From the IMG/VR virus record IMGVR_UViG_2693429557_000008, positions 1 through 12,679 of that record: a stretch of DNA of 12,679 bases; one strand, 5' to 3'. The notes beneath the pieces were generated by a model. That model ran no database searches. It was not told the DNA's origin and saw only the letters and a program-made list of their open reading frames with translations. Source of the DNA: a virus (lineage: Duplodnaviria > Heunggongvirae > Uroviricota > Caudoviricetes). The position numbers were made by a program, and so were the translations under genes. This document shows, one piece after another, positions 1 to 12,679 of this stretch. Numbering within the stretch: position 1 is the first letter of the stretch; the number at the start of each line of letters is the position of its first letter.

Positions 1-26
1 TTATCGAATACCTCGGTTTACAGGAA
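1..26 (+). other. Invertase crossover site 1 (gix/cix/hix-like 26-bp site, ttatcgaatacc-tc-ggtttacaggaa) lying inside the tail-fibre reading frame
   Basis: Two imperfect 12-bp half-sites flanking a central TC, resembling hix/gix half-sites (TTATCnAAnACC) as I recall them. An exact inverted copy lies at 2953-2978 and a 2-mismatch inverted copy at 4944-4969. The site is read through in frame as I-E-Y-L-G-L-Q-E-T. Confidence 0.8.
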
Positions 27-971
27 ACGGTAAATCAGGCTTCTGGCGCATTACAGAAAAACCAGAACGGCGCAGATATTCCGGGGAAAGATACCTTCAC
101 CAAAAATATTGGTGCCTGCCGCGCATATAGCTCATGGCTGAATATTGGTGGCGATAGTCAGGTCTGGACAACCGCGCAATTTATTTCGTGGCTGGAGAGT
201 CAGGGAGCATTTAACCATCCTTACTGGATGTGCAAAGGCTCATGGGCTTATGCAAATAATAAGGTCATTACAGATACAGGTTGCGGAAATATTTGTCTTG
301 CAGGTGCTGTGGTGGAAGTTATTGGCACTCGCGGCGCAATGACCATACGCGTTACCACGCCGAGCACGTCCAGCGGTGGCGGAATTACTAACGCTCAATT
401 CACTTATATTAATCATGGTGATGCTTACGCTCCTGGCTGGCGACGAGACTACAACACGAAAAATCAACAACCTGCATTTGCTTTAGGGCAAACAGGAAGC
501 ACTGTCGGAAATGATAAAGCTGTTGGCTGGAACTGGAATAGCGGGGTCTATAACGCAAACATTGGTGGCGCATCGACATTAATCCTCCACTTCAATATGA
601 ATACGGGGAGCTGCCCTGCTGTACAGTTCCGCGTGAATTACAGGAACGGCGGTATTTTTTATCGTTCAGCGCGTGATGGTTATGGCTTTGAAGCTGACTG
701 GTCAGAGTTTTACACCACAACCCGCAAACCCTCTGCGGGAGATGTTGGTGCATATACGCAGGCAGAATGTAACTCAAGGTTTATTACAGGTATTCGCCTT
801 GGTGGTCTGTTATCTGTTCAGACATGGAATGGTCCCGGATGGTCTGACAGGTCAGGTTATGTTGTTACCGGTTCCGTTAACTCAAACAGAGATGAACTAA
901 TTGATACAACTCAGGCAAGGCCAATTCAGTATTGCATTAATGGGACGTGGTATAACGCGGGGAGTATTTAA
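1..971 (+). CDS. Tail fibre protein, variable C-terminal segment A (5' end outside window; constant N-terminal part presumably upstream)
   Basis: Open frame from position 3 to TAA at 969-971. It begins inside the crossover site ([12 protein letters not shown]...) and ends with ...RPIQYCINGTWYNAGSI, a C-terminal motif shared with cassettes B and C. A tfa gene follows 2 nt downstream. Confidence 0.85.
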   Translation, partial: IEYLGLQETVNQASGALQKNQNGADIPGKDTFTKNIGACRAYSSWLNIGGDSQVWTTAQFISWLESQGAFNHPYWMCKGSWAYANNKVITDTGCGNICLAGAVVEVIGTRGAMTIRVTTPSTSSGGGITNAQFTYINHGDAYAPGWRRDYNTKNQQPAFALGQTGSTVGNDKAVGWNWNSGVYNANIGGASTLILHFNMNTGSCPAVQFRVNYRNGGIFYRSARDGYGFEADWSEFYTTTRKPSAGDVGAYTQAECNSRFITGIRLGGLLSVQTWNGPGWSDRSGYVVTGSVNSNRDELIDTTQARPIQYCINGTWYNAGSI

Positions 972-973
972 CG

Positions 974-1507
974 ATGATGCACTTAAAAAACATTTCTGCT
1001 GGTAATCCTGAAACAAAAGAGCAATACCAGCTAACGAAACAATTTAACATCAAATGGCTTTATACAGAGGATGGGAAAAACTGGTATGAGGAACAAAAGA
1101 ACTTTCAGCCTGATACGTTGAAAATGGTCTATGACCACAACGGCGTTATTATTTGTATTGAAAAGGATGTTTCAGCAATTAATCCGGAAGGCGCAAGCGT
1201 CGTTGAGGTTCCTGATATTACAGCAAATCGCCGGGCTGATATTTCAGGTAAATGGATGTTCAAAGATGGCGTAGTGATAAAGCGAACTTATACCGGGGAA
1301 GAGCAGAGGCAACAAGCGGAAAATGAAAAGCAAAGCCTGCTACAGCTCGTCAGGGATAAAACCCAGCTATGGGACTCACAGCTACGGCTGGGCATTATTT
1401 CCGACGAGAATAAACAAAAATTAACCGAGTGGATGCTCTATGCGCAGAAGGTCGAATCCACAGACACCTCCAGCCTGCCAGTAACGTTTCCCGAACAACC
1501 AGAATGA
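974..1507 (+). CDS. Tail fibre assembly chaperone (Tfa) for cassette A
   Basis: ATG ATG at 974, 2 nt after the fibre stop, with GGGGAG upstream. The N-terminus MMHLKNISAGNP...DGKNWYEE...FQPDT is the conserved Tfa N-domain, paralogous to the two - strand tfa genes. Ends TGA at 1505-1507. Confidence 0.9.
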   Translation: MMHLKNISAGNPETKEQYQLTKQFNIKWLYTEDGKNWYEEQKNFQPDTLKMVYDHNGVIICIEKDVSAINPEGASVVEVPDITANRRADISGKWMFKDGVVIKRTYTGEEQRQQAENEKQSLLQLVRDKTQLWDSQLRLGIISDENKQKLTEWMLYAQKVESTDTSSLPVTFPEQPE

Positions 1508-1731
1508 GAGAAGGCCCGCTATCGGGCCTTAATTTTTATTCAGGCTTTTGTGGCCATTCAGGATTTGCCGTATCCACACGGCTGACCAGAACACTGTAGC
1601 GTTCCCATGCTTCCAGTCGTGTGCGTTCCTCGTCCGTCGCCATATTCAGCCTGACAGCGCGTTCCAGCGGCTGGATGACTGATTCAGCTTCGGAAAGCAA
1701 TGCGGCCTTTTGTGATTCGGCCTGTTGTTGC
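1273..1731. repeat. Direct repeat copy 1 (~459 bp, ~98-99% identical to 3141-3599): tfa 3' end, terminator and 3' end of the convergent tfa
   Basis: Aligned by eye at a constant offset of 1868 bp. The only differences seen are about 6 substitutions clustered around the terminator. Confidence 0.85.
1511..1538. terminator. Bidirectional rho-independent terminator between convergent tfa genes
   Basis: aaggcccg-ctat-cgggcctt: 8-bp GC-rich stem with 4-nt loop, followed by a T-run on the + strand and preceded by an A-run, so it is U-rich on both transcripts. Confidence 0.65.
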
Positions 1732-2063
1732 AGTTCCTGTTCTGTATATTCCCTCTTTACTACTTTACCATCCAGAAACATCCATTTTCCGTTATTGTCT
1801 GCGTGACGATTTGCCGTAATATCAGGAACTTCAACTATGCTTAGCCCTTCAGGATTAATAGTTGAAACGTCTTTACTGACAGCAACGATGATGTTGTTCT
1901 CATCGTAAGCAATTTTTATGGTGTCTGGCTGAAAATTCTTTTGTTCCTCATACCAGTTTTTGCCATCTTCGCAAAAGAGCCATACCACGCCCGCTTTTTT
2001 AGTTAGCTGGTATTGTTCCGGTGTTTTCGGATTCCCGGCCTTAATATTTTTCAGGTGCATCAT
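1536..2063 (-). CDS. Tail fibre assembly chaperone (Tfa) for cassette B
   Basis: The track ORF 1536..2099 starts at TTG; the conserved [12 protein letters not shown] start is the ATG at 2063, one nt after the cassette B stop. Its C-terminal ~65 aa are identical to the tfa at 3404..3931. Confidence 0.9.
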
Positions 2064-2064
2064 C

Positions 2065-2978
2065 TTAAACACTCCCCACGTTGTACCATATTCCCCCAAT
2101 CAATTTCTGAATTGGCCTTCTGGCAACAGTGTCGACAATATCATCCGCATTGCTGTTAATTGCGGCTGTTAAAACATAACCTGACGCATCGCCAAAGCCG
2201 TAGTCGCGCCATACGTTTTTATATTCAATGCTGCCAAGACGAATATCCCGAACGACATGATTATGCAGCCATGTGCTTAACCAGTTGTTTTCCCACACTG
2301 AACCATAAATATCGCCACTAGACGCAACTTGCGCACCACTTCCCAGCGCAAATCCCCCATCTGTTTTAAAAATGAAATCACCACCACCATCTGAACCGTT
2401 ATTAATATGAACACCATCACCACCGTTATCTTTCCACAAAAACATACGAATTCTTCCGTCTTCGTTGGCGAATGTAATGTGGTGGCGGTAATTACTTTTT
2501 AATCTAAAATTGCTGCCATTAGATTCAATATCTTTATAAAGATGTAATCCTAACTCATCAATATGTCCGATGCGCGAACCATTTGAATAGAAGCTAATAA
2601 TACCATCTCCATCTTGCCTAAATCCGGTGTCGTTATCTCCCAGAACAATGGAGTTTTCACCCAGTGCGTTATCAGTAGCTCCAATAGCTAGACCTCCTTT
2701 AATTTTGGCCCCGTGGCTGACAGATATAGCACCTGTTCTCAGATTTATAGCGAATGGCCTTAATGGGCCGATATTACCGTTTTCGCCTTGTCCTTCAGCC
2801 GTCGGAATGAAATGAAGAAAATCTTCTGAACGACGGAAAATTAGACCGAAGGTATCATTGAAAATTCGCAGCGCATTCACCGTGCCAATTTTCAGTTCTC
2901 CGGTCATTTTATCGCCGGAACGCTGAACGGCGTTACCAGCCTTGTTTACCGTTTCCTGTAAACCGAGGTATTCGATAA
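2065..2978 (-). CDS. Tail fibre alternative C-terminal cassette B (silent in this orientation; no start codon or full constant region of its own)
   Basis: The frame runs from crossover site 2 ([17 protein letters not shown]...) to TAA at 2065-2067 and ends ...[18 protein letters not shown]. The track ORF 2065..3201 extends upstream only by reading through the constant-region fragment and the antisense of a tfa fragment. Confidence 0.8.
2953..2978 (-). other. Invertase crossover site 2 (inverted orientation, 26/26 identical to site 1)
   Basis: The reverse complement of 2949-2978 equals window positions 1-30 exactly. Confidence 0.85.
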
Positions 2979-3131
2979 CGGCAGCAACGGTCGATTTCGC
3001 AAGAATATCCCGCCCGACTTTTGTCAGGGTTGCCAGGCTGGCGACATCATTCCCCGTAAAATACGGAAACTTGCCTGCCGCAGTAGTAAGTCCGGCCAGC
3101 GCCGTCAGGGTGGCATCTTTCGGTTGCTTAC
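2979..3131 (-). pseudogene. Fragment of the tail-fibre constant region (3' ~150 bp) abutting site 2 in inverted orientation
   Basis: In frame with cassette B on the - strand: ...[48 protein letters not shown] followed by IEYLGLQ at the site. It has no start codon and ends abruptly at the boundary of the 459-bp repeat. Confidence 0.7.
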
Positions 3132-3140
3132 CCGCAAGCG

Positions 3141-3375
3141 AGTGATAAAGCGAACTTATACCGGGGAAGAGCAGAGGCAACAAGCGGAAAATGAAAAGCA
3201 AAGCCTGCTACAGCTCGTCAGGGATAAAACCCAGCTATGGGACTCACAGCTACGGCTGGGCATTATTTCCGACGAGAATAAACAAAAATTAACCGAGTGG
3301 ATGCTCTATGCGCAGAAGGTCGAATCCACAGACACCTCCAGCCTGCCAGTAACGTTTCCCGAACAACCAGAATGA
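3141..3375 (+). pseudogene. Truncated tfa gene (3' 235 bp, identical to the 3' end of the tfa at 974..1507)
   Basis: 3141-3375 appears base-for-base identical to 1273-1507 by eye. It encodes only the C-terminal ~77 aa (…KRTYTGEEQRQQAENEKQ…PVTFPEQPE). The track ORF 3124..3375 has no Tfa N-domain. Confidence 0.8.
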
Positions 3376-3378
3376 AAC

Positions 3379-3405
3379 AAGGCCCGATATCGGGCCTTAA
3401 TTTTT
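3379..3405. terminator. Bidirectional rho-independent terminator (second copy)
   Basis: aaggcccg-atat-cgggcctt followed by TTTTT. It is part of the 459-bp direct repeat; the stem is conserved and the loop differs by one base. Confidence 0.65.
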
Positions 3406-3931
3406 ACTCAGGCTTTTGTGGCCATTCTGGCTTTGCCGTATCCACACGGCTGACCAGAACACTGTAGCGTTCCCATGCTTCCAGTCGTGTGCGTTCCTCG
3501 TCCGTCGCCATATTCAGCCTGACAGCGCGTTCCAGCGGCTGGATGACTGATTCAGCTTCGGAAAGCAATGCGGCCTTTTGTGATTCGGCCTGTTGTTGCT
3601 GTTCGTCAGCCGTATAAATCCGTTTAACCACAGCTCCGTCCTTAAACATCCACTTACCGGAATCATCAGCACGACGATTAGCTGTAATATCAGGAACCTC
3701 AACGACGCTATAACCTTCAGGGTTAAGCGTGGAGGCATCTTTGGTGATGGCGACAATAATATTATTTGCATCGTAAACAATCTTTATTGTGTCTGGCTGA
3801 AAGTTCTTCACTTCCTCATACCAGTTTTTTCCGTCCTCAGAGTAAAGCCAGATGACTCCGTGCTTCTTTGTTAACTCATACTGCTCCACTGTTTTAGCAT
3901 TACCTGCTTTTATGTTCTTTAAGTGCATCAT
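3404..3931 (-). CDS. Tail fibre assembly chaperone (Tfa) for cassette C
   Basis: ATG ATG at 3931/3928 ([14 protein letters not shown]...), one nt after the cassette C stop. The track ORF start at 3964 is likely an upstream extension. It resembles e14 TfaE-type chaperones as I recall them. Confidence 0.9.
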
Positions 3932-3932
3932 A

Positions 3933-4961
3933 TTAAATACTCGCCACATTATACCAAGTGCCATTTATATACTTTTGCACTGGCCTGTAATGAACGCCTG
4001 CAATATTATCGGCAGAGTTTTTTCCGGTATCCTGTACGTTAATCCCCGTCAGTACATAGCCTGACGGGCACTGAAAATTCCATGTTTGCCAGTTGTTCAC
4101 TCCATAATATTGCTGTGAACCAAGTCGAACATCTTTCACATATCTGGAATCAAAATTGCCATAGTTGCCGGGAATAACTTGCGAGCCGCAAAGCCAGTTC
4201 CCGTTATTATCCATGTACGCCTGACCATCGGTGCCATTGGCTGTCCTTGAGTTATTAATCATGTAGATGCCAAATTGCTTATTTCCCAGACCGCCAATCA
4301 TAAATTTGCGGTCGGCATGGTCCTGACGGAGCAAAGCCTGAGCACCATCAGTGGATACCGCATTACGTCCCAAAATAACATTCTGGTCACGCATATGAAT
4401 CCACATGCCGGTACTACTGTTAATTGCAAAACGGTTTGCAAATATATCCCCTGTAACATCAAGACCATGCCCCATGCTTATCCGGCCAGTTCTGAGATTA
4501 AGCGTAAAGGGGCGTAGTGGCCCTATATTACCATTTTCCCCTTCATTCTCTCGTGTAGGGATGATATGCAGGCATTCTTCAGAACGACGAAAAATGGCAC
4601 CAAAAGATGAATTAAATATCCTCAGTGCATTGACTGTCGATATTTTCACTTCACTGCTGAAAAGGGCTTCAACAAGAACAGACAAAGCATTCCATTTAAG
4701 ATTCATCAGGTCTTTAGGCCGGGTGCCAATGATGCGGTGTCTCCATTTGAAATATTCATTGCCGTTGTTGCCTGTTTCAAACCACATGTAGGAATCGGTG
4801 TCTGCATCCGAATTATTTTTAAACCCAATCTTTGCCCAGTCAGTATTTCGAATCCAGGCAAGGATTGAGTCGTTTTCAAAAGTAAGTCCACCGGACAACG
4901 TATCGCCATTTTTTTGCACGGCGTTACCAGCCTTGTTTACCGTTTCCTGTAAACCGAGGTT
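3933..4961 (-). CDS. Tail fibre alternative C-terminal cassette C (silent in this orientation)
   Basis: The frame is open from just inside crossover site 3 to TAA at 3933-3935. The track M at 4919 is actually an in-frame GTG (Val) within ...[17 protein letters not shown].... Ends ...[20 protein letters not shown]. The upstream in-frame stop TAA (4962-4964) sits in the outer arm of site 3. Confidence 0.8.
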
Positions 4962-4969
4962 TTAGATAA
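4944..4969 (-). other. Invertase crossover site 3 (inverted orientation; variant outer arm ttatctaaaacc, same central TC)
   Basis: The reverse complement of 4940-4969 is ttatctaaaacctcggtttacaggaaacgg, matching site 1 at 28 of 30 positions. The inner flank (4921-4939) is identical to the flank of site 2. Confidence 0.8.
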
Positions 4970-5023
4970 TGGCCGTTTCCGGCCTGCATGGCATGATTTG
5001 CGCTTTTGGACGGGAGATTCAGC

Positions 5024-5611
5024 GTGCTGATTGGCTATGTAAGGGTATCAACAAATGACCAGAATACAGACCTGCAACGAAACGCTCTTGTTTGTGCAGG
5101 ATGTGAACAAATATTTGAAGATAAATTAAGCGGGACAAAGACAGACCGACCGGGATTAAAACGCGCTTTAAAGCGCCTTCAAAAAGGTGACACGCTGGTT
5201 GTCTGGAAACTGGATCGCCTCGGGCGAAGCATGAAACATCTGATTTCTCTCGTCGGGGAACTACGGGAGCGAGGAATTAATTTTCGCAGTCTGACCGACA
5301 GCATAGATACATCTTCTCCAATGGGGCGTTTTTTCTTCCACGTGATGGGTGCCCTGGCTGAAATGGAACGTGAATTAATTGTTGAACGTACACTGGCCGG
5401 ACTGGCGGCAGCACGCGCACGGGGGCGCACAGGCGGACGTCGACCGAAGCTGACAAAAGAACAGCATGAGCAAATAGCAAGGCTGATCAAAAACGGGCAC
5501 GACAGAAAACAACTGGCAATAATTTACGGCATTGGTATATCGACGATTTATCGTTACCACCCCGCAGGAGAATCAATCGGAACAATAGAGAAGAGTCAGG
5601 AAACAAAATAA
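5024..5611 (+). CDS. Serine-recombinase DNA invertase (Pin/Gin/Cin/Hin family)
   Basis: MLIGYVRVSTNDQNTDLQRNAL... with the catalytic Ser in the YVRVST motif and a C-terminal HTH region. A GTG start at 5024 has GGGAGA 6 nt upstream; the track ORF begins at an upstream TTG at 5006. Ends TAA at 5609-5611. Confidence 0.93.
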   Translation: MLIGYVRVSTNDQNTDLQRNALVCAGCEQIFEDKLSGTKTDRPGLKRALKRLQKGDTLVVWKLDRLGRSMKHLISLVGELRERGINFRSLTDSIDTSSPMGRFFFHVMGALAEMERELIVERTLAGLAAARARGRTGGRRPKLTKEQHEQIARLIKNGHDRKQLAIIYGIGISTIYRYHPAGESIGTIEKSQETK

Positions 5612-5640
5612 CCGCTAATCTGACCATTAGCGGTTTTTGT
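5611..5640. terminator. Bidirectional rho-independent terminator between invertase (+) and U (-)
   Basis: accgctaat-ctgacc-attagcggt: 9-bp stem with 6-nt loop, followed by TTTTTGT on the + strand and by a U-rich run on the - strand transcript. Confidence 0.7.
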
Positions 5641-5646
5641 GTTAAA

Positions 5647-6141
5647 TCAGAACAACCCTTTAACTGAACTGGCCGCGCTGTTAAGGGATGATGTTACCTT
5701 ATCTTTGAAGCCGGACAGCATATCGCTGAACGATGAGGATTGCAGGCGCTCCCGCAAATCCTCATCACAGCGTTCAAGAGTCAGTGAAAATTCTATCTTT
5801 TTCGCCTTACCGTAGCGATCAAACTCGGAGCGGGTCGTATTCGTTTCGGTCAGGACATACATGCCGTAAATCTGCCCGACGCCATCAATCAGAGGCCAGG
5901 GTCGTCCTGTATACGCCTGCGTGGTCAGCAGCGACAGCGACACTTCGCCACCTGTAATTTCAGGATAAAGCACACCAGAAAGAACGATGCGCTCATCACC
6001 TGCACCGATATACTGCCAGCTTGCCGAACGGTTAACGCGTTCATTTTTCACATGCCGCCAGCTTTTGTTTTGCTGTAACTGCTGATGCGGCAATGTACGC
6101 AGCTCAAAAACAAACATGCCGTAGATCATCATCATGGCCAT
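5647..6141 (-). CDS. U: Tail protein U homologue (P2 gpU-like)
   Basis: About 160 aa, immediately downstream of the tape measure gene, with a …SWRH…LSGVL.PE.TGG… pattern I recall from gpU. The start is ambiguous among ATGs at 6141, 6135 and 6132; GAGGAG at 6144-6149 favours 6135 or 6132. Confidence 0.8.
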   Translation of the reverse strand: MAMMMIYGMFVFELRTLPHQQLQQNKSWRHVKNERVNRSASWQYIGAGDERIVLSGVLYPEITGGEVSLSLLTTQAYTGRPWPLIDGVGQIYGMYVLTETNTTRSEFDRYGKAKKIEFSLTLERCDEDLRERLQSSSFSDMLSGFKDKVTSSLNSAASSVKGLF

Positions 6142-6147
6142 GACTCC

Positions 6148-8955
6148 TCAATCTTTATCGTAAAAACTGCCACGCCCGGCACGGGCGCGCCGTTCCATTT
6201 CTGCCCTGACCATTTCACCGACCAGTTTCGCCAGTTCGCGGGGATTCTGCGTAACAACGTTATGCAGATGAACATGAATTTCACCACCAAATCCGGAGGC
6301 AACAGGCTCCCGGTTACGGGAAGTTACAGGAACTGATGCCACTGGAGAGCGTATGGCCTCCGCCACCGGGCGGGAGCTGGCCGCAACAACAGGGACCAGC
6401 GCCGGAGGCAGCGGAGCCGGGACCACGGGTGTGATATTAATTGCGGGGGCAGGCTTACTGACCTGCGCAATCTTCCGCTCCTGCCACTCCCCACGAACAG
6501 CAAGTGCGCGGGGCAGGTTCTTAAAGACAATATCGCCGGGGCCAATGCGTTTTTTCGTCTCATCAACCAGCTTACCTGTGTTATCAGCAATTTTGCTGAG
6601 TCTGCGTAGCGTCCCGGTATTGCTGTCTGTGAGCGGTTTGTTGTCTTTGGGTTTATCACCTCCGGTGCCATTGCCATTTTCCACAGGCTTCGGCGGATTG
6701 ATTTTCGCCAGGTCCCCCTGAAGCAAGGCAACCTTGTCCTGAAGAATGGCCGCACGCTGTGCGTCTTCGATTTTCTTGCGCGCCCTTTCCGCTTCATCCG
6801 GAAGGACGCCAAGTTTTTCAAGTATCCACGCCAGCGTATCCAGTAGCATTTTTGCAGGTGTCAGAACAAGTTGTAACGCACCGCCAAGAACGTTACCGAA
6901 TATCTCGCCAGCACTGGCACATTTATCCAGCGTTTCCTTGCTGGACTCCATCGGTGACAGCAGCGATTTAAACCAGTTAAAGACCTGAATAATCCCATCG
7001 CGCACGACATCAAAAACAGGGCCAAACCGTTCAAAGGTTTCGCGCAACGGGGTCAGCCTTTCCATAATCCCGCTGAACACCCCGGCAAAAAATGCCCTGA
7101 TGGGATCCCAGTATTTCCAGATAAGAACGGCAGCTCCGGCAAGCGCAGCCACGATAAGACTAACCGGACTGAACAGCGCCCCGATAGCGCCACCAAGTAA
7201 AGAAACGGAACCCGTCACCATTCCCCATAATGCAGGCAGAACCCTGACAACATTCATTGATTCGGTCAGGAGAGAAAAACCGAGACGCAACGTAGCCAGC
7301 TTCCCGTGAAGCACCCCAATAACCAGAGACAACGAACCAACCGTTGCTGTTGTCGCCAGCAGTGCGCCTCCCGCTATCAGTAACTGGCGCGTCAGTGCCG
7401 GGTGGGCCTGCGCCAGCGCCGTCACCTTTGAGACAACCCGCGTGAGCCACTGCGTGACAGAACGCAGCGGACCGTCAACCAGATCACTGATGCGAATACG
7501 CAGACCTTCCCATGCACTGCCGAGTGATTTCAGGTTGCCATCAAGGTTATTGGCCATAACCTTTGCCGTGCGTTCTGCCTCACCGCGCGCGCCTTCAAGT
7601 TCTTTTCTCAGTTTGGCTAAGAAGCCGTCACCTGCCGCATCAACGAGGCCCATAAATGATGTGAAAGCCTCTTCTCCGGCAATGTCCTTAAAGAACGATA
7701 CCCGGTCAACCTCCCCGTATTTGCGGGTGGCTTTATAGAGATCGGCCAGCACATTCTCCATCGGGCGCATTTTGCCTTTGGCGTCAGCAACTGACACCCC
7801 CAGCTCTTTCAGTGCTTCTGCCGCTGCCTTTGGCGGTGATGACAGATTGGCCAGGCTTTTACGCAACGCTGTACCTGCATCACTCCCCCTGATACCCATC
7901 TTCGCCAGCACGCCCGCCATCGCTGCGGCCTGCTCCAGCGATATTCCCAGCTTACCCGCCACCGGACCTGCATATTTCATGGTTTCGCCCAGTGCGCGAA
8001 GGTCAGTGTTGGTACGGGTAAACGCTGCGGTAAGTGTGTCACCGACCCGGTCCATCTGGTCAGCAGAGAGGCCGAACTGCGTCAGGATATTGGAACCAAT
8101 ATCCGCCGTCTCGCCGAGGTCCATACCGCCAGCCGTTGCCATGCTCAGCACGCCGGGAAGCGCAGCCTGAATGGCCTGCGGTGTGAAACCAGCCATTGCA
8201 AGAAATGCCTGTCCACTGGCGGCATCGCCTGCGGTGAACTGCGTTTCAGAGCCAAGTTTTAACGCCTGCTCACGCAGCGCCTTAAACTGCGGGCTGTTTT
8301 TATCGATTCGCGTCAGTGCCTGAACACGGGACATCTCTTTCCCGAACCCGATAGCGGGCTGCAAAAAACGCCCGGCAGCATAGCCGCCCGCTGCCGCCGC
8401 ACCTGTTGCCAGCGCACCACCTGTTTTCAGTTTTCCCGCTGTTTCCTGCGCGCGTGAATACCGCTCACGCGCCTGCGTTACACGCGCAAGCGCCCGCCGT
8501 TCGCGTTCAAGCTGGTTGTTGTATTGTCCGGTGCGTCTGATGGCCTGCTGGATGGTGTTATCGCTGCCTGTCAGGGAAATGCCGTGGCGTTTCAGCTCTC
8601 CGCCAAGTTCCCGCATTTTCTGAATTTCCCGTGTGCGCGATTCATTCAGGCGTTCAAGCCGGGTGCTTAACTGCTGCATCAGCTTTTGTTGTTTTTCGCT
8701 GAGCACTGTACCCGTGCGTTGTAACTGATTAAGGGCGTTAAGCTGGCGTCGTGCTTTCACGATGCCCGCATCCGCTTTACTGACAGCGTCACGGGCGCGC
8801 TCAAATGAACGCGCCTGACGCTCGAGATTTTTGATCGCCCCCTGCGTTCGCTGGATGGAGTCACCAAACTGCCCCATCAGGCGGCGGGCGTTTTCGGCAG
8901 GCCGGGTCAGCCTGTCAACGGCGCTGAAAGCGACCCGGATATCAAGAGTCTTCAT
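6148..8955 (-). CDS. T: Tail tape measure protein (P2 gpT-like)
   Basis: A ~935-aa ORF, alanine/glycine-rich, with predicted hydrophobic segments and a proline-rich C-terminal stretch. It sits between E+E' and U, and its start overlaps the E' end. The track start at 8991 is GTG; ATGs at 8964 and 8955 are alternatives, 8955 having GGGAA 8 nt upstream. Confidence 0.88.
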   Translation of the reverse strand: MKTLDIRVAFSAVDRLTRPAENARRLMGQFGDSIQRTQGAIKNLERQARSFERARDAVSKADAGIVKARRQLNALNQLQRTGTVLSEKQQKLMQQLSTRLERLNESRTREIQKMRELGGELKRHGISLTGSDNTIQQAIRRTGQYNNQLERERRALARVTQARERYSRAQETAGKLKTGGALATGAAAAGGYAAGRFLQPAIGFGKEMSRVQALTRIDKNSPQFKALREQALKLGSETQFTAGDAASGQAFLAMAGFTPQAIQAALPGVLSMATAGGMDLGETADIGSNILTQFGLSADQMDRVGDTLTAAFTRTNTDLRALGETMKYAGPVAGKLGISLEQAAAMAGVLAKMGIRGSDAGTALRKSLANLSSPPKAAAEALKELGVSVADAKGKMRPMENVLADLYKATRKYGEVDRVSFFKDIAGEEAFTSFMGLVDAAGDGFLAKLRKELEGARGEAERTAKVMANNLDGNLKSLGSAWEGLRIRISDLVDGPLRSVTQWLTRVVSKVTALAQAHPALTRQLLIAGGALLATTATVGSLSLVIGVLHGKLATLRLGFSLLTESMNVVRVLPALWGMVTGSVSLLGGAIGALFSPVSLIVAALAGAAVLIWKYWDPIRAFFAGVFSGIMERLTPLRETFERFGPVFDVVRDGIIQVFNWFKSLLSPMESSKETLDKCASAGEIFGNVLGGALQLVLTPAKMLLDTLAWILEKLGVLPDEAERARKKIEDAQRAAILQDKVALLQGDLAKINPPKPVENGNGTGGDKPKDNKPLTDSNTGTLRRLSKIADNTGKLVDETKKRIGPGDIVFKNLPRALAVRGEWQERKIAQVSKPAPAINITPVVPAPLPPALVPVVAASSRPVAEAIRSPVASVPVTSRNREPVASGFGGEIHVHLHNVVTQNPRELAKLVGEMVRAEMERRARAGRGSFYDKD

Positions 8956-9471
8956 TGTCTGCATTCCCGCTGCGAAGTGCCGCCCGCTCACGCCAGCTAA
9001 CCACTTCGCCGGGCGTCATCATGAAGATTTCGGCGGGCGACCAGTTAAAAATGGCGGCAATATCCGCCACAAAGTCTTCTATGTGCTCAAAGCACACAAC
9101 CGTGATCAGGCTTCCGTCGCCTGTTCGTTCTTCTCGCCAGAGTCCGCACCGCTCAAAAAATTTACGGCAACCACACATAACTGAATAAAGTCACGGGATG
9201 CCATTTTTTTGATCGTCACTTCATCCAGTCGCGGTGATGTCACGCGTGACAGCAGCGTAAACATGGATTCCGCTTTCAAATTCAGCACATCAGACAGCGA
9301 CAAATCTCGCAGAGATCCAGCCTGCTCAATAGCCCCGGTGATCTCCACATACGTGATTTTTTCGCCGCCTCGCTCAATTGGTTGGGTAAGTTTTACGCCA
9401 CGCTCACTGGTTTCTTTCACAGTGTCAGCAACGACCGTGTTTTCGGTATCGATGTTTTTCGTCTCTTTCAT
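8942..9471 (-). CDS. E+E' fusion produced by programmed -1 ribosomal frameshift (slip at 9154-9160)
   Basis: The -1 frame is blocked by a stop at 9191-9193 and then open from 9190 to TGA at 8942-8944. The E-frame heptamer T-TTT-TTG lies inside this overlap. The predicted fusion is about 176 aa. Confidence 0.7.
9106..9471 (-). CDS. E: Tail assembly chaperone E (P2 gpE / lambda G analogue)
   Basis: ATG at 9471 with AAGGAG 7 nt upstream. The 121-aa zero-frame product ends at TGA 9108-9106. It lies between the tube gene and the tape measure gene and contains a TTTTTTG slippery heptamer. Confidence 0.8.
   Translation of the reverse strand: MKETKNIDTENTVVADTVKETSERGVKLTQPIERGGEKITYVEITGAIEQAGSLRDLSLSDVLNLKAESMFTLLSRVTSPRLDEVTIKKMASRDFIQLCVVAVNFLSGADSGEKNEQATEA
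9154..9160 (-). promoter_or_regulatory. Slippery heptamer T TTT TTG for the E/E' -1 frameshift
   Basis: The - strand reads aaT TTT TTG agc in the E frame (…V N F L S…). This is the heptamer I recall being reported for the P2 E/E+E' frameshift. Confidence 0.65.
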
Positions 9472-9525
9472 CAGGAAACTCCTTTCAGTCAGAGGCGACG
9501 CACTGCGCCGCCTGCATATTACTTA

Positions 9526-10038
9526 TCAGCCAAGCCCGAGCGCGGAACGGATGCGATCGGGCACAATGTCCCTGCCGTCCTTCCGGTAAATGAAGTTCAG
9601 CAGGTCAATCTCCCACAACGGGCGATCGTTAACACTCAGCTTGTAGTAGGTGTTTTTAATGGCGTAAGTGTGTGATGTGGCTTCGCCCTGTTTGGCTTCC
9701 CCCATATCAATTTCCGTCACACGTCCGCGCATTTCGACTTCATACAGGTCGCTTTCAGCGTCGGTGTAGTATTCACCCGCAAAACGCAGCAGCGTACCGT
9801 CAATCGTGCCGCCATACTTAAGGAACAGCTCACGAACTGCGCCCCCCATGACAAAGCTCGCATCAAGCGCGGAGTCATCCAGGCCGAGATCAATACTTAC
9901 CGCTCCCATCATGCCACCACCCCGGTAGCTGTCGGTTTTGCGCGTCAGCTTAGGCAGAGTGACGGACGTCACCTTACCCACTTCGTTTTCACCATCCACA
10001 AACAGCGTAAAAAAGCGAAGATGTTTTGGTACAGCCAT
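9526..10038 (-). CDS. FII: Tail tube protein (P2 FII-like)
   Basis: A 170-aa ORF whose ATG at 10038 overlaps the sheath TGA stop (shared A at 10038, translational coupling). Size and position match the P2 F_I-F_II pair. Confidence 0.88.
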   Translation of the reverse strand: MAVPKHLRFFTLFVDGENEVGKVTSVTLPKLTRKTDSYRGGGMMGAVSIDLGLDDSALDASFVMGGAVRELFLKYGGTIDGTLLRFAGEYYTDAESDLYEVEMRGRVTEIDMGEAKQGEATSHTYAIKNTYYKLSVNDRPLWEIDLLNFIYRKDGRDIVPDRIRSALGLG

Positions 10039-11222
10039 CAGGCACCTCCCAGCACCGCAAATGCGGGACCAAAGAATTCATCAGTAAACGACTGGTAAAG
10101 CTCCATGTCTTCCAGCGGGGGAACAGGCGTATATTTGTAGCGAATACGCACGCGCCCCTGACGTAAATTCGTGGTGCCGTTATCCACCACGTCATACCAG
10201 CACGACGCCCCAATCAGTTTCCCGGCAGTAACCAGTGAATCCAGTTTTGCCCTGATGGCACCGATAACATCCTTCACGTTCGCAGGCGTCAGTGGACTGT
10301 CGATGGTTTCAAACTGCGCTTCCGCAATTGAATCAGCCAGCACCTGTGCGGTTCGGGTATACACCTCAAAGATGTAGGCGTTCGTTTCCGGTGTGCGGTT
10401 GCCCCAGAAGCGGAACCCGTTGCGACGAATAATGGTCGTGATTTCTTTGTTGTTGAGGCTGTTGGCATCACTGTCTTCGGCCTGCAACGACCAGAACACA
10501 TGCCTGGACATCCCCAGCACATTTTTAACCGGAACGTTGGACAGCGATTTGTGCCAGCCCTGCTCATGGTCAATGTACGCACGAAGGCCGCACGCATAGG
10601 CAGGCGCGGGGAACGTTTCGTTTTTGCCACTTTTCGGGTTGTAGGCGATGAAGTCCGGCCATAAGAGCATCACCTCACGTTCGTTGAATTTCTGGCGGTA
10701 GGTAATTGCCTCAGCCATCGTGTTACAGTCATGACATGAGGCATACACAAACGCGCGCAGTTTACCCGCAATCACGCACAGGGATTTTGTCACCGCCTCC
10801 GTGTCCAGCTCCGGCGCGGCCAGAATACGCGGACGGTATCCGATGCTTTCATCCTGCTCTGCAACAAGCAGCGCATACATCCCCGTATAGCTGCCGTCAG
10901 ATTCAGAACCACCGATAACCAGTTGATCCTGCGTTTTTCCGTCTTCTTCTTTGTGTTCAGCCACGCGAACGACGATCACCTTTGTGCTCACCTGGTCTGC
11001 GATGGCCTTAAGCGCACGATAAAGCGTCCCCGTTGTTCCGCATTTTCCCAGCACGTCATTGACGCGGGGCAGCAGTGTGGGCTTGTTCAGCGGGAACAGC
11101 TCCGCGTCCGCATCATCCGCCGTTGCCACGATACCGATAACGCTGGAATCAACATCGTTAATCGCTGTTACCAGGTCGGTATTTTCCGTAACACGGGCAC
11201 CATGAAAACGAGTTTCACTCAT
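10038..11222 (-). CDS. FI: Contractile tail sheath protein (P2 FI-like)
   Basis: A 394-aa ORF with motifs I recall from P2-family sheaths (FPLNKP…, EQGWHK.LSNV, RRNGFRFWGNRT, YTRTAQV, YKYTPVPPLE). ATG at 11222 with AAGGGG 8 nt upstream. Confidence 0.93.
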   Translation of the reverse strand: MSETRFHGARVTENTDLVTAINDVDSSVIGIVATADDADAELFPLNKPTLLPRVNDVLGKCGTTGTLYRALKAIADQVSTKVIVVRVAEHKEEDGKTQDQLVIGGSESDGSYTGMYALLVAEQDESIGYRPRILAAPELDTEAVTKSLCVIAGKLRAFVYASCHDCNTMAEAITYRQKFNEREVMLLWPDFIAYNPKSGKNETFPAPAYACGLRAYIDHEQGWHKSLSNVPVKNVLGMSRHVFWSLQAEDSDANSLNNKEITTIIRRNGFRFWGNRTPETNAYIFEVYTRTAQVLADSIAEAQFETIDSPLTPANVKDVIGAIRAKLDSLVTAGKLIGASCWYDVVDNGTTNLRQGRVRIRYKYTPVPPLEDMELYQSFTDEFFGPAFAVLGGA

Positions 11223-11379
11223 AGCTTCAACCCCTTGTATCCGTTAAATGATTCGGCAACAATCATCACCCACCACGCGCGTAATCTCACCCCTGCGCCA
11301 TTCTCCCGCCACGGCGACAACAAAAAGCAGTAACCCCCTCCGCACGCACATGCGACCATGCCACACAGGGAGGGAGCAG

Positions 11380-12489
11380 ATGACCGACACCACCATGCAA
11401 TTGCTCAGTCAGGGCACAGACCCCGTGAAAATGCCGGATTTTGATATTCTCGCGGAGGGTAAAACGCTGTCAGGCGTGGCAGAGCGCCTGATGAGCCTGT
11501 CACTGACCGACAACCGGGGATTTGAGGCGGACCAGCTCACCATCACGCTGGATGATGCGGATGGTCAGTTGCAGCTACCGCCACGGGGCGCGCGCCTGAC
11601 GGTTCTCATTGGCTGGAAGGGAGAACCGCTGACAGAAAAAGGCACTTACATTGTTGATGAAATCGCTCACGAAGGACCGCCGGACAGGCTGACTGTTTCA
11701 GCCAGAAGCGCAGATTTTCGGGCTGAATTTAACGTTAAACGTGAGGTGTCCTGGCATGATGTGACCGTTGAGCGTGTGGTATCCGCCATCGCTCATCGGT
11801 ATGGTCTGAAACCGCAAATCAGCGAAATGCTGATGGATATCGAAATCGACCACGCCGACCAGACCGAAGAAAGCGACATGTCCTTCCTTACGCGCATGGC
11901 GGAAATGCTGGGCGCAATCACCACGGTAAAAAGCGGTAATCTGTTATTCATCATGCCCGGTGGTGGCGTGAACGCACAGGGCCAGCCGTTGCCCTCGTTC
12001 GCCATCACACGCAGCAGCGGCGATCGCCATCAGTTCCGCATTGCTGACCGCGAAGCGTATACGGGGGTACGCGCTTACTGGCTTGATCTTAATTACGGGA
12101 AAAAGAAAAAAGTCAGCGTGAAACGCCGCAAACCGTCAAAACCAAAAAAGGAGAAAAGCAGCAGCCGGGAAGGCGACTATATGGAAGGTGCGGAAGGCAA
12201 CGTGTTTGTGTTACGCAAAACTTATCAGAACGAGCAGGCAGCAAGACGTGCAGCGGCGGCAAAGTGGCAGCAGCTACAACGCGGAGCCGCATCATTCTCC
12301 ATCACACTGGCGCATGGACGTGCAGAACTCTACCCCGAAATGCATGGCACGGTAACAGGATTTAAAAGCGAGATTGATAATCAGGACTGGATTATTGCAA
12401 AAGCCGAGCACACCATTGATAACAGCGGCTTTACCACGCAGCTTGAGCTTGAGGCAAAAATCCCGGAATGGATAGCAGAAACAGAGTGA
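11380..12489 (+). CDS. D: Tail protein D homologue (P2 gpD-like late tail gene)
   Basis: The ORF track opens at 11248, but the ATG at 11380 has GGGAGGGAG upstream and gives MTDTTMQLLSQGTDPVKMPDFDIL…LTDNRGFEADQL…RSADFR…SWHD…, matching the gpD pattern as I remember it. It includes a lysine-rich low-complexity insert (KKKKVSVKRRKPSKPKKEK). Confidence 0.85.
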   Translation: MTDTTMQLLSQGTDPVKMPDFDILAEGKTLSGVAERLMSLSLTDNRGFEADQLTITLDDADGQLQLPPRGARLTVLIGWKGEPLTEKGTYIVDEIAHEGPPDRLTVSARSADFRAEFNVKREVSWHDVTVERVVSAIAHRYGLKPQISEMLMDIEIDHADQTEESDMSFLTRMAEMLGAITTVKSGNLLFIMPGGGVNAQGQPLPSFAITRSSGDRHQFRIADREAYTGVRAYWLDLNYGKKKKVSVKRRKPSKPKKEKSSSREGDYMEGAEGNVFVLRKTYQNEQAARRAAAAKWQQLQRGAASFSITLAHGRAELYPEMHGTVTGFKSEIDNQDWIIAKAEHTIDNSGFTTQLELEAKIPEWIAETE

Positions 12490-12638
12490 GCAACTTAAAT
12501 GTATTAACTCAGAACGGATCAACACACTCACAACATAGAGTCAATATAGCTGCTCGCTTTGTTCCAGCAAGGATGCCTATTTCTAAGGAAAAACAGAGCA
12601 GAAACATATGGTGTTTTCCTACCTGACATCAGGGGTGG

Positions 12639-12679
12639 TAGACTGGCCCCCTGAATCTCCAGACAACCAGTATCACTTA
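12639..12679 (+). mobile_element. Left terminal inverted repeat of an IS2-like insertion sequence (truncated by window end)
   Basis: tagactggccccctgaatctccagacaaccagtatcactta matches the IS2 left end as I remember it (TAGACTGGCCCCCTGAATCTCCAGACAACCAATATCACTTA…) with one difference. Only about 41 bp are visible, and this is from memory, not a search. Confidence 0.6.

Follow-up and report, generated by a model that had tools for sequence, protein, structure and literature searches.

The closest described relatives of the locus analysed here are the G segment of phage Mu with its invertase Gin, and the related C-segment/Cin of P1/P7 and P/Pin of e14. In Gin, Hin and Cin, the Fis-dependent recombinational enhancer acts in cis and lies within the 5' part of the gene for the invertase. 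Arrays with more crossover sites include Min of p15B, an established and evolved array with six sites and many isomers, and the R64-type shufflons, in which an enzyme of a different family, the tyrosine recombinase Rci, acts on 19-bp sfx sites and the protein affected is the pilus tip protein PilV. An architecture with three sites is likewise already known: experiments published in 2014 on a P2-like prophage switch with three repeats in EPEC E2348/69 (NC_011601.1, 1891695-1893703) showed that a single fibre protein has three alternative C-termini and that the DNA takes four forms, all of which PCR found to coexist (Goldberg et al. 2014, PMC4272514).

The stretch of DNA examined here (the window, 12,679 nucleotides) was found to be the end that carries the tail fibre in a P2-like prophage of Shigella sonnei/E. 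coli type. Residence in the genome of a Mu-type transposable phage was rejected because the neighbours of the switch are P2-type genes (GpU, GPD, sheath, tube and tape measure, to which relatives add I, J, W and V upstream). Judged from sequence, the resident switch appears to be an ordinary Mu-G-type inversion switch with two sites and the alternatives A and C. The third site and cassette copy one half of the switch of a second prophage, joined at a unique blunt junction, and they thus stem either from an assembly join or from a rearrangement that happened once, and do not represent a new type of system.

The pattern TTCCTGTAAACCGAGGTWTTVGATAA has exactly three matches in the window (crossover sites 1-3 in Table 1), the first of them on the opposite strand, with no chance match in 200 shuffles and 0 expected. 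The GA/TC core is common to all three, and site 1 is inverted with respect to sites 2 and 3, as the initial annotation had noted from their central TC. Sites 1 and 2 are identical across 34 nt. Site 3 has two different bases in its outer half relative to sites 1 and 2, and differs from Mu gixR by 1 base across 26 bp. The window begins exactly at the outer edge of site 1, which has the same sequence as the site next to H in the S. sonnei P2-like prophage (L016, 13026-13051).

The three fibre cassettes were confirmed to be distinct, their similarity to one another being short and terminal only, and downstream of each lies its own Tfa gene, encoding a full Caudo_TAP chaperone (Pfam E about 1e-37). 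Across site 3, LGLQETVN and cassette C share one reading frame, and promoter-like sites in the silent cassettes were not above chance. Exact matches to the tfaA protein were found on 590 contigs, to the 280-aa ATG form of cassette B on 374 and to the invertase on 991; every single gene of the locus is present on hundreds of contigs, and some on up to thousands. The exact tfaB protein is present in a lambdoid prophage of complete S. sonnei genomes.

Assignment of the recombinase to the Pin/Gin family, also part of the initial annotation, agrees both with its Pfam matches (Resolvase, E = 1.3e-50; HTH_7, E = 1.5e-13) and with matches of residues 1-181 to the Gin structures 4m6f and 3uj3 (E = 1e-100). 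The protein is 86% identical to Gin and has the layout of a small serine recombinase, in which the catalytic domain (Ser in YVRVST) is N-terminal and an HTH lies at the C-terminus. Its gene has only 3 differences from Mu gin in the first ~200 nt; the invertase is intact, and the predicted enhancer region looks intact as well.

Table 1 Features of the three-site fibre locus and its surroundings in the window (strand +, - or not applicable).
Feature	Position	Strand	Basis or remark
Crossover site 1, gix-type, core TC on + strand	1..26	-	Outer half of constant-region type
Fibre C-terminal cassette A	3..971	+	Open from window start; 98% identical to Mu S' variable part
tfaA, cassette A chaperone, 177 aa	974..1507	+	98% identical to Mu U'
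Inserted block	1508..3140		Matches S. sonnei lambdoid prophage adjoining trp
Bidirectional terminator hairpin between tfaA and tfaB	1511..1530		Sequence
tfaB, cassette B chaperone, 175 aa	1536..2063	-	Caudo_TAP
Fibre C-terminal cassette B, gp37_trimer type	2065..2952 (2976-2065 including site 2 part)	-	Reading frame open across site 2
Crossover site 2, core GA	2953..2978	+	Site 1 sequence, inverted orientation
Fibre constant-region fragment, last 54 codons of lambdoid stf, 162 bp	2979..3140	-	Attached to site 2
Blunt, non-homologous junction creating the three-site array	3140..3141		Sequence comparison
Truncated tfaA 3'-end duplicate, 235 bp	3141..3375	+	Identical to 1273-1507
Second bidirectional terminator copy, P2-prophage version	3379..3398		Sequence
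tfaC, cassette C chaperone, 175 aa	3404..3931	-	90% identical to Mu U
Fibre C-terminal cassette C	3933..4943 (4967-3933 including site 3 part)	-	67% identical to Mu S variable part
Crossover site 3, core GA	4944..4969	+	Outer half invertase-proximal type
Gin-like serine DNA invertase, 195 aa, GTG start	5024..5611	+	Resolvase and HTH_7
P2-type tail module	5647..12489	gpU, tape measure, E/E', tube, sheath on -; gpD on +	Context

For inversion in silico, the H constant region of the identical S. sonnei prophage (L016) was placed upstream of the window. An in-frame constant region ahead of site 1 is indeed present in that prophage, and together with cassette A it makes up exactly the 656-aa H protein, the resident fibre. 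Inversion between sites 1 and 2 and between sites 1 and 3 gave uninterrupted in-frame fibres of 637 and 678 aa, respectively, bearing out in silico the proposal that the constant region can be joined to cassette B or C. Enumeration for the sequence as written yielded four DNA isomers and three fibres. The predicted 678-aa H-C fusion exists exactly in 10 S. sonnei contigs, and H-A and H-C are both found exact in S. sonnei assemblies. The segment of the lambdoid prophage, the pin gene of which is a 60-aa remnant, is inverted between L002 and L006, with the outer half-sites swapped at the GA core. Sequence comparison thus shows natural inversion, by exchange at the core, of both canonical pairs and of no other pair. 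H-B proteins occur in public drafts, but they switch partner inside the constant region, away from the core, and therefore give no evidence for exchange between sites 1 and 2.

The window is a mosaic, a feature absent from the initial annotation. Apart from one indel, positions 1-1507 and 3141-12679 have the sequence of a two-site S. sonnei P2-like prophage with cassettes A and C; the prophage of CP026802 (L016) matches 3138-12679 with 1 gap and 0 mismatches, and 1-1379 is 100% identical to CP032523 (L012). The P2-like relatives examined that carry these cassettes have two sites each and only the units A/tfaA and tfaC/C. The block inserted between the two parts comprises the terminator, tfaB, cassette B, site 2 and 162 bp of the stf constant region. 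Against the lambdoid prophage of CP032523 (L002) it shows no mismatch from 1639 to 3140, and only 1635 and 1638 differ across the entire block. In CP032523, the one genome for which coordinates of both loci were available, they lie ~0.55 Mb apart.

On the left, the changeover from P2-type to lambdoid-type sequence falls within 1454-1507 and is a patchwork, being P2-type to 1507, lambdoid at 1508-1563, P2-type at 1635 and 1638 and lambdoid thereafter; the combination of C..C with tfaB occurs elsewhere at two places only, both of them Sanger scaffolds (L032/L034). On the right, the constant-region fragment has neither its 5' part nor a promoter, and is 100% identical to lambdoid stf as opposed to 7 mismatches to the P2 H constant region. 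The truncated tfaA duplicate that follows is the scar of the insertion and is contained in a 300-nt direct repeat (1273-1572 and 3141-3440, 98%).

The window as written has three sites for one invertase, and their contiguity depends on the single blunt junction 3140/3141, the two sides of which share no k-mer. This junction was absent from 5,426 complete E. coli genomes and was found nowhere else in GTDB representatives, JGI metagenomes or IMG/VR, and no ORF spanning it in any predicted isomer occurs among about 15 billion proteins. Isomers of the three-site array were not found in the collections searched, and the tfaA(P2)-tfaB hybrid was not found in complete E. coli genomes, the best match being 96.4%. 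Contigs L036 and L037 of other assemblies start at tfaA 1272, a recurrent contig end only 1 nt away from the junction, and draft S. sonnei assemblies (L031-L035, L200) show visible chimerism between precisely this pair of loci. Visible chimeric joins in other scaffolds carry a single N; the window has none.

The most likely reading of these data, to which we assign a probability of roughly 0.55, is that two loci were joined after sequencing, in the course of assembly, scaffolding or gap closing. The mosaic of two separate loci, the two-site relatives, the unique junction, the chimeric drafts and the natural flipping of each canonical pair point in this direction, and the patchwork of single-nucleotide differences and the near-coincidence with a recurrent contig end fit an in-silico origin better than a real graft; we infer that the join is not physical. 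Other features count against an assembly join: the L036/L037 contig ends at 1272 and not 1273, making the coincidence inexact; the junction is blunt and without a shared k-mer, so that a plain de Bruijn assembler could not produce it without reads containing it; and the absence of N and the 235-nt exact repeat inside one contig suggest read or pair support. The blunt junction, the absence of N and the repeat also speak for a rival that we hold to be somewhat less probable, namely that the insertion is physically real in one S. sonnei isolate and arose recently by templated insertion from the co-resident lambdoid prophage. The stretch from the terminator to the 162 bp of stf would then have been copied and placed just after tfaA, with entry possibly via the 54 nt of homology at 1454-1507 and exit by an illegitimate join into tfaA at nt 300. 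The resident Gin-like invertase could then drive a functional three-way switch, with the four isomers and three fibres enumerated above; exchange between sites 1 and 2 would invert 2.95 kb and give H-B, exchange between sites 1 and 3 would invert 4.94 kb and give H-C, and in the inverted state exchange between sites 2 and 3 might flip the A/B unit silently. As sites 2 and 3 are direct repeats, a rare 1,991-bp deletion would remove cassette C. Such a switch is consistent with the identity of sites 1 and 2 and the GA in every core, with fusions that are full length and in frame, with the intact invertase and its seemingly intact enhancer region, with silent cassettes in which promoter-like sites do not exceed chance, and with the handling of three or more sites by the same invertase family elsewhere (PMC4272514). 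Cassette B should also fit on H, because no more than 3 of the last 65 residues are different between the constant regions of stf and H. Nevertheless, the array is a singleton, with no second genome, alternative isomer or junction ORF in any collection, and the patchwork, the nearby contig end and the H-B proteins of public drafts, whose change of partner is not at the core, all weigh against a real graft.

It is very improbable that the locus is an evolved, conserved multi-site fibre shufflon like Min of p15B, possibly with more sites upstream. The common core of the three sites and the presence of three cassette-chaperone pairs would suit such an array, and multi-site loci do exist in related prophages, but the arrangement is conserved in no relative and contains dead scars in the form of the promoterless 162-bp constant fragment and the truncated tfaA. 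Moreover, the parents of the mosaic are identical or nearly identical to separate present-day loci, which leaves no time for selection. The further sites that the initial annotation had suspected upstream of the window were not found in that region of the canonical relative. Its comparison with Min as a switch with three variants is apt in principle, but does not hold as a description of an evolved design, since the locus is a two-site A/C switch plus a graft.

In the resident switch, the Gin-like invertase, aided by a predicted enhancer in the 5' end of its own gene, would exchange DNA at the 2-bp GA core of the inverted 26-bp sites 1 and 3, so that fibre gene H continues from its constant part into either cassette A with tfaA or cassette C with tfaC. 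The design of the P2-like prophage does not include site 2, cassette B or tfaB; these are the copied half of a separate switch, which in complete S. sonnei genomes sits in the lambdoid prophage adjoining trp and flips there, probably with invertase supplied in trans. If the two loci were joined after sequencing, as we favour, the cell would hold two two-site switches rather than one three-site switch.

Serine-invertase exchange, in-frame swapping and three-site logic are already established experimentally, and the understanding of such systems is thus unchanged. If the array is an assembly join, invertible fibre loci with sites and chaperone genes common to several prophages are traps for draft assemblies, and equally mislead readers who have only the sequence. 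If it is physical, a fibre switch has gained a third host-range option in one step by borrowing half of another switch, which would provide a plausible origin for multi-site arrays and a snapshot of the birth of arrays such as Min; prophages with one common invertase could then pool receptor-binding cassettes.

Compared with the known systems, the locus is most like the Mu G segment and its relatives, sharing with them the 26-bp site with a GA core, the two convergent cassette-chaperone units between inverted sites and the adjoining invertase; the counterparts in Mu of A, tfaA, tfaC and C are S', U', U and S (Table 1). It differs from Mu and P1 in that the host element is a P2-type prophage, and from Mu, P1 and e14 in the third site and cassette, which are absent from all three. 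As in the EPEC switch, one site is opposed in orientation to the other two, the two inversions overlap, and enumeration follows the same logic. However, the EPEC repeats are 215 bp long with a TT/AA-type core (ACCTTGGTTTGGGGGAAGG...), whereas the sites in the window are of 26-34 bp and gix-type, and the EPEC inversions are of 2.0 and 1.6 kb by the tabled coordinates. To judge by their repeat sequence and by L022-L030, which are related loci, the EPEC cassettes appear to be short tips of Collar type that share a chaperone; in the window each cassette has a chaperone to itself and a length of about 300-345 aa.

Multi-site public loci, such as the Collar-cassette arrays of E. coli P2-like prophages and a three-site locus of Pantoea allii, have a Gin-family invertase and 3-8 crossover-like sites. 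Their tail module is the same or closely related (identical gpU in L022-L030), and the cassette order of Collar-type arrays differs between genomes. The Collar and Pantoea allii arrays differ from the window in site sequences and cassette types and recur in many genomes, unlike the array described here; in L176, the +,-,- topology, the GA core and the number of cassettes (three) are those of the window. Min resembles the window in that one Gin-family invertase with more than two sites shuffles fibre C-termini, but the third site of the window is a recent graft with scars, seen once. Last, R64-type shufflons share with the window the principle that multi-site inversion picks one of several C-termini.

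The gix-type 26-mer crossover pattern matched exactly three times in the window, while none of 200 shuffled sequences gave any match. Over 34 nt there is no difference between sites 1 and 2; site 3 differs by two bases, both in the outer half, and the GA/TC core is common to all three. Between or beside these sites lie three fibre C-terminal cassettes, A, B and C, which are mutually unrelated and are each followed by a chaperone gene of their own (tfaA, tfaB and tfaC). The three crossover sites, the three different fibre C-termini each with a Tfa chaperone, and the Gin-family invertase described in the initial annotation were thus all borne out. Terminators were found between the convergent chaperone genes, and the silent cassettes contained no promoter-like sites above chance. 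A P2-type tail module follows the invertase gene. The sheath-tube-E/E'-tape measure-gpU block (5647-11222, minus strand) runs opposite to the fibre genes (1-5611, plus strand) and gpD (11248-12489, plus strand), unlike the gene order known for phage P2; all related prophages fetched had this layout.

Features of the fibre switch in the window and, in the last two lines, of the three-site locus of Pantoea allii (L176, positions of that locus)
Feature	Position	Strand	Description
Site 1	1-26	opposite to sites 2 and 3	gix-type 26-mer pattern
Cassette A	3-971	+	fibre C-terminus
tfaA	974-1507		complete Caudo_TAP chaperone, after cassette A
tfaB	2063-1536		complete Caudo_TAP chaperone, after cassette B
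Cassette B	2976-2065	-	fibre C-terminus
Site 2	2953-2978		gix-type 26-mer pattern
Constant-region fragment	2979-3140	-	162 bp, on the outer side of site 2
Truncated tfaA copy	3141-3375	+	3' end of tfaA, abuts the 162-bp constant fragment
tfaC	3931-3404		complete Caudo_TAP chaperone, after cassette C
Cassette C	4967-3933	-	fibre C-terminus
Site 3	4944-4969		gix-type 26-mer pattern
Serine invertase	5024-5611		195 aa, GTG start; matches Gin structures, E = 1e-100
L176 sites	5560, 7811, 8910		Pantoea allii
L176 invertase	8965-9579		Pantoea allii

Exact-protein look-ups of the window genes pointed to Shigella sonnei. A P2-like prophage of this species carries the tail genes and the invertase together with cassette C and tfaC; its fibre locus has two sites and two cassettes in the order constant region of the fibre gene H, site, A, tfaA, tfaC, C, site, invertase. 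The window aligned with the P2-like prophage of CP026802 over 3138-12679 with no mismatches and one gap, and with that of CP032523 over 1-1379 with 100% identity. Cassette B and tfaB are part of a lambdoid prophage that these genomes have beside the trp operon. There they make up one half of another two-site switch, which acts on the side-tail-fibre gene stf; 1639-3140 showed no mismatches to the lambdoid locus of CP032523. Because each block matches the respective prophage, the window appears, from these alignments, to run from the P2-like prophage (1-1507) into the lambdoid prophage (1508-3140) and back into the P2-like prophage from nucleotide 300 of tfaA. The left switch falls inside a 54-nt identical stretch (1454-1507) and is patchy, positions 1635 and 1638 being P2-type again, and the right join (3140|3141) is blunt. 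Here a constant-region fragment, 100% identical to stf and with 7 mismatches to the H version, meets a truncated copy of tfaA without homology; the fragment, the copy and their join were all absent from the initial annotation. The truncated copy belongs to a direct repeat of 300 nt (1273-1572 = 3141-3440). The three-site, three-cassette arrangement was correctly observed and its interpretation is partly supported; the third cassette is a graft matching the lambdoid prophage, made either in silico or in a one-off event.

The base switch of the window is certainly of an ordinary, known kind and shows the sequence hallmarks of the Gin/Hin/Cin/Pin family in its invertase and crossover sites. In comparison with phage Mu, identity is 98% between cassette A and S' and between tfaA and U', 90% between tfaC and U, and 67% between cassette C and the variable part of S; the base switch is a Mu G segment that sits in a prophage of the P2 type. 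Gin-family enhancers lie in the 5' ~200 nt of the invertase gene, and the first 200 nt of this gene differ from Mu gin by only three bases. Natural flipping is seen for each canonical site pair: H fused to cassette A (H-A, 656 aa) and to cassette C (H-C) are both present exactly in S. sonnei assemblies, and the lambdoid segment (locus positions 9086-12027) has opposite orientations in CP032523 and CP179990, its outer half-sites being exchanged exactly at GA. As only a 60-aa remnant is left of the lambdoid prophage's pin gene, the enzyme flipping this segment must act in trans, as does PinQ of the Qin prophage, which flips the e14 segment (PMC12529663). The region of the pin remnant matches the window's site, spacer and first ~190 nt of the invertase gene at 95%, and the lambdoid prophage has likely kept a cis enhancer, with the P2-like prophage providing the enzyme in trans.

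If the canonical H constant region is placed upstream, inversion between sites 1 and 2 would yield a 637-aa H-B protein and inversion between sites 1 and 3 a 678-aa H-C protein. The in-frame fusion to B or C proposed in the initial annotation therefore holds in silico for both cassettes, and for H-C it also agrees with the exact S. sonnei protein. H-B proteins in public drafts (P0001, P0003 and P0004) were not counted as proof of inversion between sites 1 and 2, because their change of partner lies 5-350 nt ahead of the site, still within the constant region. When all permitted inversions were enumerated, the set closed at four DNA isomers and three proteins, and a 1,991-bp deletion would be possible between sites 2 and 3, since these are direct repeats.

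We favour, at a probability of roughly 55%, an assembly or scaffolding join as the source of the three-site array. Chimeras of these two loci are plain in other draft S. sonnei assemblies, where I-H genes are duplicated and a single N marks the joins, and the C..C combination of tfaB SNPs in the window was found elsewhere at only two places, both in chimeric S. sonnei scaffolds, the 13 other tfaB loci having T..T. Against an artefact, the two sides of the join have no k-mer in common, so that a de Bruijn assembler would need reads containing the join; the window is without N, and a 235-nt exact repeat stands within one contig. A real rearrangement that arose as a singleton is a plausible, if less favoured, explanation, and a system that has evolved as such is very improbable. 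The junction was absent from 5,426 complete E. coli genomes (megablast of 2900-3450) and from GTDB representatives, JGI metagenomes and IMG/VR (scanned for exact 38-mers and 23-mers). Among ~15 billion proteins, no exact match was found for the junction-spanning ORFs from every possible start (378, 372, 371 and 83 aa) or for the fusions of the constant fragment with A expected in other isomers (397, 391 and 390 aa), and exact look-up of the partial proteins expected at the window's ends (322, 321, 357 and 356 aa) was negative. By contrast, each single gene of the locus occurs on hundreds of contigs. A 77-aa Tfa fragment is the sole recorded product next to the junction; it stems from contigs ending at tfaA nucleotide 1272, one base from the junction, and marks contig ends, not the junction. 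The preferred reading remains a join made during assembly or scaffolding.

In the draft S. sonnei scaffolds L031-L035 and L200, the P2-like and lambdoid prophages are joined in several different ways, for example with duplicated I-H genes, the P2 invertase beside lambdoid genes, or H fused to cassette B, and a single N often marks the join; some of these may be real homologous exchange between both prophages. The last of them, the only IMG/VR contig matching the 81-mer of the left hybrid, was rejected as a counterpart, as it carries a lambdoid allele with one shared SNP and is itself another P2/lambdoid hybrid scaffold. Ecol_867 (H96) was likewise rejected as a junction candidate, being a different locus without one tfa. 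The 77-aa product was seen on four contigs; at least two independent assemblies (L036 and L037, position 1 = window 1272 / 3140) stop at the same base inside tfaA, and the other end of L037 is exactly the last base common to the switch's two outer half-sites.

A k-mer fork as a consistent explanation of the junction and the window ends was rejected, since no single k fits: the right end of the lambdoid part agrees with k = 31-32 (31 added to 3109, the last lambdoid-specific base), k = 34-35 would be required for the window start, and none of the forks in the canonical loci accounts for tfaA 1273. An IS boundary was not supported, the IS in tfaA of CP032523 lying at 1377-1379 and not at 1272, and the ends of L036 and L037 being without IS bases. 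Reading of the nearby sequence revealed no gix-like half-site whose core was correctly placed, and a secondary invertase site was dismissed. A Tfa fragment that lies downstream in the lambdoid region was also dismissed as the junction's native source, for it has no DNA similarity. The right end of the window (12635-12679) is the edge of an IS element in CP026802 (L016) and lies within ~45 nt of contig ends in several other assemblies (L018, L019 and L027); because of these coincidences the window resembles a complete short-read contig delimited by repeats. Its start is exactly the outer edge of site 1. With canonical H upstream, the repeat common to site 2 would run 4 nt further (GCCG), so that a contig delimited by repeats would be expected to begin at -4, versus the actual start at 1.

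If the graft is real, its main interest would be the glimpse it gives of how multi-site arrays can originate, and even then the array adds to an already known kind of system. The three-site logic has been published for the P2-like prophage of EPEC E2348/69, where three repeats and two overlapping inversions give four variants, all PCR-confirmed, with three alternative C-termini (Goldberg et al. 2014, PMC4272514). At least three crossover-like sites were present in 21 of the 159 Gin-family loci fetched from public sequences. These loci include Collar-cassette arrays of 4-8 sites in P2-like prophages of E. coli, some with a gpU identical to that of the window; the order of the cassettes varies from genome to genome, as an active shufflon would be expected to show. 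These Collar arrays comprise five or six short Collar-domain fibre tips and one common chaperone. Arrays with 3-8 crossover-like sites (core AA/TT) were seen in L022, L025, L026 and L028-L030 (about 11100-16000), L025 and L026 having six ~270-nt repeat copies each, and further ones in L061, L078, L088, L096-L099, L103, L104, L106, L107 and L121. Also among the 21 is a natural three-site locus with the +,-,- topology and GA core of the window, in Pantoea allii LMG24248 (NZ_CP193910.1); of its three different fibre tips, one is the C-terminal part of a 376-aa H and the other two are cassettes of 243 and 221 aa.

Follow-up and report, generated by a model that had tools for sequence, protein, structure and literature searches.

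Three-site switches of phage tail fibres are already known, from Min of p15B and from a prophage of EPEC E2348/69, and the locus that we analysed offers no new mechanism or system. In the G segment of phage Mu, which is served by the invertase Gin, the constant part of the fibre gene lies outside the segment, and two convergent modules, each a cassette with its tail-fibre assembly (tfa) gene, lie inside; the C segment of P1 and P7 (Cin) and the P segment of e14 (Pin) likewise have two sites and two cassettes. The Min system of p15B, a P1-related plasmid prophage studied by Iida, Sandmeier, Arber and co-workers in 1990-1994, reportedly has six sites and many isomers. Its Din-family invertase is said to shuffle tail-fibre 3′ segments between more than two sites, and its fibre genes are said to be mosaics that arose by recombination between unrelated phages, both as here. 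Exchange of tail-fibre modules between unrelated phages has reportedly also been treated by Haggard-Ljungquist et al. in 1992 (P2 H and G) and by Sandmeier in 1994, a P2-type fibre gene gaining a lambdoid C-terminal module and its chaperone via conserved patches. In the P2-like prophage of EPEC E2348/69, a three-site, 'shufflon-like' tail-fibre switch was described in which PCR and sequencing revealed three inverted repeats, four isomers and three C-termini (Goldberg et al. 2014, PMC4272514).

The window, that is, the whole stretch of 12,679 nucleotides analysed here (IMG/VR record IMGVR_UViG_2693429557_000008), carries an invertible tail-fibre switch of the Mu-G/P1-C (Gin/Cin/Pin) type in a P2-like prophage. 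A serine invertase resembling Gin serves three crossover sites of 26 bp, and the fibre-tip cassettes, each with a tfa gene, also number three. It differs from the Mu, P1/P7 and e14 segments in having three sites and cassettes instead of two, and from Mu and P1 also in its internal constant-region fragment, its truncated tfa and its P2-like genome. The EPEC switch shares the type of P2-like backbone and an invertase beside the inverted tail block, and each of its isomers converts into two others, which is the state graph computed here. It differs in its sites (1891695, 1892127 and 1893703), its short cassettes and its single annotated tfa; at the level of annotation, as opposed to DNA comparison, it shows no large direct repeat and no scar of tfa or constant region. 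A donor can be named for the present locus and none has been identified for EPEC E2348/69. Compared with the module exchanges said to have been described earlier, both parents are represented here at 100% identity, on one chromosome and with breakpoints at nucleotide level, and the module joined the switch as a further invertible cassette without replacing the old one.

The crossover sites are gix/cix-like 26-mers that align with the gix regions of Mu. Site 1 (1-26, minus strand) matches the pattern TTCCTGTAAACC-GA-GGTATTCGATAA on the minus strand with 0 mismatches, site 2 (2953-2978, plus strand) is identical to it in the opposite orientation, and site 3 (4944-4969, plus strand) adjoins the invertase gene. 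All three are imperfect palindromes with a 2-bp core and at most one mismatch to the pattern, where 0 such sites are expected from 200 shuffles; one is inverted relative to the other two, and a repeat search returned site repeats 1991 nt apart (family D2). Cassette A (3-971, plus strand) is open from the site to the stop at 969-971 and is a homologue of Mu S′v (gp37_C, ~92% to Mu); it is followed by tfaA, a complete gene for a 177-aa chaperone (974-1507, plus strand; Caudo_TAP, E 7e-37). On the minus strand lie cassette B (2065-2952; gp37_trimer), which reads in frame through site 2, with the 175-aa chaperone gene tfaB (1536-2063), and cassette C (3933-4943; partly Mu Sv-like) with tfaC (3404-3931), a 175-aa homologue of Mu U; both chaperones match the profile. 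A with tfaA, and tfaB, align with Mu S′v, U′ and U at 92%, and C aligns with Sv at 84-90%. The constant region of the fibre gene lies upstream of site 1, outside the window, and fusions were therefore built with that of a relative (L003); with it A, B and C are each open and in frame, giving single ORFs of 656, 637 and 678 aa, and natural proteins of these three lengths are called in relatives. The arrangement of a constant part outside and alternative, in-frame, tfa-paired cassettes inside was found with this L003 constant region.

The invertase gene (5024-5611, plus strand) encodes 195 aa with Pfam Resolvase (E 1e-50) and HTH_7 domains and the serine at position 9 of a serine recombinase. 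Its match to the Gin structures PDB 4M6F and 3UJ3 reaches E ~1e-100; the catalytic domain is nearly identical to that of Gin, residues 1-103 differing at one conservative position (K/R), and the motif YVRVSTNDQ is present. The gene has 91% nucleotide identity to the 5′ end of Mu gin, and positions 4929-5412 align without gaps with Mu gixR and the gin 5′ end at 91.3%, over the part of the gene in which a Fis-dependent recombinational enhancer would be expected. By homology, such an invertase would recombine site 1 with site 2 or site 3. Enumeration yielded four isomers, linked 0-1, 0-2, 1-3 and 2-3, a cycle in which the fibre would end, in frame, in one of three C-termini, each with its own chaperone gene behind it. 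Two of the four predicted states, with all three sites intact here, were seen among assemblies: the window and the two-cassette relative L147 have cassette A on, L003 and L020 have cassette C on. That the segment between sites 1 and 3 has inverted is shown by L003, which is 99.8% identical to 3141-4973 and reaches the C-on state via a hybrid site that joins the inner half of site 3 to the outer half of site 1, as against the A-on window.

An earlier reading of the window, made without database searches (hereafter the sequence-only reading), had pointed to a near-identical 459-bp direct repeat within this locus, and the alignment bore it out: positions 1273-1731 and 3141-3599 agree without gaps at 453 of 459 positions (98.7%) in a register of +1868 nt. 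The six mismatches fall at 1508, 1510, 1519, 1539, 1560 and 1563 and leave unbroken blocks of 235 bp and 168 bp (the latter 1564-1731). By part, identity is 235/235 in the tfaA 3′ end, 25/28 in the intergenic portion with its hairpin and 193/196 in the minus-strand tfa 3′ ends; the first 300 nt were also returned by the repeat search (family D1). Both edges are sharp: left of 1273/3141 the two copies agree no better than by chance (5-8/20), and right of 1731/3599 identity falls to ~65-70%, as is usual for the N-terminal halves of tfaB and tfaC, which have diverged. A chance origin is impossible at this length and identity. As that reading had said, the terminator common to both copies and the conserved 3′ portions of the two minus-strand tfa genes fall within the repeat: a GC-rich hairpin with a T-run, resembling an intrinsic terminator (-20.5 kcal/mol, z -4.9), stands in both copies on the plus strand, at 1511-1530 between the convergent tfaA and tfaB and again at 3379-3398.

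When the stretch 1273-3140 was removed, the rest of the window proved 100.000% identical over 10,051 nt to L147, a natural prophage with only cassettes A and C, so that relatives with a single repeat copy, anticipated by the sequence-only reading, do exist. Positions 1-1507 have 0 mismatches to L147 and 2 to L020. The exact C-cassette protein, which is indexed in 341 blocks, lay in a two-cassette A/C arrangement at all eight places returned. Of the complete E. coli genomes, 27 have a single place that covers at least 80% of a 5.7-kb query, and in the matches listed this place spans only ~3.7-3.9 kb. Cassette B is used naturally on the same P2-like backbone, in an A/B form (L017) and a B-locked form (L018), and 637-aa H proteins named Shigella sonnei are on record.

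The tract carrying B has a different relationship. Positions 1732-3140, including 162 nt of lambdoid fibre constant region, are 100% identical to the lambdoid locus L006 and to L010 and L138, as is cassette B itself, and the exact TfaB protein is widespread in lambdoid prophages. Over 1454-3140 only two mismatches to L006 occur (1635 and 1638), as against 18 over 1208-1453. The captured tract can accordingly be placed at 1508-3140, its left limit being ambiguous within 1454-1507, and crossover site 2 would have come with it. Two relics mark its right end. The first, Hc′ (2979-3140, minus strand), is a 162-nt piece of a lambdoid, Stf-type fibre constant region that lacks both a promoter and a start of its own; it is 100% identical to the Stf-type constant region of L010 and L012 and differs at 7 of 162 positions from the P2-like constant region of the resident type (Hc of L003). 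Because 1732-3140 and Hc′ are thus of lambdoid and not of resident type, cassette B was most probably captured from a defective lambdoid prophage and not duplicated from a resident cassette. The proposal that the B module had been inserted or duplicated therefore holds as an addition to an A/C element and fails as a duplication of resident DNA. The prospective donor (L006) and a recipient (L148) are found together in one chromosome, CP032523.1, ~550 kb apart.

The second relic is a 3′ fragment of tfaA (3141-3375, plus strand) that opens repeat copy 2. It corresponds to residues 101-177 of the 177-aa TfaA, 77 aa without the N-terminal domain, with a possible ORF from GTG 3142 or TTG 3124. Work on TfaMu (PMC9608196) assigns fibre binding to the N-terminal domain and oligomerisation to the helical C-terminal domain, which is conserved. 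The fragment covers only positions 60-131 of the 131 in the Caudo_TAP profile and is therefore not a complete, two-domain chaperone, in agreement with the sequence-only reading, which had called it a relic and which would have fallen had the fragment been complete or the repeat been substantially less than 95% identical. Upstream of it no significant promoter signal was found, and 900-5100 as a whole holds three promoter-like sites against 8.6 expected. Together, the 77-aa fragment and Hc′ would be inert relics of the capture.

The two relics meet at 3140/3141, where Hc′, 162 nt from the crossover site, is joined to tfaA codon 101 and the sequence reads CAAGCG followed by AGTGATAAAG. The partners share at most 3 nt (GCG/AGT), and the join is illegitimate. 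It was absent from all 5,426 complete E. coli genomes in a megablast search with 2900-3400, which counts against capture. Patterns of 40 nt, 22 nt and a G/T variant likewise found none in species-representative genomes, IMG/VR and JGI metagenomes, and an exact-protein look-up found neither the junction-spanning 378-aa ORF nor an 83-aa ORF on record. A match in H71 (Ecol_867) turned out to be a different rearrangement. A gene of its own is called for the 77-aa fragment in four NCBI records, and beyond the window the three-cassette form occurs in these 4 records at most. Independent hints of the junction come from two draft contigs alone: L003 and L004 end no more than 1 nt away from it. Both start with T, the base of window position 1272, where 3140 has G, so neither contig displays the join.

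Comparison with both parents also divides the repeat itself. Copy 2 (3141-3599) is of recipient type throughout, with 0 mismatches to L147. Copy 1 (1273-1731) is of recipient type over 1273-1507, the tfaA 3′ end, then carries six donor-type markers at 1508-1563 and two recipient-type markers at 1635 and 1638, and from 1732 onward the sequence is the donor's. Both copies derive from the resident only in the 235-bp tfaA 3′ end; the lambdoid-donor type is seen in Hc′, in B, at the intergenic markers and in most of tfaB, which hence are not resident-derived. Judged by this marker typing, the true duplication is of 235 bp only, and the remaining 224 bp of the repeat are donor-recipient homology that predates the event. 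Those 224 bp consist of the donor's intergenic portion and tfaB 3′ end, which were similar beforehand to the intergenic portion and tfaC 3′ end of the recipient; the likeness follows from the conserved chaperone C-terminal domain.

We therefore favour, with a probability of about 80%, growth of the switch from two cassettes (A/C) to three (A/B/C) by capture of a lambdoid module, an event that in the available alignments is clean and very recent. The recipient would be an A/C prophage identical to L147. The donor would be the invertible segment of a co-resident defective lambdoid prophage adjoining the trp operon, in its B-on state and ordered as Stf constant region, site, B, tfaB, terminator and its own tfaA 3′ end. 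A donor stretch of ~1.63-1.69 kb would have entered via two joins. The first would be a homologous exchange inside the conserved tfa 3′ ends, with patchy marker switches within 1454-1731; the second would be the illegitimate one, which ties codon 101 of the recipient tfaA to a point in the donor constant region that lies 162 nt from its crossover site. Recombination between tfa 3′ ends, as first suggested, would thus account for one exchange and not for the join at 3140/3141. As the two joins in the recipient are staggered, 235 bp of the tfaA 3′ end are duplicated. Most economically, the ectopic template would have been copied and then left again by a switch back, in break-induced or template-switch repair; a three-strand exchange could be equivalent. 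To explain why the markers alternate in patches (recipient, donor, recipient, donor), one has to assume either mismatch repair that was itself patchy or a donor allele outside the sample. RecA-dependent recombination between the direct repeats could later drop B with 1868 bp and would regenerate the A/C form, as the sequence-only reading had foreseen.

The same insert could have arrived as a lambdoid-derived circle of 1868 bp, integrated in the manner of Campbell by a single homologous crossover within the 459-bp homology. An insert flanked by a direct repeat is the classic footprint of a single crossover, and insert plus one repeat do amount to 1868 bp. A crossover at 1454-1507 nevertheless predicts a donor-type tfaA 3′ end in copy 2, whereas that copy has 0 mismatches to L147 although donor and recipient differ at 11 positions in 1273-1453. 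This route, which we consider very improbable, could be saved only by a subsequent gene conversion over 180 bp or more.

That the locus is a chimera assembled from P2-like and lambdoid prophage reads of one genome also seems very unlikely. Co-resident parents share exact repeats on which an assembler could stumble (54 nt at 1454-1507 and a 43-nt site flank), polishing with mis-mapped reads could give the patchy markers in 1508-1731, other assemblies of the region are chimeric or scaffolded (L138 and the S. sonnei scaffolds L142-L145), and the junction 3140/3141 is not seen elsewhere. Its partners, however, have no k-mer in common (at most 3 nt), so a graph assembler cannot create the join; the window contains no N; the 77-aa fragment is called separately in the four NCBI records; and the breaks of L003 and L004, at most 1 nt from the boundary, are as expected of a fork at a real repeat edge.

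If the three-cassette form were ancestral, the common A/C form would be the product of a deletion between the repeats. Recombination in the 235-bp identical block yields exactly the sequence of L147, and individual A/C genomes are consequently indistinguishable from revertants. We regard this reverse polarity as highly improbable, given that the B tract bears non-functional scars (the truncated tfaA and the promoterless Stf-type Hc′), that it matches a second prophage of the same chromosome at 100%, and that A/C is abundant, with the C-cassette protein in 341 blocks and all eight places shown A/C, against a three-cassette form in the window and at most four records; Mu itself has an A/C-like two-cassette layout. 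A single unequal crossover between A/B-type and A/C-type P2-like phages, which do exist (L017 and L001), was favoured first and dropped because Hc′ and B are identical to the lambdoid and not to the P2-like versions. Tandem duplication in situ of a resident unit (constant-region end, site, cassette, tfa, terminator and tfaA 3′ end) by unequal crossing-over, one cassette later diverging or being replaced, is extremely improbable: the layout fits a unit of ~1.9-2.0 kb (sites 1991 nt and repeats 1868 nt apart) and the tfaA 3′ piece is identical at 235/235 between copies, but Hc′ is 7/162 off the resident type and 100% of the lambdoid Stf type, B and the N-terminal part of tfaB (1732-3140) are 100% identical to a lambdoid prophage, and zero differences from the A/C parent elsewhere in the window leave no time for divergence in situ.

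Capture of this kind is a known way in which phages widen their host range, but how multi-cassette switches grow usually has to be deduced from mosaics that are old and eroded. In the present case both parents can be compared, the recipient without a difference and the donor with two (1635 and 1638), and the breakpoints are therefore resolved to single nucleotides. This makes the locus a worked example of module capture from prophage to prophage, in which the host-range repertoire of an inducible prophage can be enlarged by a cryptic one. It is also a warning that such loci break or mislead short-read assemblies. More tentatively, and on balance doubtfully, the defective lambdoid prophage may act as a standing reservoir of fibre-tip cassettes for the intact P2-like prophage of the same E. 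coli/Shigella chromosome. If so, homology-primed exchanges via tfa 3′ ends and constant regions would recur between the phage families, extra invertible cassettes would be added, and direct repeats would allow host range to be gained and lost in the short term; the examples number two, the capture in the window and the P2/Stf hybrid of L146.

Several relatives that resembled further cases were set aside. L138 (IMG/VR) appeared to be a second three-site locus on an identical backbone and is a scaffold with a single N at both joints; the extra site of L068 comes from a circular genome assembled past its own end; and PhiR68_1, annotated with 'tail fiber protein x3', holds a Mu-like segment with the usual two cassettes. 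The Sanger-type S. sonnei scaffolds L142-L145 have implausible gene orders, with 458 N in L142, and were left out of the structural comparison. L146 carries an independent P2/Stf hybrid fibre gene.

ORFs and Pfam matches were used to delimit the cassettes and chaperone genes, and site scans to locate the 26-bp crossover sites. Site 1 (1-26, minus orientation) is followed by fibre-tip cassette A (to 971), its chaperone gene tfaA (974-1507) and a hairpin with a T-run (1511-1530), and then by tfaB (1536-2063) and cassette B (2065-2952) on the minus strand and site 2 (2953-2978). Next come Hc', a 162-nt fragment of a fibre constant region (2979-3140, minus), a tfaA 3' fragment (3141-3375), a second hairpin (3379-3398), tfaC (3404-3931) and cassette C (3933-4943), both minus, site 3 (4944-4969), and a 195-aa serine invertase (5024-5611) with Resolvase and HTH_7 domains in Pfam, after which the P2-type tail genes begin. 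All three 26-mers fit a gix-like pattern with at most one mismatch each, with 0 expected by chance, and the invertase catalytic domain is nearly identical to that of Mu Gin (E about 1e-100 against PDB 4M6F/3UJ3). In alignments with Mu, A, tfaA and tfaB matched S'v, U' and U at 92%, C matched Sv at 84-90%, and site 3 with the invertase 5' region matched gixR and gin at 91% without gaps. Because of these sites, domains and alignments, the locus is homologous to the invertible G segment of Mu and C segment of P1; it is carried by a P2-like prophage and holds one extra cassette module.

The near-identical 459-bp direct repeat described in the sequence-only reading was borne out as written: 1273-1731 (copy 1) and 3141-3599 (copy 2) agree at 453 of 459 positions without gaps (register +1868), the six mismatches lying at 1508, 1510, 1519, 1539, 1560 and 1563. 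Identity is complete in the tfaA 3' part (235/235), 25/28 in the intergenic part and 193/196 in the minus-strand tfa 3' ends. The left edge is sharp, with identity at chance level 5' of 1273/3141. Past the right edge (1731/3599) identity falls to about 65-70%, corresponding to the diverged N-terminal two-thirds of tfaB and tfaC; this edge is the pre-existing border at which the variable N-terminal part of the chaperone genes meets the conserved C-terminal part. The fragment at 3141-3375 encodes only TfaA residues 101-177 and matches no more than the C-terminal half of the Caudo_TAP profile. In TfaMu, fibre binding is the task of the N-terminal domain and oligomerisation that of the conserved, helical C-terminal domain (PMC9608196). 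Judged by its sequence, the fragment, without the specificity domain, is best read as a relic, as had been proposed from its missing N-terminal domain.

Relatives with only A and C and a single repeat copy, which the sequence-only reading had suggested looking for, were found. In 27 complete E. coli genomes, one place covered at least 80% of the 5.7-kb query; among the matches listed, that place extends over just about 3.7-3.9 kb, which is some 1.8-2.0 kb short of the query. The relatives examined were two-cassette forms on the same backbone, either A/C (L001, L020) or A/B (L017). The exact C-cassette protein gave 341 blocks in the assembly collection, and all 8 places shown were two-cassette A/C. 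With 1273-3140 removed, the window is 100.000% identical to the A/C prophage L147 (GCA_013902205.1) across all 10,051 overlapping nt. Positions 1-1507 are of this recipient type, with no mismatch to L147 and 2 to L020.

The origin of the extra DNA was traced by segment-wise comparison with relatives. Positions 1732-3140 are 100% identical to a lambdoid invertible segment by the trp operon (L006, L010 and the middle contig of L138); across 1454-3140 the only differences are at 1635 and 1638, and 18 mismatches occur across 1208-1453. Hc' matches the donor's Stf-type fibre constant region at 100% and differs from the resident-type P2-like constant region at 7 of 162 positions. The chromosome CP032523.1, outside the complete E. 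coli RefSeq genomes searched, carries the donor at 4.26-4.28 Mb (L006) and, at 3.72 Mb, a copy of the recipient prophage disrupted by IS elements (L148). In NCBI names, the nearest B-ON P2-type fibre proteins (B fused to the constant region) are assigned to Shigella sonnei and the 77-aa fragment to E. coli.

Marker types along copy 1 are recipient up to 1453 (n=11 in 1273-1453), ambiguous at 1454-1507, where donor and recipient agree, donor at 1508-1563 (n=6), recipient at 1635 and 1638 (n=2), and donor from 1732. These markers place the homologous side of the event inside the conserved tfa 3' ends, at 1454-1731, and their patchiness is as expected from heteroduplex mismatch repair or an unsampled donor allele. 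At 3140|3141, the donor constant region ending ...CAAGCG, which in the donor continues CGTTAGTC, meets tfaA AGTGATAAAG, which in the recipient is preceded by GGCGT. Because the partners share at most 3 nt, this is an illegitimate join. Taken with the copy 1 markers, this join makes the repeat a composite of a 235-bp true duplication of the recipient tfaA 3' end, arising because the two joins on the recipient are staggered, and 224 bp of donor DNA that was already recipient-like. The conserved module in the 224-bp part is kept at 94-97% among the compared relatives, including lambdoid, P2-like and plasmid-borne prophages.

The region is error-prone in assemblies: L138 (IMGVR_UViG_2695420708_000013) is a scaffold in which each of the two joints is marked by a single N, and the S. 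sonnei scaffolds L142-L145 have implausible gene orders, with 458 N in L142. Even so, it is very improbable that the three-cassette arrangement is an assembly artefact, given that the window contains no N, that 3140|3141 offers no shared k-mer for an assembly graph to follow, that the 77-aa fragment is a separately called gene in four NCBI records, and that the two draft contigs read with this fragment (L003, L004) both break within 1 nt of the repeat boundary. These contigs start one base before the repeat with T (=1272), versus G at 3140. Their starts indicate a fork at the repeat edge, the junction itself being absent from both, and the T may reflect a quirk of the assembler, a SNP in the junction base or a junction that differs slightly. 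No copy of 3140|3141 was found in the complete E. coli RefSeq genomes searched. L138 runs from P2-like backbone (100% identical to window 4918-10149) into 5 kb of lambdoid prophage and back, with joints at 5233 and 10309; it is misleading as a phage genome, yet shows both prophages within one isolate.

We propose that repair or replication invaded an ectopic lambdoid template at the homologous tfa 3' ends, copied some 1.6 kb from it and returned to the recipient 235 nt behind the departure point. The alternative remaining route is a three-strand event, compared with which template invasion and copying is more economical. Had a circle integrated by a single crossover, the tfaA fragment of copy 2 should carry markers of donor type, and it has none. 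In-situ tandem duplication of a resident unit is ruled out because Hc' and B are identical to the donor. By its sequence, then, the B module was most probably captured from another prophage, not duplicated. The sequence-only reading had the feature, its description and the outline right, including an added module and homologous recombination between tfa 3' ends on one side; it needs amending in that B came by capture and not by duplication, that one join is illegitimate, and that about half of the repeat, not the whole, was duplicated. The locus is valuable as an unusually clean, recent record of a fibre switch gaining a cassette.

Site 1 lies in the opposite orientation to sites 2 and 3 and has the same sequence as site 2. 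Enumeration gave four isomers in a cycle (links 0-1, 0-2, 1-3, 2-3). Fibre genes modelled in frame with the constant region of the close relative L003 encode 656 (A), 637 (B) and 678 aa (C), and natural proteins called in relatives have just these lengths. L003, with C on the constant region via a hybrid site, documents inversion between sites 1 and 3, the window being A-ON. B is in use on this backbone elsewhere, in the A/B form L017 and in L018, where a deletion locks it ON. By homology, recombination at site 2, a requirement for Fis and an enhancer, and coexisting isomers are predicted. The uninterrupted identity blocks of the repeat (235 and 168 bp) are long enough to permit the RecA-dependent loss of B suggested earlier, a possibility that the sequence-only reading had right in outline; a crossover in the first block would recreate L147 exactly. 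After site 1-site 2 inversion the copies would become inverted repeats, making homologous inversion conceivable.

Segments with two cassettes, as in the Gin, Cin and Pin systems, are textbook knowledge, and a multi-site version is known in the Min system of p15B. Because multi-site versions are known and a genuine third site occurred in none of 120 IMG/VR loci with this site type, the three-site arrangement is uncommon, though not of a new kind. In a P2-like prophage of EPEC E2348/69, PCR and sequencing revealed a three-repeat, four-isomer switch with three C-termini, in which each isomer converts to two others (Goldberg et al. 2014, PMC4272514). Its backbone type and two conversions per isomer match our locus and computed state graph, whereas its geometry differs and it has a single annotated tfa.

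Several related loci were also rearranged. In L018 (E. coli 4238, NZ_CP103533.1; 5589-5805), the last 35 nt of tfaA (window-equivalent 1473) are joined to the invertase HTH end (window-equivalent 5471), so that A is gone together with most of tfaA and of the invertase. L015 (E. coli Ecol_867, NZ_CP018983.1; 6706-9227), in which a full-length fibre gene without its own downstream tfa abuts a convergent tfa, is another rearranged variant. In L146 (GCA_013906895.1; 10648-11026, contig without N), the constant region of a P2-like fibre gene changes from P2 type to the Stf type of the lambdoid prophage some 260-350 nt upstream of the crossover site. The contig then enters lambdoid B, tfaB and tfaA', followed by a pin fragment and a methyltransferase. 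L146 thus records a further homologous exchange or rearrangement between these two prophages, independent of the first. Recipient-type A/C prophages carry IS3-family insertions, one separating the invertase gene from cassette C, the other within tfaA (about window-equivalent 1379 in L148 by BLAST; same gene pattern in L150 and L153). These three lie in IS-rich chromosomes such as CP032523.1, probably S. sonnei, and many copies of the switch are therefore disabled.

Beside the segment, donor-type lambdoid prophages (L005-L014, about 12000-13500) carry nothing more than a Resolvase fragment of 60 aa, a methyltransferase of 222 aa and Caudo_TAP fragments of 74-89 aa. Yet both orientations of the segment are found among genomes (L006 B-ON, L010 with the other cassette ON), which suggests that another invertase, for example the P2-like Gin homologue, inverts it in trans.

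The tail block (sheath, tube, E, tape measure, gpU; 5647-11222) is on the minus strand, versus plus for the fibre operon (1-5611) and gpD/ogr (11248-12489), and this inversion is common to the window's entire lineage of P2-like prophages (the window, L001, L015-L018, L020). In canonical P2, FI-FII-E-T-U-D run after H-G in the same direction. From the gene layout, a divergent control region must presumably lie between the sheath gene and gpD, at about 11222-11380. Directly upstream of the tape-measure gene, gpE (121 aa) overlaps GpE-family small ORFs (8942-9471, minus), a layout typical of the P2 E/E' programmed -1 frameshift.

Follow-up and report, generated by a model that had tools for sequence, protein, structure and literature searches.

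A constant-region stub of lambdoid stf type beside a third crossover site in the tail-fibre inversion region of a Shigella sonnei P2-like prophage: a candidate scar of cassette capture

The DNA analyzed here (the window, 12,679 nt of an IMG/VR virus record) is the right half of a prophage of the P2 family, in which a cluster of tail-fibre ends and a DNA-invertase gene are followed by the P2-type genes U, T, E, FII, FI, and D. The first base of the window is also the first base of a crossover site, while its last nucleotides (12639–12679) extend some 40 nt into the end of an IS2 copy located directly after gene D, which copy is likewise present in S. sonnei CP026802; these two limits suggest that the window is a complete draft contig. 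The features of the inversion region, with their strands and the evidence for each, are the following:

1–26, plus strand: crossover site 1 (gix-like), TTATCGAATACC-TC-GGTTTACAGGAA; inverted repeats, alignment with Mu gix and P1 cix
27–971, plus strand: cassette A, a variable C-terminal fibre part; Pfam gp37_C
974–1507, plus strand: tfaA, the tail-fibre assembly gene of cassette A; Pfam Caudo_TAP, E 7e-37
1273–1507, plus strand: repeat copy X1, the last 235 nt of tfaA; exact identity with X2
1536–2063, minus strand: tfaB, the assembly gene of cassette B; Pfam Caudo_TAP
2065–2952, minus strand: cassette B, silent in the window orientation; Pfam gp37_trimer
2953–2978, minus strand: crossover site 2, 26 bp; 34 nt identical with site 1
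2979–3140, minus strand: constant-region stub of the lambdoid stf type, 162 bp, comprising the final 54 codons of a fibre's constant part
3140/3141, no strand: blunt novel junction between the stub and a tfaA fragment; flank comparison, zero shared bases
3141–3375, plus strand: X2, a truncated second 3' end of tfaA; identical to 1273–1507, covering only positions 60–131 of the Pfam Caudo_TAP profile
3404–3931, minus strand: tfaC, the assembly gene of cassette C; Pfam Caudo_TAP
3933–4943, minus strand: cassette C, silent in the window orientation; its 328-aa product is known from S. sonnei P2-like prophages
4944–4969, minus strand: crossover site 3, adjoining the invertase gene; outer half-site TTATCTAAAACC
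5024–5611, plus strand: Gin/Pin-type serine DNA invertase, 195 aa; Pfam Resolvase and HTH_7

The cassette placed for expression in the window orientation is A. Each convergent pair of tfa genes encloses a GC-rich hairpin, AAGGCCCGnTATCGGGCCTT, at 1511–1530 and 3379–3398, respectively; the latter scored as terminator-like on both strands in a scan of positions 2800–3500, and the former, being 95% complementary to that copy, would serve the first tfa pair likewise.

All three crossover sites align with gix of Mu and are 26 bp long, with two half-sites of 12 bp flanking the 2-bp core TC that they all share. Sites 2 and 3 lie in direct orientation to each other, and site 1 is inverted with respect to both. 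The outer half-site TTATCGAATACC, of the constant-region type, occurs on both site 1 and site 2; the latter is an intact gix-like site in the right orientation. As direct repeats 1,991 bp apart, sites 2 and 3 could in principle also permit a deletion of the C-proximal block. The invertase contains a resolvase catalytic domain and a C-terminal helix-turn-helix (Pfam Resolvase, 1.3e-50; HTH_7, 1.6e-13) and matches the Gin structures 4m6f and 3uj3 with E values of about 4e-101 (3.7e-101 to 4m6f), while its gene, over the first 110 nt, is identical to Mu gin and some 80% identical to a stretch that includes the annotated P1 cin enhancer; by this homology, a recombinational enhancer may lie in the 5' part of the gene. 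The pairs A/tfaA, B/tfaB, and C/tfaC are all present, with B in frame behind the constant-region stub.

The S. sonnei loci used for comparison, strain 53G (HE616528) and CP026802 among them, were fetched by exact-protein look-ups. In both CP026802 and CP032523, the P2-like prophage matched window positions 1–1507 with 100% identity, and positions 3141–12679 were 99.99% identical to that of CP026802, the IS2 copy included. In every fetched S. sonnei locus where the P2-like prophage retained an intact tfaA, however, only two cassettes were present, tfaA leading directly to tfaC and C; the arrangement of the window was found in none of the fetched S. sonnei loci, complete genomes included, B always being located in a lambdoid prophage. 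To judge from these alignments, the window represents the S. sonnei P2-like prophage, equipped with its Gin-type invertase and enlarged by an insertion of 1,868 bp. The segment from site 1 to site 3 occurs in both orientations among the S. sonnei genomes, in which H genes fused to A (656 aa) and to C (678 aa) are both found, and therefore the switch is or was active, whereas no inversion at site 2 was observed. By its invertase, its sites, its cassettes, and the inversion detected, the region is a tail-fibre switch of the Din family (Gin/Cin/Pin/Hin). Three intact sites of mixed orientation under one invertase constitute an arrangement seen in this record only, which arrangement may be a product of assembly.

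Insertion sequences were frequent at this locus among the relatives. In several of the S. sonnei genomes, mostly complete chromosomes, the invertase-proximal site has lost its outer half to an IS600-type element (...CACCTCAAA|CCTCGG), with either C or A adjoining according to the genome; and further IS600 copies were present within A or tfaA at the equivalents of window positions 702, 1210, and 1377.

Compared with the ordinary prophage, the 1,868-bp insertion consists of a lambdoid spacer, tfaB, cassette B, site 2, and the 162-bp stf end, together with a 235-bp duplication, and thus adds a cassette, its chaperone gene, and a third crossover site. According to the pattern of SNPs, the left join lies inside a 54-bp stretch common to both tfa alleles. 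The duplicated copies X1 and X2 are identical over their 235 bp and first differ just past the stop codon, where the first continues into the lambdoid spacer and the second into the P2 spacer. A longer direct repeat was also evident (1273–1740 and 3141–3608, offset 1868), comprising the 235 exact nucleotides, 6 spacer SNPs, and approximately 168 nt of identical tfaB and tfaC 3' ends. The right join falls at tfaA nucleotide 299; there, at 3140|3141, the comparison of flanks indicated a blunt union without a base common to both sides (GCTTACCCGCAAGCGAGTGATAAAGCGAAC). In every full-length gene the constant region continues as ...ACTAACG upstream of CGCTTGCGGG, whereas the window has antisense tfaA instead.

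The minus-strand reading frame from 2065 to 3201 proceeds from cassette B through site 2 and into 54 codons resembling a constant region, which continuity bears out the original prediction that the 3' end of a fibre constant region would lie beyond site 2 on the minus strand and in frame with cassette B. Similarity to known fibre constant regions, whose lack that prediction had named as its refutation, was evident in the protein search: the 71-residue peptide matched P2 H at 94% and both lambda Stf and P1/P7 Sc at 71–73%, the matches being situated in all of these proteins alike just upstream of the crossover site. As to the limits of the stub, the start at 2979 could be maintained, but the end, first placed at about 3131, had to be shifted to 3140 since the homology to the constant region ends exactly there. 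The remainder of the open frame, 3141–3201 (61 nt), is antisense tfaA and not fibre sequence, so that its openness is accidental.

At the nucleotide level, the 183 bp of window positions 2958–3140 agreed without a mismatch (100% identity) with the 3' terminus of the constant part of lambdoid stf in S. sonnei genomes (E about 2e-93), a match which, as aligned, is far beyond chance. In contrast, the 162 bp of the stub had 7 mismatches with the P2-like H of the same genomes (95.7% identity), and wherever stf and H differ, at all 7 positions, the stub agrees with stf. The comparisons of flanks and identities thus uphold the presence of an inverted copy of the constant-region/crossover-site junction, though not the notion of a duplicate of the resident constant region, which fails before the complete identity with the stf of another prophage. 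On the evidence of these bases, the stub is a piece of the stf gene from a lambdoid prophage of the same Shigella genome and not a copy of the resident H.

In complete S. sonnei genomes, B and tfaB belong to the lambdoid prophage adjoining trp: the 280-aa product of cassette B is identical to that of a gene there, and window positions 1508–2969 differ from the lambdoid tfaB/B block by 0–2 bases. The stf of that prophage has its own invertible segment, beyond which a truncated recombinase gene and a methyltransferase gene follow. In consequence of that truncation, any flipping of the lambdoid segment would need an invertase in trans, such as the one encoded in the window. The cassette carried by the segment in complete genomes is one other than A, and the state with stf fused to B was not seen among the fetched S. 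sonnei genomes. A similar lambdoid locus in E. coli IPCEC48, nevertheless, is fused to a B-like cassette sharing only its start with B, and therefore such a donor state exists. We considered that E. coli locus as a twin of the left half of the window, and rejected it in that the match is confined to the constant region and the beginning of B.

With slightly more confidence than doubt, we read the stub as a recombination scar without function, left by the capture of a cassette. The resident would have had its normal layout, in which the H constant region is followed by site 1, by A and tfaA with tfaC and C on the opposite strand, by site 3, and by the gin-like invertase gene; the donor, necessarily B-fused on this reading, would have been a lambdoid prophage in the same cell whose stf segment had been inverted to join B to the stf constant region. 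The copied piece would have begun 162 bp upstream of the crossover site, taken in that site together with cassette B and tfaB, and reached into the 3' region common to the tfa genes. One of its ends would have been joined by homology within the 54-bp stretch common to the tfa alleles, and the other illegitimately and bluntly at tfaA nucleotide 299, thereby duplicating 235 bp of tfaA; the 162 bp would have been carried along only because the break in the donor lay upstream of the site. Against this reading we count that the junction is unique, that the relatives have two cassettes, that no inversion at site 2 was observed, and that all the pieces are identical to two loci of one genome, as would also be the case in a chimera.

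Other routes to the same structure were considered and rejected. The integration of a lambdoid-derived circle by a single crossover in X is incompatible with neither copy of X having the lambdoid tfa SNPs. Recombination by the invertase at quasi-sites would require a dinucleotide that the parents do not share at the break, which break, moreover, is not located 12 bp from the end of a GATAA-type half-site. A microhomology-mediated template switch could have used a shared GCG, but the expected product keeps a T that is absent from the window. Finally, as regards a join mediated by an insertion sequence, the junction in the window contains no IS bases; in the relatives, IS600 occurs at the three positions cited above.

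An assembly error must be weighed against a capture, and the junction is where the two diverge. If the isolate contained both prophages in their ordinary form, the P2-like one with two cassettes and the lambdoid one, then lambdoid sequence (the spacer, tfaB, B, the site, and the stf constant end) might have been threaded into the P2-like contig via the shared tfa repeats, either by the assembler or during gap closing, in which circumstance the junction would not exist in the cell; this explanation we consider a real possibility, though a doubtful one. The junction 30-mer and 22-mer were absent in exact scans of genome, viral, and metagenome collections, none of which contained a second copy of the junction; a BLAST of positions 2850–3300 against 5,426 complete E. 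coli genomes disclosed no place that spans it; and the exact-protein look-ups, made with all gene calls that seemed plausible across the junction or near the contig edge, retrieved no contig carrying it. These results all speak for a chimera, as does the fact that none of the S. sonnei loci fetched, those of complete genomes among them, has the layout. In the same direction, the window resembles a complete draft contig whose repeats could be traversed only by pair-based repeat resolution, and the change from tfaA to the lambdoid spacer occurs within 54 bp of identity, which would be ambiguous for a small-k graph.

Two observations on other isolates also speak for a chimera. Two SKESA contigs from other S. 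sonnei isolates (GCA_029232655.1 and GCA_021218365.1) start at TAGTGATAAAG, one base to the left of the position equivalent to the junction, which proximity marks the spot as an assembly breakpoint elsewhere; IS600 may have inserted there and duplicated a TAG target, a cause suggested by the repeated hits of IS600 on this region in S. sonnei, or else the same rearrangement as in the window. In addition, three draft scaffolds from other isolates (L003, L006, and L008) join lambdoid and P2-like pieces at these same genes across gaps of 1–11 N, the lambdoid J, Lom, and Stf being placed beside the P2-like invertase and tail genes; in L003, a tfa gene with a lambdoid 5' end is joined to tfaC. Such joins could be either recombination between prophages or scaffolding errors. 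Scaffold L008, in which H, site 1, and 71 bp of A adjoin other DNA, was tried as a natural example and was discarded, the join there being an 11-N gap.

The window itself, by contrast, contains no Ns. Furthermore, with no bases common to the two sides, k-mers across the junction could come only from reads or from a gap-closing tool; since an assembler based on a k-mer graph needs reads that span a blunt join without shared bases, that join argues for a real junction. Nor does either side of the junction lie at a repeat boundary explicable by a single k: the stub ends 31 nt past the last SNP between stf and H, the divergence of site 1 sets in at base 35, and 39–41 nt of IS2 overhang, so that the junction as a node boundary of a de Bruijn graph was rejected for want of any one k that fits. 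A chimera would also have had to yield a coherent layout, with one A, one 5' part of tfaA, intact sites, and reading frames preserved.

Another alternative is that the window records the end point of a large chromosomal rearrangement, its left part being the lambdoid locus after a deletion or inversion between the prophages, with no H upstream. S. sonnei is rich in insertion sequences and rearrangements, IS600 having been found at several places here in the relatives, and draft scaffolds put lambdoid tail genes beside the P2-like invertase; yet positions 1–1507 are completely identical to the A and tfaA of the P2-like prophage, whereas the lambdoid segment of complete genomes contains a different cassette, the half-site on site 1 is that of the constant side and not of the invertase side, and no IS adjoins the junction. 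We accordingly hold such a rearrangement to be quite improbable.

What lies upstream of the window start is, in contrast, probably the H constant region: the half-sites of constant type on sites 1 and 2 and the complete identity of positions 1–1507 with the P2-like prophage point to H upstream of site 1, and in S. sonnei genomes the H constant region leads into this same site. In CP026802, the H constant region occupies the 162 bp preceding site 1, and the reverse complement of that stretch differs from window positions 2979–3140 at 7 positions. An imperfect inverted repeat would hence be expected around sites 1 and 2, of about 190 bp with 7 mismatches. From that homology, we infer that a rare RecA-dependent inversion of A and B could be supported, leading to the same in-frame outcome; and this homology with the actual H gene is likely the only effect of the stub.

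A function of the stub itself may be read into the original prediction, in which the crossover site was embedded in a longer inverted repeat, as in P1, and an internal start might allow the low-level expression of a truncated constant-plus-B protein; on that view, the repeat would aid inversion. In favor of that functional role, a repeat of about 190 bp would indeed exist if H were upstream, and the stub is in frame with B. With respect to expression, however, no in-frame ATG, GTG, or TTG was found inside the stub; upstream, the only in-frame starts were TTGs at 3180, 3183, and 3201, all of them in antisense tfaA and without a ribosome-binding site; a consensus scan of positions 2800–3500 revealed no minus-strand promoter; and a terminator-like hairpin (3378–3399) is situated upstream of the stub on the minus strand. 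A truncated product is unlikely on all these counts. As for an aid to inversion, the long repeats of P1 are inside the crossover points, while Mu and the two-cassette S. sonnei relatives work with the short sites only; and the stub, besides being of the stf and not of the H allele, ends at an arbitrary blunt break. A functional repeat is therefore very improbable and already largely refuted, and the stub, for which no binding role is known either, is most likely without function—none being evident, in fact, whether the junction is real or chimeric.

If the captured cassette is real, the switch would gain a third outcome. Recombination between sites 1 and 2 would fuse H to B in frame; recombination between sites 1 and 3 would fuse H to C and turn site 2 round, after which flip sites 2 and 3 would be an inverted pair able to invert the A/B block. 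A three-way switch would result, in which the DNA could adopt four arrangements and express three fibres, every one of them with its own assembly gene behind it; and it is this third crossover site with its three-way switch that we infer as the outcome. That the capture was very recent, took in a whole expressed fibre end, and turned a two-way Gin-type switch into a three-way system resembling Min seems to us nearly, though not quite, an even proposition.

Among the known systems, the C segment of P1 and P7 with its Cin invertase shares with the window the switching of fibre C-termini by a serine invertase, a related end of the Sc protein, and long inverted repeats at the sites. The analogy originally drawn with that segment nevertheless proved to be reversed, in that the P1 repeats are inside the cix crossover points, whereas the extension in the window is outside site 2. 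In the P1 locus that we fetched, the arms of the 636-nt repeat occupy 1715–2350 and 5357–5992, with crossovers at 1725/1726 and 5981/5982, so that the repeats lie almost wholly inside the segment and encode the shared start of both variable parts; the window has no such repeats inside its crossover points encoding a common start of the variable parts, its own repeat being on the constant side and consisting of a truncated foreign allele that ends bluntly.

The G segment of Mu with Gin—found also in S. flexneri SfMu and in D108—has nearly the same 26-bp sites and a Gin-like invertase, and cassettes A and C with their tfa genes are about 90% identical to S/U and S'/U' of Mu; but Mu has two sites and two cassettes, with gin directly beyond the distal site and no constant-region sequence there, and the element that hosts the window's region is a P2-family prophage and not Mu. 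The lambdoid stf locus, for its part, supplied cassette B and tfaB as well as site 2 and the stub, to judge by 100% identity, though the constant region is full-length in that gene (875 aa) and the far site precedes the truncated recombinase and methyltransferase genes.

The multiple-inversion region Min of plasmid p15B, the subject of Sandmeier et al. (1990; reference 34 in PMC5903667), reportedly combines more than two crossover sites with one Din-family invertase and several C-termini for one constant part. It has six sites and is regarded as a product of recombination between fibre genes. The window follows the same logic on a small scale, with the differences that it has three sites, a putative inversion at the extra site, and a constant-region stub that marks the donor gene. 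If the junction is real, the window would be a record, at single-base resolution, of one step by which inversion regions gain cassettes and crossover sites; an expressed fibre end would have been imported from a prophage of the same chromosome, with the stub identifying both the donor gene and its orientation state, and a third host range might thereby be open to the P2-like prophage. Such a junction would also support the old idea that clusters of the Min type grow by recombination of fibre genes, and the reading as a capture, if true, would amount to the assembly of an invertible fibre-cassette cluster from prophages of the same cell, caught in the act. If the window is, alternatively, a chimera, draft contigs of genomes rich in insertion sequences and prophages, such as those of Shigella, can fabricate multi-site inversion regions. 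In relation to all these systems, the stub is the scar of a donor gene, or possibly an artefact, within a system of a known kind.

Follow-up and report, generated by a model that had tools for sequence, protein, structure and literature searches.

We analyzed a 12,679-nt stretch of viral DNA (IMG/VR record IMGVR_UViG_2693429557_000008, positions 1 to 12,679; referred to here as the window) that carries a crossover site, site 3, with a stop codon in the reading frame of a tail fibre gene. Site 3 is very probably the invertase-proximal crossover site (i.e., the counterpart of gixR of phage Mu) of a Gin-type tail fibre switch in a P2-like prophage. It is an ordinary invertase-side site of a well-known system, real and already known, and its TAA is most likely an inherited and neutral by-product without a gating role, incidental and harmless. 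This account draws directly on the anatomy of the locus, on a tight association between the outer arm of a site and its flank, and on the interval that contains the crossover.

Crossover sites and gene order in the window

Scanning the window with TTATCNAANACCTCGGTTTACAGGAA at up to 3 mismatches returned exactly three crossover sites (Table 1), with zero expected by chance from 200 dinucleotide-preserving shuffles, and a looser scan of the window against the symmetric DNA-invertase consensus revealed no fourth site. The 26-bp sites fit the Din-family architecture, in which a 2-bp core separates two imperfect, inverted half-sites of 12 bp. The core is TC in each; site 1 lies on the plus strand, opposite to sites 2 and 3 (minus strand), and the GATAA block and the GG/CC beside the core are unbroken throughout. 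Sites 1 and 2 read TTATCGAATACC-TC-GGTTTACAGGAA, whereas site 3 reads TTATCTAAAACC-TC-GGTTTACAGGAA and thus departs from them at exactly two outer-arm bases (positions 8 and 5 of the half-site, numbered from the center). The scan confirmed this two-base difference, which had been noted in an earlier, sequence-only reading of this DNA; the range given there (4940-4969) was correct, with the site proper occupying 26 bp (4944-4969). Compared with the family consensus, TTATCNAAAACC-NN-GGTTTTNGATAA, site 3 has four mismatches and sites 1 and 2 have five each. The core 20 bp of site 3 differ by one base from gix as tabulated in PMC3985619.

Table 1 Features of the fibre cassettes, crossover sites, and invertase region in the window
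Feature	Positions	Strand	Basis or remark
Crossover site 1, fibre-constant-side type	1..26	+	Motif scan; outer arm paired with constant-region flank in relatives
Cassette A, variable C-terminal tail fibre part, joined to site 1	3..971	+	Open frame from window start; Pfam gp37_C
tfaA, tail fibre assembly gene of cassette A	974..1507	+	Pfam Caudo_TAP, E = 7e-37
tfaB, tail fibre assembly gene of cassette B	1536..2063	-	Pfam Caudo_TAP, E = 8e-37
Cassette B, silent variable fibre end	2065..2952	-	Pfam gp37_trimer; missing from two-site relative L001
Crossover site 2, outer arm as in site 1	2953..2978	-	Motif scan
Fibre constant-region remnant, 54 codons, attached to site 2	2979..3140	-	Translation ...KDATLTALAGL...; similarity to L001 and L139
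Second copy of tfaA 3' end, exact 235 nt (= 1273-1507)	3141..3375	+	Abrupt left edge against remnant
tfaC, tail fibre assembly gene of cassette C	3404..3931	-	Pfam Caudo_TAP, E = 3e-37; 175-aa gene in L126 and L141
Cassette C, silent variable fibre end abutting site 3	3933..4943	-	Frame open from site to stop at 3933
Crossover site 3, invertase-proximal	4944..4969	-	Motif scan; TAA at 4964-4962; staggered cut expected at central TC, 4956-4957
Spacer from site 3 to invertase start, 54 nt	4970..5023	+	Contains GGGAGA
Serine DNA invertase, Gin/Pin/Cin group, GTG start, 195 aa	5024..5611	+	Pfam Resolvase, E = 1e-50; HTH_7, E = 2e-13
Two-way terminator-like hairpin	5610..5635		Between convergent invertase gene and gpU tail gene

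The invertase shares 85% protein identity with Mu Gin, 78% with PinE, and 74% with Cin. Its N terminus, MLIGYVRVSTNDQ, contains Ser9, as is characteristic of the Din family (catalytic serine near residue 9-10). Nucleotides 1-108 of the gene are identical to those of Mu gin, and an enhancer is annotated at cin nt 19-90 in P1; by this resemblance, the first ~110 nt of the invertase gene probably contain a recombination enhancer; in Gin and Cin systems, this element depends on Fis and lies near the 5' end of the gene. The spacer between site and gene was 54 nt in all gix-type relatives surveyed and 55 nt in Pin-type relatives, and the GGGAGA that it contains in the window is a possible ribosome-binding site of the invertase. 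Downstream of the invertase, on the opposite strand, lie P2-type genes for gpU, the tape measure, the tube, and the sheath, followed by gpD on the plus strand.

The three compatible sites are accompanied by three cassettes, each with its own assembly gene. Window positions 1-2088 are 92.7% identical to the corresponding part of L001, an Escherichia coli relative. Many contigs on record encode the 280-aa product of cassette B (ATG at 2907), and cassette C is 99.8 to 100% identical to that of contigs L140 and L141. The constant-region remnant is 97% identical to the constant region of L001 over 2938-3140 and 100% identical to the lambdoid stf of L139 over 2958-3140; site 2 has an arm of the site 1 type because this constant-region piece is attached on its outer side.

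At 3140/3141, the remnant meets the copied tfaA 3' end with only GCG microhomology and with one base missing relative to intact tfaA. This junction, which places site 2, was unique to the window: it was absent from 5426 complete E. coli genomes, from IMG/VR, and from the GTDB representative genomes, and the 378-aa and 83-aa open reading frames (ORFs) spanning or abutting it are not on record. A 77-aa ORF at the junction is on record only at contig ends that begin one base to the left, with intact tfaA sequence, and L140 and L141 (SKESA-style contigs) end within 1 nt of the right edge of the junction, again with intact tfaA sequence. A simple end-to-end join of contigs would keep the T at the start of L140 and L141, but the window is without that T. 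The window may consist of two contigs concatenated at 3140/3141, which these observations neither support nor exclude, and the junction itself may be the product of rare illegitimate recombination between prophages or an assembly error (mis-join). Its status concerns the context of site 2 alone and leaves the verdict on site 3 unchanged.

The two sides of the junction differ in their affiliations. The right part of the window (from 3138/3141) is 99.99% identical to a common P2-like prophage located next to pheT/ihfA, whereas identity to the same prophage is only ~95% over the left 3.1 kb (1-3140), which is similar to the invertible region found in lambdoid prophages. This makes the window a mosaic, and its tfaB and cassette B proteins occur, as exact matches, in lambdoid prophages beside the trp operon. 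Five other sequences (L116, L223, L227, L229, and L230; drafts and one IMG/VR contig) have three to five crossover sites each and join a lambdoid side-tail-fibre region, via gix-type sites, to a P2-like invertase and tail genes; some of them contain repeated invertase-side or constant-region remnants. These multi-site contigs indicate either invertase-mediated recombination between prophages of one chromosome or assembly errors at repeats. If the three-site layout of the window is real, it is a further example of fibre switches gaining host-range cassettes by recombination between prophages.

Position 1 of the window is the first base of site 1, with the constant region itself outside the view, and a related IMG/VR contig (L142) starts at the last base of its invertase-side site. 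Both starts resemble breaks in the assembly at inverted repeats and, if so, would hint at a sequenced population of mixed orientation.

Outer arms and the interval of exchange among relatives

In the proposed switch, an invertase dimer would bind each 26-bp site, cut at the central TC, and swap the halves, so that the outer half of site 3 would always remain beside the invertase gene and would never be translated as part of a fibre. The outer halves of sites 1 and 2 would derive from the end of the fibre constant region, where they encode Ile-Glu-Tyr, whereas that of site 3, because it lies outside the fibre ORF, would be constrained by invertase binding only. Given that site 1 is inverted relative to sites 2 and 3, four states can be reached and three fibre ends displayed; the locus would thus be a three-site, four-state switch with three alternative fibre ends.

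The wide survey of relatives rested on IMG/VR, complete E. coli genomes, and exact-protein look-ups, and the pattern used for IMG/VR left four central outer-arm bases free. Among the IMG/VR matches listed (at least 120 loci, mostly close E. coli-type relatives, with counts that are not independent events), the invertase-side arm was TTATCTAAAACC at 65 of 68 sites, and the arm beside an open fibre constant region was TTATCGAATACC at 75 of 81 sites. Exact-protein look-up added 27 loci, in which TTATCTAAAACC stood by the invertase in every case (30/30) and TTATCGAATACC by the constant region in every case (24/24), the outer arm agreeing with the flank at 54 of 54 classified sites overall. Of the 5426 complete E. 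coli genomes, 84 contained site 3 together with its spacer (80 nt) at 100% identity and 636 at 95% identity or more, and the same 26 bp adjoin the invertase in L001 (the E. coli relative with two sites) and in phage SfMu. The degenerate site pattern had no match in the GTDB representative genomes. The sequence-only reading had presented site 3 as a variant, a description that the comparison with related elements overturned, TTATCTAAAACC being the usual invertase-side form in the samples drawn. The contrast between site 3 and sites 1 and 2 is that between an invertase-side arm and a fibre-side arm.

Different genomes place the same cassette types next to either outer arm. The most direct comparison was provided by L133 and L139, which are one lambdoid prophage by the trp operon in both orientations, with flanks 99.9 to 100% identical and a 2.95-kb segment inverted. 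Between them, both outer-arm differences remain with the flanks, while the inner-arm difference (CAGGAA/CGAGAA) travels with the segment, and the exchange is thereby bracketed to ACC-TC-GGTTTAC, a 12-nt interval that includes the central TC. This bracketing agrees with the assignment of the gix crossover region to the central dinucleotide (PMC3985619). Exchange within this interval means that the TAA never enters the fused fibre gene. The inner arms occur in two forms, GGTTTACAGGAA and GGTTTACGAGAA, which move with the cassette and constitute a natural marker (L133 7086-7111 and 10002-10027; same coordinates in L139).

The two products of an inversion between sites 1 and 3 were also observed for the cassette of the window. 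In L126 and L129 (99.99% identical to window 3138-12640), cassette C lies behind TTATCTAAAACC, with the invertase adjoining, whereas in L140 the order constant region-TTATCGAATACC-TC-cassette C forms an intact fibre ORF of 678 aa, its cassette C being 99.8% identical. The sequence-only reading had anticipated both outcomes, i.e., that the TAA arm would stay by the invertase and that the clean arm would join the constant region to cassette C, and both are borne out by these genomes. No crossover carried the TAA into the fused fibre frame, either between L133 and L139 or between L140 and L126/L129, and the latter comparison finds site 3 in use. Across the genomes compared, the outer arms stayed with their flanks, which points to strand exchange at the central dinucleotide. 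For the source strain, of which the window presents a single orientation, these relatives suggest that the switch is active and that inversion would involve site 3.

In three relatives (L127, L128, and L131; 99.97 to 99.99% identical to window 4959-12640), an IS3-family element is inserted inside the invertase-side outer arm (~16264 and 17520, corresponding to window 4958-4960), in the layout TTATCTAAAAC-IS-AAACCTCGG with a 3-bp duplication. This insertion should disable the invertase-side site and freeze the switch.

The public genomes in both orientations offer a clean demonstration, from sequence alone, of exchange at the central dinucleotide. Outer arms that differ between the two ends are normal for a Gin-type switch, and an in-frame stop in the invertase-side arm is not to be read as a defect or as a regulatory device. 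Beyond correct annotation, the importance of these observations is little.

The in-frame TAA and alternative explanations

With the open frame 3..971 taken as the fibre frame, minus-strand translation in this register placed a TAA at 4964-4962 of site 3, in accordance with the sequence-only reading. In the fibre frame, the consensus half-site TTATCNAAAACC supplies a codon NAA, which is a stop for one of the four possible bases; it is CAA in Mu, AAA in some relatives, GAA in sites 1 and 2, and TAA in site 3. Read on the same strand, half-site position 8 (the N of this codon) is C in Mu gix; some relatives have A or C there, sites 1 and 2 have G, and site 3 has T. It is the sole half-site position without a consensus base in the family, and all four bases are found there naturally. 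By hand count, the TAA form accounts for about 17 of the 22 distinct site-plus-spacer haplotypes in the clade. This frequency fits shared descent of the invertase module, with weak selection as an alternative that is inseparable on these data; we infer that the TAA is neutral.

A different view is that the TAA was selected as a translational barrier, or frame-closing insulator, that stops ribosomes from upstream minus-strand starts (e.g., the in-frame ATG at 4994-4992) from entering the silent cassette C, since a truncated fibre end could poison fibre assembly. That ATG sits 10 codons upstream of the TAA and is shared by every gix-type relative, Mu among them (peptide ...IMPC...), most haplotypes of the clade carry the TAA form, and in some relatives the TAA is the only stop in an upstream frame that is otherwise open for 102 codons. 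We nevertheless consider selection as a barrier highly improbable, and the blocking of read-through that the sequence-only reading had ascribed to the TAA was not upheld. Mu, the textbook example of a working fibre switch, has CAA at the equivalent codon, its frame running on without a stop for 102 codons into antisense gin, and several relatives likewise have CAA or AAA, with frames open for up to 102 codons; given the CAA of Mu and the AAA of relatives, the stop is not required. The window already has a second in-frame stop 18 codons upstream of the TAA, the stretch upstream is antisense to the invertase gene and shielded behind the terminator-like hairpin (5610-5635), and by eye no Shine-Dalgarno-like sequence precedes the ATG at 4994-4992. 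Moreover, the presence of the TAA among relatives was not linked to the absence of an upstream stop, and a stop at the NAA codon is a one-in-four outcome. If true, the barrier would be a translational safeguard added to Gin-type fibre switches and absent from Mu itself.

Signals for invertase expression could in principle constrain the outer arm of site 3 instead of the fibre frame, in the form of either a -10-like GATAAT (4965-4970) or the start of a 29-codon upstream ORF. The invertase-side flank is always GATAAT, while the fibre-side flank is GATAAC; the ORF (ATG at 4969 to TGA at 5058) has a GAGG 8 nt upstream, overlaps the invertase start, and is open in Mu too, and several draft assemblies annotate it as a 29-aa gene. 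This explanation is nonetheless very unlikely. A promoter scan found no sigma-70-like site, and thus no invertase promoter overlapping site 3, and by eye no acceptable -35 was present at 16 to 18 nt from GATAAT; the promoter was dropped as an explanation of the outer-arm sequence on these grounds. For the ORF, we estimated that an 18-codon open spacer would arise by accident with ~40% likelihood, and the 55-nt spacer of Pin-type relatives would shift its frame. Neither GATAAT nor the ATG includes position 4964, whose base turns the codon into TAA. The A of that ATG is the last base of site 3, and the 29-codon ORF (4969-5058, plus strand), which is out of frame with the invertase, is probably spurious, the alternative being a role as a leader peptide.

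The sequence-only reading had also raised a change in invertase affinity that biases cassette use. It is unlikely that the two base differences make the invertase bind or pair site 3 differently from sites 1 and 2 and thereby influence which cassette is displayed, even though the invertase does recognize the half-sites. Judging from Hin and Gin invertasomes, enhancer distance and DNA topology are more obvious causes of bias and at least as likely. Unequal inversion is a feature of the three-repeat switch of an enteropathogenic E. coli (EPEC) prophage, in which the large segment is ~90% in the forward orientation and the small one is variable (PMC4272514), and this favors some form of bias. However, the differences fall at positions 8 and 5, where the Gin catalytic domain is tolerant: any base is accepted at positions 7-10, as is a single A/T swap at positions 4-6 (PMC3616721). 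That assay used zinc-finger fusions without the native Gin DNA-binding domain and has no bearing on how that domain recognizes a site. Position 8 is naturally occupied by any of the four bases, and the conserved GATAA and the core-flanking GG/CC are intact in all three sites. In addition, two-site relatives have TTATCGAATACC and TTATCTAAAACC as sole partners, and both orientations are found. Any effect of the two site 3 bases on invertase affinity is unlikely to be large.

Comparison with known fibre switches

The G segment of Mu shares with the window 26-bp sites with the same inner arm and central dinucleotide (gix, TTCCTGTAAACC-GA-GGTTTTGGATAA), an invertase 85% identical to that of the window with the first 108 nt of its gene (the enhancer region) identical, and the same order of constant region, site, fibre end with assembly gene, inverted second set, site, and invertase. 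Mu differs in having two sites, both with the outer arm TTATCCAAAACC, which gives CAA instead of TAA. The window, by contrast, contains three sites with outer arms of two types, and its prophage is P2-like, with tail genes that are convergent with the invertase gene.

Closer counterparts are the two-site P2-like switches of E. coli (L001 in FDAARGOS_1370, and L126/L129) and SfMu, all with an invertase-side site and spacer identical to site 3. The fibre-side site matches site 1 exactly in the two-site P2-like prophages and reads TTATCCAAAACG in SfMu. The two-site relatives differ from the window in being without cassette B, site 2, the constant-region remnant, and the duplicated tfaA end (window 2089-3375).

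The Min system of plasmid p15B, which the three-site layout of the window also recalls, and the Cin systems of P1 and P7 have invertases of the same group as that of the window, and Min has six sites. According to its citation in PMC5903667, Sandmeier et al. (1990) described Min as clustered, overlapping invertible segments in which several crossover sites lie inside parts of fibre genes. Three-site P2-like fibre switches are already described: in a P2-like prophage of EPEC E2348/69, a three-repeat, four-variant fibre switch was demonstrated by PCR and sequencing (Goldberg et al. 2014; PMC4272514). That prophage has one invertase, three inverted repeats, four coexisting variants, and three fibre C termini, and its state count and connectivity match those derived for sites 1 to 3, a likeness by description and not by sequence. 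Its inverted segments are ~2.2 and 1.8 kb, compared with ~2.95 and 4.94 kb in the window.

In P1, too, the outer arms are not alike (CAATCCTAAACC on the cin side and TTATCCAATACC on the fibre side), but cin reads towards its site, whereas the invertase of the window reads away from it. In P1 cixL (L124, 856-875), the cin stop codon TAA lies inside the outer arm, in the cin frame and not in the fibre frame. P1 cixL is thus another invertase-side arm that contains a stop codon, for unrelated reasons.

Follow-up and report, generated by a model that had tools for sequence, protein, structure and literature searches.

In P2-related phages the canonical F operon is co-directional from FI through D, an arrangement that is also found in 186, and Ogr/Delta-dependent activation involves a zinc-finger protein acting through the alpha subunit of RNA polymerase. 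The P2 record gives the order as H-G-(Z/fun)-FI-FII-E-E′-T-U-D-ogr, all in one direction, as the first-pass annotation of our locus had stated, and the F operon is transcribed from the single promoter pF. At another locus of P2, pP/pO, a single activator site is annotated, and each of the two transcripts starts 55.5 bp from the centre of its dyad; this pair, experimentally mapped according to the record, drives the packaging and head operons. Within Xuanwuvirus (Peduoviridae), P88 and the Citrobacter phage phiSM are inducible and plaque-forming (PMC5285337, PMC6456863).

We analyzed a 12,679-nt stretch of viral DNA (IMG/VR record IMGVR_UViG_2693429557_000008), referred to here as the window, and its features are listed in Table 1. 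The window encodes fibre and tail genes only. The phages nearest to it are complete and possess head genes, whereas an R-type tailocin, a headless P2-like tail cluster, has no capsid, packaging or replication genes. Pfam matches identified a complete P2-type contractile tail module set, comprising FI, FII, E/E′ with a −1 frameshift, T, U and D, the match on E being weak. Amino acid identities to P2 are 45% for the sheath, 44% for the tube, 47% for U and 48% for D (range 42-50%), and ~32% for E and T. The strand assignment of the first pass was borne out: FI to U lie on the minus strand (5647-11222), opposite D and the invertase gene, which are both on the plus strand. Whereas the P2 F operon is co-directional throughout, here FI-U is inverted and D forms a separate divergent unit, and the window has no single co-directional F operon from FI through D. 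Its membership in Peduoviridae stands nonetheless, because gene order is no formal criterion of the family. The slot after G, which holds Z/fun in P2, holds the invertase module in the window. E spans 9106-9471 on the minus strand (stop at 9106) and the GpE′ domain spans 8942-9178 on the same strand (E′ stop at 8942); reading the sequence directly, we found a −1 frameshift heptamer, T-TTT-TTG, at 9160-9154 in X XXY YYZ phase, the same heptamer logic as in the P2 annotation. The start of T was placed at ATG 8955 by homology to P88 gp45. A longer D open reading frame starting at 11248 was rejected in favor of ATG 11380, because the latter has a strong ribosome-binding site upstream (GGGAGGGAG), is the start annotated in P88, and is the point from which the alignments to Pfam and to homologues begin.

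Table 1. Features of the window, with positions counted from its first nucleotide.
Feature	Position	Strand	Evidence or remark
gix-like crossover site A	10-30	+	exact 21-mer ACCTCGGTTTACAGGAAACGG; inverted-repeat pairs I4, I6
gix-like crossover site B	2949-2969	-	21-mer and inverted-repeat search
gix-like crossover site C, adjoining the invertase gene	4940-4960	-	21-mer and inverted-repeat search
Serine DNA invertase, Gin/Hin/Pin/Cin type	5024-5611 (ORF start 5006)	+	Pfam Resolvase, 1.5e-50; HTH_7
Bidirectional intrinsic terminator hairpin	5610-5635	both	between the invertase and U stops; inverted repeat I19
gpU tail protein	5647-6141	-	PF06995, 7.7e-39
gpT tape measure protein	6148-8955 (ORF 6148-8991)	-	PF10145, 1.4e-57
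E and E+E′ tail assembly chaperones	8942-9471	-	PF06528 GpE on −1 frame; Phage_TAC_7 weak on E
gpFII tail tube	9526-10038	-	PF04985, 1.9e-46
gpFI tail sheath	10038-11222	-	PF04984, PF22671, PF17482
Predicted −10 hexamer GATGAT, leftward late promoter P_F	11262-11267	-	43.5 bp from dyad centre
Predicted Ogr-type activator dyad TCT-N12-ACA, then ACAAAAA	11302-11319 (centre 11310.5)	both	conserved in 13 lineages
Predicted extended −10 TG-C-GACCAT, rightward late promoter P_D	11351-11359	+	conserved columns in dyad-anchored alignment
gpD baseplate hub / "late control D" protein	11380-12489	+	PF05954, 5.1e-17
Cargo slot downstream of D	12505-12679	+	sequence comparison

Comparison with other phages and prophages placed this layout in a well-populated lineage. 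Window positions 5000-12679 are colinear with the inducible phage P88 at 96.5% identity over 98% of their length (7.7 kb), and further matches extend across the fibre region; these values come from 12.7 kb of the element and are not the genome-wide identities by which the genus Xuanwuvirus is demarcated. The Xuanwuvirus phages (P88, P884B11, 500465-2, 520873, PhiR44_2, Chuche and phiSM) are 94-97% identical in nucleotide sequence over 5000-12500 and agree with the window in the order and strands of the genes, in where the terminator lies and in the 157-bp length of the FI-D spacer. Order and strands are likewise identical in the annotations of P88 and phiSM, and gpD is 96.5-98.9% identical to gpD of P88-group phages. 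When we required at least 80% of the stretch 5000-12679 in one colinear place, the same layout was found in 1104 of 5426 complete E. coli genomes and likewise in 13 phage records. The Salmonella phages SEN4 and SEN5 (Senquatrovirus) and the Klebsiella phages 3LV2017 and Kp48xx (Reginaelenavirus, Reipivirus), whose gpD is 62-71% identical to the window's and which are without the invertase module, also have an inverted FI-U, a divergent D with ogr, and a dyad in the spacer; their spacers are 177-217 bp long, compared to 157 bp in the window, and in some the left half-site is TGT. A census of phages whose gpD identity reaches 62% or more yielded 48 records, of which 47 were also in our FI table (CP052639 was not scorable), and in all 47 scored FI directly precedes D and has the other orientation. 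The taxa with the inverted layout include Xuanwuvirus, Reginaelenavirus, Reipivirus and Senquatrovirus, as well as phages phiT5282H and KSP20. Likewise, among 22 genome loci, all 19 that reach FI, from about 14 genera of Enterobacterales, read U- T- E- FII- FI- / D+. The canonical co-directional order was found at gpD identities of 53% or lower, in P2, Cartapus, vB_YenM_42.18 (Yersinia), ST437-OXA245phi4.1 (Klebsiella) and phiCTX. The first-pass annotation had implied that the order is unusual, proposing either a lineage-specific architecture or a rearrangement; as the intact, plaque-forming relatives (P88, phiSM, SEN4/5, 3LV2017 and others) all share it, synteny decides for the lineage-specific architecture. 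Judged from these sequences, the layout is the fixed, normal one of a large known P2-related group (P88, phiSM, SEN4/5, Klebsiella 3LV2017 and many prophages), and, being ordinary for the lineage, it is therefore not a rearrangement in this genome.

The explanation that we consider very probable as a whole joins a P88-type prophage tail end, one old and fixed FI-U inversion, and an Ogr-type bidirectional promoter between FI and D. The window would represent the tail end of a P2-related prophage of the P88 type (Xuanwuvirus), and the segment consisting of P_F and FI-FII-E-E′-T-U would have been inverted once, and then fixed, in an ancestor shared by a large clade of Peduoviridae from Enterobacterales, with its endpoints in the non-essential slot after gene G and at the U/D junction. 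U would in consequence have become convergent with the cargo after G, here the Gin-type invertase and the fibre cassettes, with a bidirectional terminator closing the junction; FI and D would diverge from a short spacer; and D, with ogr behind it in relatives, would have become a separate rightward unit. The two junctions are as the first-pass annotation had described them: the convergent one carries a hairpin with a 10-bp stem and T-runs on both strands, and the divergent region between FI and D measures exactly 157 bp (11223-11379).

No co-directional gene or promoter was found for 5.7 kb upstream of D, and the nearest plus-strand gene ends at the terminator. This logic, together with a conserved, predicted promoter-like architecture in the spacer, supports the earlier proposition that D needs a promoter of its own, and most likely D does have its own late promoter. 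While a strict search for TGT-N12-ACA returned no site in the FI-D spacer, the Ogr-type dyad search suggested in the first pass did succeed once diverged spacers were compared and TCT was allowed; the predicted site has one half-site mismatch, with TCT in place of the canonical TGT on the left. The dyad is kept as T(G/C)T-N12-ACAA in 13/13 representative lineages, although these loci are related and its conservation is not fully independent evidence. Both −10-like hexamers lie 43.5 bp from the dyad centre. On the P_F side 13 diverged loci have an xAxxAT hexamer at this distance, give or take 1 bp, and on the P_D side the TG, A(-11) and T(-7) are conserved columns of the dyad-anchored alignment of the 13 lineages. 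Transcription would start near 11255 on the minus strand (P_F) and near 11366 on the plus strand (P_D), which gives D a very short predicted leader of ~14 nt. The predicted hexamers are weak (GATGAT, GACCAT), and a generic sigma-70 scan reported no promoter inside 11223-11379, a result expected of activator-dependent promoters that does not in itself provide positive evidence. No −35 element was found. A partial dyad near −55 and a −10 without a −35 are the attributes of Ogr/Delta-dependent P2-type late promoters, here with the one half-site mismatch. In P2 pP/pO, too, a partial dyad with one mismatch (TGT-N12-CCA) sits midway between the divergent −10 elements, as TCT-N12-ACA does in the window, and the geometry of the window dyad equals that of the P2 pP/pO and pF sites; the P2 pair serves the packaging and head operons, whereas the window pair is predicted to serve the sheath operon and D. 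A box of the same type, TCT-N12-ACAACAAAA, with the same two-sided layout, is present in the divergent terminase/scaffold spacer of P88. The 157-bp spacer would be a compact bidirectional late promoter with a single dyad at about −55 of both P_F and P_D, and we infer that both promoters depend on Ogr and that D is co-transcribed with ogr.

Conservation of the dyad could be due to P_F alone. The inversion would then be fixed all the same, but expression of D (and ogr) would be due to an early or constitutive promoter or be governed by an unrelated regulator. That the P2 record annotates a non-late promoter of ogr's own is in line with this, as are the weakness of the right-hand hexamer and the conserved GC-rich block, CGCGCGCG, that precedes it. 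We nevertheless consider it unlikely: the conserved positions on the D side are fixed at 43.5 bp in 13/13 lineages amid diverged surroundings, the two-sided layout recurs at the P88 terminase/scaffold spacer, the spacer geometry matches the mapped P2 pP/pO, and D, as a structural component of the tail, is required late.

Downstream of D, the window and P88 differ. An Ogr/Delta zinc-finger gene (PF04606, 5.2e-14) lies 43 bp after D in P88, where the RefSeq record has no ogr gene just after D, and ogr follows D on the same strand in nearly all relatives, wherever downstream sequence is present (locus L024 ends at the D stop). In the window ogr is not reached, because after D the sequence diverges into a cargo slot, with sequence that in other elements precedes a PIN-domain cargo gene (12505-12640), and then into an IS2 end (~12641-12679).

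At the other side of the tail block, the 21-mer ACCTCGGTTTACAGGAAACGG occurs in three exact copies in the window, compared to zero expected, and three fibre-tip/chaperone cassettes lie between the three gix-like sites; P88 has two cassettes. The first-pass annotation had placed the fibre genes on the plus strand, which applies to one cassette (228-1507) and fails for the other two (1536-3201 and 3404-4919), both on the minus strand. The invertase gene starts at the position annotated in P88, and over its 5′ ~400 bp it shares 92-97% identity with the invertase genes of Mu and Mu-like phages. With an HTH_7 serine recombinase and inverted crossover sites bracketing alternative cassettes, the module has the composition of an invertase-controlled tail-fibre switch, and the invertase occupies a variable cargo slot at the convergent junction. 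The suggestion that the layout arose when a fibre/Pin module like that of e14 was joined to a P2-like tail is not supported, as the inverted block and the invertase occur separately: no invertase accompanies the inverted block in SEN5, in the Klebsiella phages Kp4871-3 and Kp4848-1 or in an E. coli O111 prophage, and phage Cartapus has an invertase, yet shows the canonical tail order. Since each is found without the other, the inversion does not depend on the invertase module.

The same observations bear on the idea that the neighbouring serine invertase flips the FI-U block, so that the orientation of the block is one of two switchable states. An active-looking invertase gene does abut the block, and enzymes of this family act on inverted sites several kb apart; however, the block (5640-11230) does not lie between crossover sites, as no flanking inverted repeat or gix-like site was found for it in the window and all three sites are at or to the left of 4960. 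Its orientation is the same in every relative scored and is common to lineages that have no invertase, while Cartapus has one with the canonical order, and flipping the block would part FI from its promoter region. We give this idea almost no credence. A recent rearrangement or assembly artefact confined to this genome, which would have inverted the tail block of a P2-ordered prophage, could appeal to the difference from the P2 order and to local changes in this prophage (the IS2 end and the extra fibre cassettes), but it can practically be dismissed, as the junctions, including the identical 157-bp spacer, recur in independently sequenced phage isolates and in the 1104 complete E. coli genomes, and are found also in diverged genera; a shared assembly error across platforms and species is implausible.

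The reading that we favor, an old inversion fixed in the lineage, concerns the layout that P88-type phages and related phages ordinarily have. We found no mention of inversion, orientation or synteny in the publications describing P88, phiSM and SEN4/5, and neither the D-ogr operon with a shared Ogr box nor the inversion as a synapomorphy was found stated there; a literature search on Xuanwuvirus, or on Peduoviridae and inversion, returned only a paper on fibre-segment switching in P88-like prophages. The chances seem to us evenly balanced that the ancestral inversion of FI-U gave rise to another bidirectional late promoter, with one Ogr box for the sheath operon and a new D-ogr operon, uncoupled a positive feedback loop of ogr from the tail structural operon, and constitutes a clean synapomorphy of a multi-genus Peduoviridae subclade.

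The main import of these results is for correct annotation: as the standard P88-type map, the layout should not be taken to indicate that a prophage is rearranged or defective, and the ogr gene missing from the RefSeq record of P88 is a modest annotation point. The inversion is a handy marker for a multi-genus subclade of Peduoviridae, and the FI-D spacer offers a compact, testable case of one activator site predicted to serve two divergent late promoters.

Open reading frames and Pfam scans placed a P2-type tail module within the window (see table). The layout described in the first-pass annotation, in which FI through U form a minus-strand block between a serine invertase gene and D on the plus strand, was right at all coordinates of importance, including the 157-bp FI-D spacer. 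Between the invertase and U stops lies a hairpin (10-bp stem, T-runs on both strands). The E/E′ pair retains the P2 style of -1 frameshift heptamer, T-TTT-TTG, which spans 9160-9154 and is correctly phased (X XXY YYZ). The gpD frame is already open at 11248, and the start at ATG 11380 has a strong ribosome-binding site upstream (GGGAGGGAG) and agrees with the P88 annotation.

Tail-module, spacer and switch-region features, in window positions
Feature	Position	Strand	Remark
Gix-like site A	10-30	+	Identical crossover site, tail-fibre switch region
Gix-like site B	2949-2969	-	Identical crossover site, tail-fibre switch region
Gix-like site C	4940-4960	-	Identical crossover site, tail-fibre switch region
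Serine invertase	5024-5611	+	ORF listing, Pfam
Hairpin	5610-5635		Between invertase and U stops
gpU	5647-6141	-	ORF listing, Pfam
Tape measure T	6148-8955	-	Mechanical ORF extends to 8991
E / E+E′	9471-9106 / to 8942	-
Tube FII	9526-10038	-	ORF listing, Pfam
Sheath FI	10038-11222	-	ORF listing, Pfam
FI-D spacer	11223-11379
Leftward -10-like hexamer	11262-11267	-	GATGAT/GATTAT-type, towards FI
Conserved dyad	11302-11319		Centre 11310.5
Predicted rightward extended -10	11351-11359	+	TG-n-xAxxxT; window TG-C-GACCAT, towards D
gpD	11380-12489	+	ORF listing, Pfam

The P2 record confirmed the co-directional order claimed for P2 (H, G, FI, FII, E, E′, T, U, D) and has ogr on that strand too; the non-essential Z/fun, between G and FI, has the opposite orientation. 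Window positions 5000-12679 are 96.5% identical to Escherichia phage P88 (Peduoviridae, Xuanwuvirus) over 98% of the length and 94-95% identical to six more P88-group phages, Citrobacter phiSM among them, and at least 80% of this interval was found in one colinear place in 1104 of 5426 complete E. coli genomes. As annotated in their deposited records, P88 and phiSM have the gene order and strands of the window. Both are working phages: P88 can be induced and lyses E. coli hosts (PMC5285337), and phiSM gives plaques as well as lysogens on K-12 (PMC6456863). The phiSM record is mislabelled: the gene it calls "ogr" is D, and the one it calls "late control gene D" is the sheath gene.

Using gpD and FI as tblastn queries against 50,697 phage records, we obtained 48 records with a gpD at least 62% identical, one of which (CP052639) was absent from the FI table and hence left unscored. 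In all 47 scorable records FI was on the opposite strand, ~155-230 bp upstream of D; these included Xuanwuvirus, Enterobacter phage phiT5282H, Serratia phage KSP20, Klebsiella Reginaelenavirus and Reipivirus, and Salmonella Senquatrovirus (SEN4/SEN5). The complete pattern (U-, T-, E-, FII-, FI-, then D+) was mapped directly in representative phages. A bacterial scan with one genome per species gave 22 loci, and the pattern from U- to FI- followed by D+ was present in 19 of the 19 that reach FI (Salmonella, Trabulsiella, Edwardsiella, Kluyvera, Erwinia, Enterobacter, Mixta, Pantoea, Kosakonia, Citrobacter, Izhakiella, Brenneria, Klebsiella, Rouxiella and one record labelled Vagococcus). At every scan locus with downstream sequence, D is followed by a same-strand Ogr/Delta gene. 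Two loci, in records titled Vagococcus sp. (L010) and Planococcaceae MAG (L027), encode a gpD 98% identical to that of the window, probably through Enterobacterales contamination or mis-binning; in both, ogr lies ~1.3-1.5 kb away from D, consistent with an insertion in the D-ogr cargo slot.

The gpD identity values have a gap between 62% and 53%, and all five checked relatives at or below 53% (P2, Cartapus, vB_YenM_42.18, ST437-OXA245phi4.1 and the Pseudomonas outgroup phiCTX) have the canonical co-directional order. The simplest reading is that the FI-U segment inverted once, anciently, at the base of an Enterobacterales subclade and has been fixed since. The first-pass annotation had offered a lineage-specific architecture or a rearrangement, and had held that a uniform order among related intact phages would make the layout ordinary. 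The synteny comparison found the inverted order in all scored phages with a gpD at least 62% identical; the architecture is lineage-specific, with P88, phiSM, SEN4/5, Klebsiella phages and prophages alike, and a rearrangement is unsupported, the layout being common to P88-type phages and relatives.

Also unsupported is the suggestion of an e14-like fibre/Pin module joined to a P2-like tail, as the inversion is independent of the invertase. The inverted block occurs without an invertase in SEN5, in Klebsiella phages Kp4871-3 and Kp4848-1 and in an E. coli O111 prophage, in which an acetyltransferase occupies the invertase slot, while Cartapus has an invertase yet keeps the canonical order. The exact gix-like 21-mer has three copies in the window (0 expected), all at or left of 4960, and a search of the window for inverted repeats flanking 5640-11230 found none. 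The invertase is thus ruled out as cause or switch of the FI-U inversion, and, given these relatives and site positions, the G-U junction acts as a slot for variable cargo, much like the position of Z/fun in P2. The slot holds an invertase module, a serine O-acetyltransferase or nothing.

The switch region (1-4969) has three fibre-tip and chaperone cassettes, whereas P88 has two, and beside site B, 2927-3143 is a partial, 97.7%-identical copy of the constant portion of P88 fibre gene H. This arrangement suggests the gain of a second invertible module by recombination, producing a shufflon-like three-way switch. Near-identical palindromic hairpins after the fibre-chaperone genes, at 1511-1530 and 3379-3398 (AAGGCCCG.TATCGGGCCTT), are probably terminators travelling with each cassette.

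As the 5.7 kb before D contain nothing co-directional, and the closest upstream gene on the plus strand has a terminator at its end, D needs its own promoter. The annotation had pointed to the FI-D spacer as a place to look for Ogr-type dyads, and when the spacers of 13 diverged lineages were aligned on a shared motif, a conserved dyad, T(G/C)T-N12-ACAA, was evident, with -10-like hexamers 43.5 bp (within 1 bp) either side of its centre; outside these elements the spacers have mostly diverged. The conserved columns of the D-side element are TG, A(-11) and T(-7), and the dyad centre lies at ~-55.5 of both predicted promoters. In the divergent P2 promoters pP/pO, one annotated activator site likewise has both transcription starts 55.5 bp from the dyad centre, and P2 pF has the same geometry. 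The divergent terminase/scaffold spacer of P88 shares the box type (TCT-N12-ACAACAAAA), flanked by hexamers to the left and right, and P88 has an Ogr/Delta zinc-finger gene of 86 aa (PF04606, 5.2e-14), without annotation in the RefSeq record, that lies 43 bp after D (27523-27783 of P88 locus L001; 34476-34736 of the record).

Together, the conserved geometry, the likeness to pP/pO, the terminase/scaffold box and the Ogr/Delta gene lead us to infer a bidirectional late promoter in the FI-D spacer, in which a single predicted Ogr box would co-activate a leftward promoter for FI to U and a rightward one whose transcript would take in D and probably ogr. Against this model stand the half-site TCT instead of TGT, the weak -10 hexamers, a predicted D leader of merely ~14 nt and the relatedness of the compared loci to each other. 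A conserved GC-rich block (consensus CGCGCGCG), at 11340-11353 in the window and shared by the 13 aligned loci, immediately precedes the predicted D-side -10 and lies outside what a simple promoter model explains; a TCACG ~15-20 bp left of the dyad is also conserved.

No ogr is present in the window, which ends at 12679 within IS2. Downstream of D the window diverges from P88 at ~12505; 12505-12640 is identical to the sequence that precedes a PIN-domain cargo gene in E. coli O111-type prophages, and ~12641-12679 is the terminal ~40 bp of IS2, which has matches at thousands of E. coli genomic sites, with an IS3-like IS2 family transposase as the adjacent annotated gene. The PIN-domain gene (1.5 kb), possibly a defence or toxin cargo, lies between D and ogr in some E. 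coli prophages, e.g., O111 RM9322 (L031 14001-15713). Of this gene the window has only the upstream region, cut by the IS2 inserted in the cargo slot, so that ogr is not seen after D.

The inverted tail layout is already known from sequenced P88-type and related phages and, being ordinary there, is a feature of low interest. As far as could be found, the papers on P88, phiSM and SEN4/5 contain neither the promoter model nor the use of the inversion as a subclade marker; what this analysis adds is a specific model, open to testing, of the promoters in the FI-D spacer and the inversion as a marker of a multi-genus subclade.

What the first reader, a model, noticed from the sequence alone, without database searches (positions are those of the whole stretch)
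8942..9471. Programmed -1 frameshift (TTTTTTG) producing an E+E' tail chaperone
The E frame contains T-TTT-TTG at 9160-9154 (- strand), and the -1 frame is open from there to a stop at 8942-8944, overlapping the tape measure start. This is the conserved arrangement of P2 E/E' and lambda G/GT. The products here (about 121 and 176 aa) are longer than the P2 proteins as I recall them.
Basis: partly seen in the sequence, partly recalled or inferred. Interest (0 to 1): 0.45.

Follow-up and report, generated by a model that had tools for sequence, protein, structure and literature searches.

The report
P2-type E/E′ tail-gene frameshift site
This is the ordinary, well-known "slip back one base" signal that P2-like phages use to make a short and a long version of a tail-assembly protein, here in a common E. 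coli prophage whose public annotation misses it.

Summary
A 121-aa ORF (9471..9106, minus strand) lies between the tail-tube and tape-measure genes. It contains T_TTT_TTG (9160-9154) in the X_XXY_YYZ phase. The -1 frame is open from there to TGA 8944-8942, overlapping the tape-measure ATG (8955), and gives a 176-aa fusion.

The pattern alone is not beyond chance; homology and conservation make the case. The -1 frame matches Pfam Phage_P2_GpE (9.8e-12). The fusion aligns with the annotated gpE+E′ of phage Wphi (1e-24), with the shift in the same column. In 78 of 79 non-redundant related junctions an in-phase slippery heptamer sits in the E/E′ overlap.

The window is a P88-type (Xuanwuvirus, Peduoviridae) prophage. 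Public records annotate two separate genes instead of a fusion.

Refinements:
- The slippery run is really A_AAT_TTT_TTG (9163-9154), two overlapping heptamers.
- A sister clade, found in 599 complete E. coli genomes and including the active phage ΦSM, keeps only A_AAT_TTT.
- The junction peptide would tell the sites apart: VNFF-ER versus VNFL-ER.
- No stimulatory RNA structure was found, as reported for P2.

Verdict: a real feature and a new member of a known kind, of low interest.

The parts
9106..9471 (-). Gene E, the zero-frame product of 121 aa; the end coordinate includes the stop codon. It is a homologue of P2 gpE, the short tail-assembly protein.
   Evidence: ORF and translation. PHROG 103 at 1.8e-35. 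Pfam PF10109 Phage_TAC_7 at 17.2 bits, below the gathering score of 25. Aligns with Wphi gpE.
9479..9485 (-). Shine-Dalgarno sequence AAAGGAG, 7 nt upstream of the E start codon.
   Evidence: Read directly from the sequence.
9154..9163 (-). Compound slippery run A_AAT_TTT_TTG: two overlapping in-phase heptamers, A_AAT_TTT (9163-9157) and T_TTT_TTG (9160-9154).
   Evidence: The sister clade keeps only A_AAT_TTT. Most other Peduoviridae sampled have T_TTT_TTG.
8942..9157 (-). E' coding region in the -1 frame (70-71 codons plus stop), translated only as an extension of E. The conserved P2 GpE' domain corresponds to fusion residues 135-170.
   Evidence: Translation. Pfam PF06528 at 9.8e-12. PHROG 1756 at 1.3e-39. 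Third-position bias of substitutions against the sister clade. Conserved G(L/A/V)W..ER.GDG motif directly after the slip site.
9106..9156 (-). Overlap of the E tail in the zero frame (LSGADSGEKNEQATEA*) with the start of E'.
   Evidence: Against the sister clade the E tail differs at 8 of 16 residues, and E' differs at 5 of 17 over the same DNA.
8942..8955 (-). 14-nt overlap between the end of E' and the start of tape-measure gene T (ATG 8955-8953).
6148..8955 (-). Tape-measure gene T (935 aa), the presumed client of E and E+E'.
   Evidence: Pfam PhageMin_Tail at 1.4e-57. PHROG 28.
9526..10038 (-). Tail tube gene (FII homologue), immediately upstream of E.
   Evidence: Pfam Phage_tube at 1.9e-46.

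Best explanation
Gene E is translated from ATG 9471. Most ribosomes end at TGA 9108-9106 and make the 121-aa protein E. A minority slip back one nucleotide on the U-rich run A_AAU_UUU_UUG (9163-9154). They continue in the -1 frame to TGA 8944-8942 and make a 176-aa protein, E+E', with the same first 105-106 residues and a different C-terminal domain.

By homology with P2 E/E+E' and by analogy with lambda G/GT, the shared E part is expected to bind the tape-measure protein encoded immediately downstream. The E' domain is expected to link it to the tube and baseplate during tail assembly. The fixed slip frequency would set the ratio of the two proteins.

Shown here: the anatomy, the homology of both frames to the P2 proteins, the conservation of an in-phase slippery site at the same position, and purifying selection in the -1 frame.

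Inferred: that slippage actually occurs, that it is ribosomal, how often it happens, which heptamer is used, and the chaperone role.
For: 1. Anatomy. The ORF, the heptamer phase and the -1 ORF end are as described.

2. The -1 frame codes for a known domain. Pfam PF06528 Phage_P2_GpE matches at 9.8e-12. PHROG 1756 matches fusion residues 103-174 at 1.3e-39. tblastn finds this domain in P2, 186, Wphi, Fels-2 and phiE202.

3. The fusion aligns with the annotated -1 frameshift product gpE+E' of Wphi over both parts (1e-24). The shift falls in the same column, at the nearly invariant F105.

4. In 78 of 79 non-redundant homologous junctions an in-phase X_XXY_YYZ heptamer lies in the E/E' overlap. 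The counts are TTTTTTG alone 36, CCCTTTC 14, AAATTTT+TTTTTTG 8, AAATTTT 7, CCCTTTT+TTTTTTG 5, TTTTTTA 4, TTTTTTT 2, TTTTTTC 1 and GGGAAAG 1.

5. The -1 frame is conserved from the slip site onward. The motif G(L/A/V)W..ER.GDG lies upstream of any candidate internal start. In the E'-only stretch, 6 of 8 substitutions against the sister clade are at third positions of the -1 frame, with 2 of 50 residues changed.

6. Synteny is tube - E - E' - tape measure - U.

7. Literature. P2 shifts -1 at TTTTTTG to give E (91 aa) and E+E' (142 aa), with no downstream hairpin (PMC3091744). The lambda G/GT mechanism and the importance of the product ratio are reviewed in PMC5009743.

8. In E. coli reporter tests, H_HH.U_UU.Y motifs (including A_AAU_UUU and C_CCU_UUC) are among the most efficient heptamers (PMC4066793).
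Against: - There is no expression, proteomic or genetic evidence for this lineage. The P88 and PhiSM papers do not mention the gene pair.
- No stimulatory element was found. Downstream folding is no better than shuffles (z = -1.41 for 100 nt and +0.65 for 60 nt). RNAalifold finds no conserved pair in 11 relatives. There is no Rfam match.
- U_UUG is a weak A-site tetramer in E. coli reporter tests.
- E itself scores below Pfam's gathering threshold for Phage_TAC_7 (17.2 against 25 bits).
- The chaperone role of P2-type E proteins is itself an analogy with lambda G/GT.
Confidence: 0.9

Rival explanations
1. E' is an independent small gene (51 aa) that starts at GTG 9097, as RefSeq/PGAP and the P88 record annotate it ('GpE family phage tail protein'). 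No frameshift is involved.
For: Public records annotate a separate CDS: L001 6504..6659, P88 gp46, and similar short CDSs in SEN4, Zymomonas, Yersinia and Acidovorax phages.
Against: - No clear Shine-Dalgarno sequence precedes GTG 9097.
- The annotated starts differ from phage to phage.
- The -1 frame is conserved at the protein level from the slip site onward, including the G(L/A/V)W..ER.GDG motif, which lies upstream of GTG 9097.
- An in-phase slippery heptamer is kept in 78 of 79 relatives, which an independent gene would not require.
- In P2 the E' frame was shown to be read as an extension of E (Christie et al. 2002, as cited; the experimental details are from my own knowledge of the abstract).
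Confidence: 0.04
2. The fusion arises from transcriptional slippage. RNA polymerase adds one extra U on the T6 tract (9160-9155), and ordinary translation of the edited mRNA gives E+E'.
For: - Inserting one T is equivalent to the -1 shift.
- Relatives and database proteins with altered run lengths carry in-frame E-E' fusions: T7 in L021, T4 in P0025, and A8 in P0048/P0057/P0058. These show that the homopolymer tracts here are prone to length change, at least in DNA or in sequencing.
Against: - Six T is short for productive transcriptional slippage (my own knowledge: known bacterial cases use runs of about 8-9 or more).
- Homologues keep the arrangement with only T4 (AAATTTTATG, in 599 E. coli genomes and the active phage PhiSM) or T3 (CCCTTTC). 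These tracts fit heptamer re-pairing but not polymerase slippage.
- The strict phase of the heptamers relative to the E frame matters for ribosomes, not for polymerase.
Confidence: 0.04
3. The shift occurs, but mainly or only on the upstream heptamer A_AAU_UUU (9163-9157), not on the T_TTT_TTG named by the reader. This is a sub-hypothesis of the best explanation, not an alternative to it, and the confidence given is conditional on the shift occurring.
For: - The sister Xuanwuvirus clade reads AAATTTTATG and so has only A_AAT_TTT. It occurs in 599 of 5426 complete E. coli genomes and includes the spontaneously active phage PhiSM.
- Klebsiella relatives likewise keep C_CCT_TTC where their cousins have C_CCT_TTT_TTG.
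- H_HH.U_UU.Y is among the most efficient motif classes in E. coli, whereas U_UUG is a weak A-site tetramer (PMC4066793).
Against: - T_TTT_TTG is by far the commonest site in the family: it is present in 49 of 79 junctions and is the only in-phase heptamer in 36 of them.
- It is the site used in P2.
- L035 has T_TTT_TTG without an upstream heptamer.
- Both sites may contribute.
Confidence: 0.4
4. Chance co-occurrence: a U-rich heptamer and an open -1 frame with no function.
For: The bare pattern is common. TTTTTTG occurs 6 times against 4.9 expected. Twenty in-phase heptamers with a -1 extension of at least 40 codons occur in the window's stop-to-stop frames.
Against: - Pfam and PHROG match the -1 frame.
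- The site and frame arrangement are conserved in 78 of 79 relatives down to about 30% protein identity.
- The -1 frame is under purifying selection.
Confidence: 0.01

Closest known systems
Bacteriophage P2 (and Wphi, 186) tail genes E and E+E' (Christie et al. 2002, J Bacteriol 184:6522; cited in PMC3091744 and PMC5009743)
   Same: - The genes are homologous in both frames: 30% identity to Wphi gpE+E' at 1e-24, and the Pfam Phage_P2_GpE domain.
- The position is the same, between the tube (FII) and tape-measure (T) genes.
- The T_TTT_TTG heptamer, in the same phase, falls in the same alignment column.
- The end of E' overlaps the start of T.
- There is no downstream hairpin.
   Different: - The proteins are longer: 121 and 176 aa against 91 and 142 aa. 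The extra length comes from an N-terminal extension of about 22 residues, a linker about 10-14 residues longer after the slip (ERCGLWREERTGDG), and a longer zero-frame tail (16 residues against 8, counted from Leu106).
- E falls below Pfam's threshold for Phage_TAC_7.
- A second overlapping heptamer, A_AAT_TTT, is present.
- Gene D does not follow U but lies divergently upstream of the sheath gene.
Phage lambda G / GT tail assembly chaperones (Levin et al. 1993; Xu, Hendrix and Duda 2004, 2013, 2014; reviewed in PMC5009743)
   Same: - Two overlapping ORFs lie directly upstream of the tape-measure gene.
- They are joined by a programmed -1 shift on an X_XXY_YYZ heptamer near the end of the first ORF.
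- The expected outcome is a fixed ratio of short to long product.
   Different: - No sequence similarity was seen.
- Lambda uses G_GGA_AAG; only the Mannheimia relative does so in this family.
- Lambda has a non-contractile tail.
- The binding partners of E and E' in contractile tails were not tested here.
Sister Xuanwuvirus clade (Escherichia phages 520873 and 503458, Citrobacter phage PhiSM)
   Same: About 88% nucleotide identity. The E/E' architecture and lengths are the same (124 and 179 aa), and the E' domain is nearly identical.
   Different: The slip run reads AAATTTTATG, so T_TTT_TTG is lost and only A_AAT_TTT remains. The -1 frame is open further upstream, back to an A7 run.
E. coli dnaX and IS3-family -1 frameshift sites
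   Same: Tandem-slippage heptamer logic in a bacterial host (PMC4066793).
   Different: Those sites rely on stimulators: an upstream SD-like sequence and a downstream hairpin or pseudoknot. None was detected here.

Membership tests
P2-type E / E+E' tail protein pair (Peduoviridae) | The E' (-1 frame) product carries the P2 GpE' domain (Pfam PF06528). | tested here: met
   PF06528 at 9.8e-12, 44.6 bits against a cut-off of 23, covering fusion residues 135-170. All 10 fusions in A1 match it.
P2-type E / E+E' tail protein pair (Peduoviridae) | The E (zero frame) product belongs to the gpE family (Pfam PF10109 Phage_TAC_7). | tested here: inconclusive
   PF10109 scores only 17.2 bits, below the cut-off of 25 (E = 0.005). 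However, PHROG 103 matches at 1.8e-35, and the BLASTP alignment to Wphi gpE+E' covers the E part as well. The motifs LRG and PR(I/V)T.P.L are shared.
P2-type E / E+E' tail protein pair (Peduoviridae) | An in-phase slippery heptamer near the 3' end of E, at the position homologous to the P2 TTTTTTG. | tested here: met
   T_TTT_TTG at 9160-9154 spans codons 104-106 of 121. It falls in the same alignment column as in Wphi. An in-phase heptamer is conserved in 78 of 79 relatives.
P2-type E / E+E' tail protein pair (Peduoviridae) | Location between the tail tube gene and the tape-measure gene, with E' ending at or overlapping the tape-measure start. | tested here: met
   Tube gene 9526-10038, E 9106-9471, E' ending at 8942, T ATG at 8955.
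P2-type E / E+E' tail protein pair (Peduoviridae) | E' has no translation start of its own and is made only as a -1 extension of E (about 10% in P2, from my knowledge of Christie et al. 2002). | not testable with these tools
   Indirect support only. There is no clear SD before GTG 9097, and the -1 frame is conserved upstream of that codon. Protein or reporter data are needed.
Tail assembly chaperone pair of the lambda G/GT kind (functional class; Xu et al. 2004) | Two overlapping ORFs immediately 5' of the tape-measure gene, linked by a programmed frameshift. | tested here: met
Tail assembly chaperone pair of the lambda G/GT kind (functional class; Xu et al. 2004) | The short product binds the tape-measure protein, the long product also binds the tube protein, and neither is present in the virion. 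| not testable with these tools
   No relative has a solved structure. The AlphaFold model of a fused relative was unusable (pLDDT 42), so no fold comparison was run.
Stimulated bacterial -1 frameshift sites (dnaX / IS3 type) | A downstream hairpin or pseudoknot 5-9 nt after the heptamer, or an upstream SD-like element. | tested here: not met
   z = +0.65 for 60 nt and -1.41 for 100 nt. RNAalifold finds no pairs in 11 relatives. No Rfam hit. No SD-like sequence was seen by eye in the 20 nt upstream.

The most novel reading that the evidence does not exclude
The functional shift site in this prophage family is not fixed. The window carries a 10-nt compound run (A_AAU_UUU_UUG) with two overlapping heptamers.

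Twice in the family a compound X_XXU_UUU_UUG site has apparently lost the P2-type U_UUU_UUG by one point change and kept only the upstream heptamer:
- Xuanwuvirus: AAATTTTTTG -> AAATTTTATG.
- Klebsiella Reipivirus-like phages: CCCTTTTTTG -> CCCTTTCTTG.

If so, in enterobacterial hosts the upstream H_HHU_UUY heptamer does much or most of the work. Switching between sites would then be a natural way to retune the E : E+E' ratio. The window would represent the intermediate state, with both sites active and two fusion isoforms (…NFF-ER… and …NFL-ER…).
Probability: 0.35. Interest if true: 0.3.

Novelty: new member of a known kind. Interest (0 to 1): 0.15.

Why it matters
The practical value is mainly for annotation. 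This prophage type is present in about a quarter of complete E. coli genomes (1374 of 5426). RefSeq/PGAP and the P88 and related phage records list E and a 51-aa "GpE family" protein as separate genes, so the real 176-aa product is missing from protein databases.

It adds no new biology to the P2 E/E′ or lambda G/GT paradigm.

The one modestly interesting point is the pair of overlapping heptamers and the repeated replacement of the P2-type heptamer by the upstream one in sister clades. This gives a natural test set for how slippery-site identity sets the ratio of tail chaperones without any stimulatory RNA structure.

Tried and rejected
- **Downstream stimulator.** Folding of 60 and 100 nt after the site is no better than shuffles. 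RNAalifold on 11 relatives finds no pairs. Rfam finds nothing in the window. A terminator-like hairpin at 9070-9051 lies about 85 nt 3′ of the site, too far to act as a frameshift stimulator. I did not pursue it.
- **Structure.** AlphaFold2 on a naturally fused relative (P0025) with an 18-sequence alignment gave pLDDT 42. This is unusable, so I ran no fold search. A profile search of PDB sequences found no relative. I judged a second large protein search to deepen the alignment not worth its cost for an ordinary finding.
- **NCBIfam.** No model matches E, the fusion, or Wphi gpE+E′.
- **Literature.** Christie et al. 2002 (PMC135442) is not held in the library. I took its content from papers that cite it and from my memory of the abstract, marked as such. 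The P88 and ΦSM papers say nothing about this gene pair.
- **Bare-pattern statistics.** The heptamer count and the mechanical scan for "heptamer plus long -1 extension" are not distinguishable from chance. I therefore did not use them as evidence.
- **A7 run (9210-9204) as an alternative slip site.** In the window the -1 frame from there hits TGA after four codons, so I rejected it for this clade. In the sister clade that frame is open, and I did not resolve the question there.
Full report
**1. Observation**

On the minus strand an ORF runs from ATG 9471-9469 to TGA 9108-9106 and encodes 121 aa. An AAAGGAG Shine-Dalgarno sequence lies 7 nt upstream of the start. Codons 104-106 read AAT TTT TTG, so TTTTTTG at 9160-9154 is in the X_XXY_YYZ phase.

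Reading in the -1 frame from there gives FERCGLWREERTGDGSLITVVCFEHIEDFVADIAAIFNWSPAEIFMMTPGEVVSWRERAALRSGNADNEDS, followed by TGA at 8944-8942. The fusion is 176 aa long. The stop lies 14 nt inside the tape-measure ORF, whose ATG is at 8955-8953. RefSeq uses the same start in a 99.5%-identical genome. Every coordinate in the finding is therefore correct.

As a bare pattern this is not remarkable:
- TTTTTTG occurs 6 times in the window against 4.9 expected.
- A mechanical scan finds 20 in-phase heptamers followed by at least 40 open -1 codons in stop-to-stop frames of the window.

The case rests on homology and conservation, not on the pattern.

**2. What the region is**

The neighbouring genes on the same strand are:
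- tail sheath, 10038-11222;
- tail tube, 9526-10038 (Pfam Phage_tube, 1.9e-46);
- tape measure, 6148-8955 (PhageMin_Tail, 1.4e-57);
- gpU, 5647-6141 (1e-38).

The window is 98-99% identical to Escherichia phages P88, 500465-2 and PhiR44_2, which belong to genus Xuanwuvirus, family Peduoviridae, that is, P2-like phages. Prophages with this segment occur in 1374 of 5426 complete E. coli genomes.

The -1 frame matches Pfam PF06528 "Phage P2 GpE" (9.8e-12, fusion residues 135-170) and PHROG 1756 (1.3e-39, residues 103-174). The zero frame matches PHROG 103 (1.8e-35). It matches Pfam PF10109 (Phage_TAC_7, "E, or 41 or 14") only weakly, at 17.2 bits, below the gathering score of 25.

The 176-aa fusion aligns with gpE+E′ of phage Wphi at 30% identity across both parts (E = 1e-24). 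Wphi is a close P2 relative, and its record annotates a joined CDS "-1 translational frameshift". In a 10-sequence alignment of fusions from different Peduoviridae, the shift point falls in the same column, just after the nearly invariant Phe105.

**3. Conservation of the signal**

I fetched 14 annotated loci and 80 viral contigs that encode relatives. For each I located the overlap between the E frame and the frame that holds the conserved AD[IL]A.[IV]F[HN]W motif. Of 79 non-redundant junctions, 78 carry an in-phase X_XXY_YYZ heptamer in that overlap:

| Heptamer(s) | Junctions | Notes |
|---|---|---|
| T_TTT_TTG alone | 36 | includes Wphi/P2-type, Serratia KSP20, Salmonella SEN4, Yersinia, Acidovorax |
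| C_CCT_TTC | 14 | Klebsiella |
| A_AAT_TTT + T_TTT_TTG | 8 | the window's clade |
| A_AAT_TTT alone | 7 | sister clade |
| C_CCT_TTT + T_TTT_TTG | 5 | |
| T_TTT_TTA | 4 | |
| T_TTT_TTT | 2 | |
| T_TTT_TTC | 1 | |
| G_GGA_AAG | 1 | Mannheimia, where the depositor's note already calls it a slippery sequence |

The one junction without a heptamer is a distant locus (L092, 30% identity).

Conservation of a phase-specific heptamer across proteins that have diverged to about 30% identity is what a programmed ribosomal shift predicts.

**4. Evidence that the -1 frame is translated from the slip site**

Across relatives with only about 55% nucleotide identity in this stretch, the -1 frame directly after the run keeps the motif G(L/A/V)W..ER.GDG. 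The third frame contains stop codons. This motif lies upstream of GTG 9097, which RefSeq and the P88 record use as the start of a separate 51-aa "GpE family" protein.

I compared the window with the sister clade (phage 520873):
- In the E′-only stretch there are 8 substitutions in 150 nt. Six are at third positions of the -1 frame, and only 2 of 50 residues change.
- In the overlap, E′ changes at 5 of 17 residues and the E tail at 8 of 16.

The single base that sets this window apart from all 820 E. coli genomes carrying the same 81-mer is inferred, from the fetched relatives, to be A9134. It is synonymous in E′ (CGA/CGG) and changes Gly to Glu in the E tail.

An independent start for E′ is therefore unlikely. 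I put it at about 0.04.

**5. A refinement: two overlapping heptamers**

The run is GTA AAT TTT TTG. Besides T_TTT_TTG (9160-9154) there is therefore an in-phase A_AAT_TTT (9163-9157), and both lead into the same -1 frame.

The sister Xuanwuvirus clade reads GTA AAT TTT ATG, so it has lost T_TTT_TTG and keeps only A_AAT_TTT. This clade is about 88% identical and comprises phages 520873 and 503458 and Citrobacter phage ΦSM. The variant is found in 599 complete E. coli genomes, against 820 for the window's version. ΦSM is reported to be a spontaneously active phage (PMC6456863).

The same thing is seen elsewhere in the family. Some relatives read GTC CCT TTT TTG, with both C_CCT_TTT and T_TTT_TTG. 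Their Klebsiella cousins read GTC CCT TTC TTG and have only C_CCT_TTC.

In systematic reporter tests in E. coli, H_HH.U_UU.Y heptamers are among the most efficient. These include A_AAU_UUU and C_CCU_UUC. U_UUG is a weak A-site tetramer (Sharma et al. 2014, PMC4066793).

I give that about 0.4, conditional on the shift occurring.

The two sites predict different junctions:
- …VNF-F-ERCG… for A_AAU_UUU, or for a P-site-only slip.
- …VNF-L-ERCG… for a tandem slip on U_UUU_UUG.

**6. Stimulators**

- The 60 nt and 100 nt after the run fold no better than shuffled sequence (z = +0.65 and -1.41).
- RNAalifold on 11 aligned relatives predicts no pair at all.
- Rfam finds nothing in the window.

This agrees with the reported absence of a downstream hairpin in P2 and its Burkholderia relatives (PMC3091744).

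**7. Ribosomal versus transcriptional slippage**

Adding one U to the mRNA would give the same fusion, and the homopolymer tracts here are prone to length change in databases:
- Relatives carry T7 (L021, where E and E′ form one ORF) and T8 (L037) instead of T6.
- Database proteins include in-frame fusions from a T4 tract (P0025) and from an A8 in place of the upstream A7 run (P0048, P0057, P0058).

Whether these are sequencing errors or real mutants I cannot tell.

Against a transcriptional mechanism, the arrangement persists with only T4 or T3 tracts in whole clades. The heptamers also keep a strict phase with the E frame, which matters to ribosomes and not to RNA polymerase. I give transcriptional slippage about 0.04.

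**8. Comparison with what is known**

In P2, a -1 shift at TTTTTTG yields E (91 aa) and E+E′ (142 aa) from one start (PMC3091744, citing Christie et al. 2002 and Xu et al. 2004). From my own knowledge of the Christie abstract, E′ is essential and the shift frequency is about 10%. Lambda G/GT is the functional paradigm: the G part binds the tape measure, the T part binds the tube protein, and the ratio matters (PMC5009743).

The window's pair is a sequence homologue of the P2 pair, with the same site, position and synteny. It differs as follows:
- It is longer (121 and 176 aa). The extra length comes from an N-terminal extension of about 22 residues, a linker 10-14 residues longer after the slip, and a 16-residue zero-frame tail against 8.
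- E falls below Pfam's threshold for Phage_TAC_7.
- It has the extra overlapping heptamer.

The held papers on P88 and ΦSM do not mention the gene pair. The public records annotate two separate CDSs.

**9. Verdict**

It is a new, unannotated member of a thoroughly known kind. The mechanism is inferred by homology, not shown for this lineage.

Interest is low (0.15). The only mildly novel angle is the compound slippery run and the apparent hand-over between heptamers in sister clades.

Attempts to obtain a structural comparison failed: the AlphaFold model reached only pLDDT 42, and no relative has a solved structure.

Noticed in passing
window 1-5611 (repeats at 1-61, 2923-2978, 4909-4969; invertase 5006..5611 +): A serine DNA invertase (Resolvase domain, 1.5e-50) lies next to three tail-fibre C-terminal cassettes: 228..971 +, 2065..3201 - and 3933..4919 -. 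Each cassette has its own Caudo_TAP tail-fibre assembly gene: 974..1507 +, 1536..2099 - and 3404..3964 -. There are three copies of a crossover-like repeat, TTCCTGTAAACCGAGGTATTCGATAA, which from memory resembles the Mu gix site. This looks like a multi-site invertible host-range region with more cassettes than the P88 record shows.
   Followed up: partly
window 11248..12489 (+): The gpD homologue (Phage_GPD, 5e-17) is transcribed divergently from the sheath gene. In P2 it follows U in the FETUD operon; here U is followed by the invertase. P88 has the same layout.
   Followed up: no
window 9513-9493 (-): A 9-bp GC-rich hairpin (AGGCGGCGC-AGU-GCGUCGCCU) lies between the tube gene stop and the E Shine-Dalgarno sequence, with no U-tract after it. 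The 57-nt intergenic stretch folds at -18.4 kcal/mol, z = -1.9. A Mannheimia relative has an annotated terminator at the same place. It may attenuate transcription or stabilise the mRNA between the abundant tube gene and the low-level assembly genes.
   Followed up: partly
L021, L036, L037 (about 1438-1451); proteins P0025, P0048, P0057, P0058: Homopolymer length varies at or near the slip site in relatives: T6 (canonical), T7 (E and E' become one ORF), T8, T4, and A8 in place of the upstream A7 run. Several database 'proteins' are therefore in-frame E-E' fusions that carry PF06528. These could be sequencing errors or real slippage mutants.
   Followed up: partly
window 9210-9204 (-): An A7 run inside E (codons Ile-Lys-Lys). 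In the window the -1 frame from there stops after four codons. In the sister clade it stays open all the way into E', so a slip or a 1-nt insertion there would also give a long fusion.
   Followed up: partly
window 9070-9051 (-): A terminator-like hairpin followed by a T-run (GTGGCGGATATTGCCGCCAT TTTTAAC) lies inside the E' coding region. It sits over the conserved VADIAAIFNW motif, about 85 nt downstream of the slip site.
   Followed up: no
window 9134 (-): The window's 81-mer around the slip site is not 100% identical to any of the 820 E. coli genomes that carry it; the best match has one mismatch. The difference is inferred to be A9134, where the fetched relatives have G. It is synonymous in E' (Arg) and changes Gly113 to Glu in the E tail.
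   Followed up: partly
L023 (about 1660-1730) and L015 (about 1600-1650): Two close relatives carry single-base indels inside E'. In L023 the indel joins the E' frame to the tape-measure frame. In L015 it breaks E' in the middle. These are decaying prophages or assembly errors.
   Followed up: no

Follow-up and report, generated by a model that had tools for sequence, protein, structure and literature searches.

Does the insertion sequence that begins about 150 bp downstream of gene D, at the very end of the DNA considered here, account for the apparent absence of the late activator gene ogr? The sequence analysed, referred to below as the window, is a stretch of 12,679 nucleotides that carries the tail genes of a P2-like prophage and stops shortly after D. 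From these letters alone, a sequence-only reading had recognised the left end of IS2, had noticed that no ogr-like ORF follows D, and had proposed either that an IS insertion disrupted the late-control region or that the position marks the decayed edge of a tailocin or defective prophage. The account that we consider probable is a different one, in which an ordinary and complete IS2 lies in a non-coding spacer and a cargo module displaces ogr. The features on which the argument is built are listed in Table 1.

Table 1. Features of the window and of the corresponding sister loci (window coordinates unless another sequence is named; empty cells where no value is given).
Feature	Position	Strand	Remarks
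Tail-fibre variable segments and assembly chaperones	1-4919		
Gin/Cin/Pin-type crossover sites (TTATCGAATACCTCGGTTTACAGGAAAC…)	1-56, 2923-2978, 4915-4973		one opposite in orientation to the other two
Direct repeat, 300 bp, 98%	1273-1572 / 3141-3440		flanks the mosaic segment
ORFs of the mosaic segment	1536-2099, 2065-3201	-	
Serine invertase (Resolvase + HTH_7)	about 5024-5611	+	
U	5647-6141	opposite to D	
Tape measure	6148-8991	opposite to D	
E	9106-9471	opposite to D	
FII	9526-10038	opposite to D	
FI	10038-11222	opposite to D	
Gene D, tail/baseplate hub protein	11380..12489	+	369 aa; Pfam PF05954 Phage_GPD, 62.9 bits
Cargo left border relative to P88	12490..12497	+	motif GCAACTTA, recurring at the right border (…GAACAACTTAGAAT…) just upstream of ogr
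Cargo leader, first 141 nt, non-coding	12498..12638	+	100% identity with the corresponding empty-site sequence in 59 E. coli genomes
GGTGG, IS2 target site, left copy of the target-site duplication	12634..12638	.	empty site …CAGGGGTGGTAAGAATC…; on both sides of IS2 in 53G
IS2 IRL, 41 of 42 bp	12639..12679	+	40/41 to K-12 IS2A; orfA/orfB read rightwards, away from D, towards the PIN gene
Loci bearing the window's junction			L008 = HE616528.1 (53G complete); L006 and L016 = 53G draft; L020 = CP179990.1; L022 = CP026802.1
IS2 in the 53G chromosome	HE616528.1, about 1,548,346-1,549,676		right end = L008 12590
PIN gene, 500 aa	L008 12672-14174		
ogr, 86 aa	L008 14418-14678		
hok/sok module and STnc540 match	L008 14723-15009 and 15218-15374		hok/sok closes the prophage

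The IS2 end and its complete counterparts

The terminal 41 nt of the window (TAGACTGGCCCCCTGAATCTCCAGACAACCAGTATCACTTA) are the left end of IS2, as the sequence-only reading had noticed. They align without gaps to IS2A of E. coli K-12 MG1655 (NC_000913.3 381260-382590), the sole mismatch being a G for A at 12670 (IS2 position 32, inside the IRL), and the right end of IS2A aligns far more poorly to the same nucleotides. The distance estimated earlier between D and the element is also borne out: 149 nt separate the D stop codon from IS2, the GGTGG target occupying nucleotides 145-149 past the stop, and the junction reads CATCAGGGGTGGTAGACTGGCC. The ends of IS2 are a 42-bp IRL and a 41-bp IRR (PMC3299598), so that the window stops one base before the IRL is complete, and the first 41 bp of the 42-bp terminal repeat starting TAGACTGG… are visible in it. 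A 48-nt query spanning the junction gave 18,447 matches (best E = 2e-14), spread over 4,499 of 5,426 complete E. coli genomes, which is normal for the end of a multicopy IS.

Sister loci with flanks of 10 kb were collected by an exact look-up of the D protein and extended by a second look-up. The exact junction of the window was found at five of these loci, representing four genomes, with both the complete and the draft sequence of Shigella sonnei 53G counted among the loci; the complete sequence, HE616528.1, belongs to a lineage II strain (PMC5447701). None of the complete E. coli genomes has this junction, an exact 31-nt scan for it in one genome per species gave no match, probably because Shigella does not count there as a species of its own, and an exact look-up of the 378-aa ORF of the window was likewise negative. 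Across the junction, 53G and the final 353 nt of the window agree at every position (353/353), window 4929-12679 is 99.97% identical to 53G over 7.7 kb, and the other four junction loci are identical to L008 over all stretches compared. Three loci (L006, L008 and L020) span the element together with its right flank: in L006 and L008 the sequence measures 1331 bp, which makes it a complete IS2, and shares 99.55% identity with IS2A, and L020 does not differ from L008 anywhere in the element. GGTGG is present on both flanks in S. sonnei 53G as a 5-bp target duplication, the right copy of which is seen in the sister loci only, and the empty site (…CAGGGGTGG/TAAGAATC…) contains a single GGTGG. The full-length element with a 5-bp duplication that the sequence-only reading had proposed to look for by extending the sequence is thus present in genomes with the identical junction.

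The IS2 of L008 encodes an OrfA of 121 aa (HTH_Tnp_1, 70 bits) and an OrfB of 301 aa (rve, rve_3 and HTH_21), lengths that are the same as in K-12 IS2A. Six SNPs separate the element of the sister loci from IS2A, the position-32 G of the window among them, and this set would fit the Shigella IS2 alleles that form a separate subgroup (PMC7373316). According to the same study, IS1, IS2, IS4, IS600 and IS911 have expanded in all Shigella species, to extents that vary between strains (PMC7373316). The insertion itself is polymorphic, being present in four of the sampled genomes and replaced by the empty site in at least nine other loci with an identical D protein. We regard it as routine, one more outcome of the IS expansion known in Shigella, and published S. 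sonnei sequences, that of 53G among them, already contain this exact insertion. The element itself is textbook material, and the present copy, complete and probably still functional as a member of the IS3 family, would have transposed by copy-out/paste-in into a P88-like S. sonnei prophage, its target GGTGG lying in a non-coding spacer with the PIN cargo gene downstream. The site could serve as a marker of S. sonnei lineages, as it is occupied in 53G (lineage II) and the insertion is absent from several other genomes. Beyond the 41 bp of IS2 in the window, we infer the whole arrangement from the genomes with the same junction, and the genome of the window itself would continue as in 53G.

Gene D, ogr and the cargo between them

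Gene D is the last conserved late structural gene ahead of a variable region; its ORF is intact and identical in S. sonnei 53G, its nucleotide sequence is about 97% identical to that of phage P88 and its product shares 50% identity with P2 gpD over 370 aa. Some genomes annotate or call D as a 266-aa "VgrG/Pvc8 family" protein (L001 14237-15090, from E. coli O111 strain 11128; gene calls of L018 and L020). A truncated D of this length was considered and rejected, as both L001 and L020 keep all 369 codons in an uninterrupted ORF, which points to an artefact of start-site annotation; L018 ends within D, and the length check rests on the two other loci.

No ORF of 60 aa or more lies wholly within the 12490-12638 interval that separates D from IS2, the only longer ORF touching it being an antisense one of 79 aa (12292-12531) that is situated mostly inside D. 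A tblastn search with the 86-aa Ogr proteins of a sister locus and of P88 detected no ogr-like sequence in the whole window (best E 3.1 over 7 residues), and no zinc-finger ORF of the Ogr/Delta type (CxxC…CxxC, PF04606) was found beside D inside the window. The ORF list and the search of the whole window therefore agree with the earlier observation that D is followed by no ogr-like ORF. The gene is nevertheless intact in the sister loci, where it begins 1,828 nt past the right end of IS2 and encodes a protein with an Ogr_Delta domain (PF04606, 52.3 bits for a cut-off of 26.3), 38% identity to P2 Ogr and the cysteine motifs in place. All 21 related loci that reach the region (including L001, L003-L012 and L013) have an intact ogr, IS2-bearing loci among them, and Ogr is 100% conserved at the protein level between IS2-bearing and empty loci. 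An intact adjacent ogr-like gene was what the sequence-only reading had itself named as the observation that would contradict it, and such a gene lies 1.8 kb past the IS2 right end.

What parts D from ogr is a cargo module. Homology to P88 ends 8 nt past the D stop and resumes 41 nt upstream of the ogr ATG (L008 14377), and the 1.92-kb insert between these points is bordered by the microhomology CAACTTA; homology to all 13 phage records compared is lost at window 12500-12515 or earlier. The gene order, shared by O111 strain 11128 and every S. sonnei-type locus, is D, a 225-nt spacer, the PIN gene, a 244-nt spacer, ogr, sok/hok and then ihfA-pheT-pheS. The cargo is found uninterrupted, with at least 99.8% identity, in 59 of the 5,426 complete E. 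coli genomes, mostly O111, and IS2 is inserted in it in 0 of these 59. Since the same cargo occurs in these genomes without IS2, IS2 is not the cause of the displacement: ogr is absent right after D because the cargo module intervenes, and its absence from the window is explained by this module together with the window boundary. The proposal that an IS insertion disrupted the late-control region is therefore not supported as an explanation of the missing ogr. In the mechanism that we favour, the 1.92-kb cargo would have been inserted between D and ogr at the CAACTTA microhomology in this prophage lineage, and IS2 would neither delete late control nor mark the prophage border. For annotation, a gene that is missing at the edge of a window or contig should not be taken for a lost gene, and the D-ogr junction of P88-like prophages can hold cargo. 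Invertases whose presence in the Z/fun hotspot goes together with an inversion of the neighbouring genes have been reported (bioRxiv 10.1101/2024.10.15.618418), and the cargo located just after D may correspond to this hotspot.

The protein encoded by the cargo has an N-terminal PIN_4 domain followed by a C-terminal beta-sandwich, and keeps the invariant acidic residues typical of PIN nucleases, D10, E45, D112 and D137 being conserved positions of the family alignment. It has no match in PADLOC, NCBIfam, PHROGs, PDB sequences or 50,697 phage records. Its homologues form 52 clusters of proteins of about 470-520 aa, in Enterobacterales and beyond, that are named only "PIN domain-containing" or "DNA-binding". 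Three homologue loci (L034, L035 and L036) were considered: in an Enterobacter P2-like prophage the homologue stands beside an AAA ATPase gene, between portal and replication genes, in a Rahnella P2-like prophage it lies between S and V, and in Pectobacterium it neighbours type IV secretion genes in a region resembling an integrative conjugative element (ICE), so that P2-like prophages harbour this cargo at three different positions and an ICE-like region carries it too. Such placement is what one expects of a mobile gene with an accessory or defence role, and the protein is a candidate for that putative function; no literature on PIN-domain defence genes in P2 hotspots was found. That the protein might be an uncharacterised single-gene anti-phage or addiction module, moving between P2-like hotspots and other mobile elements and altered in its expression by IS2 in one S. 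sonnei lineage, is a speculation to which we attach a low probability. The PIN-domain protein is the only element of this region that deserves experimental follow-up.

Promoters and read-through around the insertion

IS2 sits in the 225-nt spacer between D and the PIN gene and interrupts no coding sequence. The PIN ATG is found 81 nt past the right end of the element, corresponding to 76 nt past GGTGG in the empty site, and a candidate PIN promoter (TTGATA-16-TATTAT, L008 12609-12636) is intact and begins 18 nt past the IS2 right end; all promoter assignments given here are consensus matches, which are no commoner than in shuffled sequence. The main effects of the insertion would be to block read-through from the D transcript and to replace the DNA upstream of the -35 of this candidate promoter.

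A regulatory, possibly selected insertion, in which IS2 would change the expression of a toxic nuclease or defence gene by silencing an upstream control site or by adding read-through, would be in keeping with the position of the element just upstream of the PIN -35, with the orientation of its transposase genes towards the PIN gene, with the invariance of the acidic residues and with the occurrence of relatives in hotspots of P2-like prophages and in an ICE-like region. IS2 is moreover documented to alter neighbouring promoters, for example those of ampC and acrEF (PMC9330008). We nevertheless regard such a role as unlikely, given that no hybrid promoter is detected at the right end of IS2, that the core of the candidate PIN promoter is untouched and that the polymorphism of the insertion, present in four sampled genomes, is as expected for neutral IS drift. 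A hybrid promoter at the right end had been sought and was rejected, a scan of the L008 junction giving only the native TTGATA-16-TATTAT; the outward -35 of the IRR was also discarded as half of such a promoter, as it lies, by our own reading, about 22 nt from the nearest -10-like hexamer.

On the left side of the element, scanning detected neither a promoter-like nor a terminator-like site in 12498-12638 and no terminator after D, and no Rfam family was found in the 12498-12638 spacer; a long hairpin spans the D stop, with a fold z-score of only -1.69. A TGT-N11-ACA motif at 12612-12628 was examined as an Ogr-binding site and rejected: its spacing is not the N12 of P2, its place would be near -66, the window has 0.63 motifs of this kind per kb, and none is present in the late intergenic regions FI-D and P-O of this phage lineage. 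It was treated as a chance match. FI and D diverge from a 157-nt spacer (11223-11379). The P2 late-promoter dyad TGT-N12-ACA is absent from this FI-D spacer and from the P-O spacer of the O111 relative (L033 17855-18008). By eye, a CTTGTATC-like motif is common to both spacers, and it might be the activator half-site of this lineage.

The element could also act at a distance. Were ogr dependent on transcription from upstream, either from the late promoter of D or from a promoter in the 3' end of D, IS2 would stop this transcription and the late genes would stay off. P88 lends some support to such a dependence, as a scan of its 43-nt D-ogr gap gives no promoter-like site and the only match lies inside D (L013 11844-11873, corresponding to window 12352-12381); likewise, the P2 record describes the terminator after ogr as serving the "ogr transcript and F operon", so that late read-through of the F operon into ogr exists in P2, and the 244-nt PIN-ogr spacer contains no plus-strand promoter-like site at the scan threshold. 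Against this, the cargo alone already parts D from ogr by 1.9 kb in the 59 E. coli genomes, which indicates that read-through was probably dispensable before IS2 arrived, and a hairpin with a T-rich tail, read by eye and unreported by the terminator scan, is already present within the cargo between the PIN gene and ogr (L008 about 14284-14318). The coding sequence of ogr is, in addition, fully conserved whether or not IS2 is present. Finally, between the cargo border and ogr there is a -10-like TAGAAT, 31-36 nt ahead of the ATG, which is preceded by a weak -35 (TTGGAG) at a spacing of 17 nt. Its position is like that of the -10 of the ogr promoter annotated in the D-ogr gap of the P2 record (34-40 nt before the ATG), from which we infer that ogr would keep its own promoter. 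A polar effect of IS2 on late control thus appears quite improbable, and in the preferred reading, that of an IS2 lying in the cargo spacer, the insertion would at most abolish late read-through from D, already unlikely across a 1.9-kb cargo.

Extent of the prophage and comparison with related phages

In the sister loci, about 3.8 kb of prophage follow the left end of IS2; they include the PIN gene, ogr and hok/sok, and the host gene ihfA comes next. The sok match (48 bits) is below the Rfam gathering score of 59 and the Hok Pfam match scores 29 bits; past the end of the prophage, but ahead of ihfA, there is a match to the STnc540 sRNA that exceeds its threshold (43 bits). Upstream, the sister loci L014 and L022, the latter IS2-bearing, carry scaffold, major capsid, small terminase, head completion and lysis genes, and R, S, V, W, J, I and H genes are also found upstream in sister loci, while portal, large terminase and integrase genes are seen only in the O111 relative, with the integrase at the far end beside btuC and an IS1203 cutting the replication gene. 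The tail genes of the window from U to D are all intact. With capsid and small-terminase genes on one side and a right border past ogr and hok on the other, the sister loci do not correspond to an R-type tailocin or tail-only remnant, and they do not support the proposal that the IS2 end marks the decayed edge of a tailocin or defective prophage. In L022 (CP026802.1), the tail-completion genes R and S are called as one 364-aa fusion (4583-5677), suggesting a 1-nt indel, so that this prophage copy could be defective or the sequence could contain an error.

The other end of the window is occupied by an invertible tail-fibre region. Together, the three crossover sites and the serine invertase constitute a tail-fibre switch of the multiple-inversion type. 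A crossover site coincides exactly with the start of the window, whose frame 3 is open from 3 to 971, so that the variable C-terminus of the fibre gene H enters from the left. Both ends of the window thus fall at repeats, the crossover site at base 1 and IS2 at the end, which suggests a short-read contig; the window is probably such a contig broken at repeats, its edge being an assembly boundary. In 53G the insertion site, the orientation of IS2 and the flanks are all the same as in the window, whereas the invertible region (window 1 to about 4900) is arranged otherwise and the window carries an extra cassette of about 1.4 kb. In none of the sister loci does the P88-like prophage contain this segment (window about 1700-3137), which shares exact 25-mers with the invertible tail-fibre region of another, lambdoid prophage located beside the trp operon in S. 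sonnei-type genomes; its 378-aa ORF includes the end of a constant fibre part and a crossover site. Either two prophages have genuinely exchanged sequence here, or the mosaic is a chimera of the contig formed via shared assembly-chaperone sequence. As it is unseen in the sister loci, the source of the window is not simply 53G, or the contig is partly chimeric.

IS elements often cause deletions and inversions in Shigella, so that the source strain could differ downstream of the window. If IS2 were a rearrangement breakpoint in that genome, the PIN gene, ogr and the right end of the prophage would be missing there or lie elsewhere, owing to an IS2-mediated deletion or inversion. Only 41 bp of IS2 are visible in the window, the sister loci show IS-associated rearrangements in the tail-fibre region and two prophages contribute to the left part of the window, itself a mosaic, all of which would be compatible with this possibility; Shigella genomes, furthermore, hold hundreds of IS copies and are rearranged (PMC7373316). 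We consider it very unlikely all the same, in view of the identity of the five junction loci (four genomes) over the compared stretches, of the complete IS2 followed by the same right flank in L006, L008 and L020, and of the position-32 G variant that the window copy shares with the sister loci.

Over the 3 kb of FII-FI-D, the window is 96.5-98.0% identical to 12 of the 13 phage records (including P88 and P884B11, both of the genus Xuanwuvirus), the thirteenth, phage Chuche, being 93.6% identical. Both this identity and the gene order place the prophage with the P88-like phages (Xuanwuvirus). P88 (Xuanwuvirus P88, NC_026014) has the same order of H, fibre assembly genes, invertase, U-T-E-FII-FI on the opposite strand and D, and since the FI-U inversion is shared with P88-type phages, it is a feature of the lineage and not damage. 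P88 differs in having ogr 43 nt after D, with neither the PIN cargo nor IS2. The ogr of P88 is an 86-aa Ogr/Delta zinc-finger ORF (L013 12024-12284) that is unannotated in the RefSeq record.

A documented regulatory case, that of ampC (Jaurin and Normark 1983), involves an outward -35 in the IRR that pairs with a resident -10 at 17 nt (PMC9330008). In both situations IS2 lies directly upstream of a promoter region, with its right end facing the gene; unlike at ampC, there is no 17-nt pairing here and the native -35 is retained. In P2 (NC_001895), as here, D precedes a small zinc-finger late activator, which in P2 has a promoter of its own and a terminator in common with the late tail operon. 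The two systems differ in layout, FI-FII-E-T-U-D forming one co-directional operon in P2 with ogr 81 nt after D, whereas in the present prophage FI-U is inverted relative to D and ogr lies 1.9 kb from D, or 3.3 kb when IS2 is included.
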